Part shown: positions 1 through 64,000 of the stretch, one piece after another
Layout: each line of letters opens with the position of its first letter
Position numbering within the stretch: the stretch's first letter is position 1
Source: Ascidiella aspersa
Lineage: Eukaryota
Reading direction: 5' to 3'
Assembly: GCA_963924565.1 (NCBI GenBank)
Contig: OZ004607.1
Span: forward strand, 14,012,001-14,076,000
DNA: 64,000 nucleotides
Made by a program: the position numbers and the translations under genes
The notes under the pieces: generated by a model
Databases searched by the model: none
Told to the model about the DNA's origin: nothing
What the model saw: the letters and a program-made list of their open reading frames with translations, nothing else

Positions 1-913
1 ACGTTTGGTCATTTATTATCAAATTATCTCAAACTTAAAGGCATCGTACGTTATTAACAACTTTTGAATGGAGCAATAATAAAATCTAATTTTTTCGCAT
101 ACTCCATTAAAAAAACTTTGGGCAGTTTCCTTAGGATAGCTCATCTATTCATCCAAATGGTCGATGTGAAAAAACTCGTAGGCTACCTGATCTATTTATA
201 TATCTCATGGGCATGGCGGGATCAGCCGAAAAATAAACAATTTAATTACAGCTCGCTCGCCGCATTTCCTTTATAATTTCCGCTAAAACAACAGGTTCTC
301 CTGGGAATGAAGAGGACAGCAATCATCTTCAACCAATTTTCACACGCGCGTCATTATGACGCCATACTAACAAGCCTATAGCTGCGCCCAATTAAAATTT
401 AAAGGAAACATACGTTGGGTCGTTGAGTTACACTTACGGGGAATAATGAACTGTGGAGAAAGGAGGCCGAAACGGTCCGGAACAGCATCCGGTAAAATTC
501 TTGCCGGTACGCTTTTTCGGCAAAAAATATGTAATTTTTTCACGAGGCCAAATCCTTAAGCTATATTTTTTGTTTTAAGCACGTTTTTAAAATTAATTTT
601 ACCTTCACCCCTGAGTATTATATATAAGGATGATATAAGGATGCACCTGACTTAAACCGTTCTTTACCGCCACAGAAAACCGTCATATCACAAATATACA
701 ACGCTGAAACGCAAGGGTGTTTCCCAAGATAAATGACAGATTTAACCACTGGTAATGATGATTCACCTAGCAACGTAGGATTTAAACGACTTTGTTATAT
801 CAGTAGTACCGATTCGTTACTAGCTGAAATTTTCTAAAACTGAGTTAGTAAGTTGCCCTTATTTATTCTATTTAAAATTTAATTTTAGACGCCGATTAAA
901 TTATACAACCTTG

Positions 914-961
914 TCGAGTGCAACGTTTTATTACAATTCGAGTGCAACGTTTTATTACAAT
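914..961. repeat. 24-bp direct tandem duplication
   Basis: TCGAGTGCAACGTTTTATTACAAT occurs twice in tandem. Confidence 0.9.
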
Positions 962-1100
962 TCCTCACTCCACAACACTTGAAAGTTTTATGTCACTAAC
1001 AGTGTTTTTTTTTTTTTGGTAATTAGGCCTACTAATTAGCAATTTTTTTTTTTTTTTGAGTACAGAATTAAACATTTTGGCGGTGCATATAACTCTAAAC

Positions 1101-1761
1101 CAGGGTTTTCTAACCTTTTTTGTATGTTTTACCCTTTTAATAAAGATGGATATCAGATTTATCCCCAATATATTAAATAGTGCTTATTTATTAAAAAACG
1201 AAAGTAAAAAATTACATCAGTTATTATATTAAATGCGACGGCTGCCCTTTGCTTTTGGCAACCAATTGTTCAATGCCTGGTACGGTAAAAAGTAGATAAT
1301 GCACAACGAATATCAGATTCAACATGAAGTCGGTTTCGTGCTTTATATTTGATAGAGTAAGCAATGCAGAGAAGCCGCATTCGCATAGGTAAGTTGAAAA
1401 ACACGAAACCAGAATATTCAAACTAAACCTTAAACACACTGTCTGCCGGAAAAAGCTGAATTTAAACAGAAAATGACGAAACAATAAAGTAACTAAAAGA
1501 TAAGGGTGTTGCCAATAAACTAAAAAAAGGTATCAATTAGGAAAGCTTAACGTTACCGACACTAAACGATAATCAATAAGCTTGGCTATTTTCAAATTAG
1601 CAGTTAATCTGAACTAGGAGAGTAGGCTACCAATACCTACAGCTGTCAATCTTTTTCTGTCTAGTCAACTCATGTGAATATTTTGATTGATAGCTCATTT
1701 ACCCCCTAAAACGAGAAAATTAACCCCCTGGGGTAAATTTATCCCTGGTTGAGAAAGGCTG
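1101..1761 (-). mobile_element. Non-autonomous hAT (Buster/Charlie-like) element with transposase C-terminal remnant
   Basis: Ends CAGGGTTTTCTAACC ... GGTTGAGAAAGGCTG with a perfect 8-bp TSD CTCTAAAC. The internal minus-strand frame reads FSTYLCECGFSALL...IEQLVAKSKGQPSH, resembling the hAT dimerisation domain. Confidence 0.85.
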
Positions 1762-1800
1762 CTCTAAACCTTTCAGCATTGTTACGTATGAAAATAAAAG

Positions 1801-1960
1801 ACGCTGCTGGTCTAGAATTTTAGCAGTGTTTAAACAACTTTTAAATCAACGCACAGTATTGGTTTAGGGTGCGGGTTAGCGTATGGGTTTGGGTGGGTCA
1901 AGCATTCTTATTTTAATATTATTTGACCCACCCACTCCAAAACGCTATTCTAGTCTAGGC
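1801..1960. mobile_element. Fragment of the GGGTTAGGGT-containing foldback element family (related to 27491-28209)
   Basis: Shares GCTGGTCTAGAATT, TAGGGTGCGGGTTAGCG, GGGTGGGTCAAG and TTGACCCACCC with the 27.5-28.2 kb element. Confidence 0.7.
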
Positions 1961-4085
1961 CAGCGCCCAATAAAATTATATAACAGATTCTTAAGCAGGT
2001 CTACCGTACTTTTTTACAGTAGCCTGTGTGCGCTATACGCAATCAGGAATCCTGTTTCGGTTAGGATTGTACCTAATTGTCTTTGTCAGCAGACTCTATT
2101 TATATGATTATAAATAACATTAATATGAAACTTTACACTGCGCACTGCTTTAAATTGCGCACACGCGCTCTGTCAAGTGAAGAGATAGCATTGCGTCCCA
2201 TTCACAGTTGTCCATTATGTCACCAATGGCCAAACAATACGTAAAATCTTATTCTTTTTAAATAACTATAAGCTACCAAACTACTGTACTACACAACCTA
2301 TAAATGCTGATCTGACATCGAAAAAAAAAATAATTCAGTTTTAAGATCTCAATTTGTAAAAGCTTGTAGCTTTACTGACAACACTGTTTGGTGGGTCACC
2401 GTATTTGCTCACTCACACATACGAGGCCTCTTTTGCATTCCCCATACATCTAATTACAAACAATTCGGCTTTTACGTGAAACGTTTGGTGATTGTTATAG
2501 AACTCTCTTTTAGAGTACAACCATTTTAACAAAACTCGTTCCTAATTATCCAACAGCACCGAACCTTGCTCAGTTATTAAATATATTTATTTTTTATTTT
2601 TAAATTTGTGCAGCATATTTTACTCTAAACTAAATATCGCAGCCTATTATACTTTTTACCCAAAAAATAATATCGAATCAAAAGTATTTTAGGACTTCTG
2701 CTAGCAACCATTATTTACATCGTAATGCCACGGAGAAGACACGCAACAATTTTCGTCCTGTACAAATCTATTGCGCCTATTTGGTACAAACATATTGCTT
2801 AGTGGTAACGTTACTCTGAGACGTAAGAATTCTCCAGCATTAAACTAAAATTTGTTTTGTTAAAAGTGTACCGTTTTACCAAAAGATCGACTATAGCGAA
2901 AATGCCAACGCTAAAGGCTGTGGTTCTCAAACTTTTGCGACGCTTTTGAAAAACATGTATTTAATTACTAATTTATTCATTGGTTTGTTTCTATCACAAA
3001 ATCCTAATCATTTGCTGTAGTTGTTCGTATTAATGATTTCGAATGTACATGTCATGCATTAGAAATATTTACAAGCATTCTATAACTGCAGAGTTTGAAT
3101 AGGAAATGGAATAATTTGCCTCCGATTTAGCGCATAACGACATTAAAATGTCTAACCTAATCGTAAACAATATTGAAAAACTAGGATTGGCAGTTAAGAG
3201 TTGTTAAAAAGGACTCTTTTAGATCTATCTTGATTGAAAGTATCCTAATTGTTTTTTCAGAAATAATTCCGGAACACGACATCACATGTCGATGCGGTTG
3301 ACAGGACCTCGGTACGCCCGCAATACACATGTCAAAATTTCCTGTCTGTGGTGGATTAAGGGTGTCGATGACTTTGTCACCGACATGGCGGCCACGTCAA
3401 ATGTGCCAGTCATAAAATATCTTTAAGATTTTTGAAGCATAGATTGAATATCCGTCGTTTGATGTCCAACCTAACGAAGGTTGGCTTTACGTGGGACTAT
3501 TTATTTAAATTACTTAAAGCAAAGGGATAAAGTCTGGGAACTTCAGCATTCAATTATTTGACAAAGCATTTTCTGCACCCAGTTAAATGTCAACATCATT
3601 CAAATCAAGTTCCAAAAGGTCTTACGATCAGCCTAGTTGTTTCGCGCTCTAGGATATGTTAGAATTTGTCAAAACGAGCTAACATGCATGCATGCATGGC
3701 CCAAGTTCTAAAACAGACCCAACTTCGTACGTCAGAGCTCCCACATTCTGCGTCACGGCGCGAAAAGCAGTTGTCTAAAATTAGCAATCACCTAGCTGCT
3801 CGCTCAAACGACGGTAGTGGTCAAAGTTTACGGGCACCCGTTTGTCACACATGTCGACAAGCAATCCACTCGCTCGCTACAATTCGTGCAGCAATAAATG
3901 TGGTCACAAGCTTCCTGCCGCATGCGTCCAAACGCTTCAACCCGCAAAACCACCTCGGCGGGATACTAGAGTGCTTCCTGACGACTGCGTATTCTTATAA
4001 AATAACAAAAAACAAGGGAAGCAACGGCAACCTCACACACAAGTATCGCGGTCTGTTTTTTTATTTAGAAACAACAAGGTCGGTT

Positions 4086-7000
4086 TCATGCCTGAATCTG
4101 GGCCTCCTGCAGCTTGGCTTTGGCAGATCGTTCTGCCACCTGGCAGGCGATGCGATCGAGATCACGTTGTCCGTCCTTGGTGATTCTTCGGCCACTGCAA
4201 AGACATAAGAGGTCACTGTGAATTGCTGCCTACTGCGTCGGTCATCGTTGGTTGGTGTAACAATTTTAAACTTTAAGAACATAATGAAAAGTGAACTGTA
4301 ACACGAACGGTTCGAACGTACCACGTTTTCTAAAGCGGGCTAAAACCTAGTTTTATTCAGTACTATGACATAAAATAAAAAAAATTGACCAGTTGAAATT
4401 TAATGAACAAAATGCAAAATTCCTACCTATACTGTTTAATATAGCTGAATTCTAGCACAATTACCAATTATTTCTGACACGTGATAAGTTTTAATATAAT
4501 TTTGATATTGCAAAATAAAAGGTGAATGATGCCCTACTTCAGGGGCGTGCAACCTTTCATACTGCCGGGCCAAATATGTGTATTCGGATTAGACCACGGG
4601 CCACATGCATATATCTCGTCGACTACCTGTTAGTGCAGTGGTCGACAAACTTTTTGTTGCGGCCCAAAGTAGTCTTTTCAGAGCTACTTAAAAGGCCCAC
4701 CACGAAAACAGTGGAGCGCATTCAGGCTATAATATAAAACATTATATAAAAAAAATATCCGCGCGCAGCGCGAAAAATTTGCGTTGACATAGTTATTAAG
4801 TTGGCAAAAAATATAGTTTTACAGGCTCACAAGACCACATTTGACACGTGCTTGGTCTTTCCAAGCTGAGCCAATTTAAAACATTATATGCCACACCAAT
4901 TGTTAAAATAAATTGCAAAGAATGTACGGCTATCATGCGGCCAACAACTACGGTATATGATAACATGAAGCTATTAAAAAATAACTCGCTTAGTTGTGCG
5001 GGCCAAAAACCAAAGCACACCGCGGGCCACATATTTTGGTTCAGCGGCCCGCATTTGGCTCGCGGGCCGCAGGTTGCACGCCCCTGCCCTACTTGATAGA
5101 CATCTGGAAATGTCAATTATAACTTTTTTTGATAGTCATTTAAGCATATGTTTTAAACTTCTAACCAACTATAAAAATTAAACAAACGTTTTTAAAATAC
5201 AATATTCAAAGATGTGGCACGGGCGCGAAACTCGGACAGGGTTTCATCGGAATGTATGTCATAAACATTAGGCGTCTAGGAAATCCCTTTTACGAAAACA
5301 ACCAACAAACGTATGCCGCGTCTATGTTATTATTAGATAAAAATAACTTGAAGTAGTTTACTACAATATCATCTTGTTTAAAGGCAACGTGTGGTACAGT
5401 TTCTTTAAAAACAATAGATCTGCACCGACTTACAGGTTTATGCAAGCCAAAACTTAAAAGCCTACAAACGCGTTTATGATGCGCTAACGTCACGGTGGAA
5501 GTCAAGGTGCTTGTGTCTTTAAATTTCTCCTGAATTGCATTATAATCTACCAGGTATTAACAAAGCAGTGTCCTGTTTACGTAGATACGCTCGGTAAAGG
5601 GATGTTTCGAGAAACTATCACAAAAATACGTTTTGTTTGGTGAACTAAACGTTTTGTTGGTCGAAGCGTGCGGAAGTGAAGTGTATACTGGTTGCTGTGT
5701 ACGAGAGTCTTTCTGAGAACGTGTTAGGGGAAGTGATGCGAAGCATTTCAAAACCTTTCAATATTTGACGTGACAAGGAAAGGCGAACATTGACCTATGC
5801 GTTTTGGTCTTTCTACAATCGGGACAAAAATCGCTCTGCTAAGGTCGCAGGAAATTCAGGGCGCTGACAAACATGCCATTAAGGTGATTGGTAGTTGTTG
5901 TTTTGAAGGATAACAATTTTAAGGCAGGAGTGTTGCCTACAGATTCCGAAAATGGCACAAAAGCTGAGCAACTATCGACAGAGATCTACCACAAACGTGA
6001 TTTGGTGAAGACATCCCTATGTTCCATATTGCTTATTATTTTTTTATTATTTAGCATATATCAGCTTATATCAACTTTTAAAAATAAAATAAATTGAAAG
6101 GGCAAAAAAGCCAACAACACGTCTATCTTTAAAGGTGCGTCTCACTGTAGAAAGATCAACTGGTCTTGTTATTGCAAAGCGTTATACCTTGCGATATTTT
6201 GAGCGCAAAGAATGCATTTGTAATTGATCAGGTTGGACAACTTTCAAGTTGAAAGTACAAATGACATGATAGGCATGGCACCATTTGGCCAAATGCATTT
6301 CCTCAAAACGGGCTAACGTACGTTCACAAAACCTCCCCTTATGCCTGCAAAACCGTACCAAGAAGCATTGAAAACATACTTACAAACCGAAAAAAAAAAC
6401 GGTCTTAAAGGAAAAACGATGTTGACGCTGACCTAAATATGTAACTTAGATACCTGTGAGGTATTAAACGCTTGTCCTAAATTTAAATATAAGCTAGAGT
6501 GCAAAAACTACTTATGGCGCTTTTATGCTTAAAATACTCCTGATGCGGACTTGGTTAGATTAATTATTACCGACCTAATTTACCGGGTCATTGAATGCCG
6601 AGAACTTTGTACCACGTTTAAAGCGGTTGTTTAATTCGTTGCGGGTGTATCGCGAATTAGGCAATATTGGCCTTCAGTCCTTGGCGTTAATATAATTTGT
6701 CAACAAATCTAGTAGGTGTGATAACAACAACCAGATTTTTTAAAACGCACTCGCCAATCGAAGGAGTGAATGTCCATCAACACTCGCCTGGAGTGCATAA
6801 TCTTAAACTGGCAAAATACATTGGGGAGAATTTACTTTGTTGTATCATTCTGAGAAACGTTGGTACGAGTTGTTTAGTGGGGAAAAGAGGCAGTACTACG
6901 GGTTGAAGTGTTTTCCTATTTTAAAAACTACTCGGGAATTCGATCATACGTAGAAATGTTATGTTTGCTGTTTTTGTTCAACTTTTACTGACAGAGCTAA

Positions 7001-10000
7001 TACTTCGGGGCACAAGGTCATGCTCCCCATTTATATATTTTTGTCGATTTTAAGTACGTGATCAAACAAAAATTTCTCGTGCTTCAAGAGCTGTACATTA
7101 TCGCATAACTTCGCTTGAGAACCACTAGTGTATTTAACACGATGACAAAAAGGAAAAGCAGACACAAGCACCCGCATGTTGTGTTTTCGCATCTCTTTGT
7201 GTACTTCTTAATGTCACAACAATTTATGCGCCTATGTTGCAACTCTAACACAACTGTTTTTCGTAAAAATAGCCTTGTTAAATATTTAAATATAACTCTT
7301 AGATAACTATTGCTCGATGGTTATTTAATTGTTTTTTGTCTTACCGTGATAAAGTTTACACGTTCCTCAGGTGGATAACATTTAACTTTATGGTGCAAAA
7401 AAGATCTGGGCCACAAATGCCTGTTAGCAGAAGCCTGGCAGACTATGCCCACCTGGATGAGACGTTCAACGAATTGAAATGTCCATTGGGCAGCCTTAAA
7501 ACTGGTTGTTATAAAATAAGTAGCTCTATATCGCCACCTTTTGGTCACCGGATGTTTGTAGGCGAGTGCTGATAGGGAGGCTATGGCCTGGCTGGAGAGT
7601 GTAAATTATAATTCAAGGCCGACCCTGCATACACAGTGAAGTGCATCATGCCATAGTATGCATAATATCTGTTCGCTGAATAGATATGCTTCAGAGACTC
7701 AGCCATAGCTAAACGAGGGCGAAGTTTGTGCAAAGTGCGATTTTTTTTTTGCTTTTACATAATTAAAATAAACATAATTTAAAACAGCCAAAAGTATAGT
7801 TTAAGCCTTAGATAGAACAGCATGGCCTAGTACATCCTCGTTATGCCCATGCGAATGTCATAACTGTCTATATAACAAGAATGGTGACTATCAGGATTGC
7901 TTTTTTAACTCTAAAGAACTACTTGCCAAATCAAAGTATAACTGCAAATACACAACCGTTCTATCGAAATTTAGTACTTTTTAAACTAATAAACAACCTA
8001 TATGCTGAACACTGGCTTTTCCCTGCTAAACAATGTGCTTTGTATTTTTTTTAGAATGGTACAAAAAAATTATTTCCTGCCAATTTTAGTGCATAACGAT
8101 CCTACATATTCAACATTTAAAAAAAATATTGGATTGCATACATGTGTAGAACAAGCACATGTTTGCTTGGGAAATAGATTTTTCAAAAAAAATTTTTTTT
8201 TATATTTTTGGGTCAATTTCTTTGGTTTTCTGTCTGATTCTTCGGCCGAAATAGTCGCCAGCTTTCTGCCATACTGGTGTAAATAGTTGAAATACAACGT
8301 AAAAATAATTAATAACAAAACTCTAGTATATTATTGGAATAGGAAATGGGATAAATAACTGCATCAAAAGCGAAAAAATACAGGAAATATTTTGCAATAC
8401 ATTGCTCAAAATCAGAGATACACAACTGTATAAAGCCAAAGCGAAGTTCGAGGTGAACTTAATGCGATAAACCAGGCCTGCATGGTTAATTCTGCTGGCT
8501 CGTGTTCATCATATATTACTTTGAAGATTTAATAGACTTAAATGTCATTAAATTTAATTAAAAACTAATTTTTTCATAGACATTTTCAAAAAGCTGAATA
8601 TATATATTCAGTAGAAAGAGAGTGGCCCAAATAATAGATAAAAGATTCATTCTTTTATTAGCAAACGTTTCGGCAATTTATTTTGCCATCATCAGTGCAG
8701 TAAGTGACTTACTGCACTGAATATATATATATTTTCGATTTATATGTAATTTTAATCGATTTGAAATAATTTTGACAAATTTTGACTTAACATGCAAATT
8801 TTGACAAAATTATTAAGTCAAAAAATAATCGCCCTAGTTATAATATGTGCAGTGGAGAATAGCTCGTTTAATTTTGATGTTTAAAACAGATTTTTTTTTA
8901 GACAACAAAATACTGAAATCCTAACACTGGGTGTATCACTCCAACAAACTGTTCTAAAGGTGCAAAAAAAATGATTATTACACACAGAAAATATTTTTAA
9001 GGGGCAAATGATAAATATGACAAATCTTACCCCATTTCGTCCTTGGTGACAAGTTTTATGGCTTCCAAAGACTGGAGAGCCTTTCTTGCAATGGAAGAGG
9101 AGCCACGGCAGAAATGTGATGGTTTTGTTCCTCTGCTCTTTCGGCCTGAATGTACAAGAAACAAACAACAGTTATAATTCATTAAAAATAAAAACTACCA
9201 GATGAATATTTCATATATATAACAGTTTAGCAGGACTTAATTATCTATAGAATTCGCTATTCTTATACAAGATTGCAAAATAATACATAGACAGGTAAGC
9301 ATTTATAGCAAACACTTATTTTATTGATTATTGACTTTCTGAAATTGGCAGTCCTAGGCTACAGAGCTAATAGTGACAAACATTATACAAGATCCAACAT
9401 ACCGCCATAAATTTTTTGGAAAGATTTTACTCCAACACCACCTCTCATGTACAAGTGACGGATGATGGAAGCGCATCTAATGTAGAACCAGTCCTGATTG
9501 TAAGGGGACAACTCCTTGAATTTTGCAGTCTTCACCAAATCAACCCATTCTGGGACTCTTAGTTTTCCAGACCTTAACAAATTAACAACTACTTCTAAAA
9601 TACCAGTGTAAAAATGCTGTTTCCTTTACACAATTTGAAATGCAATAGTATTGATGTAAGTTGAAAAAGTCATTAGGTTCAAGTGCATCAGTCTTGGTAA
9701 CAAGTTTTAGATAACAATTGTAAAACAAGTATAAAAAAAGCATTTTCATACAAAAAAACAATTGTAGGATAACTTGTTAGGATTTTATTGCCCAACATGG
9801 CATTATTTATACCAGGGTGGTCCAAACCGAGGCCCGCGTCCCCATGTGGCCCCGCAACATCATTGTTCATGGCCCGCGAAGCACTGTTGAATTATTGTAA
9901 TGCGTGTAGTTGAGGGTTTAATCAAAGAAATATAAGTGACCAATGACCAGCAAGCATACTGCAACTGTTTGGTTATGATTACATTTTTCCGGTTACATTA

Positions 10001-12662
10001 TTAAATAAACCAGATTACTATCACTTATCAAGTTCGAATCTAGGGGGTGACAATGAACGCCTATTTTTTGTGATGTATTAGACCGGTTTGAAAGTCGCAC
10101 TACGTCCTATATGGGAATTTTTAAAATGGCTATTTTGCGAACCTATAAGTTATATTTGCTTTTTATTTTCAGTCTTTAATATAAGCATAACATAAAAATA
10201 CAGCCCAATATAAACTAATATTTCTGCCACTTTAAAGTAAATGACCGATAAAATATGCCGCGCTTCTGGAAAGTATTGTTTTACAGCAGTGGGCTGCCCT
10301 GGCACTCTATAAGGAGCCATTTTTGAGGCTTATGTGTGCCAAGATATTTCAAATTCTTTAGGATTTAAATTTTTGCTCTATTAGTGAGCTACTTAAAACA
10401 AATTTTTATGTACGATAAAATTCCAAAAATGGGTTTTGTCAACCTTGTTGCAAAGGTTCTGTTGCAATCTCGTTTATTGTAACGTTACAATTAACCACTC
10501 AGCAAGAATACAAGCAAGGGTATCGCAAACTATATAAAATTTCCGTAGTGTGTCGCAGGCCAAAAAAGGTCGCGAAACACTGTTTTAAAGGGTTTTCACT
10601 ATGACTAAAGGCTGACGCTCTCCGTGATGCAATTTGAGCCAAATTAATCTAGTTGAAAAAATTCTACGCTTATAAACGCTTCGCATACACCCTTTTGCCA
10701 GTCTCGTTGTCACTCGATTCCATTTGCGCAAAAGTTCAATGATAGTAGCAAGTTTGTGGAACTTTTATGTCCTTCAACGTTACATTTTGACGATGCTTTG
10801 CGCCGAAATCGTTAAACTATTTATACACAGAGCAAACAAAAATGTAGCCTGCTTTATGTGGCCCGCCAAGAGTATGTAACAAATATTGTGGCCCGCGATG
10901 CTGTCAACCTTACACCACCCTGATTTATACAACAAAAAAGGTTGTAGGACAACATCTTATTTATTTCATTATGTACACTTTTATATGGTATAAACCAGGG
11001 GTGCCCAACCTATAGCACACTAAGGCTTTCAGGTGGTAAAAAACAAGAGTAGCTTCCATTTTTAACAAAAACCTGGACTCACGAACTTTTATATTTTGTT
11101 TGTTTTTTTACAAAAAAAAATTCCTGAAGCCTATTCATTGTTATGTAACTATCCCTGTTGTTTCGTACTATTACGATCTTTATAATACAGGTCATGTATA
11201 TTGTCATCAATGAGCACCGTTACTTAAGCCCTACAGCGCTAAGGGACAGTGGGCATTAATTATGTCAAATATATAGTTGCCATTAATAGATATCATCTAC
11301 TGATTTATATCTTAATCTACAAATAGCATTGAACAATGCTAGTTGTAAGCTATAAATAGATGAAAATATGATTCAATCAAAATAGATGTTCTGCAAGAAG
11401 TGGTATGTGTTACAGTACAGAACATCCAAGTGGTACAAGGTCAAAAAAAGGCTGGGAACCCCTGGTATAAACAAAATGATCAAAAAATAAGACCATTTCT
11501 TGTCAATTAAATTAAAAAAAACTTTGTAGAAAATGTGAGTGGGGTAAATTTGCGTGTAAGTTCATATTAGGGCAGGTCATAAGCCGAGATCACAATCAAA
11601 ACAGTTTTCAAGTATAAACATTTTCTTCTTTGCAAGGAAAAACAAAAACTTATTATTTACATCACATTGCATTTTTATTGTATACTTTTCGCAAAGTTGA
11701 ATAAGGCTATTAATGAGTAATTTAGTTAAGGAAAGGTTTTGCAAAAGACACAAAATTTTAGTTTTGTGACATTAACAAATACATAAGGAGGATGCTTAAG
11801 TACAACCTGGGAAATCACTGTTAGAAAGATATATAGCTGTTTTGGGGTGAACTTGTGTGCAAATATGCAGCTTACAGCCAGATTAAGCACGGAAAAAATT
11901 AGTTAAATTTTTTATAAATATTAAAAATAACAACATTTATAATTCAATGAATAGAAATTGTTTGCCGAGGTTAGAGTCACACAGTTCTGATTGCATTCCA
12001 GTACCATTCTGCCAAAGATCTTTGGCATTAAACACTAGTCCTAAAATATGCCAGTGACACGTTCAGTGAAAAAAAAAACGCATTTTCAGAGTTGTATTTA
12101 ATTATGAAATTATATACAATCAGCCTCAAATTATGGAATGCAGTTGTGACACAGTGGAACATGTTACTATATAAAAAGGCTAAACTAGGTTTGTTTTTTA
12201 GATTGTTTAAAGCTAAAGCAGATAAAAAATTTCATAGCATCAGCTGACAAAATTTAAAAATTGCTCTGACTGTATGAAAACCGCCAAGCTTCATAAAAAT
12301 AAATTAATGGCTCGAGCCCGAAAAAAAAATACAAAAAGCTTCGGCAAAATGCTTGGCTCAGAAGCTTTGGTCTCCCAGTCCTGCTATCTGACCTACACTA
12401 TTCACAAAACTCGAGTTTTGGAAATGCAAACAGTAATATTTAAACAAATTAAACATTGCACAACATAACAAAATAAAGAGGTTGTTGCAAAGGCCTAGTA
12501 TTTTTTTATGCTGAAATATATTAATTATTGAACTTTAACTATTGAATAACAGATAAAAAGCATAAAATTCAAATACTTTGTAAAGACTTACTTCTTAAAG
12601 TGAGCAGCCAAGGCTACAACAAAGTCTTGCTGACTAACGTCTTTAACAGTCACGCGAACCAT
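4086..12662 (-). CDS. RPS19: 40S ribosomal protein S19 (eS19), 4 coding exons, 154 aa
   Basis: Exons 12592-12662 ([24 protein letters not shown]), 9403-9572 ([48 protein letters not shown]...), 9031-9145 ([28 protein letters not shown]...) and 4086-4194 ([19 protein letters not shown]...stop). All junctions are GT-AG, phases are consistent, total 465 nt. AATAAA follows the stop at about 4060. Confidence 0.97.
4540..5086. mobile_element. hAT MITE in the last RPS19 intron
   Basis: Perfect TIR CAGGGGCGTGCAACCT / AGGTTGCACGCCCCTG, perfect TSD CCCTACTT, GCGGGCC subterminal motifs. Confidence 0.9.
7630..8291. mobile_element. Dispersed repeat, possibly piggyBac-like non-autonomous element (right part)
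   Basis: 7635-7875 aligns by eye with 57523-57715 (AGTGAAGTGCA.CATGCCATAGTATGCATAATAT...TATAGTTTAAGCCTTAGAT.GAACAGCATG). The end near 8290 is an imperfect inverted match to the TTAA-starting end at about 57197. Confidence 0.5.
9813..10922. mobile_element. hAT MITE in RPS19 intron 2 with a nested second MITE (10287-10582)
   Basis: Ends CAGGGTGGT / ACCACCCTG with a perfect TSD ATTTATAC. The inner CAGTG...CACTG element has near-TSD TTTTACAG/TTTTAAAG. Confidence 0.8.
10996..11464. mobile_element. hAT MITE
   Basis: CAGGGGTGCCCAACC ... GGCTGGGAACCCCTG with perfect TSD GTATAAAC. Confidence 0.88.
11760..11890 (+). repeat. Fragment of the dispersed repeat also present at 57240-57400
   Basis: TGTGACA...AAATACATA...TGCT.AAGTACA.CCTGGG...AGCTGTTTTGGGG.GAACTT.TGTGCA is shared with 57248-57385. 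Confidence 0.65.
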
Positions 12663-12781
12663 CTGAAAAATACCAAAATATGGTGAGATATATTTTTGAA
12701 ATAGTTAATTGATGAACATCAGTATAATTATATAATATTTATATAAAAAAGTATCAATATAAGAGAGCTTTATAAACGTAC

Positions 12782-12810
12782 CTTCACGGCGTGTCTTGAC
12801 GGGAAAAGAA
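12782..12810 (-). promoter_or_regulatory. RPS19: RPS19 non-coding first exon with 5'TOP/TCT-type start
   Basis: Minus strand reads ttCTTTTCCCGTCAAGACACGCCGTGAAG|gtacgt: a pyrimidine-tract start typical of ribosomal protein genes, then a donor. The next acceptor (12663-12664) abuts the ATG. Confidence 0.8.
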
Positions 12811-13227
12811 TTTTTTTCTCTATCCGGATCTCTGGAGTCGCCTAATTCATAGAAATTATAGAAGCTAAATATCTTATTTGACAAAAAGCCTTAACTTACC
12901 ATATTAAGTCAATTGTTAACATTTTTTATGTAACGCTTAAACGTGTCTAGCCCAGGCTCTTGTATACATGTTTTAAATAAAAAATCATCAAATTGTTGCT
13001 ACATTTTTTATTTGTTTATATTTTACTACACGAAATACCCGGCGTTGCCCAGGTTAAAACCTTTTTCAAAGAGCGCGACATATTATCCTTGCAATAAGCG
13101 CGATATATTGCATGCATTCGTGCAATTCCCCGATTTTGCGTGGTTAAAAATCTATGTAGCAATTAAGCAGTCGATTGTTGATCACCATCGCGTATTATGG
13201 TGTACCATTTCCTTGTAAGTGTAAATT

Positions 13228-14731
13228 AGGCCTAACATATATGTCCTCTTTACGGAGGATTTGTCCTCTTTTCTGAAGGAAAGAGAATGGTCGAGGGATG
13301 GACGCACCGCCGAGGACGCACACAAATGCACAAATGTCCTCTTTTCTGCATTTCGAGTTAGCAAGACTTTTAACAAGACTTTTAGGCGAGACGTTGCATT
13401 TATTTCCCAAAAAATACTGCAGCCATGATTCCCATGAGACATGCTGAGTTGCTGGTTTAAAAAAGATTTTTCCAACAAATTGCCCTACCAGCCCTATCTT
13501 CTTGATTGTTATTGCAAACATAGTTACAAATATTGCGCCAGAAAAAACTGTTAAAAATCGCGTAATTTTACTTGAGCGTTATGGCCTATAATGCAAATAT
13601 TGAACGTATTTTTTTTTGATGCAGCTAAAATGGTGCAAAGAAAGAGACAGTCTATTAGTTTTATCAGTTTCGAGCATCTTAACGGTTGATAGGCCCCTAT
13701 ATAATTTCAATGATGTTTCGTGTATAAACAATTTCACGATCTCGCTGAAGATCATCATTCCTTTTTAGCAATAGAAAAGGGAACCGCAAAGTATTCATGA
13801 ATCTGAAAAATAAATTTAATTTGTTTTTTTTGTGTCTGTTTTTGTGAATTTTGCTTTTCTTTGTTTTTGTAACTTTTGACTGTAACCAGGGCCGGATTAA
13901 CCATTAGGCTAATAAGGCTATATCTTTGAGCCCTGTAAAAATTCGGCCCTCAGTTAGTTTTATTATTATTCAATAGTCGGAATTCAATACAGTTGCTGCG
14001 TGTCTGGCGTCTATTGTCACGATTAATAAGCAATTTCTGCGAACTAGGTTTGGCGACGTGGCACACTGCTGCATTAAGATTGAATTATCGTATTTGTGTA
14101 TTAGTTGCCAGGTTAGTTAGAGCAGTGGTTCTCAACCTTTTTGTCTTACGGTCAGGTAAAATTTCAAAACAAGTTTTCGGACCGGGTAGACCTTCAAAAA
14201 TCAAAATTCACCCAAAATGTAATTAAGACAAAAGTATGCAACTTCAAAGCAAATAATTAAAACTTCAATTTAATGAGCGATTTGCTGCTGTCTTTTTGAT
14301 ATCATACGTGTTATACGTGGTTCTATTAAGTTTTTCACATAAAACTGGTGTTAAAGTTTAAGACTGAAACGAGTTTTAGCCGATAAACTAATAAAGTCAA
14401 GCGTTTTGCAATTGAGATATAAAATGGTAATATATTTGACGGACCGGCAGGAAAGTTGACGGGGACCGGACGTTGAAAACCACTAAGTTAAAGTGTTTTT
14501 TTAAAACAGGTCTAGGGCTTTAGGCTTATGGAAGTTAAGGTAATTACGCCCTTCTCTAGTAAATTAGGCCCTTCCCAAGTAAACAGCCTTGGGCCTATAT
14601 ACCCTTAATGCTACCTGTAACTACCAAGGAAATGTTAAACATCATCAAACTCAAACGTAACAATTCTACTTTTGTTTTACTTGTCGGCAAAAAATGACCT
14701 CTTTTTGGATGCTGAAAATATGGTAGCCCTA
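13228..14731. mobile_element. Composite MITE cluster: outer element with AGAGGACA-type subterminal motifs and nested insertions
   Basis: Left end ...CATATATGTCCTCTTT with repeated TGTCCTCTTTT; right end TGACCTCTTTTT...AAAATATGGTAGCCCTA. Contains a CAGGGCCGGATT element from about 13887 and the hAT MITE at 14123-14485. Confidence 0.5.
14123..14485. mobile_element. hAT MITE
   Basis: CAGTGGTTCTCAAC ... GTTGAAAACCACTA with TSD AGTTAGAG/AGTTAAAG. Confidence 0.8.
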
Positions 14732-17445
14732 TAGTGTAAATGACTGTGTAACTTAAATTGTAACCGAAAGCACATGGCATCATCCGGCGGACAAACTTTT
14801 TCATTTATATAGGTAGGCCTAGAAAGATTTTTTTTATACAATTTATTATTCGTAAAACGAGAAAAGCGCAAAAAACTAAATTATAAATCCAAATCTATTA
14901 TGTAGTCAAGAAGCACTTAGTTTTGTATGTCGGCATAATTGCTCTTTTTAAAGCCGAATATCGTTCATAAGTTTGATCAGAACATAATATCGCGAAAAGG
15001 TGTAATGTAGCCGAGGTATTTTTCGCCTACAGCTTCCTCAGAGAGACACAATCCACAAACGCTGACGTTTTCCCAGTAATTCACGTTACGGACCCAAACA
15101 AAATAAGTGGGGTTTATGTTGCGGTTCGAAAATATATTGGTTTGACCAGTGGTTCTCAACCTTTTATGCTTCGTGGCCCCTTTGAAAGGCTCTCAACCCT
15201 CGCAGCCCCCCTGCTTATAAAAAAATATTTAGCTTTGTTTCTACGTGTATTTTTTCTTGTTTTACTTCTCCACGTTAATATCAAATACAGATATTAATCA
15301 ACGAATAAATGCACTTAGTTTCTCCAAAATTTAACAAATCAGTTATATTAATTTAAGTTAACTTATTTAGTCATTACAAAGCTTGATCTTGAAGTTTTTT
15401 TTTTCTCTGTTTTGTACTCAGACAAGCCAATGTTACTACATTCGTCGAGATGATTTGTGGATTTTCGGTTTAAGAATTACTATTAATTTACATAACCAAC
15501 CTAGCTGACTATTGTTCTAAAATGACCTTGAGTTACCCTCCAGCGTACTTTATGCGTTTTCCTACGGAATGTTTATTTTGCAACTTAACGCCCCTTAAGG
15601 GAATTGCGAAATCTCTGCACCTGGCATTATACGTTAGTTTCTCGCCCAACGGCATTTGACGGACTCTTAATGATTTATCGGCAAGGAAACGGCCCGGCCG
15701 CCTGAAAAATGCTGATGATATTGGATACATATAAAGCACCACATGTACGTAGGGTAACTCGTAATTTTCCTCGATAAACGAAAGAAAAGGATCCACGCTT
15801 CTACTTTTAACATTTCTCGTCTAAAAACGTTTTAGAAAACTGTGTTATAAAACATTACAAAAAAAGTTTTACCGTCATAATATAAACCAAAAAATAAAGT
15901 TAACTGGCAATTTTTGAAAGTGGTGTCTGGTTTTGCAATACGTAGCTAGAGAGTTGTGTCCGTGGTCAGTGGCTTAGCCAGCCGAAATATGTGTGGGGCG
16001 AAAACTTTGAACTTAAACTATAGTAAGAGTATTTGATTTGAAACACCACCCCTTGATGCAGAAAATGACAAGACACGCTGAGTAGGCAAACTATACTTAA
16101 TAATTTGACACTAAAACTGTTACCTCACAGCGATTAATAGACCTTATATAAAACATAAACAAATAACTATTTATAACGAATCATTAATGACTATAGGGCC
16201 ATTTTTATTTTAACCTAGAAAAAGATTTTTGACTTTATTTTATCAAATTTTGACTATATTTTAACCTAACGAAATTGCTTGTTTGTAGAGGTCACAGATC
16301 TTCCTTGAATTGATTCCAGTTAGCCAAACGTAATATTTTGTGGAAAAGTCAAGGTGTTTTATGGATTATAAAAAGTGCGTCGTTTTTTTGGCGACAGATT
16401 TAGCTAGCTGAGGCAGTTTTGCATTACAGAATGTCAGTAGGCTATTCCTAAAATCCAAACTGTTGATCCCACCAGGCGACCTTCACTTTGCATGAGATAA
16501 CCGTCATGCTTTACTTCTATGCGATTTACGATGTTTCGTTTTCAATATGCACATTGCGCTGAATTTCGGTAAACACAACCATGTGCTTAAATCGGAAACA
16601 AGTACCGTAGTTTACTCACAAAATTGAACAGTCAGGTTTTAATTGCATCGAAATCAAAAAGTAAATAATTATTTGCTAAAATCTTTGTAACCTACAGTAG
16701 CAGCTACTTAAGCTAAAAACATCTATGTATTGTTCGGTATAGAAGAAAAAAAAAACCTTATCGTTGCTATCCACTCATTCACGCTTATTGTGTGACGTCA
16801 TTGTAAAGAAAATACAAAAATCGTACCAAAACAGCAGAAACATGTTGAGTTATGGCGACCCCATTTGGGGTCGCGACCACTGGTCGATGACATATATATT
16901 ATTTTTATGGAATGTATACCTTTGTTCAGTTACGGTAGTTTCAACACCAAAAAATTTAAAAAAACAAACATTGAAGTGATATTGCAAGATTGAACCAAAG
17001 CTGACTATCAGTTTGCGGGCCTAAAAAGCTGAACTCGGCCTGCAGTTGGACCACGCTGAATTGACTCATAATTAATCAGACCAAAGCGGTTATTGTAATT
17101 TTGAATAGAGCCGTACATATAAAAAAAACTGTTGAAAATACAATACCCGCTATGGACTGAATTGGTAGACAACAATGTTAACACAGTTAAAGACGCTAAA
17201 CATTTCCTTCGTTTTTAGGGATAAGCTGTCGTATTTTTAAAATCATTGTAAGGTTGCGCATTGCGCTGTCTTAAAGTACGTCCGTTTCGCTGTTGCAGGC
17301 CATGAACAGTTTAAAAGAGTTTAGGATAGTCTCTTTTAATTTAGATTTGTTGTTATAGTCCGTCAATAAAGATTGTATAATTTTATAACCGAAAAATTAT
17401 GTTAGGGCAATTATTGTAGCATTTTTCACCTATCAGGACTTGTAG

Positions 17446-18345
17446 GTTAACAGCGTTTGTATAAATGGCAAACTTAAAAAAAGTCATATATTTTTCTATC
17501 TAAAAGTAATATTTCTGTCCGTTGCAATATTTGCTGTAACATGGAAATTAAACAAATATAACGATTTGGTCGATTCAAACCGACATAGGCCTACATTAGT
17601 GGAACCTACCAGTCAAAAGCTTTCGTCAATCCACTTTATCACTTACGGCAATGCAAAATTTGCCGAATCCAGACGTAGAATCGCAAAGGAGGCAAACCAG
17701 ACAGGCTGGTTCGCCAGCGTTCGTGCGTTTCAACCTGACGATTTGCCGACGACTTTTCAAGAAAGGTACCACGACATACTGCAACAACCTCGCGGCGGCG
17801 GATACTGGGTCTGGAAGTTTTTCTTCATTGAAAAGGCACTGGAAGAAATAGACACCGGTGACTTTTTGCTTTATCTGGACGCTGGGTGCAAAGTGAATGC
17901 TCAAGCCGAACCAAGGTTTCGAGAGTATGTCGCGATGCTGTCCGAGTCCCCATTCGACATACTCGCCTTTAAGCTGGAGGATTTTAGAGAGGAATACAAA
18001 TGGACGACTGAACGAGTATTTCAGGCGCTCGGAGTCGAAGCCGCTAATTCCAGCATCCGTGAGAGCGCACAACGCATCACCGGCATCATCCTGATCCGCA
18101 AAGGTGAGCATTCGCAGCGCTTGCTGACTATGGTAAGGGATGTACAGGAAAGCGATCCTTGGTTGTTCTCTGACAAATACAACGACGAGACTCGTCGACT
18201 AAACTCCGAGTTCGTCGATGCTCGGCACGATCAGAGCGTTTTCAGCGTTTCGACCAAAATTGTCGGCAGCGTTGTGCTCAGGGATGAAACGTTTCCACCA
18301 GGCCAAGAAAAGTATCCGTTCTGGGCATCGCGAATACGACAGTAA
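17446..18345 (+). CDS. Intronless putative glycosyltransferase (GT-A / DUF1647-like) with N-terminal type II membrane anchor; start codon unresolved
   Basis: Stop-free frame from 17446 to the TAA at 18343-18345. Motifs RGGGYWVWK, GDFLLYLDAGC (DxD-like position) and RHDQSVFS. The in-frame upstream segment reads KLKKSH-IFFYLKVIFLSVAIFAVTW (basic residues followed by a hydrophobic TM). The catalytic part is about 50% GC in sampled lines. AATAAA at about 18761 and 18794. Confidence 0.8.
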   Translation, partial: VNSVCINGKLKKSHIFFYLKVIFLSVAIFAVTWKLNKYNDLVDSNRHRPTLVEPTSQKLSSIHFITYGNAKFAESRRRIAKEANQTGWFASVRAFQPDDLPTTFQERYHDILQQPRGGGYWVWKFFFIEKALEEIDTGDFLLYLDAGCKVNAQAEPRFREYVAMLSESPFDILAFKLEDFREEYKWTTERVFQALGVEAANSSIRESAQRITGIILIRKGEHSQRLLTMVRDVQESDPWLFSDKYNDETRRLNSEFVDARHDQSVFSVSTKIVGSVVLRDETFPPGQEKYPFWASRIRQ

Positions 18346-18899
18346 GCATCCCGGCTTGCCAACCCATAGTAAACCCCAATAATTCCATTAGGTGGTTAAT
18401 TTTTATTTGTTTGCCATTTCAACCCTCGGCAGGTTCTCATGTAAAATATGTCAAAAAAAGAAAATGCAACTTTTTTAACGTTAAACTAAAAACTGTGAAT
18501 ATTTATTAGTAGTGTAGGACAAAATATTCGGGTCGACTAATTTAAATATGGTGTTTACAAGTATTAATATTTATGTTTATTGCATGTTCTTGGTACCGTA
18601 AATACTTCAAAAATGTGTCTGGTTTTGCTATTTTCGTATTTATAACAGGTTTTGTGATTTCCTGTATTTATTGTATGCTTTTTAGCGTACCGGGAAGTAA
18701 TAAGTATGTGGTGTCTGTGCATGTATTTTTTTTTATAATACCAGCGTAGACCAACGACATAATAAAGCCAAATAAGCTGTAACATAGTGACGTAATAAAA
18801 TTTAACCAAGTCCTAAACTCATCGGAAAAATACCTACATGGCCTATGGCCCTAAATAACATCTACATTTATGAGGAAATGGTATGGGTTCGTAATTTAC

Positions 18900-19150
18900 A
18901 GCCTTCGTTTGGGCATCGGCGGTTTTGGTATGCACCCCCAGTTTGAACGGCGTCGTTGTTTTGGCAGCGGACTGTTTGCCTTTTTGAGATTACGGAGGGG
19001 TTAATGTTGAGGTTAGGGTTGGAATTATTGGGGGAGTTAGTAGTAATGTTTAGCGAGAAGAAGTTGTTTAAATCTGGCGGTGTATGTATTATTCTGGCAG
19101 CTTTGGTTCTTATAACGATATAAATCTTATTAAAAGTCCTATTAGGCTAC
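18900..19150 (-). repeat. Decayed copy of the dispersed element at 32960-33275 and 60215-60510
   Basis: Reverse-complement similarity, including CGTTTGGGC, GTTTGAACGGC and GGTTAGGGTTGGAATTATTGGGGGAGTTAG. Confidence 0.55.
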
Positions 19151-20432
19151 GACGTTGATGGATGGGGGGATTCTTCTGGTTTTTTGGAGGAGCATAGCGT
19201 ATGATTTCAGGGATGACGTCACACAGTTAACGTTAAAACGTGACATGTTTCATTAAAAAAGAAAAATGCTTTACCCTTGTATAGTTTGAGTGGCCTAAAC
19301 ATTCATTTTCGATTAGGCGCACGGGACTAAAGACTAATTTTGATTCGAAAAAGGTTTGTATTTACCTAGTTAAAATAGGGGAAGAATGTCACTTGGAAGG
19401 GCGTGATCACGTTTCCCTCTCGAGTAAGCGCAAACATATTCAACAATAAAAGTGACTCTTTAAGTAGGAATAATCTGCCCGTATAGATTTGCCAATCTCT
19501 AGATAACTTTTTAAATAAAATTATCCGGAGTTATAATTGTACAAGGGGCTTGAAAGCACGTTATATAATTATTTAAAAACAAATTTTATGGAAATACAGA
19601 TATGCAAGATAAAATTTAACCAGATCGAGTCGCTGTTGGAAAGGAAATAAAAATATGAATATATATATATATTATGTTCAGTCTAAAAATTAATTTTAAA
19701 GTGATTCAAAAATACGTTGTGGGTACGCTGTATGGAAAAAATAAGCTGTCAGTTAATTCAATGAACTAAAAAATCATACACTAGACTAGAGCAGTGGTTC
19801 TCTGGAGTAGAGCGCACGAGCTACCGATAAAATGTTGGTGGGGCATAGTTTTGTAGTCACAGACCAAACATATATTCTTATGATAGTGGGGCCGGACTTA
19901 TTTGAAGAACAAAAGCCGGGCGTGCTTTACAAAAGTTTGGTAATCACTGCTCTATGAAGATTTTAGGCTAGGATGACTTTCGACTGGTGAAAATTGTGTG
20001 CAAACCTGTTAAAAGTGTATAAAAAGGTTAAATGTTCATCTTTTATGACCCATTAGCATTGGCCGGCGCGAAACTGACAAATGGAATCTGTGCTTTACTG
20101 AAAACATTTCGATTTTCTCCAGACCAAAATAAGGAAACACCACGAAGGCCAGTGTGACACTTGAACTTTGTTATAATATTAATAAATATATCTCAATATA
20201 ACGCAATCAAAAAAATAAAACGTGCCGCGGTGAAACAAATGTCACGTGCAAGAACATAAGAAGGCTGCGTACAGAGTAACACAGCGGGTGGGGAGTTTTT
20301 TAGGTTGGGCATTCTAGAAAACATATTAAACAGGATGAACTACAACTATAGGCAAATTGTGTATAGTTAATTTCAAGGTTGAAATTTCGGGTGGAGTTCA
20401 AGCTCCGGCGTAGCAAAACAAGACATCAAGTT

Positions 20433-23400
20433 TTATAGAAGCATCCTGGTCGGGTCCTCCATGTATTTCTTAAAGAACTGCAGCCACTTGGCACCGACCG
20501 CACCATCCACTACACGGTGATCGCAACTCAACGTAGCTGAGATCACGTTTGCCTCGCGAAATCTTAAGCAAAACGAAAAACAAAGAAATCAGATTATTTG
20601 CCCATTGTTTGATTTTCAATTTTTTTACAATTAAATGTTTTTTCAGTGGCAATACTAGTAAATATAAATTTTCACCAGTTAAATTCTTAATGTTTTTTCA
20701 TAATTAAGATTTGTGTACTGTAAGTTACGACTTGAAATAGACATTTTTCTGGACTTAAAAGACGACTTTTCGCAACAATGGCTTGAAGCGTCCGCGTCAA
20801 ATATTGGTTATCACTTACCCCCGTTCGTTGCTTTCGTCCGGCACAAGTTCCCCCCTCGCCGAACCAACGGCCAGAATGCAGGCTTGGGGCGGGTTGATAA
20901 TTGCGCTGAACTGCTTAATACCGAACATGCCGAGGTTGCTGATGGTAAAAGTTCCACCCTGGCGAAAAAAATTTTGTATGTGATATTTTAATTTCACAAA
21001 TAATCTATTTTTAACTAGTCGTTGTTTGTACGACTTAAAATTTTGCTTTGAATCCTTAGTGTTGATGTACCATAAATTCTTGTGGCTGAAGCTTTCCTTC
21101 CCTTGCTTTTGTGGCCAGGGATACTACATCTTTGGCAATGGCCTCCAGGCCCTTGTTGTGTGCATCAAACACTATCGGCGTGATGAGACCGTCATCAGTG
21201 CTTACGGCTACACTCATATCTACAGTGGTGTGTCTGAATAAAATGGTACAAAAGTAATTCACATGCACGTTATAGAAACATTGACAGTCGTGTCAGTTGC
21301 AGTTGTTATACGGACAACTTTAATAAATGACAATACACGGCTCTCTGCTGTTGAAGCGTAGGGTCAGCGATTCTTACACGCACGCAGTAGTAAGCAACGT
21401 TAAGCCAAACACAGGTTAGTTGATTTCAAATTGCCGACGGTCAAAATTGGGATACACCCTAAAGCGTAAATCCAGCAGCATTATAAGACTTTAGCAGCAG
21501 TATTGATTTGATTAAAACAACACTAAGCATTTAAACACGTGTTTAGCAACCTCAATGTTGTTTGTTATACTGATTTAGCCGCGTTTAGAGTTACAGAAGT
21601 AAGCGACGATGCTGGAACGGTTCGTAAGGTGGAGAAACAGGTTACAAATTTTAGGTAATTTCCTAATATAGACGGTAAATAAATGATTTAAAGTAACTTA
21701 AGATATTACTTTTATTGGTTTCGAAATTTGTCGTTGATACTGACATACCGCCTTATAAAAGTGTTCCTCCAAGAAGAATTTGCTTCGGGAACCTTAAGGC
21801 AGGACAGGGCGGCCGCTTTGATGATAAAATCGTTCACAGATATCTTAGATCCTAAAAAAAAAAATATTACCTTACACAAGCATATTCACTTTATAAACTA
21901 TGACATCAATCGAAGTAGTTACCATCTTTTTGTAATTCAGAGTTGAACTGCTTCCTCATAGCAAGAATTTTGTCCATCTCGACATCAACAACCAAATAAT
22001 AGTGGGGAATGTTCTGCTTTGACTCCAACAGTCGTTTGGCAGTAACCTTGTATTAATAATTATCATCATTAAACAATTGCTTTGCTTTGGTATTAAATAA
22101 GATATTTGTAAAGACATCCGTAACTAACACAAGCTAGCGATGTTAATGCCTAAAAAAATAAAATAAACAGTATGTTGACTGTTAATAAATGTCCCATTGT
22201 ACCGATTTCCCCACCTTACAAAGCTAATTCTATTAAAACTGATGGGTTTCACCAACCTTTCTTATGTTTGTCAAGGGAATGTCAGAATATTTCCCATCAA
22301 CTATTTGTGGTTGTTGTGTAGGCATTACAGGGGACGTTGCTGAAGGTGCAGGGGTTACAGCACTTGGTTTTGCAATTGAAGAAGCCTTACTGAGGTCTAT
22401 AGCACGAATACGCCCACCAGGCCCTGATCCTTGTCCTTCACATAAATGTAACAATGATACTATTAACTGAACAACACACATATTTTGGCATTAATCATCA
22501 TTCTATATAAGCATCATAGTACACAAAATCAAACAATCCGTTCAATATATATATTAAGTCTTTTCCAAAGTCAAAGTATGCATAATACAGTTAAAACATT
22601 GTTGGATGAAATTCAACATAAAATTTTGACAAAAAACAAACTTAAAAACAATTTTATGAAGTTTATTACAGGTTTTATTAAATGGTCACTTATATTTCTT
22701 TTTAATAATTTATACAAGTTAATAAGGTTCAGTAAAATTTATTATCTTGCCCACAATCTTCAAACATTACAGTTATTTGAAATGTGATTTGCCTGCAATA
22801 TTGTGGGCTGTACAACTATATATCTGTTCTTTATGAATAAAGTGTGTTGATCCCTGAAATAGAAGCAATATGACCCTGAAATATAACCACCATGTGTGTG
22901 TAAAGTTGCGGGTCTATGGTTCTTGAATTAAACCAATTGTTCCGTAACTGGGGTCAGCAGAGTACTGGGGGTCTATGGCGAAATTACAGTCTGTTTTATA
23001 TATAGTTTTAAATATATTCATTTGAGCGCTTCGTTTAATCTTTCATGTTGTGGTCAAGGGAGTCGACCATGTCAAAAGTTCTTTGCTCATAAAAGTCTAA
23101 GTATTCGCTGCACCTGCCAGTTGTGAAAGAGCTATTCCTTGTTCTCCGGCCATCTTTTTAGCCAACGGACTTGCAAAAACCCGGTCCCCAGATTGCATAG
23201 TTGGGGTTGAGGCAGGAGTGGGGATAGGAGGCTGTACAAGAGTTGATGCTGAAGATTGAGGCTGTGCTTCTGAACCAGCAGCTCCTGAAGGTGATGGGGA
23301 ACTGCCTGTTATGATATTTATGGTTTACAGTAATCAGTTATACTAATTATCTATGTGACATTGAATATTTTACATAGCATTCAAGTTTAAATTTGATTAG

Positions 23401-26400
23401 TTCGCTACTATGTATAAACAATACATTGGTAATTACAGCTACATTGGAAAGTTGACTACTCATAACATAGTGGATCAAGTATACCTAAATCTGTGTAGTC
23501 CGCAAATGCTGCAATATCAGACTCATTTTCAACAATAATACACAATGGTGTTCCTAATGGCAAATCCTTAGCTCCAACTTGAAGAAGAATTTTAGCAAGA
23601 TAACCTAAATGTAGAATTGTAAATTATTATTATTACAAAAATATGCCATACCATATGAATGTTTTACTTGGTTAAAAACTCGAATTATTTAGGTATTTAA
23701 CTTGAAATAATGAATGACAATCTATCAGATCCAAAATGAACTGGCTGACCTTAAATCTGTAAGGTAATTACTATAAGATAAAATGAACCAAACATAATAA
23801 TATGTCGTTTGACACTATGATACCTTCATCTTGGTATTCCAGGGCCATGGAAGCTTTGTCGGTTTCGATTGTGGCAATTGCATCACCTTCTTCAATCTTG
23901 TCACCTTCATTTATTTCCCATCTTAAAAAATACCAAGATATATAATCTTTAAAACAAGGCTCCGAGGCATTACACACTTTGTTTAAACAATATTATTACA
24001 TACTACTACCTACACATCACTGATAAAATAATACTAACAGTTTTTAATAAGCACATTTGGTTGAGGCTTAACCTCGGTGGTTGACTAATTAAGCTTTTTC
24101 AAGTTTTGAGATTGACCAATATTCATCCGATATTTATCATAGGTTTTGTTTAAAATAAAGTACATCTAAACCTGCTGTTTTCATTGCTGATAAAATGTAT
24201 TAAACACAGTAATATGGCCACAGGCCATTTGTCTATAGCCGTGGTACCTAACATTTTATAGTTTACGGCACATCCAAGGAATAATAATTATATTGCACCA
24301 AACTTACTACAAAAAAGTGATTAGTAAACAAAGAGTTACATTAAGCGGATAATCGATAGAGTAAATATGGGATTTTCAAAGATACACAAATATCTTGCCA
24401 CCCTTAAGGGTTAAGATGGCACCCTGGTTGGAAACCATTACTCCATAGAGCCATATATTGCGTTTATTTTACCAAACAGAAAAAACACAAAAAATTGTCA
24501 AAAAATAAAATTTATATTTAATAAAAGACCTGTGCTCTTTATAATCATGTATTTGTGGGATAAAACAAGTTCAAAAACTTACGCAACAATACTTCCAGTT
24601 GTCATAGTTGGTGACAATGCTGGAAGCACAACCTTCTCATGAGGGGGAAGGTTAGTAGGTGGAGTTGAAGTTGGGGAGACTGGTTCGTTGCTAATCTGAG
24701 TGGGAGGTGTTGAAGTAGGTGGAGCACCACCACTCTCAGCGTTCAGTTGATCTAAAGGAATTAATAACAGTCTGAAATACCTATTTGCTAGTTGCTACAT
24801 AATTAAACTTTTCATATTTTCTGTAGTAGAGATTTTTTACAAGCTAAAACTGGAAGGCAGCAGCTGGTCTGCAAACTCTAATAAGGCAACAAAAGTTTAC
24901 AGGTTTAGAAACGTTAACAAGAAAACTCTGCAGGTTTAGAAACATAAAACATAGTAAAATATGCAAAAAAGAAAAAAAAGATGTATTTGTGTACAGTAAT
25001 TTTATTGTGAATTACCATATTTTTGCGACCATTTTTCAAGTCGTTTCCAAAACTAAGTAAGAAATTCAGGGTTGAGAATTTGCATTCGCCACGCCAATGT
25101 TAAGTACAATTGGAATGCACAGTGACATACTGAAAAGTTATATGCATTTACTCGTCCAGTAAAAAAAGGTTATTTCCTCAGGTAGAGTTCTGATTGGTGC
25201 CTTACTGACAAGTGCAAAATTCAATTCAATAGTAACCCTGAAATTTGAAGTGCTTGGTTTTCCTCAGTGCTAAAGATGACTCAAGAAACTTTATGTTACT
25301 AATATACCATACCAGAAGGATTTATGTTCAACTTGTATGTTTCTTGAGTCAAAATTCACACCAGGTCTAGGGAATAACTCCGAATGACATGAAAACCAAA
25401 ATTTTGTTAAAGAGTCAAGTAAATGGTATAAAACAAGTTTCTAACATACAATGCTGTGTTCTACAATTATTGTGCAACTTATTGCATTAAAATTTTATGG
25501 ATATGTACAATTGTTTAAAATTTTAAATCATATATATATGTGACCTTCAACAAAATATCCTTATGGCTAAGCCTTAAGACAATATTATTGCATTTTACTT
25601 TCACATAATTTGTTTTAAATATTATTCCAGTATTCTGCATCACTGCATTTACAAAGCAAATTACTTTTCCCTTGAAGAATTTAAAGATTTCACTTGCACT
25701 TGCCGAAATGTAAATGTTATCGTGTCACATTGTACAAATTATATGTTTGTTTTTCTGGGCAACATCCTGTTATTTATATCTTGTTGTTTGTTTATGTTTA
25801 TAGTATATATTACTATTCTGGCAAAATGGTTTTAAACGAACACTGCCTTTTTTGAATTGCTTAATGTTTATCTTTACATGTTAAGGTTAACTTATTTTTC
25901 TTTTCGTTTCACAACAATAAGACAGTGTTGTTTGAATGGAAATAGATATTTTTCTTGCCCACAAAAAAAAAATTCCAAAGATATTTTTAATATATTTTGG
26001 GGAAGAATTTATAAGCTAACTTTAAGGTGTTTTGTTCTTGAATTCCCAAGTTTACCTCCAACACTTACTTTGTTTAAAATGTCAGGCAGAAGATATGTGG
26101 TTTAATTAACAAATATAATTCTACTAATGCTTTTCACTAATGCTGAGGACAACTGCTAAGCCTACTTATTATGTATTGTTAAAAACAAATAAAGTAATTA
26201 GTCTGCAAATACTTTTTATAAAACCTAAAAGAAAAAAAAAGATTTAAATTACCCGCTGTGACGTCTTTAAAAGCTGCAACATCATCTTCATTTTCTACAA
26301 CAATGGCAAGAAGAGTTCCAAGGGGAATGTCTTTGGTGCCCTCTGGAAGTAAGATCTTGGCAATAAAGCCATCATCAGCTGCTTCGAATCCCATGGTTGC

Positions 26401-26775
26401 TTTGTCGGTTTCAATTTCAGCCAGCAGATCCCCAGCAGTAAATTCATCTCCTTCTTTTATCTCCCACCTCACAATACTACCTTGTTCCATTGTGGGTGAA
26501 AGCGCTGGAAGCAAAAGTGTGCTGTGTGCAGGCAAAGAATAAAATCTTACACTTTGATGGAAAAAATATTTTCCTGTATTTCTGGACCATAAATTGGCAA
26601 GAAAGTCATTACAGTGTTTTTTTCTTTCATGTTGCACAAATTTGTGAATAGATTGGTCTGAATGCACAAGCAGAGATGTTAGAATTCTTGGACTCTTGGT
26701 GAAACATCGCCTGCTTCCTTTGATAAGTTTCAGGGATTGCAGGTTAATCCTCTGGAAGGTTTGACAACTTAACAT
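20433..26775 (-). CDS. DLAT: Dihydrolipoyllysine-residue acetyltransferase, pyruvate dehydrogenase E2, mitochondrial; 11 exons, 646 aa
   Basis: Exons 26253-26775, 24583-24751, 23824-23921, 23485-23604, 23114-23305, 22257-22435, 21923-22046, 21749-21851, 21071-21233, 20819-20958, 20433-20562 (1941 nt, phases consistent). Basic presequence, two lipoyl domains (PALSPTM...ETDKA twice), subunit-binding domain [10 protein letters not shown]...GSGPGGRI, catalytic [13 protein letters not shown] and [10 protein letters not shown]. Confidence 0.97.
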
Positions 26776-27490
26776 GTTATATGTACCTTACCTCATAAAT
26801 ATTTAGGGCCAGATATAAAAATACCAGTCCAAAAACACCTGGAAATGGAAATATATTACCTTCATATTTTTAAAATGTTTTACATATTGGTAAACAGCAA
26901 CAATTCCTATACTCACTTCAAATTTATTGATGGTAGAATAAGAGATAATACTTTGGGTAAAATCCTAAGTTAATTTCATTTCTTAAAATGAGCAATTACG
27001 ATTTTATTACCAAGAATTTAAGTGTGAATTGTCAAATACTTATTTCTACATGAATGGAAGGTTGCATGCGTACCAGATTTGGAATTGTATCACTTATCAT
27101 CAAATGTTGCAGTTTTAGGTATTTTACTATAGTCATGAAGTCGTTTGCTATTGGATTTTAACTATTTGTTTAACATATCTGGTATATATACTGGCCGTGT
27201 CTGTGTATAAACTGAAAATTTACTAGGGGCTATAGTTCAGAGCTCTTTGTCTTGCGCACATGGATATTTTAATATACATAATTACTTGCGTGAAATCAAT
27301 TGCTTGTTCGTTACAATACTTACCATCAACAGGGACTATTTTAAACCTATATAGTGCTGTATGAATTCTATGTATAAAACCAGGCTGAATCGACCCAGAC
27401 TCAACAAGTGTTGTGTGTGGTCTGGAATCCTAACACTTTTTTACAGTATTGGAATAGTGATCAACAATGAAATTACAAGGAATAAAAAAT

Positions 27491-28209
27491 ATGACGCTGG
27501 TCTAGAATTCTACCACAGATATTAAATCAATGCACAATATTTGGGTTAGGGTGTGTGAAGTATTATTACTTGACCCACCCCCACCCCACTGTGGAAAGTA
27601 TGGCAAGTGCACCCACAAGATTTTTTCAACCTTTCAAAAGTGCACCCCGAAAAAATCTGAAATGCAGCCCAAATATGTAAAACGCTTGTGCGGAATACGT
27701 TTACAGCGCAATGTATGCAATACAGAGTGCATTGGAGAATCCGAATGTGCAACCGAGGTGCACTTTTTTTACCTTAGTTGCACCCGGTCACCCGGATATT
27801 TTCGGCCGTGCACCCGCAAGATCTTGTCGAGATCTGCCATACTTTCCAGCAGTGCGCCGACCCAACACGTACCCTAATCCAAATAATGTTAGAAAAAGAT
27901 AATGTGGTAGGATTCTAGGCGCTCTTTCACTATTGTACGTAAAAATTAATAAAAAAAAAATTTTCTTTAAATGCCGCATACCACAACACATATTGTTTGG
28001 GTTAGGGTGCGGGTTAGCGTTTGGTTGAGGGTGGGTCAAGTTATTATTAATAATAAACATAATATTACTTGACCCACCCTCACCCAAACGCTAACCCGCA
28101 CCCTAACCCAAACAATATGCGTTGTGGTATGCGGTATTACTTTGTTTTGCTTTTTGCATAACTTTTCACGTACATAAGTGAAAGAGCGCCGGATTCTAGA
28201 CCAGCGCAT
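27491..28209. mobile_element. Foldback/MITE element upstream of DLAT with a long internal palindrome and a nested TIR element
   Basis: TIR CGCTGGTCTAGAAT (27495) / ATTCTAGACCAGCG (28206). Near-perfect palindrome at about 27920-28190. Inner TIR pair GGAAAGTATGGCA / TGCCATACTTTCC at about 27590-27850. Confidence 0.8.
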
Positions 28210-28589
28210 GGCTGTCTGACTCACATAAGTAAGTTCATGTGGTTTTAAAGGCTTTTGTGGCAAGGTCGGGGTTTTCCAAGACCGTCATCCAAAACATTAG
28301 TAGAGTAGTTGTAAACTACATTTCAGGCAACCACCATTTGCAATGTCCAGCAATATTAACCGGTTTCGAATTTAAATGGATTACAGACCCGTTTGTTTGC
28401 AGGTCAAGGGTGTTTAGCGCTTGAACTCTATAGTAATACAACACACGCTTGCAAGTGACCGATTTCAAGGTCGGAGAACGCTTGCTCAGGTTCGTTTTCT
28501 TTCATTATGACGGCTAAAGTTTGAAGCATTTCAAATGCCACTTTGCTAACGCGTTACTTTCATAATTTAAGTTTGTCTTTAAATGTACC

Positions 28590-29130
28590 CACTTCTTTAT
28601 CTGCCAACTTGAATAATTGAATTGAATACATTTGTCTTGAATAATTCAATTGAATACATTTGTTTTTTTCCCCTGAAATGAAAGATATAGTTCGCTGAGC
28701 AGATTAAATATGTCACACAAGTAGGCAAGTTTTAGAACCCATTTTTTATCAATAAATTTTTCAGCAAGATCTGAATTCTTCGCAGTGGTTCACGCAATTC
28801 ATACACTTTGTTTAATATTTTTCCTCGTGAGAGTCACCTTACTTTTGTGCACAAAATAAGGCATTTGTGCTCTGTGTCCATGTGATCATATATCTGCTGA
28901 AAAAGTCGGGTGTTAAGTCCATGTGCTTTGAAGAGGTTGATCATTTTATCCATATCATCGAATAAACTATGAATCTCAGGTGATAATTTTCGGCCAGCCA
29001 GGATTTCTCTGTGAAGGATACCATAAGTGGTGCGACCTCCTTTATCCGAACTGTCAAATCAGACAGATTAACAATCAAGGCTGTAGTCCCATCCGTGCAT
29101 ACACCGACACAAATAGACCAGTGCAGGGTT
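28590..29130 (-). pseudogene. Degenerate hAT (Buster/ZBED-like) transposase fragment
   Basis: Minus-strand translation gives WSICVGVCTDG, LNTRLFQQI...HKCLILCTKVR*LSRGKILNKVYELRE and LAYLCDIFNLLSELYLSFQG, with stops and frameshifts. A hAT-type end GGTTGCCGACCACTG lies at about 29368. Confidence 0.8.
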
Positions 29131-29248
29131 AAACTGATTTAGTTTGGACTGTTGCAGGTTTCTGCTATGACGTCATTAAATAACAACAAATAATAAGACG
29201 ACCCCCTACACCAGTTTCGACGTACGGTTTGGGGTTTAAATCATTTAA

Positions 29249-29313
29249 ATTTTAAGTTGGCAACCCTACTACGGACCGGTAATTTTAAGTTGGCAACCCT
29301 ACTACGGACCGGT
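29249..29313. repeat. About 32-bp tandem duplication
   Basis: AATTTTAAGTTGGCAACCCTACTACGGACCGGT occurs twice. Confidence 0.85.
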
Positions 29314-29450
29314 AACGCACTCCTCGTGGACCGGCACCGGTCCGCGGACCGGTGGTTGCCGACCACTGCTCTAAACAAATTCAGTTTTCCCCGGCACTAG
29401 GCCACATTTATTGTAAATTGGAAAGAAAAATAACAAAGAAGAATTTTCAC

Positions 29451-29620
29451 CAGGGAGTCGAACCGTTTAACTTTTCCGGTTCAGGTTTGATTCGGTTTCA
29501 AGGATGTTTTTGGAATCCGGTTCAGTTCCGGTTTCGGTTTCGAGCAATTTATAAGTTCCCGTTCATCTCCGGTTCGACCGCCGTTATTCCAAAACGGTTC
29601 ATAAAGTTCCGGTTCGGATG
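29451..29620. mobile_element. MITE fragment with repeated CCGGTTC motifs
   Basis: Starts CAGGGAGTCGAACCG and carries multiple CCGGTT(C) units. Confidence 0.5.
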
Positions 29621-29749
29621 CAATATAAGCTGTGTCAACTAGTAGTAGAGAATAGTCTTTGAAACATAAGTTATTTAATCTAAGTTAGGTGAAAAAAGCA
29701 ACTTAGTATTAAAATTTCTTAAAAAAACTCAAGAATTCAGAAACTACCA

Positions 29750-30400
29750 GCGACAGCATCGCTTTTAGATTTTGTTTAATTGACGGAACTCTCTTCGAAA
29801 ACGTTGAAAATGTAGACATATTTCCCGATATAATGTCCCACCATAATATGGTAACTATAGGGGCTGACATTCCAAGTACCACGCGGCAGAGGCTACTGGA
29901 AATTGAATACATCATTACTAAATGACCAGCGTTACAAGGAAAACATAAAAACGGTGTCCACTTATTGTAAAGCAGAAAACCATATAGGCGCAACTGATCC
30001 TCACGTTAGATGGAACGCCTTGAAGTCAGTGGTTCGGGGAGAAACTATTAGATATTCGGCCGAACTAAAACGCAGGCTAAACAGTGGGCCTAAGCAAAAC
30101 GATTTGGAAAAAATGATTGGGGAGACCCAAGAATGCTATTTTGAATAATTCTGAAACAGAAATAGACCCCTTGCACGAAAAATTGTCCAAACTTAAATAT
30201 GAACTTGACAAACTAAATGCTGCGCCAAAAGAGGAGGGTGAGAAAAATACAAAATACTTTTTAAACTTGGAAAAAAGGGTATTAACAGACTGTTGGTCGA
30301 CGATAAAATAATAACTGACTAAAACAACAGTTGTTTTGGACGGCCTAATCGGCTTTCACAAGCAACTCTATAAACAAAACGGAAATCGATTCAACAAAAC
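29750..30400 (+). pseudogene. L1/Tx1-like LINE ORF2 fragment (end of APE endonuclease plus linker)
   Basis: Frameshifted translation LDFCLID...SHH.MV, WKLNTSLLND...WNALKSVVRGETIRYS and EEGEKNTKYFLNLEKR. Confidence 0.8.
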
Positions 30401-30732
30401 CTCAATCGCTTAAAATTAAAAACACTAGGATCTTCCAAAAATTAAGTAAAACAATCAAAACTGTTAGAAGCGGAATTCTTTTTAAACCAAAAAAGCTAAT
30501 GAATTTAAACTAAAAAATAGCATCAAAAGTAGTTAACACCCGGGTCCGAAGTGTACTAAACGACATTATCTCGCCTGCGCGAAAAAAAATATAGATAAAA
30601 ATATTTATATGTAAATGTTTTAATTTTCCCATTCTCAAAGCTTTCATTGTTAAAATTATTTTTTTTAATTTATTTTTTAAATATTTAGCCATTCATCATT
30701 GCACAACCTACGAATAAATCGATACCTTAGTG

Positions 30733-30800
30733 CAGTGGTTCCCAAACTTTTTTGGCTTTCGGCACACTAAAAATATCTTAAATATTTTGCGGCACACTTT
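30733..30800 (+). mobile_element. hAT MITE end, same family as 62524-62812
   Basis: CAGTGGTTCCCAAACTTTTTTGGCTT..GGCACACTAAAAA matches the reverse complement of the right end of the 62.5-62.8 kb element. Confidence 0.7.
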
Positions 30801-31985
30801 TAACAGACCAACAATAGAGTAATTTTACAATCGCCCTTAAAACACGACAAAATAAATGTAAATGTCTCAATATAAATAGTTTATAATGGGTAGTGCGGTT
30901 TTAAGCCTTAAATGTTTGCGCATATGCATTTTGGCAATACAAATACTCTAATTTCCAAAATAACAATAAGTTTCTCGGCACACTTTTGGCAATGAAAAGG
31001 ACAGGAAATTTAGCGGCCTGTTCTTTGGAGTCAGTTTTGGCTAGGATCACGTAAGCGACCATAGGCAGTCGCCGGCTCTCGCCTCGTGAACTACACAGCC
31101 ACCCTCGTCATTAAACTTCCGTTAGTTTTAAATGGACTCCGCATACCTGCTATGTATAAATTTTCAGGTTAATTTACACACTATTTATTAAGTGATGCGG
31201 CGACAAATCATTTGTTTATCTTACTTTGATGTCTTAACTGCCCCTTAAATTAGTAGAGTTTAATCGCAATGATAGTGTGTCATAGCGTAACGAACGATAA
31301 CTCAGTTTTTGCAAATACGTCAAACTTATTCCAAGTTAATATATATAAATCTAGCCGTTATTTGGCGCTACAGAGCAAACTATTTTTCAACAACAGTTGG
31401 CCCGCCTGCGCCACTAAAGAAAGAAAGATCAATGTTACAAAGCTTACGCTCATCAAAATACAAATTATTTATGTTTTATGTTATTTTCTATAAGATAGCG
31501 AAAATGGATTATTTCTATTTTATTGCTACTCACATGTCATTTACAGCTGCAGTTATGACAAACAATGGTTAAAACTAAAATAATTAGTAAACGTGCCGTT
31601 AGTCGGAAGCCGAAGCGTAAATGTGAACTACGACGGAAGAAAAAACAACAACATAGCACCACCTTGTGGAAAAAACAATAAAAGGCACTGAAGGGGGTAT
31701 TCTATCTGTACATTGGGTAAATCGGCGGTTAAAAACAATATTTATAGTAACGCAGTCGAACGGAATGCTCGATGAATTGCTGTCAACATTCCGGTCAATT
31801 AAAAGTTTTACAACAAAAGTGTTTAACAGCACACACTTTTTATCACTACAACAATAATTAAAACGGGAAATCTTTGTTGATTAAGGTCCGTACATGATGC
31901 ATGGTTATAGAATATAGTGAATAACAAAAAGAGAGATGTTCTGCCAGAAAGATCCGTCAACAGCGAGACGATGCTAGGAGATTCC

Positions 31986-34900
31986 TTAGGAGTCGAGCAC
32001 AGCCAAATACTTTCGCTCAATAATGCGAGGAAGGAGTAAATGCCTGTAATGTTGGAAGATTGTTAGTACAATACTGCGTCAATTCAACCTACAGAATACA
32101 AGATAAATAATTATATATATATGATTGTTGTAACTTGGATTCCGGTAAAAATTAATCTGTTCCAAAAGACGTAATTGCTATAATCAATTTGCCAAGATTA
32201 TTAAACGAATGTTCAAAATAGTATTTAAAAACTGTTGCTGAAAAGAGGTGCTAGTATGCAACATGTGTCAGTTTCGGTTAATCACTTTTAGCACTTCATT
32301 AAATTGTTCCGTTTGTTACTTGTGACTAAACATCTTATTGTTTGCCCTAAAATAAAATTTAAAGTCATTGATTTATTTACACAATTGAAATTCAAACTTT
32401 GAGCTCGACACGAGTTTATTAAATTTATACATAGTAACTCCCTACAGTGACGATACCTTATTGGCAAAAGAAGAAGAATAATAACTGGAAAGATCATCTT
32501 GAGATAGAACTCATTTGCAAAACCGAAGCCCGCTACAACCACCAGCTGTAGCACTTGCACTAAGGTAAACAGGTGCAGCTTTCTGTGTGGAACCTTCCGG
32601 ATGTAATGGTTTGGCGGGTAGGAGCTCTGTCGAATGAAACATCGATTTGGTAAAACGCTAAGCCTGTAAGGTAGCTCATAATACAAATTATCTGTTACTG
32701 GAGCTATAGTTAAAAAAAAAAACAATTGTCAACCATACAATTAAAAAAATATTGTTTGTTTGCTTGAATATTACTCAGTTATTTAAGCTGCGGTTCGGCC
32801 GAAATAAAATTGAAACTAACTACTTACGCCTTCGGTGAAGATGAGCATCATCCTGTCAAACATCTGGTTGCCACCGAACGATGAAAACCCAAGGTAAAGA
32901 AATAAACCCTAAACATATACACACAATGAACAATAGGACTCCAGCCTTTAATCGAAAATTAGAACAACATCAAAATCGGAATAAAGCACATTTCAGAGTA
33001 AGACCAAAATAAGACTAATACCTAATAGTCGTAGTAAGGTCTAAATCGGAATAAAACCCTAAATTCGTCAGAATAAAACCTAAATTGCCAGAAAATCACA
33101 ACGTTCCAGCTAACCCTACACCCCAACCCCCTTATCATTAACTCCCTTAACAATTTCAACCCTAATCCAAATTCTAACCCACCCACTTCCCCCCTAACCC
33201 CAAACAGGGACAAACAATCCGGTAAGGGTGCCGTTCAAACCAGGGCGCCCAAACGTCGACAGCAAAACGGCCACGCCAGACAGATGTCCCCAATGGTTCC
33301 ATAACCTCACTCTACAGTTCGAGGCGTTATTTTATCCATTAAGGCCATATTTTGATAAATTTAGGAATTATTTTTACATGTTTAGGTCTCATTCAGGCGA
33401 TTTTAGATCTTTTTCTGTCGTGATTATTACTGCAAAATTTATTATGTTGTTGGTCTTAATGCTACCGCTTTGTAGAATATTCTGATTTAGATATTCTTGC
33501 TTTGTAGGCCATATTGAGTGTCTCGAACAATAGAAGCAATACTTGTATACACAAATTAGTTGGCATAACTTTTACATTTTTGACAAGTTAAACATGATGA
33601 GCAACCGCCGCTATTAACATGTATGTAAAAAAGTTTAAAGCAATCTATTGCATTCGAAATATGATTACTGCATGCAGAGTTGTAATTTTTTACCGAGGCT
33701 AACAACTTAGATGTGAATTAACTGGACTGGACTTTTTTGTTATTCTAATTATCACAGTTTATTTATTGTCAACTGTCGTGTGTTGTACAGTAAGTCGAAC
33801 AAACACGCTTCGTCGCTAATTGTTTGAATTGTCCTTTGATAAGTTAATATTAAATATGTAGGTATACACATTACACAGCCTGTAATTCGTAAAGAATCGA
33901 GCACTTTATGTTGATTCTCACCTGCAGGACAGCTATGGGGATGTTCTGCAGATGCTGGACGAAAAGCAGAGACAAGCCGATGAGCACATGTGAGATAATA
34001 CTGGTGAGACGAGTTTCGCGAACTTTCACGATTCTAAATTCACAAGAGGTGGTCACTTTTCGATATTGCTATGAACACTTTTTGATGATATAGAAATTGA
34101 GCCGACTAAAAGGCAATTTTGACAAGAGACATTTTTTACGTTTGTAATAACTGGTTGAAAAATTGCTCTTTGCTGGGTTAAGCGGAGCAGGTGTGCTTTT
34201 GCTATGTGATAGACATAACGTTATTATACTACAATGAACCTAAGCAATGATTTCTACGATCTCACTTTATAGACGAAATTTGACTGAGCCAAGGTAATCC
34301 ATTGCAGTTAAAAATAAACATTTCAAAAACATAAACTTCGCTTAACTTTCGCGCAATTTTCGCCAAAAGGAATAACTATTTGTATCAAAAACATTTTTAC
34401 CATAAACAATGTAACCATAAAGTTTGCTATTTTCAAACTACAGAAAATAGTAATGTCGGTCTATAATTTAGGTTAGAACTCATGACCTCCGGCCGAAGCC
34501 GGGGCCGTCGCTAAACCGACTGAGCTATACTACGCAGGCATAGGGGTAGCTGGTCGAGAAATAACTATTAGAAGCTTCCCCTGAACCTGCGTAGCTCAGT
34601 CGGTAGAGCCAGTTTGGCCGGAGGGCGTGAGTTTGAACCTCACCACAGGCTAGTTGTTCTTGTTTGCACAAAAATCCTCAAATGCGTGGTTGTGTGCTAT
34701 TAATACTATTATTATACAGCAGCTTTTCGAATAGTTGTTGTCTGGTACTACAGGGCGTGGAACACCAATTGGAAGGCACTGATTTACGCTAAGTAAACAT
34801 GGCTTTGCTCGCTGAAAAACAACGAACGCCTGCATCTGTTATGGCGCCGAGTATGAATACAAATATGACAATCGGCGCTTACTCGTCGTTGACTGCGCCC

Positions 34901-37900
34901 AGGTTGGAAACGTGCTGTTCAACGTCAGCAAGTGCCTTCACGTGCAGCGGCGAGTGTGGGAGGGCAGCGTGCACCCAGGGCAGGTTGAAGATGGATAGGG
35001 GGATGTTTATGACACCAACCACGAATAGATCCCAGTGGTAGGCGGGACCCTTTTTCAACCTGTTGGAAACGAGGCGTTATAACTGTATGGTGAAACGTTC
35101 GTGACCGGGTTTTTGAATGGACTACTTTCATTACTTTTTTTCGGTTGTAATGAGACTGAAACATCTATAACAGGGGTTCTTAAACTTTTTTACGGCGAAC
35201 CCTAATTTTTTTTGCCTAAAAAATATCAAAAATGACGTTATAAATTGACGTCACAATACAAATAGACTTCATTAATCTTCTGATTTCGAAAAATGTGAAA
35301 GTGTAACTAAGTCTAAACATTGCAGAACCGTTTTATTTTTAATTAATTAAACTTTGTTTTTTGAAAAATTGATTACTTCTTGAATATACACGACTATTTT
35401 AATTAGGCCTTCATGGACCCCTTAAAACTAGTTATTGGACCCCAGTTTAAGAACCCCTGATCTATACACATAAATATGCGGGACGATGTAAAGTTTACAC
35501 ATTGTAAACTATGAAATCTGATAAAACATGCGCGTAACGGTTAGTTGTTACATGGAAATAATACTTTCCGCAAATATGAAACATTCGGATCGAGGGTAAA
35601 AATGTGGAAAATGATTAATTTTGAAAATGTGAGGCTCTGATGTAGTCAATAATTTATTCAGCAAACCGAGATAGATGGGCAGCAACGTACTTTTAGCGCG
35701 ACGAGTACACTATGTTTCATCGCAATTATCAAAATTTATATTTATTTTTAAGGCAAATTTAATATTTAGCAGATGAAGTGATACGTATTGTCAAATGTCA
35801 TTATTTGTGTGGTGCTTTGGCGAGAATATGGGCCGCGCCTATTTGCTTACTACTGCACATAAGTGATCCACAACTGTGGAACCGAGATTTGGACGAGGAT
35901 TGCAGTTTGCTGTGACGTAAAATTATCGTGATAAGAAACTGATTATCGGGAGCGTGATATTGCAATAACCGTTATCTTTAATGAGATCTTTTCAGATATC
36001 GATTATATCATGTTTTTGTATTGCGTTCAGTCGACCACACCACTCAAGCATTCGCAGCCAACTTAAGAATAGGCATTAACCACAAGAGCATTGCAAACAA
36101 CCACCTTTTGCGAACGGTTCAAAATCTTTTAAATATTTTCTTTAGTGTGGTTAACAGCTATACTAGGGTGGCGCTAGAGCACTGATACTGTGGATGTTTG
36201 CTACAGCAGACGACTTTTCAGAGTATTTGGCAAAAACCAAACTAGTAAGCATAGTTGCAGAACCAAAAAAAAAAATGCACAAAGGTTAAAAAACGCAGAA
36301 AGACAAAATGTCTATTCTTCTTAATGAAGAATTAAAGAGTTTTGTATTAATGTTGTTATATGGGTTATTAATTATTTTTGGTTCTGTACAAACCTTTTAG
36401 CGATTTTTTTAGAAAGATACTTGTATGGCGGGGCCAATTTCGCGATTGTATATATAATCCACATCCCATATGCAATGGTCGCTTACTTGTTTTGTGGAGC
36501 GTTGACCACGGCGGCAGATACGTTTTGGTCGACGAAAAACAGGCAGCTGAGACATAAGCCGAGTCCCATAGCGCCAACGTGGGCCAGGGGCTGAAGCTCG
36601 TGTATCGGTGGTATGGTGAACAGTTTCTTAGTGTTGTCGTAGTTAAAAGGTTCCACTGCAAGAGAGGTATTGATCTTTTAAGTAAAGTACAGTGCTTAAA
36701 ACTAACTAGAGTTTAAAACATAGTTACGCTCGACAGTAAATGCTTTAAAGTTTTTTAACATCCTTAATAAATAGGCATTTCACACAAAACAAATGAGAAT
36801 GAGATAAATGTTGGTTTCAATGTCCAACTTTACGTAAATTCTATCTGTTAACTTAATGCAATGGAAAACGCCCACTTGTAAAACTAGACAACACGCGTAC
36901 TGCTTTAGTTAGTTGAAGCGTAAGGGATTTTGTTCTCCCGAAAACAGAATATACGCTTGGTGGGAACAAAGAGAACTGTTCTTTGTGGTTGGTTTGCAAA
37001 GGCAATAACGCGTGACCGCATTCTGCCCAGCTACTCACGCGATATTGCTTGAAAGCCAAGGGCTCCAATAAGGGTGAAAAAGATCACCGAAATGGGGAGT
37101 GCGTAGTCGGCCAAGATCTCCCTTTTGGTAGCGGAAAGAAATTGCCTGTAAACATGAATTGAATTGAAATGTATAAATAACTTTTTCGAATTTGTCAATG
37201 TCAATATACATGGGCCGATATATTACTCAATATAAATACAAGAAGCTAACTGTTTGAGGTTGTAAATTATATGTAATTGCAATGATTCTTCAAACTCTAC
37301 TCGGCCAGAAAATAACTAGCTAGTAAAAAGGACCAGTAAGTAAAACCAACTCCTTAAGGTTAATTACAAAACAACTTGACCTACCTGTCCAGCGTGTTTC
37401 GTGAAAATGTTTTTTCGCAAAACGATGCAAATAAAACAACAGTTTCAAAGTGTTTTCCTTATTTTAAAAGTATTCCATCAAAAGCCATTTATATTCAGTT
37501 CTGAATTTGAAAAAATCCTAACCAAAGCCTAACACACCGTATAGTGAATCAAGGTACCGGGAAGAAACAAACGTATGGACAACTATAACTTACGACTGAT
37601 CAAACTTAAGAAGGGTGAGGCCGAGCCAGAGGGTCCCAAGCATCAGAAAAAGAAAGAGGATGGAGTTCTCAGGCCGATAGCACATCGTTGCATCGCAGTG
37701 ATTGCCGTAAGCGCTATTATTCCTTATGGTTTCGTTGAGAACTTCGCCTGTATAGGAGCACAAAAATCGTTAAACTGAGTGAACCGCGCGTGTGGGATAA
37801 CTTGTTGTGGCCATCTTATAGGACACAAAAAGCTTTTGCAATAGCCGAAATACTACTGCATGTTTTATAACAGCTGCGTCCATCATAATTTAAATTAATA

Positions 37901-40900
37901 TAATTGTTTGATCAGTCGAACTATTACTGTACATACACACAAAATATTGTGGTGCAGAACATATCGTATAAAATGAAGGCAGCATATGGTTGGTTCAGAT
38001 TTTCATGGTGACAAAAAAACGACTCGATTAGCGCAGTGTTATCTGCAAACCCCGCCCCAAACAGTGTCACCGGAGAGAACCATGCACACCAGCTGTGGCC
38101 GGAGGTGAATACCACAAAACACCCCCAAGCCGTCGCCCATCGATCGAATACCGTGTCCGAACAACAAATAGCATTGCGCGAAAACGGGCGGAGCCAAGCA
38201 TGTGCAATTCAGCCTGGGTTATGAAGCAGACGCAAAAATTGCAGCCAGTTTGTTTCGTCGACAATTTGCTCGACGTTCGTGACAACAGTTTGTTTTGTGT
38301 GGCGACTGGCGTTGGGATCGATGGGCGGGCGGGTATTCCTTCTCATTACGTCCATGTCAGAAGTGTTGTGATGTGAGGTGATGCTGCTGTGGTGGTTTCT
38401 TGGTGTGTGCCCTTTCGCGCAACGATTTATGAATATAGCCATGGTTACTTTACCGCAAACCAATTTTACAGGAAAACTGGTATAGGACACAATTATTTAA
38501 TTTATAGCATTTGGTTCCTTACAAATCATGACCCGACTACTTTCACCATTACAACTACTACCACCAATTGGTCGTTATGTGTCTAATTCATTTTTCAATT
38601 TCCAAAAGTATCTCATGTTTGCAGTACAATAAGTGCAGGACTGCAGATGGTGGCGCGTTCGCGACATAAAACACCGGGAAAAAATCTCACCTGCAGGCAG
38701 GAAGTTGTAGTTCTTGTTGAAATCTGCAAAAGATACAAAAGCTTCGGCTTAATTATGATTTACATTCTCGCAGGAGATTAATTTTCGCTCGGCACGGCGT
38801 TCTCGGAAAGATGCGGCTAAACCGCGGGTGAACTGCGTCCGATGCGCCACAAGTGAATAGCGCGGCGAGTCGCTTTTAAACAAAATTGGCTTACAGCAAA
38901 TGAAATTCCACGTTAATCAATAAAACGAATTGCCGCCCGTATACGAGCGTACATGCGATTGAAAAACCACATTCGAGAACGGAATAATTTTGCTTTTATA
39001 CGCTGGTCGAAACATTAATTATCTGCAATGCCAAACAATGCACCTTCACAATCTACGTTTCCACTTTCATTTTGCATTTACATTGGCAAGGCCGCCTGGG
39101 AACGAATAACCAAACAGCGCCTATCCCGAGAATTGTCGACCGCTAATTGGTGATGGGACAAGCGAAATTTACAAGTACGGGCGTCATTTAAATCTGATGG
39201 CACGAACTTATATTTGGCTTAGCATCGGCTTTTCAGTCGGCCAACCATCTTCTCGAAATAACTCCAGCACGAAATCTCATTTTTTTAATCATAGATCTCG
39301 TCTCATAAATATATCAGAGAGGTATATTTACGCTATGTTGATTAAACAAGTTATCAATGCCTTAAGCTTTTAGTTTACGTGTTAACTAAATAACTGACTT
39401 TTCGATTGGAACACCCATAGAAAATTGCTTTTGCTTTAAGCTGGTAAAACGGTAGCGTTTTTGGCGAGACTTACTGGTGATAGTTGCCTTTATGGCATCG
39501 GCTGTAAAGGCAAGGGCGATGAAGAAGCCGAAAATCTCCTCAGTCGACCTGCGTTGGAGGAAAACATGAACTTTTCCGAAACACTATACACAAAATATGT
39601 CGAAAAAACGCTTTAATTTTGTTGTTTTGCAAACGTTTGTCTACAACCGCAATTTACTAATAAAAAAATGTTATTTTTTTTACCATTCCTTTTTTTAGTG
39701 CTTGGGAATGTATGAAAGCGCAATTGTTTCAGTAAAACAGGGATTTATAAAATATATTGAACATTGGCTAAAAATATAATATGACAGAATCAAAAACATT
39801 AGCCGAGAACTTTTCTTGCAAACAGCTTAATAGCTTGGCAATCGCAGATCTGATTCTAGAACAAACGCTTTATAAAAAAAAACAGTTTGCTTAGCCCCTG
39901 GACATACCCCAAACCACAGAGCATATAGGATTCAAAGAGAAATAAGATAAACTTTTATAGGTATAATTTTACCGAAAATACCATTTTTCAGTAGTCAGAA
40001 AGCTTACTACAAAACACCTTGGATCAGCGGTTCTTTTTCAGTTTGCATTACGCTAAAATATAAAAAGGTCGCGACACACATCCTAGTAAACAGCAATATC
40101 ATAGCCTGACAATCGCCTTTAATGCACGGCAAGGTGATAAGACTTACTACTGTTTCAGACTAATCCCATAGTTTTTATAAAAGCATTGTGCAAGGTAAAC
40201 AGTAAACATCCATTATTGAATAAAGAAGTGTGGCTTAACGTACCTTGTGGAATATTTCATTAGCTTGCTGAGATTGAACACCGACTGTGTAATGACGAAA
40301 AAGCTGTTCCAAACTCCAGTCATCGTGTACATTGAGGCGAAATCGAGACCGAACTGAGTGCTCACAAGCTTGATAACTGTAAAGCATATCACGTAACTTA
40401 AGCAAAAAAAGAGAAATCAAAGAAAAGTTTTTACCGATAGAAAACTGGAGTCAAACATCCAATTCAATGGATTTGGGAGCGACATTTATTTTCTGAAATA
40501 GGTCCAATTAATAGCTTTAAACAGCAGCCATCCGTAGATTTCTATCAACTAACGACACTTGGTTAAGAAATCTCTTTTGAAAAAAAAGCTTTAACCATCT
40601 CTGGTAAATTGTTGTAAAGCATTTAAAGTTGGAACGTCGCTACAAACATAAGTAAAACATACAGTAAGGAGTTATCGAAACAAAAGTTATTCTGGTTGGT
40701 CAACCCGTCCGCCCGCTAATGATACTTATCAAGAGTGCAAAGGAGTTTGTTGTTGTACCTTTCACGTAGAGGGCCAGCGGTGCGGTTGTGAGCAAGATAA
40801 GCATTGGCTGACCGCTGAACAGTGCAAATGCAAGGCCTCCGATCGTTTGCGATACAATGCATGACATTACGCCTGTGGAAAAATAAACATAAGTGTACCG

Positions 40901-43900
40901 GACAATGAAAGGCGGCACTGGATCGGTGTTTGTGTCATGCAGATTGTTTTGCAATTACTTTTCAAGAAATTGCAATCGAGGCAGGTGTGACGTCAGTAAA
41001 ACGTGTCGCGACTGGGTAAAAAGCCATCACGGCAATGGGTAAGTAACGGACAGTGTACAATAGACCTAAGGTGTGTTCATCGCAAGCAACTGATATCTGT
41101 TTTTAATATTGCACGAAAAATGAAATGTAAAATGCAGGAAAAAAACAATTACAAACCGTGTTCATTTTAAACAAAAACTTGGCCATTTTACAGAATAATG
41201 GACATTCGACAGATGTATAGGCATTTTTCCCTGTTGACTATTTTTTTAACTTCAAATAAATAATTTTACAACAACATTCTCAGACATTGACGTCATTTAA
41301 TTGCATAGGTAAGCTGATATATTGCGATAAGAATAAGTTTGTCATTAAAACGACGTTATAAATCTATGCGGTAAACTGTGTATGGCGTCAAACGAGTCGT
41401 TAGGTTTGTATGATGCCATAAACAACTTGATAAACCGGGCTGTATTGATGCAAAACGGCATGTTAAACTCTCAAGTTCAAGCCCGGAAGGCAAGTATTAA
41501 TTGCAGCACGGAAAAGGATTTCAACCTTTGACTGTGTGCTTAAGACTTTGCCCACTGTATACCAATACATTTTTACTGTGAACAATCTGCGGTTCTAAAA
41601 CTAGACAATTACAATTACGCTCCAGTAGCCTTTTTATTTTTAACGCTACAATATCCAATAGTTTCAATACAGTTTTTGATTTTGTCGATTCTGCAAATGA
41701 TTTCAATACTCAGGCCGCCTTACCGATTTTTCCATTAGTGTTCTCTTCATATAGACTTCCAAAGGCGATGTCCGGCAGGAGGCAAGCAAAATAAAGAAAG
41801 AATGTTGTAGAGAGCAACTTGTGAATCGTTCGTTTCCCCACGACACCTGAAGGGAAATACGTCATTAAGGATTTACAAGAAAAAAAAATATATATATAAT
41901 AATTTGTTTGCAAATGACACTAACTAAAGCGAAGTTTTATCCAACTGTAAATACTTACAATCACAGCATTTGGAATCATTCTGTACAAATCGGTAGAGGT
42001 TTGCTGGTTTTTGATCGTGCGTGGACAAGCTATTTATTCAATAGATTTGACCAAAGTAAAGTGAAAAAAGTATGTTCGCATAATGGCATTGCCGTGAAAA
42101 CGCATAGGGTTATTACTCGACAGAAAACACGCAAAGGCCTACCATCTTTGTAGTCGGACCAGTAATGCGGCCATCTCCGCTTGATATCGTCGACCAGGCC
42201 GCGGCCCACCTGCTTCATCGAGTAGTCCTGTACGACAGCGGCAAAACAATATAAAGCCGGAGATTAACAAAGAGGCGCGGGCACTAAGGTTTCGCCAACA
42301 ACAACAACTGCTGTAGTTGGTTTATCGGCCGCAACGTAAAGACATTTGACCCACAGAGCCATTTAGGCGCTATTAAGGTAACCTCCTGCCACAGCGAGGA
42401 TAGGCAAAACTCCTACTCAGTGCCTTACAGTAACGCGGTATTGTGCTCGCTTGTTTTGTCGATTTTTTCTCACATTTGTGCTACTCAAAGGGCTTTTAAA
42501 CAAGACAATCAGACGTCTGGTGTATGTGTAGACGTCTGGTGTCTGCAGAAGGAGATTATTTTAACTTAAAAGAAAAACTCGATGGCTTACTCGAAGAGCA
42601 AAAACTCCAACAACTAAACACCTTTTCTTACAACTTAAGGTTCCACTAAATTGAACCTTGTCAGTGAAATAGAATGTTAGGATTAAACAAAAAAAACTAT
42701 GACCAGAGTCACATATGTTACTCGTTTATCACAAAACCGTACAGTTATGCGTTAATTTTTTCAACTAAACGTGCCTGTCACGAAACGATAATGATACAAA
42801 AGTGTACTTGTGCGTGCCTAAGAATTTTTCATTTTTTGCTAACTTCCTCATCTCAAAACAAAAATGATGATTGTATTTGAAAAACAGTCAAACAGCGGTT
42901 GCGCACGGGGAAGAAATCGCTCACCATGAATTCCTCGTCGATCGATTCCGGATACTCGGAGAGCGACTCGCGGAACTGGCGCTTGTAGCGGAAGCTCTGC
43001 TTGACCAGGACACCTTTAAAGTCCTCCTCTGAAGAGGCCTGCATGAGCTCGTGGCGGAAGGAGGAGTTGCACATCATCGAGGAGAAGGTGCGACCAATCT
43101 CGACCGCGTTCTTTGTGAATTTCTGCCGCGTGATCAAGATATAGAAAAACGATGAAAAGTCGGCAACAAGTGTCCTGTAGCTGTATTATTTACAAAATCC
43201 GAATTCTTTTTGTAAACAGTCTGCAAATGGATTTCTATGTCCATTATTCCATCAACGAGATCACGTGCAGAATTATGAGACCCGACACTGTACGAGCCTG
43301 ACGCCTGTTTTTAAGTAGTCTCACTGGTAATGCCATAAAGCGTAATGTTCTGAATACAGTATGCTGTTTCTACGTCGTTAAGTACAATGTATGCACCGAG
43401 CTGTAAATATAACAAAAGGGTAACTCACTTTATATACATAAACTATCACGGATAAGCACGTAGCAACACTAACAATGGACATCGACAAACTGTATTTCGT
43501 GATTGCATTACAGAATAGTAGCATTTTTCAGCCCCTCAGGATGATGTGCTTACAGGATTGCTAACTGAGCAATGCTCATAGTAGGTATGTGTAGGTAAGT
43601 GGCCACCGCACACTTCAAACGTACCAAGGCAGGACTGTTACGAGTAAACAAAAACATCCTGGACACGAGTGAACATTTTATAACTCCGACTTTAAAACAT
43701 TGTAGAGAATGTAGCGTGCTGTCCCATGCCAAAATTAAACCAAAAATAAACGCAATTTTAAACTTGTTGAATTCCTTTTTATTCACAATTTTCGCGTTTG
43801 CCGTGTGGTTTCTTCAAACAGAATTTTTGTTGTATGTGTTTTACAGCAACTTGGCAATATGAAACTGGTTTTTAAAGGAAAACAAATTAATAATTGTAAT

Positions 43901-46900
43901 TTTACCAAGGTTGCCAGGAAGACTTGTATTAAATCTAACCCACGCCTTTTTGCACGATCACAAATTTCAATCAGCACAACACTCACCTCCTTTTTGGGAG
44001 CAATGACGGCAAGCACAAAAGAAACCTCCTCGCATTTGTTTCCCAAGTTCAGTGGGTGGCGCAAGCGAGCAATACCCACGTGACTTTTCTTCAACATCGG
44101 CAGCGAACATCTGGGTGCAGAAATTAGCCTTGTTTTTGGTGGTTCTATTCTTAATGAATAGGGAGGACTGTGTAGTTAACAACGCCTGGTTTGAACCGGT
44201 GTTTTGACAAGGCTGAACATTTTTCATTTTTTTTAAATGCACCCCAAGTTATATAGCTGCAATATAAAAATCAGTCCGGTTGTTTCTATAAAATACCAAG
44301 TTCAAATAACAAATAAAGTGAATGGACCACATTTGCTGTTTAACATACAACAAGTCAATAACAAAGTCAAAAACACAATGGTTGAAATACTATATGCTCA
44401 GATAAATCAATTGAAAATTAGAAAAATCGACCAAGCAAATTATTAGCTTATAAAACCATTAGTGATTAATAAAATCATTGGTAATGACTGAGTCAATATA
44501 TATGTACAAGGTCACAGTCATTTTGTTCAAAACACTTCAAGTATCAAGTAATAGGTAAACGGCGTCTATTTAAGTCGACACCACGCTGTTTGCAAGATTA
44601 TATTTGAATGACGCAATGCAACGGTTGCGGCCTGGCAACTAATTCAGAACTCACAATGCAGTGACCCAGCTCTCCTGGTACTCGGCTCCGTTCGGTTTGT
44701 AGAGCACGCCCTGAATGGTCTCGCGAAGCTGGTCCACTGACGCAACTAAAAAACAAATATGGCGTCAATTTCCGCGAAAAGCGGCGCGACGGCCAACATT
44801 TCGACCAAGGTGCGCGATCGCTAAGCGTCGAAATCTCCGAAAACTATGAGTTTGCAGAAAATATAAGTGCTAAATAAACACTTGCAAATAACCGCGGCGT
44901 TGATACCTGAAAACAAGTGGAAAACATCGGTTGATAAGAGTTTGTCGTGCTGTGCGAAAACATTTACCGAGACTACCGCAATGCCGCATATACCTACAGA
45001 GAGCGTTCTTCAAATATAGACGAACAAACTCTTACGGGAATCGTCGTACTGTTCTTGAAAGGTGAAAAAGGCCTTGCTGGCTTGCGACGTGATTTTCTCG
45101 TCCACGTCCAAGTCCTTCTGGAGCTTGGTGAGCAAGTCGTCCATGATACGATCGAGGCCTGGATTTTGGGAGAACAGCGGTGTTATTAACGTTGCTATTT
45201 TTTTTAGAGAATCGTTGATTGTTGACACGACCCAATCAGCAAACAGCATATCGCCGTTTAGCGCAACGAGGTCATGTTTGCGACATTGATTGAAAAGATA
45301 CAGTTGAAAATAAATCCTACGTGCGCCATCAAGAAATAAGATAGCATAGCGTTTCTTTCGATTTTAGTCGCGCGCCCGACAACTAACCAAACAAATCAAC
45401 ACCGTTTTTATCTCTCAACAGGAAGCATGCCTGTTTGCACGACAAAACCATGTGTTTGTAATTAATATAACATTATTGATCAAAATAAGAAAAGGCGTAT
45501 TTTTAAATTATTTCAAAGGCCTTAAACTCTGTAAACACTCTTAACCGGTTTGTCAGTGTTTATTTGGCACTGTCAATAAGCTAAGGCAGGTTATGCAAAT
45601 TGGCCCAAAAAACAGAGATGGTGTCGCCGAAAAACAATGTTTTTTTCAAATAGCTAAGTAGAAAATATAATGTTTAATTCTTACTGGTGTGCGGAACATC
45701 AAGAAGAACAACAGGAGAAACCAAGAACTTTTCAAGGTCTCTGCTGGCTCGAATTTCATCGCGAAAGTTTTTCAAAGGTAGAGTCTGGGGGAGAAAAACT
45801 GGTTGGTTAGTAGTCGGCTTAATTTTTTTTATTTGCAAATCGTTTGATTTGCGACGACATTACTCAAAGTTTAACAAGGGAAGTGTTTGTGGTACTAATG
45901 TTTTAGAAAAGTCTATATTGGATTTTCTGGTTTGAATTTGTAGGTAGAGGTATTAATTCATAGTTAGCAAGTAATAACAAAATCAGAAACACCAGTAACG
46001 CTTTAAACAGTCACATAATCGCCTACCCAATAGACTCATAGCATTGCAACACCTCCATATATATTTAAGTTATTTAATCTTCTACACAATAAATTAAATC
46101 GACAAACAAAAAACGTTGTAAGACCGGTAATTGACGTCACATACCTTTCGAATCTTTAATATCAGCTCGCGATGTTGGAACTCGTCTTCGTAGTCTGCGA
46201 AAAGTATAGAGGTATAGGTTTATTTGTCTGTACTCTAACAGCGAGCCTTAACCACAATTTGTACGTCAGCTCGCAGTGACGTAGAAATTTGACGCAATAA
46301 TGTGTTGTACAGGCGGGAAGGTAATGCCAGCCGCCTGCGCATTTTGTGCAATCACACGGAACACTGCGCCAGTTACTGGCGAAAGATGGCGTTATTGTCT
46401 TCTAACCAGTTACCGCCGGCGCGAATCCTCTGTATTGGCGCGGGTCAAGCATTATGAGAAAGTTCTCGACGAGACTTCGAAATTGCGCAACATGGTTGCA
46501 ACCTTTACTGAGCCGGCGTCGTAACAATGCCCTGGTTTAAACGGCAAATCACTTAGTGGTGATTTTACGGGAAACACAGAGACACACTAAACTCACAAAA
46601 AACATGCAAACAATGTATGAGTCAGATATTGACTCGCTCGTTTGAAATACGTCATCGCATTACAGGAAACGTTTACTGTGTTGCATATGCTATACGAATG
46701 TTCGCCCAACAATTTTGTCAACATCTCGAATTCCGAGGTTTAAAAATCAAGATAAGTGTGTTACCAAAGATCGCAGTTTCAGTACCTTCAAACTTTAAAG
46801 TGATACCTTACGTTATGTATTTTCATAGCATTTACTGCAGATTTAGTGCACTAACCCAGTCGCATTCTCTACATGGAAACGCATTGGCCACAGGTAGGCA

Positions 46901-49900
46901 TTGTTTGGCAATCGCCGATAGTGCAGTGGTATTTTTAACTATATACATTTGACAACACCTTTTGGATCAGAGCGGACCCAAATACATGGCCCCTTCTATT
47001 TGGAACTTATTTTGACTCGATTTTAGTGGAACACATATTTCTGCACATGAGTTCGACTGGTTACGGAGCTTTCTACATGGTTATTGGCTAATGACATCAA
47101 GCTATGACGTAATTTCCAAAATTTTAATGTCACCGCAAGCAAAATTACCGAGTTTACCAGCGATCAAAAAACGGCAGACCTTTACTGTAGAAAAATAATG
47201 CGCAAATAAAACAGTCGCGTTGTTTACCTTCGATATCGTCGCGTGACATTCTCCTGCGACTTGCGCTGTGCTTGCGATTCAGGTGGATACCGGGACGGAT
47301 CTCGGTCTTAATGAAGCGCGGACTGTCCTCGTCGTGGTCGCTCTCGCTTACTTCGTCTGCGAGATGCTGCGCGTTCATCACCTCCTCGTAGTCCACGCTG
47401 GGACTGAGCGAGGTCTCGCGAAGCCTGAATAAGGACATATGGAGCAGTTGAAACACAGCGTCGCGCACAGTCATTCAAGACTTCCGCGACGAAATTTCGC
47501 GCGCGCCTGGCGGTCCGCGGCTATCAGGAGATGTGCTTAAAACGCTGTCAACGCGACGCCGCGTCGCTTACACTGCAAGTCATTCTGGCGACCTGACGCC
47601 CGGTAGCGACGCGCGACAGAAACCAGGAGGCTAAAATTGGGGAGGCTATCGCTCGGTAATTTGTTTAGTCACGATTGCACGATTAACAGAAAGATAAAAC
47701 TATTCGAAAGATGCATTACTGAACTGTAAACGAGTTGGCAGTCACGTATACTAACTGATTTGCAAACCTGTAAAATAAGCGAAGCTCGAACCCGAAGTGG
47801 CTAGTTTTCGATGGTCAAACAAAAAACTTACCGGATGCTTTCTTCAATTTGCATGTTCCCCTAACTAGTATACACTCTTACAACACACGACTACATGATC
47901 AGCAAAATTATTTCCGTCCTAAGGTAAAAACTGACTCGGGAAAAAATACATTCGGATATTTAGGTTCGCAATATTGGGAAACCATCCCTTGTAATGTTAA
48001 ATCACTGCCCTTTAAATCTTTCGTACGATCGATAAAACAAGCTTACTTTGAATCCTACCTCGTGTGATCACAACAAACCAAAACCACGTGGTCCAAAAAA
48101 ACATGGTAAACGCAGCCTAGCAACCGTCACGCTAGGTCGCTTACGGAACCTTCTCTAACGTGCCTGTATTAGTTGTTTATTTATTTTTTTGGCTGTTGTA
48201 TCGTCCCCGCTCCATTCCGTTGCATTGTTATATTTTTGTTTCTGTTTGTTATACCCTTGTTCGTGTTTTATTGTATTGTTACCATTGTATTGTATTTAGT
48301 TATCATTGTAATTATTGTATTGTATGGCAAAGGTGCCATTCACAAATTGTGCCCCTTCTGTCGCTTGTTTTGCACCGTTGCCCTTTTGTTTTTTGCTGTT
48401 TGTTTATACCTCTTTTTGTTTTGTTGTTCTACAAAGGTTGTTCACTGTTATAGCAGCCACTAATGTGGCCAAAATTATGTTGTTTCATTGTATTTAAATT
48501 TGTTTTTTAATGATTTAATTTGCCGTACCTGTACATGTATTCTGATTATATTGCGGTCAGGGAGCGGCTGACTTTGATGACCTAACGGTCTTTCGCTGCT
48601 CCCTGGGAATCTACAACACTATAAGCTTTGCTTCTGCACTGCAGTGGACACAGAAAATTAACCCTAATTTAACTGCACCTCACTCCCCCGTGACCGTTGC
48701 ATGACGCACTTCCGCTTAATTCGACTGAACATTTTTTCACGACACAGCATGTTAATTTAGTATACTGGAGTACATACACCGATGGAAGGTTAACATAGCA
48801 ACTGACAGGGTGGTAACTCGACATAAAAGTATTCTGGGAGTTGGTCCCGGGTTTTAAATTGTGATGACAGCATTTCTGCATATCCTTGCTCGTGTTGCAA
48901 AAGGGTGTCGACTACTGGTAATCCGTTCTGCATACGCCATGCTAAAGCGAGCTTCTGTGAAATTGATTACGTCATTAAATAAGTAACCTCTGAAAAAGCG
49001 TTGTCTCATGATTAACTAGGTGTTAGTTATATCATTCAAGCGAGGATATATTTTAAACAAAACAGAGTATTGTTCAAATGTTTTAAATTTACATTCTGAT
49101 TAGGATAATTTCATAAATATTTCTAATAAAAATGGGTACATGTTTAAAATATAATATGGACGATGTGCGACCACTTCGAAGTACCGTATAAAACAACTAA
49201 CAATGAACGATCCGATTACCGAAAAAGCCGATTAACGTAAAAGATTTATTTTGACGTCATAAAAAATTCCACAAACAAACACCCGGTACGCCACTTACTC
49301 TTTAGCCTCTAGCCGGCGCAGTCTTGCCAGCTCCTTCATTTGCGCCATGCCAGGCGAAACGTCCTGGTCTACGTTGACCACCACATCACCCGAACTGGCA
49401 ATGCCGTTTGTCGGCAATTCGTCTTCGAATACTTGGTTGTCGTACTGCTGCACGGATCCATTGGCTGCATGCATGGGTGACGTTTAAAGGGTAAAATAAA
49501 CTTTAAACAGGCGCATAACTTTTTTATAGGGTTTTGATGTCACTGGCCAGTTGACATCTTTCCAAGGACAAGTGCAAAGGAACAATTGCAAGTGGTTTAT
49601 AAAAACCGGTATTCATTTTATGTTTTGCCTGTTTTAAAACCGTTCATACAATTTAGTGAATATTAGGACGTTTTAGTGTCAATATCAAAATAATACTATC
49701 TTTATCAGTAGCCCTTTGTAAAAACTAACACAATATAACCAACAATTAATTAATAATTAAGAATATTTTGTTGTAATAACTTCTTAATACAAAACTATAA
49801 AATTCAAATAACTACAAAGCTAAAGGGTAAAACATATTTAGCATCTATATTTTGTACAAATAACCCCTAAAACTGCTAAATTGGAATTATAAACAGTTTA

Positions 49901-50287
49901 AATAAAGTGGTATATACTAAAAAATCGTGTTATACCAGTTCGGGAGTAAACTATTGATATAAATTTATTTAGTCCTAATAACTACACATCTAAAAGTTTA
50001 ATCTAAAAAACATTTAACAAATAGCAAATTCCGGTTATTTAAAACAATCACGATGTTTAATTTTTAGCTGTTTTTATGGCACTAAAGAGGCTGAAATTAG
50101 GCTACAACACACACTAATTAACTGATCCATACACAAAAAGGTGGATCACACAAACATTTAGATTTCAATAAAACAAAGACGCATGCCATTTTTAATGATT
50201 TAATAACCTATTGCATCTTAAAACTCATGGCGTTTTAAGTTTCGGCGAGCGTAAAAATAAGAGTTACTTACAAGTTTCGTTCGACAT
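31986..50287 (-). CDS. SLC4A11: SLC4A11-like (BTR1/NaBC1) SLC4-family transporter; 23 coding exons, 884 aa
   Basis: Exons 50272-50287, 49299-49464, 47228-47424, 46145-46194, 45685-45784, 45036-45158, 44655-44745, 43987-44110, 42925-43122, 42143-42227, 41724-41846, 40759-40872, 40244-40376, 39475-39548, 38691-38723, 37594-37747, 37039-37145, 36487-36655, 34883-35059, 33922-34033, 32828-32908, 32457-32626, 31986-32043 (2655 nt, phases consistent). SLC4A11-type motifs: [83 protein letters not shown]. The first exon is the least certain. Confidence 0.93.
32960..33275 (+). repeat. Dispersed non-autonomous element in an SLC4A11 intron
   Basis: Colinear similarity with 60215-60510 (ATACCTAATAGT...TAAATCGGAATAA...CTAACCCTA...AACTCCC.TAA.AATTTCAA...CCAAACG...AAAACGGCC). 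Confidence 0.75.
34471..34650. mobile_element. Inverted (divergent) pair of tRNA-derived, SINE-head-like sequences
   Basis: The plus copy (34586-34650) CCTGCGTAGCTCAGTCGGTAGAGC...GTGAGTTTGAACCTCACCACAGGC has box A, a T-arm/box B and an acceptor stem, but no normal anticodon arm. The minus copy (34471-34539) is similar. Confidence 0.7.
35171..35459. mobile_element. hAT MITE
   Basis: Perfect TIR CAGGGGTTCTTAAACT / AGTTTAAGAACCCCTG, TSD ATCTATAA/ATCTATAC. Confidence 0.9.
47820..48606 (+). mobile_element. 5'-truncated CR1/L2-group LINE 3' end, antisense in SLC4A11 intron 2
   Basis: ORF2 C-terminus IHSYNTR...[27 protein letters not shown]...KSLPFKSF ending at 48067. A T-rich 3'UTR follows and ends in the stem-loop GGGAGCGGC...GCTGCTCCC (about 48560-48603). 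Confidence 0.75.
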
Positions 50288-50903
50288 TCTTTAGTAGGTT
50301 TGTAGAATTTACGTAAGATCTGTAGCGGTAAACTTTTTCTTTTTACGTTTGTAGACTGATAGTTGTTGTCTGCTGAGATCGTGGTGTGAAGGCATACGTG
50401 TTAAACACTACAAAAATAGGTTGTCTTAAAATATATATAAAGCACAGTTTGAAATAACGACAAAACGTCACTACAAATTGATAATTCGTATATTAAAATT
50501 GTAAACACTACATCTAAATATTTTCTTCCAAATTTAATACATCAGCAAGATGCAACTTACCAAGCTATTAGTGACGCGGTTTTCAGGTGGAACTCAGATT
50601 AAAGCAAGGCTCTTCACAAAATAAGTCTCCAAGTGCCTCGCTACTTTTGCAGTCAGTGCGAAGTGTGTAGCTCAATTTATACAGCGCATCCAAAAAGAAG
50701 GCATTGTGAGAAAAAAGGGCAATTTAAAAAACAGTCAGCCACCTGTGACGTTAGAATTGCATTCATGACGTTATATCCGCAGACATATCTCGCCATCACC
50801 AAACGATGCTAGACGAGGTATGCGACAAACATCCTGTTATGCATTAATTTTCGATTTATGGTCATTAATAATTTTATTTGTTACGCGATAATATGTACAC
50901 GGC

Positions 50904-51265
50904 AGAAGTCGCAGCCTGGAATTCGTCAAAACCTTTTATATCCCTACAAGCCATTTCAGTCACTGTTCTGTTAGATATTGTAAATGACAATGTGCTCGCT
51001 TAGTGTTCTTGAACATCATTCAGAAAGGTAAGTTTTGGAGTATTTCGATTGATAAATCACTAAGCGAGCACATTGTCATTTACAATATCTAACAGAACAG
51101 TGACTGGAATGGCTTGTAGGGATATAAAAGGTTTTGACGAATTCCAGGCTGCGACTTCTTTCCAAAACTTTGCAAAATGTTCACAAAGAAAAAACACGCG
51201 AGAACTTGTTTCAACATTTAAATTGCAAAAAAACACACCGATTAGTTTCACTTATATCAAATAAG
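50904..51265 (-). mobile_element. L1/Tx1-like LINE C-terminal fragment with a local inverted duplication
   Basis: Minus strand reads C.F.CNLNVETSSRVFFLCEHFAKFWKEV (zf-RVT-like). 50904-51002 and 51061-51159 are inverted copies with one mismatch. Confidence 0.65.
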
Positions 51266-54200
51266 AATAGCGTCTTTGATCACCCTAGCACGAAGATTAC
51301 TTTTGATTTGAAAGTATCACAGTTTAGTTTCAATTGTGTTTTTATAACACCTGTCCCAAGGAGTTGTGTTAGGCACTGTACACGATTTAAATCACGTTTT
51401 CGACGTGTTGTTCTTGATGTGGACGATCGGTATTGTATGTTTTTATCCCATTGTATAAGGCTTTTGGTGAGTTATATACTTAAAATAACTGCCTTTAGGT
51501 GTTGACCAATTTAGTATCAGAGCAGCGACCATTTTATTAAAGGTTTTCAAATCTATAATGTTTGGATGGAATTTGTATTTAACTGCCAATTTATCATAGG
51601 TGATATAGTATATATAATCAGTGGCTTTAAATAAAAAAAGTTTCTGCCTCAAGTCGAACGGTTTTGCTCACCCAGAGGGGAAGGGATGGAAATTGTCATT
51701 ACTAGAAACGAAAGTTGAACATAGTTAAAACGCCTTCGATAACTTTGCAGATAATAATAACTTTTTTGAATCGTATATTTGAGTATGTATTACAAATAAA
51801 TTAGTATATAAGGTACATGAAAGTCGCCATTATTTTTAGTGTGAAACCCCTGGACAAAATGTTATCTACAAATGTGAAAAATAATAAATATCCCAACCTT
51901 TCAAAAAAACAACATTAAACCAATGCGCGGAAAGCGTGAGAGACGCCGTCACATCTAGATCGGAACAAATTTTCTCGTATCTTTCACCAAGACACGTTAA
52001 TCCGTTTATCAGCGTGTCCAGATAGCTACAAACATGCGATGGATGAACTAATTCTGGCAGCTTTTTGCGAGAACGCCCAATGTACGTCACAGTTTAGACT
52101 AAGAGGAATTCATAAAATATCGAATAAACCAGGTATCACAGGCGTTTTTGAGTACGACAACAGTAACAACTGAAGCCAAATATATAGAAAAATATGTTTA
52201 TTTGCTAACGAACGACGAACGTTACTGACGGTTTGGATTGCTCGCAAATGCAAATACGCAATCTATAATATATAAACATATAATCAGAAGTTTTGAAGCT
52301 TATGTAAAAAACCTTTGATGTGACATTTTCCTAACAACCTGAATAACATATCAATATTTTGTATTCAGAACACATTTTTTACCGATTAATAAGCCGTTTT
52401 TACGAGAGTTAGCATGACCTAAAATAACATTTAATGTACGCGACTTAACAGTGCATGCATCAATTTGCGTTATGATTGTAACAATAGCACACCAATATTA
52501 CACTTAGCCAAGTTAAAAAAAAAACAAAGTAACTTGTTGACAGCAATTTGTCATTTAATGAATTTCAACACGTGCTTTCGGTCACGTACGTGGAATTAGG
52601 GGATTAGACAAAAACGTGTGGGAAAATGACCTTAACCAGAAGGATATATTTCGGCTATATGGCATCATCAGCGCTAAGAATTTCAGTAAAAAAGAACTAT
52701 TTCTCTGTTTTTTATCAAATAAATTTTAGCACATATTAACACATTTCCGCCTACATGATGCAGACATGAGTTGTCAAGTATGAGCAATGCACAGGTTAAT
52801 AGCTTTGTTGCACGGTTGGCAGGTGATTTAATGTTTTGACTGAAATACATTTACTAAACAAATTTAACTTAAGAAAACGCTCAAGCCCTAAACAATAAAT
52901 TAACGAACATTCCTAATTTTATAACGCTAAGTAAAAAGTTACATTTTTATATAAGAATGGCAGCTTTTTTATGTGAATTTATTCAGCCGATGTATAATGC
53001 ATATGAACTGTCGGGTGTAAATTATCCTTTATTACCAAAACGAGTACATGATTTCTTAGCAATTGCTTACAAGTAGTATAGAGTTGAAATTAATTGGTAA
53101 TACTTTATAAAGCCAAAAACTTACGAAATCCGAAAAATGACCGATTTAAAGTAAAGCAAGTAAATATGTTTTATGCTTTTGAGTCAAGTGTGCTGAGCTC
53201 TTGGTAAACCAGTGTCGGCTTTCAGATAACAAACAAACAAGTTTTGTTTTGCTGAGCAGTTACTGCTAAACTACACGATTTCAGCATTTTTCAGATAGAT
53301 GTTAACTAAAAAAGGAAATGGACAACCACAACCTCCCGAAGACTGAGTTGCAACTCTTTTGACAGCTTTTTGAATAATAAGTATTGCAATTATTACGCTA
53401 AATTATTAGAATACATCTCACATAAACGCACATCATTATTGAAAAATGATGGTAGCGACCCAAGACAAAATACTGACTTTAATTACTTACGCAGTATATA
53501 CGCCAATAATGACGGTTTAAATATACGAATGTAAGTTAAATACACGTAAAACAATAAAAAAAGTGTTGCTCTTCAAAAAGCACAACACCACGTCGCGCAG
53601 CTGGCGAATCGCGGGCATTTAAAGCCAAAGATTTGCTTGTGCATAGGCCTACTCTACCAACGCATGCTTTGGTAGGTCGAATTGATACTGAATGGAGCGA
53701 GACGAAACAGGAAACTGCGGAAGGGGGGAATTTTCTGGAAACGACCATCAACTACATTTTATTGTACAGACAAACCATTCAGTCGAGCAAGGTTGAACTA
53801 ACCATTTCAATACTAATGTTTTACTTTACGCCATACGTGGTCTTCAAAACCTTCACAAATTATTAAAACGACAATAACTAAAAGGCAGCGGCTTGAAATT
53901 AAAGCCAACTGTATTTTACAGTTGTCTAAACTACATCTATAGATGACGATTTAAGGTTTGCGTATTTTGCAGAATTATCAAATATAAACGATTCAAATTT
54001 AATTGGCTACTCTGTCCTCAAACAGGTGTTGTATACTACAAAACCCTTTGGTCTGATACCCACTATGCTACCCTAAAAACAGCGTTCTCTGGAACTAGCA
54101 CAATGATAAAAATCCACATACGTGTAACAGCATGACAATAGCCAACCTTAACTGTAAGCCGGACGCCCAATTGAAATGGACAGTGCAGTCAAGCTTGTTG

Positions 54201-57196
54201 AGAACTGGCGATGGAAACCGGACTTGCTACCTCTTACTCCACGCAGCGCCTTTCTCTCTCGCTCGGTAATTATTCAATGCGCCAGCAGCACGTGCGCGCG
54301 CGACTTTCCGTTTTTCATTCATTTCCTACATTGGTAACAGAAGTCCTGCTGTAAAACTGTTCTGATTTTCAGCTGTGTTGTCATATCACTGTAAAAGTTG
54401 TCCCTCAGCAATGTTTTAAGACGCGTCAATGTTCGACGAAGAGATAACAGAAAAACGGGAAAGTTTATAGTGTATTTAAGCTTTTCGATGTACCCGCTTT
54501 AAAATCTTTTCAAAATACTGTATAAAACGGACCGTTTCTTTAGGAATCATGACATCTATCGGACTCTCACTTAGCATTGTACACTGTGCTTGCGCTTGCA
54601 TCACCGCTCATACAACCGGTAACATGAGGGCCACAGACTAAAATTAATCAGAACACACAGTACTGATATAATAGCGCATCAAACTAGTACGACATTTCTA
54701 CCAATTAAAGTGGAAATTCTGAATAGCGCACTGCAAGCCTATGTTAAGTTAAATAAAAGTTGTTTGACAATGGCGGGCTTTAACGATAGTACATCTATCT
54801 ATTTTTGGTAACGTTGGTTGTTGAGCATATTAACAGATTGTATAAAACTATTAAAGGTGGAAAACAAATTAAAATATTTAAATTCATACTGTAGTTAGTA
54901 GGACTAGGAGGTCTACACATTAGACAAACATAAAAAATGCAGACCTAGCCAGATAAGCAATATACCAATAGGCCAATAGGGACAAGCTTAAATAACAACC
55001 CTAATATTTGCTACAAGTTAGCTCCAAACTCCAATCAGGAACTTCTACACATAATAATGCAACAAATTAATTACACATGGCAGTTTAGTACTATTCGAAT
55101 TTTAGGTAGAACAACTTAACAATGCTTTTTTTATTGCGTGTGAAATGTCGAGCCTCGAGATCGAAATTGCAGTGCTTTATGCCACGTGGCGCCCAAATTG
55201 CCAATGAATAAACACTGTTTTTTTTCTCGCAAGTTTACAGTGTTGTAAAGACTTCAGCACTACATTTTTTTTTATATCAATTAATTGATTTGAGTTGCTT
55301 TAAATAATGACCGGAACTTCACTTAAACAATTCGTGACTTCGACTGGGACTTGTTATTTTCCAAATGACTTAGCTGCAGCCTAAGTTGTTTCCAAATGAC
55401 TAGTTTACAACACTTCTAGCTTGGGTGAACATTTTTCGGTATTCGCGTTGTCAGTCAAGAATAAAAATACTTGCATATCCTTCTTTTTTGTTGTATTTGT
55501 CGCAATCTTTTTTCGATATATTGTAGTTATACATTTTCGCTGAAAGTTGCGTATTCAATCATAGCTAACACAAAATATTTAAGCAAAGCAATAACAAGCG
55601 CATTGCCGTAACATGTAAGTTTATAATTTGCTTTATCTGTTTTTGTTCGACCTCGCATGAAACATACGCCTCGAGAATGACCATGATTACTTGTTCTTGA
55701 AGTACTCAAGGAACATCAGTTGGCAGCGACCCACACCAGTATTGCTGCCATTGTTATAAACCAGTTTAACACCACTATGACATTGTTGTTAAATTGCAGT
55801 ACAATTATCTTCAAAAACATTCAAGTGCAGATTAGCAAACAGCAACATTGTGGGCGAGCTAGTATCGGCGACAATAAGTTGACATACAAATGGATCATAC
55901 GGAATCACAAGAGGAATTATTCATTCATCAATATTTTATAATATATTATATAGTCAAGCTGTCAAATGAGCCTTTACTTGAGGATGTTGATCGAGGACAA
56001 ACCCCAAAAGGTAAACATATTTTATTGGTTGAAGTTCTAGGGTTTCACCATGTTTACGCACCAATCAATCGCACGGCTGGCGTCTCGCTTCACTTCAATT
56101 CTAGTGCAAGGTTGATAGGCACTGGGCAACGAAAACGCCCCTTTACAAAAAAGTGCTGACGGCGCATTTATAGTGCGCAAAACTCCGACTCGGTGGCATC
56201 AGGTAACTTTTTGCCGGTAAAAAACACTCATTTTATCTCTTTAATAGTTATTTATAACAAATAGTAACGACTTATGTACCAGCAGTTTTGCCTTCCTTTT
56301 GTGCTTTGAATTGTTCACACAAAGCGCCGCTTTCGAATAAATCAAATTAAATTACGTCAAAAATATTTAATTGCATTTGGACATATGCTATATGTTTTGC
56401 AATAAAACTAAGTACACAAAGCTTGTTTCAATTACCCTATGAGGCTCATGGATACTCATTATAGTCGTCTTGTTTTTCGCTTCAGTAACCAGGGGTTGTC
56501 CCTTTTGAAATGGTGTTGCCCCTTACAAATACCGCTGATTGAGCATTTTAGGCTGGCGCTAAGTGGGCGTTTCGTCACTTTGGTCAGGTTAACCGATTGA
56601 AAACACCAGTAAATAGTCACGTGTTGTTCAAAAATATTTCTGCCGAACATTTTTTCTTTTGTGTAAAAGAATAGTTTTTACCACCCAAATTTTCCATTTT
56701 ACTAGTAGGTAGAGTACCTTTTTTTGTAAACGGGACCCTTTTTTGTAAACTGCTCCCTACTGAACCCCAGCGGTAAACCTTTCACAATGTAAACCTTTGA
56801 TAAACGAGCTTGAGTGAACTCATTCGTATCTTAAAATGTATCATAATAATTCACTTGCAAATCTCTTTTTGGGACATTCACCGAGGATAAACATGAAAAA
56901 AACTAAAAGTCATTTTCGGTGCGTATATATATACAAGTTTTGTGCAAAACAGACATGAGCGTCTTGGTGTGCAATATTTAAACGACAGAAACGTTGTAAC
57001 AAGGCAAAACGGGGCCATGTAATCAACAAAGCAAATTGCAAATATATTTTTTTTCCTGCGCTTATATCGGAATCATTAATATATGTTGGGAATGTAAAGT
57101 TAAATCTAAATTTGTCAAAATTTCAAATTTTTAGGTCAATATTTCCCAGTTTTTAGGTTAAAAAATAATCACCGTAGTTATCAAGTATTGGTTCGT

Positions 57197-57720
57197 TTAA
57201 CATGTTCGTACACCCTGCCAGGCTGGCAGAATCTTGCAAAATTTTTTGTGACACAAAGAAATACATATGGGGTATGCTGAAGTACAGCCTGGGGGACTGG
57301 GGTTGCACATGTCTGCTTTTCTTACTTTAACACTGTTACATAGATAAGCTGTTTTGGGGCGAACTTATGTGCACACATGCAGCAAGTCAGATTGAAAAGC
57401 GAAAAAATAAATCTTAAAATTGGGATAATTTTTTTTGTTTTAAACTGGGAGAAATTTTTAATAAAATAACAGTGTGTCATAATCCAAATTAGTACAAATT
57501 GTTTGCCGAAATTAGAGTCCCATAGTGAAGTGCAACATGCCATAGTATGCATAATATACCTTTTGGCTGAATAGATACAGTTGAAAGAGTCGCGCGAAAA
57601 TTTTTTGCGTTCACGTTTTTGCGTTCAAAACAGCCCAAAATATAGTTTAAGCCTTAGATGGAACAGCATGTACATTCTCGTTATGCCCATGCGATATCAT
57701 ACCTGTCTATTAACAGTAAT
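57197..57720 (+). mobile_element. Dispersed repeat, possibly piggyBac-like non-autonomous element (left part)
   Basis: Begins at TTAA. Segments match the RPS19-intron fragments at 11760-11890 and 7635-7875. Confidence 0.55.
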
Positions 57721-57763
57721 CGCGACTTTTATGATAGTTACACATACTGCATACGTTGTACAG

Positions 57764-57972
57764 CAGGGGTCGACAACTTACTGCCCGTGAATGTAATTTA
57801 TTCGACCCGCAGCCTCTTTGACAAACTAGACACGAGTCCATTTCTCCTACTTTTTGACCATTTTAACTATGTAAGTGCGAAAAATTTTCGCGCTTTGCGT
57901 TAACGATCTTTATACATCAGGTTAGGCCCGCGGGCCGGATCCGGCCCGCGGGCCGTAGGTTGTCGACCCCTG
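57764..57972. mobile_element. hAT MITE with a GC-rich palindromic subterminus
   Basis: CAGGGGTCGACAAC / GTTGTCGACCCCTG, internal palindrome GGCCCGCGGGCCGGATCCGGCCCGCGGGCC, degenerate TSD TTGTACAG/CTGTACAA. Confidence 0.85.
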
Positions 57973-59580
57973 CTGTACAAAATATATGTGTAACTTTTTA
58001 ATTTCTTGTCATATCGCCACGAACCACCTGTGCAGTCGTCGCGGACCACAGTTTGGGAAACCCTGGTCTAACATACATTCACTATAGGAATTTACGTGAG
58101 CATGTGGAAAATTAAACTAAATTAATGACGTAGGTGCATAACTTAAAACTTTAAGGCATATGGCTAACAGCTAACAGGACATATAAAAAGGTTTTTACAT
58201 ACTGGTACAAACTACTCTGCGCTACTGCTAAATAAAATGGCTGACGATTCAACATATAGTTTCATGCATACTAAAACATAACACTGCATCTTGCGGAAAA
58301 ATTAACTTAAAATGCAATACAGATTTCTTGTTAGCTCAACATAAATATGCATACCTAATAAACATACATTATTTCCCAAGGTTATGTTATTACCAGGAAA
58401 AATTCAACTTTCTGCACCAAGACTTTAAATAAACAAATATTTTGCCGCGTATAAAACAGTACAACGCAACAACAACCAATAGCCTTACACAAGAAAGCAA
58501 ATTATTACGTCACAATAAGGTAACAATTGTTGGGCTAACTACTATACAAGGTTGAAATTACGGCAGTTGCCATTTAAGTTTCAATGTTACAAATTACCTG
58601 TGATGCGATTTAGCCAACTCGCAGTTCGCAACATTCGCTGGAACCTGGGGTTGCATCCTGTTCTTGCAACTACTTTAGTTGTTTGCCGAAAACTATGACA
58701 TTTTGTGATAAACCGGGTGAAATATAGGACTTTTGTGATACAACCGGCTGACAAAAATATTGAATCCCACCACTGCATATTACAGTGTTGTTTGTTACTA
58801 TTTTAACTGTTTAAATTTTGCGGAAAGTACTTTTACGTATAGGCCCTTATGTACGTTTAGCGCCCCCCAAATGAGAAAAAGACCCAAAACGCCCTCTTGT
58901 AATTCGTCAACGCTCACAAGGGGGCGGTACCTCTCACGTTTGAAACCTCTAATTTAGAGAAAAGTTATTTGATTGTCTTCTACACTCGCCTCTATCCCGC
59001 CTTAAACTGTTCCTCCAACTCTTCCACAAGCTCTTCAAAGTGTTCCCCCTGCTCTTCATCCAACTATTTCTTCAACTCTTTCACCAATCATGACTTCTAA
59101 TATTTCTCCAAACTCCAACTCTATAACTAATTTCATCAGCTCTTCAACTAATTCTCTTTTGCTTAACTCTAACTTTAACTCACACATTGTGTATAAAATG
59201 ATCGCATCCCTGTCTCAAGTGTCGGAAGTAGCCAACAAGCTTGTTTTAGGCATGTTACCAGCACGTAACGAGTAACCGGTGGTCGGCGTCTTCCACGAAA
59301 GGGTTTAAGTAAAAAGAAAACAGTGAAAAGAAGTGGCATTAAATTGTGACCGTAACGAGTGACCGGTTGTCCTATCACCATCGATAAGAATAAAAGACAT
59401 AGCGACTTTTAGTTTTTTTGTCATCGCTATATTCGCGGTGATGTCAGCTATAGGGCGGACCGCGCAAAACCAACTTAAACCTGATAACAACTTGCCAAGG
59501 TTTTGATAAAGCCTGATTGAAGGATCGGCTAGGTTGCTTAAGTGATGCAGCCTATAAACTTTTTGACAAAATTTGGAACT

Positions 59581-60180
59581 TTCGACGGTTATGAATTTTT
59601 GAAGAAATATTAATAACTTATCCCCAACTAATTGGAGGTCGAGTCATATCTCATTTTGAAGAGTAGACTCGTAGCTATCACCCTATGTAAGTCACTTAGG
59701 GCACATTTTAATTTAAGGGCCGAATATTACTGAATATTACTATTCATAAATATGAAAATAAATATCTTTTTTTTTAAAGTCTGATTGCTGGCTAAGTTAG
59801 GTTGCTTTGAGTGATATGTAAAAATTTTGACTGAAAATCTTCTTTATTTCTCGAGTTATGGGACTTTTGCTTTTTTGTCCGATTTGAAATTATCGACGTT
59901 TATGAATTTTCGAAGAAATATTAATAACTTATCCCCGAATAATTGGCGGTCGAGTTATATCTCATTTTGAAGAGTAGACTCGTAGCTATCACCCTATGTA
60001 AGTCACTTAAGGCACATCCTAATTTTAGGGCCGAATATTACTGAATATTAATATTTATAAATATGAATATTTTTATGTTTTTTTTAAAAAAATGGTCTGA
60101 TTGTTGGCTAGCTTATAGGTTGCCTTGAGTAATGTGTAAAAATTTCTAATCGATATCTTGTTTACTTCCGGAGATATTAC
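59581..60180. repeat. About 310-bp tandem duplication
   Basis: 59581-~59870 and 59893-~60180 share long identical blocks, for example ATATCTCATTTTGAAGAGTAGACTCGTAGCTATCACCCTATGTAAGTCACTTA. Confidence 0.9.
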
Positions 60181-60214
60181 GCAAAGAATTTCGAGCTGCA
60201 AACTTCCCTTTGGT

Positions 60215-60510
60215 GAACAACACCAACATCAGAGTAAAACACAACTCGGAATAAGACCATAATAGGACAAATACCTAATAGTATATTAGTACCTAAATCG
60301 GAATAATAACTAAAAAGTCAGAATCAGGCCTAAACAACACTTTAACTAACCCTAAACCCCACCCATAAGTACATCACTAACTCCCCTAATAATTTCAAAA
60401 CTAACCCATTTTCTAACCCCACCCATTACCCACCAATAACCAGAAACAGGACCAAAAATCTGGCGCCCAAACAGACTAGGGCGTCCAAACGAAGTCACCA
60501 AAACGGCCGA
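60215..60510 (+). repeat. Dispersed non-autonomous element (copy of the 32960-33275 family)
   Basis: Colinear similarity with 32960-33275. Confidence 0.75.
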
Positions 60511-62523
60511 TGCCTGATTGATGACCTCCGATATTGTTGCTTTTTAGGCCTTATTGTGTGTTCTCATATAAACTAAATGCAAATCAATGTAAATAGTATG
60601 TTGTTAATACTAATACGTGAGTGGGGGCGCTTTAAGTTATCCGTTTTAAAGACTTTTTCCGATTACGTTTTGTAAAAAAAACAAGCACAAGAGTTTTACA
60701 GATCTTGTTGATAGATACTCTGTTTATTCGTCAACTGACTTAACGAAACCAAAAAAGCAAAAATAATAATGCCAATACCAAGCCAATTATCTTGCAACGC
60801 GGAATACGAGGCTGAACAACGTTTGACAAAACAGTGTCTGATCAAATTTTAAAGAAGTTTACGACCGCTTGTGAAAAACCAATGTTATTGTAATTAAAAG
60901 CGTAGAGCAGGCCCAGTGTGCATACACTGATGATCAGCCAGGTAACATAGAGGATGTTAACGAACCATTCCTTGAACATCAGAGGTGCGTAGTCCGCTAT
61001 CACCGATTTGATACCACTGTAAAAAAGTGAGGTAATGAATTGTTGGTCTTAAAAAACGCATTTTATCGAAACAATAACTGACGTCTCCTAACTTCTAAAA
61101 TAAGTCATAAAAGTTACTCAACTTCAGGTGTACCGCTAGCATTGATCACATTAGTAACGCTTTTTGTAACACTTAAAATTAAAAACTATAACATAATCCC
61201 AGTATAGTAAATTCTGTTATTCCACATCGTGAGACATAATATCTAAAGTCAGGAAAATGAGTGAAATGACCGCTGCATTGGTTGTACTAATAAACTTTTG
61301 TTTTTCCAGAGAATTCTCAATTTTATTAAAAACGTATATTTAATATCCAGTACAGAAGGTCTACTGAATATTTGTATGGTTTGTTAACTTACTAATGATT
61401 GTGATAGGTCAATAACGTTACTGTAGCAAAGTCAACCACAGGATTTCCAGGGCAAATGAAAGTGCTGGCACATGCTCCCAAGACACCAATAGAAGCCACT
61501 CGATAAGTTGTCCATTTTGAATTGCTTTCCTCTGCCAAAAGTTTATTTTTTTAAACAATGATGAACACAGGGTACAGCAGTGGTGGGTAACCTTTTTTTA
61601 TAGATCCTGCATATGAATCTACATGGTTGCCTATAAAAATGTAATTTTTGCAGAAAAATGATAATTTACAATTATTGACAAAATCAAGCAAAAATTTGAG
61701 CAATTAAACAAAATGAAACAATCCATTGTGCTGTGGGCTCTAAATCGGCGTTAACGCAAACGGCCTTCAACATAATCGCCCTTAAAGTTGCATGACATAG
61801 CGATACATTTTTTTAAGCAACATATTATCAGCCTTTTAAAAAAATTACAAACAAAATCGATGACCTCAATTTAATTTTTACAGTCACAAAAAGCTGCATG
61901 AAATGCCAGAAAACCCATAACATGTTTAAAATAAAATTGCTTACTGATAATAGTAAACTGCTGCAATAAACGAGTGTTTTGCAAACTTTGCGTATAGCCT
62001 ATTATAAAACAGCAAATGTGAAAAAAGCAATGGTGTGTGTTAAAAAAGTAAACCTGTTTGAAAATGAATTTTGCTTTAGAAGGAACTGTTATGTTAAAAA
62101 ATGAATGAAGAGTTATTCGAAACGTTGAAAATGATACCTACTTCTGTACGGCGCTTTAATATTATTATTACGCCTTCTGTTATAATTGCTGCAATAAACG
62201 CATTGTTTGCCAGTTTAATTTTAACTGGTTAAAGACTACTGGTGTTCTAACGGCCATGTAATTCAATTACAACTGCAATAAACCCAATAGTTGCGAAATC
62301 TACTTAAATTTTGCAGGGTTTTACAAAATGAACAGTTCATTATCTTGTGGACTCCTTACTTACTACTATTTCATATTACGTTGTAACATGCTCGTGTAGA
62401 TTTTCTAGCCTCATGAAAGTTTGTTTGCCTAGTGGGGATATATACAATGACTATGAAAAATGAATGTGACAATTTACACGCAAACAAAACTGATGTTATG
62501 GCTTCGTAAACGTTGGACTAGAC

Positions 62524-62812
62524 CAGTAATTCCCAAACTGTGTGCCTTGCGAGATTGTCAAGTGTGCCGCGAAACTTTTTGTAATATCGGAAAAGAGAGT
62601 ATTGTATTACCAATAGGCATACACACATGCATTTAAGACTTAAATACCAACTATTCATTTCAAATTAAGAATTTTGAGACATTTAGATATAGTTTGTCGT
62701 GTGTTAAGGCTATTGTAAAATTATACTCTATTATTGTTCTGTTAAAAGTGTGCCGCGAAAAAGTTAAGATTTTTTTAGTGTGCCCCAAGCCAAAAAAGTT
62801 TGGGAACCACTG
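62524..62812. mobile_element. hAT MITE
   Basis: CAGTAATTCCCAAACT / AGTTTGGGAACCACTG with perfect TSD GACTAGAC. Confidence 0.9.
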
Positions 62813-64000
62813 GACTAGACATTTCTTAAGTAGCTACGGATTTGGTAAATAGAAATCTAATAACATATCATGTGTTTTTGTGCTTTTCGCGGTGATCGGA
62901 GAACATGTGTCCTAAACATTGTAAAATAGAAATGACTATGATTTGTGTCTGGAAGGGCTAACTAAATGCGTCCCAACAATAACATCTAATCGACTAGCGT
63001 GGTATAAAAGAGGGTTTAATTAAATGATTCAACACAATAAGAGGCAAAGAGGATACAACTATGAGTAAGTGGCATATAATCAACTGGTGTGGTATAAAAG
63101 TTTAAAGTCACATGTTACAGCCGATGGTTTAAAAATATTGTGACAATTTAACATGGAACCAATGTTGTGTGATGTTTTTGAAATTGGTACGATTAAATAT
63201 TTGACTGAATCACACAACACTTCAATTGTTTAAACTATATAACGTGATGTTTAAGCAGAAACATAATTCTGGTGCTTAAACTGCTACAAACGAAGAAAAA
63301 TCCACTTAAAAATTCCTTACTGTTAAACTGCTGCAATAAACGCAATATGTTGCATATTCTGTCTAAATTTCGCAGGGTTAAACACACTGTAAGAAGGCTT
63401 TGGCATCAATTACTAAGGTTTGTTGTAGGATATCAGTGTAGGTTTTCTAACGCCTAATTAAGTCATGCATTTAAAAGAATACATAGAGGAATAGACAACA
63501 CTATAAAATATAAGTTGGACGCTTTTTGCAAAAAGAAATAATTGTTTGCAAACAATAATATTGTGAGTTTTGTGTTATTTTCTTAACTCAATAAAAATTA
63601 AACATGGTTTAAAATATTCCGGCTCAAAATGTGACAAAAACATCATTATATATACTTTTTATCTTATCTTAAGGGTATGGAAAATTCTGATTCATTAAAT
63701 TGCAACTTCTTAAACCAACAGCTGCACAGTAAAATTAATTTCAGTTGCAGTTTGCGAGCTAGGACAAAATAAATCTAAAAACATACTTTCCGAGGCAACT
63801 TGATGGCGGAGCTCAAATGAATCCTTGCCACTCATAATAACTCTGTTGCTGGAGGTGGAAAGGCCTGTCACTGGAATTCGCTTCCATGGGAACAATAATA
63901 CTTTGTTTACTGAAAGAAAGTGTACAAAAACATAAACGAACCACAGGTTTACTCTTGATGAATATCACATAATGAAACATCTTATGCAAAACTAATACAT

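What the first reader, a model, noticed from the sequence alone, without database searches (positions are those of the whole stretch)
17446..18345. Candidate horizontally acquired glycosyltransferase-like gene between RPS19 and DLAT
Seen: a 900-nt intronless frame, whereas all neighbouring genes have many short exons. It is embedded in host-type MITE-bearing DNA, so it does not look like a contaminant contig. Known: the motif series HFITYG...RGxGYW(I/V)WK...GD(F/I)LLYxDAGC...RHDQS matches a poorly characterised GT-A-like family, distantly DUF1647-like, that I recognise mainly from bacteria, algae and large DNA viruses rather than from standard animal gene sets. Inference: a foreign sugar-transferase domesticated in an animal genome, possibly for extracellular glycan or tunic-type polysaccharide modification. 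GC content alone is not diagnostic, because SLC4A11 exons are similarly GC-rich.
Basis: partly seen in the sequence, partly recalled or inferred. Interest (0 to 1): 0.82.

Follow-up and report, generated by a model that had tools for sequence, protein, structure and literature searches.

The report
Alga-like glycosyltransferase gene family in tunicate
The open frame is real and sits in host chromosomal DNA, but it is one of about 25 copies of an unclassified sugar-transferase family whose nearest known relatives are in microalgae, giant viruses and marine bacteria, so it is a credible old foreign acquisition, not a lone recent insert.

Summary
Observation confirmed. Window 17446-18345 (+) is a 299-codon open frame, the longest in the window, carrying all four quoted motifs. 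It lies between multi-exon RPS19 and DLAT on a 41-Mb chromosome. An independent WGS run covers it at single-copy depth.

- **Not a singleton.** The genome holds at least 25 paralogous loci on five chromosomes, including a tandem array of about 11 copies. Some paralogues have a coding intron; some are pseudogenes.
- **Host.** A metazoan, and probably a tunicate: multi-exon Wnt genes and a CesA-GH6 arrangement.
- **Protein.** No Pfam, NCBIfam, PHROG or PDB sequence match. The AF2 model (pLDDT 92) is a GT-A fold, closest to retaining enzymes (PBCV-1 A64R, GT6; Z about 14.8).
- **Family size.** Huge: 4252 representative clusters, at least 479 giant-virus/phage loci and at least 534 bacterial loci. 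No named animal appears.
- **Phylogeny.** The host copies are monophyletic (100/97). They group at 100/99 with diatom/haptophyte-type sequences. Nesting inside that group is favoured but not significant (AU p 0.096).
- **The window copy.** It is the earliest-branching paralogue and is constrained (dN/dS about 0.1). It has no in-frame ATG: the likely start, at 17465, is one A short of frame at an A7 run. RNA support is about one read pair.

The scan had flagged this same stretch once before (s1-802352), and no other DNA.

The parts
17420..17436 (+). Acceptor-like pyrimidine tract ending in AG. It may be a cis- or SL trans-splice acceptor, which would give a 28-nt 5' UTR.
   Evidence: Read directly from the sequence. 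A matching pyrimidine-rich tract ending in AG lies about 40 nt upstream of the ATG of the chromosome-8 array paralogues. Inference only: no RNA junction was seen.
17465..17467 (+). Likely ancestral start codon, in the +1 frame relative to the open frame. As assembled it opens only a 12-codon frame.
   Evidence: Paralogues start with ATG, then a short tail, then the TM anchor, all in the same exon.
17476..17482 (+). A7 homopolymer run. One more A would join ATG 17465 to the open frame, giving MANLKKSH followed by the TM anchor.
   Evidence: Read depth of about 4 was too low to decide the run length. A contig of the sister organism B aligns only from 17476 onward (table 8, record 13).
17446..18345 (+). 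Open frame of 299 codons plus the TAA stop.
17488..17544 (+). Hydrophobic type II signal-anchor, residues 15-33.
   Evidence: AF2 predicts a helix over residues 12-43. The stretch 17446-17630 has GC 0.32.
17629..18342 (+). GT-A catalytic domain, residues 62-299.
   Evidence: pLDDT is above 90 across the domain. VIA-align gives Z 14.8 to 2p73 and 14.7 to 4ayj over model residues 59-299.
17791..17817 (+). RGGGYWVWK motif. R116, G117, G119, Y120, W123 and K124 are at least 90% conserved.
17857..17889 (+). GDFLLYLDAGC: strand beta-4 followed by D145-A-G147, which sits at the DxD position of GT-A enzymes.
   Evidence: Strand at residues 140-144 in the model. Y143, D145 and G147 are conserved.
18223..18237 (+). 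RHDQS motif. H261, D262, Q263 and S264 are invariant in 59 family members.
9027..9586 (-). Host RPS19 exons (upstream neighbour).
   Evidence: PF01090 matches at 90.8 and 38.2 bits.
20436..26775 (-). Host DLAT-type gene, multi-exon (downstream neighbour).
   Evidence: PF00198 exon matches. The first exon carries a lipoyl-domain ORF at 26179-26775.
18700..18899 (.). High-copy host repeat just 3' of the gene. More repeats lie at 14.1-14.9, 15.1-15.3 and 16.1-16.5 kb.
   Evidence: WGS depth of about 100-300 per read direction (100-600 with both directions summed), against about 3-7 over the ORF.

Best explanation
The frame is a genuine, chromosomally integrated member of a host-specific expansion (at least 25 loci) of an unclassified GT-A glycosyltransferase family. 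Outside this animal the family is found in microalgae (diatoms, haptophytes), giant viruses, cyanophages and many bacteria.

The most likely history is this. An ancestor of this (probable tunicate) lineage acquired one copy horizontally from an alga-type donor, or from a virus of algae. The gene then duplicated. Some copies gained a coding intron, and some decayed. The window copy is the earliest-diverging surviving lineage.

The encoded protein would be a type II, Golgi-type membrane protein with a short tail, a signal anchor, a stem and a lumenal GT-A domain. It would transfer a sugar from a nucleotide-sugar donor. By fold neighbours the mechanism is probably retaining (A64R, GT6, GT8, GT34). 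D145 sits at the DxD position, and the invariant R-H-D-Q-S segment probably contributes to the donor/metal site.

What is shown: integration, family size, fold, phylogenetic grouping and purifying selection. What is inferred: direction of transfer, topology in the membrane, retaining chemistry, donor and acceptor. What is unresolved: whether this copy is still translated, because its ATG is one base out of frame at an A7 run.
For: **Integration.** Multi-exon RPS19 and DLAT flank the frame on a 41-Mb contig. An independent WGS run covers it at about 3-7x, which matches the single-copy expectation. A sister organism carries the ORF and its unique 3' flank at 98-99% identity.

**Family in the host.** 26 matches on C1, C2, C4, C5 and C8. 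A 7.73-kb tandem array holds intact ATG-started genes of 276-277 aa. Two-exon copies exist.

**Host.** Multi-exon Wnt loci, and a Cellulose_synt match 2.7 kb upstream of a GH6 match.

**Fold.** pLDDT 92.3 and pTM 0.80. Z 14.8/14.7 to A64R and BoGT6a. Foldseek's top matches are mostly retaining GT-A enzymes (GT6, A64R, GT8/LARGE1/LgtC, GT34/XXT1); nucleotidyltransferases and a few inverting GT-A enzymes appear lower in the list.

**Glycan context of homologues.** In Pedobacter the homologue sits among four GT2 genes and a GT10 gene. Fusions to GT47 and GT10 domains occur.

**Distribution.** 4252 clusters, best identity 51%, and no named animal. At least 479 viral and at least 534 bacterial loci. 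Named nearest relatives are Chrysochromulina, Tryblionella and Thalassiosira.

**Tree.** Host clade 100/97. Host plus alga-type clade 100/99 on a stem of 0.37. The window copy branches first.

**Selection.** dN/dS is 0.06-0.16 against the paralogues, and every conserved residue is present.

**Literature.** The family is absent from published tunicate HGT lists (PMC3494510, PMC13390645).
Against: - There is no in-frame ATG. As assembled, ATG 17465 opens a 12-codon frame.
- RNA support is about one read pair in roughly 6% of one run, and no splice or 5' end was seen.
- The AU test does not reject the alga-type sequences forming their own clade (p 0.096), so the host clade may be sister to them rather than nested within them.
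- Most close relatives are unnamed metagenome or transcriptome proteins, including the sister pair P0004/P0007, which could be from other animals.
- The DxD position holds a single Asp (D-A-G). No sequence link to any characterised GT family exists, so the chemistry rests on fold alone.
- dS to the paralogues is saturated (at least 1.5), so the dN/dS ratios are approximate.
Confidence: 0.6

Rival explanations
1. The window copy is a recently disabled relic. The family is functional elsewhere (the chromosome-8 array), but a 1-nt deletion in the A run has put this locus's ATG out of frame, and it is no longer translated.
For: There is no in-frame ATG, and ATG 17465 is followed by a stop after 12 codons. 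RNA is almost absent. Other paralogues are visibly decaying: L002 has a stop in its cytoplasmic tail, and several loci have internal stops. No frameshift-stimulating structure lies downstream (z -0.15).
Against: The frame has 299 open codons and every conserved catalytic residue. dN/dS is about 0.1 across a terminal branch of 0.36, so any inactivation must be very recent. An A7 run is a classic site of assembly or polymorphism error. Read depth was too low to decide.
Confidence: 0.3
2. Vertical inheritance. The gene belongs to an old eukaryotic family kept in a few lineages (stramenopiles, haptophytes, this animal lineage) and lost almost everywhere else.
For: Host and alga-type proteins form one strongly supported eukaryote-type clade on a long stem, all with N-terminal anchors. 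The AU test does not reject the host clade being sister to the alga-type clade (p 0.096). dS among host paralogues is saturated, so the family has been resident for a long time.
Against: No named animal, fungal or plant homologue appears among 4252 clusters or in two word/profile searches that included host-paralogue words. The best tree nests the host clade inside the alga-type group, with a haptophyte outside (100/94), which conflicts with the species tree. The family is not in the Ciona HGT or gene lists that were read.
Confidence: 0.15
3. Direct capture from a giant virus (an endogenised NCLDV gene) rather than from an alga.
For: The family is very common in giant-virus MAGs (at least 479 loci, up to 42% identity). 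The best BFVD match has 35% identity. Viral rows surround the eukaryote-type clade.
Against: The host clade groups with alga-type proteins, not with any viral row (100/99). No viral hallmark genes are visible next to the window copy: the neighbours are RPS19, DLAT and host repeats.
Confidence: 0.1
4. A retrocopy of an intron-containing host parent gene.
For: Some paralogues (C1:8.49-8.50 Mb, C4:1.78 Mb) have a coding intron between anchor and catalytic domain.
Against: Those copies form a derived subclade (100/100), while the window copy branches first. Most paralogues have the single-exon layout. dS to every paralogue is at least 1.5. No poly(A) remnant was seen.
Confidence: 0.03
5. A contaminant or assembly artefact.
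For: GC is higher than in the flanks. The nearest relatives are non-animal.
Against: The gene sits inside a 41-Mb chromosome between host genes and host repeats. It has single-copy depth in an independent WGS study. It is present in a sister organism. There are 25 loci on five chromosomes, some with spliceosomal introns.
Confidence: 0.01

Closest known systems
PBCV-1 A64R N-terminal glycosyltransferase domain (PDB 2p73/2p6w/2p72)
   Same: GT-A fold, with Z 14.8, rmsd 3.0 A and 182 aligned residues. It is a small single-domain enzyme from a giant virus of algae and is a retaining-type enzyme.
   Different: Only 11-12% identity and no sequence-level match, even with a family profile. A64R has a true DxD motif, whereas here the position reads D-A-G. 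The RHDQS and GYWxWK motifs define this family.
GT6 family (BoGT6a 4ayj; bovine alpha-1,3-GalT; human GTA/GTB)
   Same: GT-A fold, Z 13.4-14.7 over about 200 residues. The animal members have a type II membrane layout. BoGT6a also lacks a canonical DxD and is metal-independent.
   Different: 10-13% identity and no Pfam match to the GT6 family. The catalytic Glu of GT6 could not be mapped, because no coordinates or residue-level alignment were available.
GT34 (PF05637, GMA12/MNN10, XXT1) and GT8 (LgtC, XXYLT1, LARGE1)
   Same: Foldseek matches at E 1e-6 to 1e-5. A GT34-bearing cluster is among the language-model neighbours. The order 'W-x-K, then about 20 residues, then a hydrophobic strand plus an acidic motif' recalls GT34 (from my own knowledge; not tested).
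   Different: PF05637 gives no match to this protein or anywhere in the genome.
DUF1647 (PF07801)
   Same: A fungal cluster in which 12% of members carry DUF1647 is a rank-10 language-model neighbour, with score 0.94 and 168 shared features, just under the tool's 170-feature guide for same-family hits.
   Different: No HMM match at E<=10 for this protein, none for 59 family members, and none in the whole genome.
Tunicate CesA (GT2-GH6) and other proposed tunicate HGT genes (Ni 2012, PMC3494510; Tamura 2026, PMC13390645)
   Same: A carbohydrate-active gene of non-animal affinity, fixed in a tunicate-type genome. CesA-GH6 is present in this genome at C5:19.61 Mb.
   Different: A different fold family, not in either published list. 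It has expanded to about 25 loci, and its apparent donor is alga-type rather than bacterial.

Membership tests
GT-A fold nucleotide-diphospho-sugar transferases | Single alpha/beta/alpha Rossmann-like domain superposable on solved GT-A enzymes | tested here: met
   AF2 pLDDT 92.3. Z 14.8 (A64R), 14.7 (BoGT6a) and about 14 (GT6), over residues 59-299. 398 Foldseek hits at E<=1e-3, led by GT-A enzymes.
GT-A fold nucleotide-diphospho-sugar transferases | DxD (or variant) acidic motif at the end of beta-4 that binds metal and diphosphate | tested here: inconclusive
   D145-A146-G147 follows strand 140-144. D145 and G147 are at least 90% conserved. There is only one carboxylate, and metal dependence is unknown.
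GT-A fold nucleotide-diphospho-sugar transferases | Nucleotide-sugar-dependent transfer activity | not testable with these tools
   Needs an enzyme assay. Indirect support: homologues sit in GT2/GT10 clusters and are fused to GT47/GT10 domains.
GT34 (Pfam PF05637) | Match to the family HMM above the gathering score | tested here: not met
   No hit at E<=10. No hit in the genome. No hit in 59 members.
DUF1647 (Pfam PF07801) | Match to the family HMM above the gathering score | tested here: not met
   The only trace is a language-model neighbour.
GT6 | Sequence membership (Pfam Glyco_transf_6) and the catalytic Glu | tested here: not met
   No Pfam hit. 10-13% identity in structural alignments. 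The catalytic residue could not be mapped.
Type II Golgi membrane glycosyltransferase layout | Short N-terminal tail, one signal-anchor helix, a stem, then a C-terminal catalytic domain | tested here: inconclusive
   A hydrophobic stretch at residues 15-33 and an AF2 helix at 12-43, followed by a low-confidence stem and the domain. Paralogues and algal relatives share this layout. In the window copy the ATG is out of frame.
Horizontally acquired gene in an animal | Physically integrated in host chromosome and not a contaminant | tested here: met
Horizontally acquired gene in an animal | Absent from other animals | tested here: inconclusive
   No named animal among the hits, and best identity is 51%.
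Horizontally acquired gene in an animal | Nested within a donor clade with statistical support | tested here: inconclusive
   Grouping with alga-type proteins has 100/99 support, and a haptophyte lies outside at 100/94. The AU test for alga-type monophyly gives p 0.096.
Horizontally acquired gene in an animal | Expressed and under selection in the host | tested here: inconclusive
   dN/dS is 0.06-0.16. RNA amounts to about one read pair.

The most novel reading that the evidence does not exclude
A glycosyltransferase family of algal or giant-virus origin, still without a Pfam family, was captured by a tunicate ancestor and amplified to about 25 genes. These genes build a lineage-specific glycan, for example a tunic or mucus polysaccharide or glycoprotein. 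That would be a second case, after CesA, of foreign glycan-synthesis genes shaping tunicate biology.
Probability: 0.2. Interest if true: 0.8.

Novelty: new member of a known kind. Interest (0 to 1): 0.6.

Why it matters
Tunicates are the textbook case of an animal trait (the cellulose tunic) built with a transferred gene, and recent surveys list only a handful of further candidates. None of those is a glycosyltransferase of this type.

A foreign-looking GT-A family that has been kept under selection and has multiplied to about 25 loci would add a substantial candidate to that list.

It would also give an experimentally tractable eukaryotic entry point to a very large family that is entirely uncharacterised. 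That family spans more than 4000 clusters in giant viruses, cyanophages, bacteria and microalgae, and has no Pfam model and no solved relative.

Tried and rejected
- **Family and sequence searches.** Pfam, NCBIfam, PHROGs and PDB sequence searches, by single sequence and by profile, found no family.
- **Genome-wide HMM searches.** DUF1647 and GT34 models found nothing in the whole genome.
- **Context of hits.** The genomic context and sample of the nearest unnamed relatives (P0001, P0004, P0007) could therefore not be seen. Three cluster look-ups added only the names Chrysochromulina, Tryblionella, Thalassiosira, Aplanochytrium, Alteromonas and Vampirovibrionia.
- **Programmed -1 frameshift or slippage.** In the ATG frame, the A run at 17476-82 is a slippery heptamer that would give the right protein. 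However, there is no downstream structure (z -0.15), and A7 is short for transcriptional slippage. No support.
- **Retrocopy reading.** Rejected.
- **GC as an alien signal.** Rejected, because host exons overlap the ORF's GC range.
- **Antisense ORF 17626-18111 (161 aa).** Treated as a shadow of the GC-richer coding strand and not pursued.
- **AU test for significant nesting within the alga-type group.** Not significant (p 0.096).
- **Reads.** The single read-laying run gave depth too low, and its tables were too truncated, to count A7 against A8 or to find a 5' junction.
Full report
**1. The observation**

Window 17446-18345 (+) is open for 299 codons, from just after TAG 17443-45 to TAA 18343-45. 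It is the longest stop-to-stop frame in the window; the next is 202 codons. At local composition, an open run of this length has a chance of about 6e-8.

The four quoted motifs are present:
- HFITYG at 17632-49
- RGGGYWVWK at 17791-817
- GDFLLYLDAGC at 17857-89
- RHDQS at 18223-37

The neighbours are as described. Ribosomal_S19e exon matches lie at window 9027-9586 (-). 2-oxoacid_dh exon matches lie at 20436-22049 (-), with a lipoyl-bearing first exon at 26179-26775 (-).

GC is 0.50 in the catalytic part (GC3 0.56) and 0.32 in the first 185 nt. The flanks are about 0.36. Host exons range from 0.39 to 0.56 (GC3 0.35-0.66), so GC is not diagnostic.

**2. Two corrections to the observation**

First, the frame has no in-frame ATG before residue 164. 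The only plausible start, ATG 17465-67, is in the +1 frame and as assembled opens a 12-codon frame. It is followed by an A7 run at 17476-82. One additional A would give a short tail (MANLKKSH) followed by the hydrophobic anchor. That is exactly the layout of the intact paralogues: ATG, short tail, TM anchor and catalytic domain in one exon, with an acceptor-like pyrimidine tract ending in AG a few tens of nt upstream.

Second, the gene is not alone. A six-frame search of the 308.6-Mb assembly finds 26 matches at 53-69% identity on C1, C2, C4, C5 and C8. These include a tandem array of about 11 copies on C8 (6.90-6.99 Mb) with a 7.73-kb unit and intact ATG-started genes of 276-277 aa.

Several loci carry internal stops. 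L002 has a stop in its cytoplasmic tail. One subclade (C1:8.49-8.50 Mb, C4:1.78 Mb) encodes the anchor on a separate 46-50-codon exon about 260 nt upstream of an acceptor, so it has a spliceosomal coding intron.

**3. Integration and host**

The window lies at 14.01-14.08 Mb of a 41-Mb contig. One read-laying run was allowed. It showed the following:
- An independent WGS run of the same species covers 17.3-18.5 kb at about 3-7x. About 6x is expected for single-copy DNA, given 1.9 Gb read over 308 Mb.
- The stretches 13.5-17.1 kb and 18.7-18.9 kb reach 100-600x, so they are host repeats.
- Contigs from a run labelled as a second organism match ORF pieces (17476-17624, 17972-18134) and the unique 3' flank (19308-19458) at 98-99%. 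A sister taxon therefore carries the same locus.
- One of those contigs aligns only from 17476, the first base of the A run, with 76 unaligned letters before it. I could not examine these.
- The RNA run (about 6% of it read) gave depth of about 1 only at 18100-18499, roughly one pair. Its orientation fits a sense transcript in a standard stranded library. No junction or 5' end was seen.

The host is a metazoan: about ten multi-exon Wnt loci. It is probably a tunicate: a Cellulose_synt match at C5:19610700-19611167 lies 2.7 kb upstream of a GH6 match at C5:19613851-19614090 on the same strand. From established knowledge, that CesA-GH6 arrangement is the tunicate signature. Organism names were coded, so I name no species.

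**4. What the protein is**

Sequence searches find no family:
- Pfam and NCBIfam, no hit for this protein.
- Pfam, no hit for any of 59 family members.
- PHROGs.
- PDB sequences, by single sequence and by profile.
- PF07801 (DUF1647) and PF05637 (GT34), nothing anywhere in the genome.

With a 59-sequence alignment, AlphaFold2 gives pLDDT 92.3 and pTM 0.80. The model has a long N-terminal helix (residues 12-43), a low-confidence stem, and an alpha/beta/alpha domain at 62-299.

The domain is a GT-A fold:
- VIA-align gives Z 14.8 (rmsd 3.0, 182 residues) to the PBCV-1 A64R glycosyltransferase.
- It gives Z 14.7 to the metal-independent BoGT6a, and about 14 to alpha-1,3-GalT and GTA/GTB.
- Foldseek adds LARGE1, XXT1, XXYLT1 and LgtC.
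- These leading neighbours are all retaining enzymes; nucleotidyltransferases and a few inverting GT-A enzymes appear lower in the Foldseek list. Identity is only 9-15%.

Conserved positions are consistent with an active enzyme. H261, D262, Q263 and S264 are invariant. R116, G117, G119, Y120, W123, K124, Y143, D145, G147, Q209, D243, R260 and R296 are at least 90% conserved. D145-A-G147 follows strand 140-144, which is the DxD position, but with only one carboxylate. The window copy has all of these residues.

Context in other organisms supports a glycan-synthesis role. In Pedobacter cryoconitis the homologue sits among four GT2 genes and a GT10 gene. Many marine homologues are fused to exostosin/GT47 or GT10 domains. 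In a giant-virus MAG the gene lies near a GT25 gene, among typical viral replication and repair genes.

**5. Distribution and phylogeny**

The exhaustive search finds 4252 representative clusters at E<=1e-3, of which 2228 are at <=1e-10 and 240 at <=1e-30. The best identity is 51%. IMG/VR holds at least 479 relatives, mostly giant-virus MAGs, at up to 42% identity. GTDB genomes hold at least 534, including Rhodobacteraceae, Prochlorococcaceae, Pedobacter, Actinomarina, Akkermansia, Bacteroidales and Chlamydiae, at up to 38%.

The names recovered for the closest clusters are:
- the haptophyte Chrysochromulina parva
- the diatoms Tryblionella compressa and Thalassiosira minuscula
- further out, Aplanochytrium, Alteromonas and a Vampirovibrionia MAG

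No animal name appeared. This held even in a profile search seeded with host-paralogue words.

In a 148-row quick tree, the 14 host copies form one clade (SH-aLRT 99) inside a 28-row clade (96) with P0001-P0012, P0015 and P0016. A 69-row careful tree (LG+C20+F+G4) gives the following:
- Host clade: 100/97, with the window copy branching first (94/86).
- Host plus alga-type clade: 100/99, on a stem of 0.37.
- Inside that clade, P0009, P0008 and the haptophyte-cluster protein P0002 branch off before the rest (100/94).
- The host clade's sister is the unnamed pair P0004+P0007 (94/84).

However, forcing the 13 alga-type rows into one clade costs only 25.3 lnL units, and the AU test does not reject it (p 0.096). 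The affinity to alga-type sequences is therefore solid, but nesting, and hence direction of transfer, is only favoured.

**6. Selection and age**

NG86 dN/dS between the window copy and its paralogues is 0.06-0.16, with dS at least 1.5 (saturated). Young array pairs give 0.23-0.46. The family has therefore been resident for a long time, and the window lineage has been under purifying selection for most of its terminal branch (0.36). Any inactivation at the A run must be recent.

**7. Literature**

I read three papers:
- Ni et al. 2012 (PMC3494510): its text lists no glycosyltransferase among the Ciona alga-related families.
- Tamura, Oda-Ishii and Satou 2026 (PMC13390645): it lists eight HGT groups in Ciona. 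These are GDH, TDH, alkyl sulfatase, UGM, endo-beta-1,3-glucanase, rhamnose mutarotase, a metal-dependent hydrolase and a TolB-like propeller. None of them is this family.
- The Styela clava genome paper (PMC7540406): it reports only cold-shock protein HGT.

I found no description of this family in animals.

**8. Verdict**

The frame is real, host-integrated and encodes a GT-A-fold, probably retaining, type II membrane glycosyltransferase of an unclassified family. Its affinities are with microalgae, giant viruses and bacteria.

The most likely history is one old horizontal acquisition followed by expansion to about 25 loci (about 0.6). An ancient vertical origin with massive loss remains possible (about 0.15). 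Whether this particular copy is still translated is open, and the pseudogene reading has about 0.3.

Noticed in passing
G000:C8:6903062-6988682 (loci L002-L012, L024, L185): A tandem array of about 11 paralogues with a 7.73-kb unit. Most are intact ATG-started genes of 276-277 aa, and at least two copies carry 2 TGA stops. The array copies read Y-S-D-A-G at the DxD position, where the window copy reads Y-L-D-A-G.
   Followed up: partly
L020, L021, L014, L015 (G000:C4:1.78 Mb; C1:8.49-8.50 Mb): A subclade of paralogues in which the tail and TM anchor sit on a separate 46-50-codon exon, about 260 nt upstream of an acceptor placed just before the catalytic domain. This looks like an intron gained after the family arrived.
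   Followed up: partly
G000:C5:19610700-19614090 (L013): A Cellulose_synt match inside a 647-aa open frame lies 2.7 kb upstream of a GH6 match on the same strand. This is a CesA-GH6 arrangement and was used here only to place the host among tunicates.
   Followed up: partly
G000:C54:13983-14669: An uninterrupted 547-aa open frame matches 2-oxoacid_dh at 267 bits on a small contig, unlike the exon-split host copies. It may be a bacterial (symbiont or contaminant) contig in the assembly.
   Followed up: no
window 14100-14900, 15100-15300, 16100-16500, 18700-18900: Very high-copy short repeats: WGS depth of roughly 200-600 (both read directions summed) against about 6 for unique DNA. They have sharp boundaries at 14404, 15146/15180, 16468 and 18748/18782, are also present in RNA reads, and are shared with the sister organism.
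   Followed up: no
P0019, P0266, P0276, P0279, P0289 (PF03016); P0102, P0094 (PF00852): Many marine metagenome homologues are two-domain proteins that fuse this domain to an exostosin/GT47 or a GT10 fucosyltransferase domain. A 1099-aa Vampirovibrionia protein has two copies of the domain.
   Followed up: no
window 17476 (read-laying table 8, record 13): The sister organism's 225-nt contig aligns from exactly the first base of the A7 run, with 76 preceding letters unlike the window. The 5' end of the gene may differ between the two taxa.
   Followed up: no
window 17626-18111 (-): A 161-aa ATG-started antisense ORF lies inside the coding region. It is most likely a shadow frame of the GC-richer gene.
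   Followed up: no
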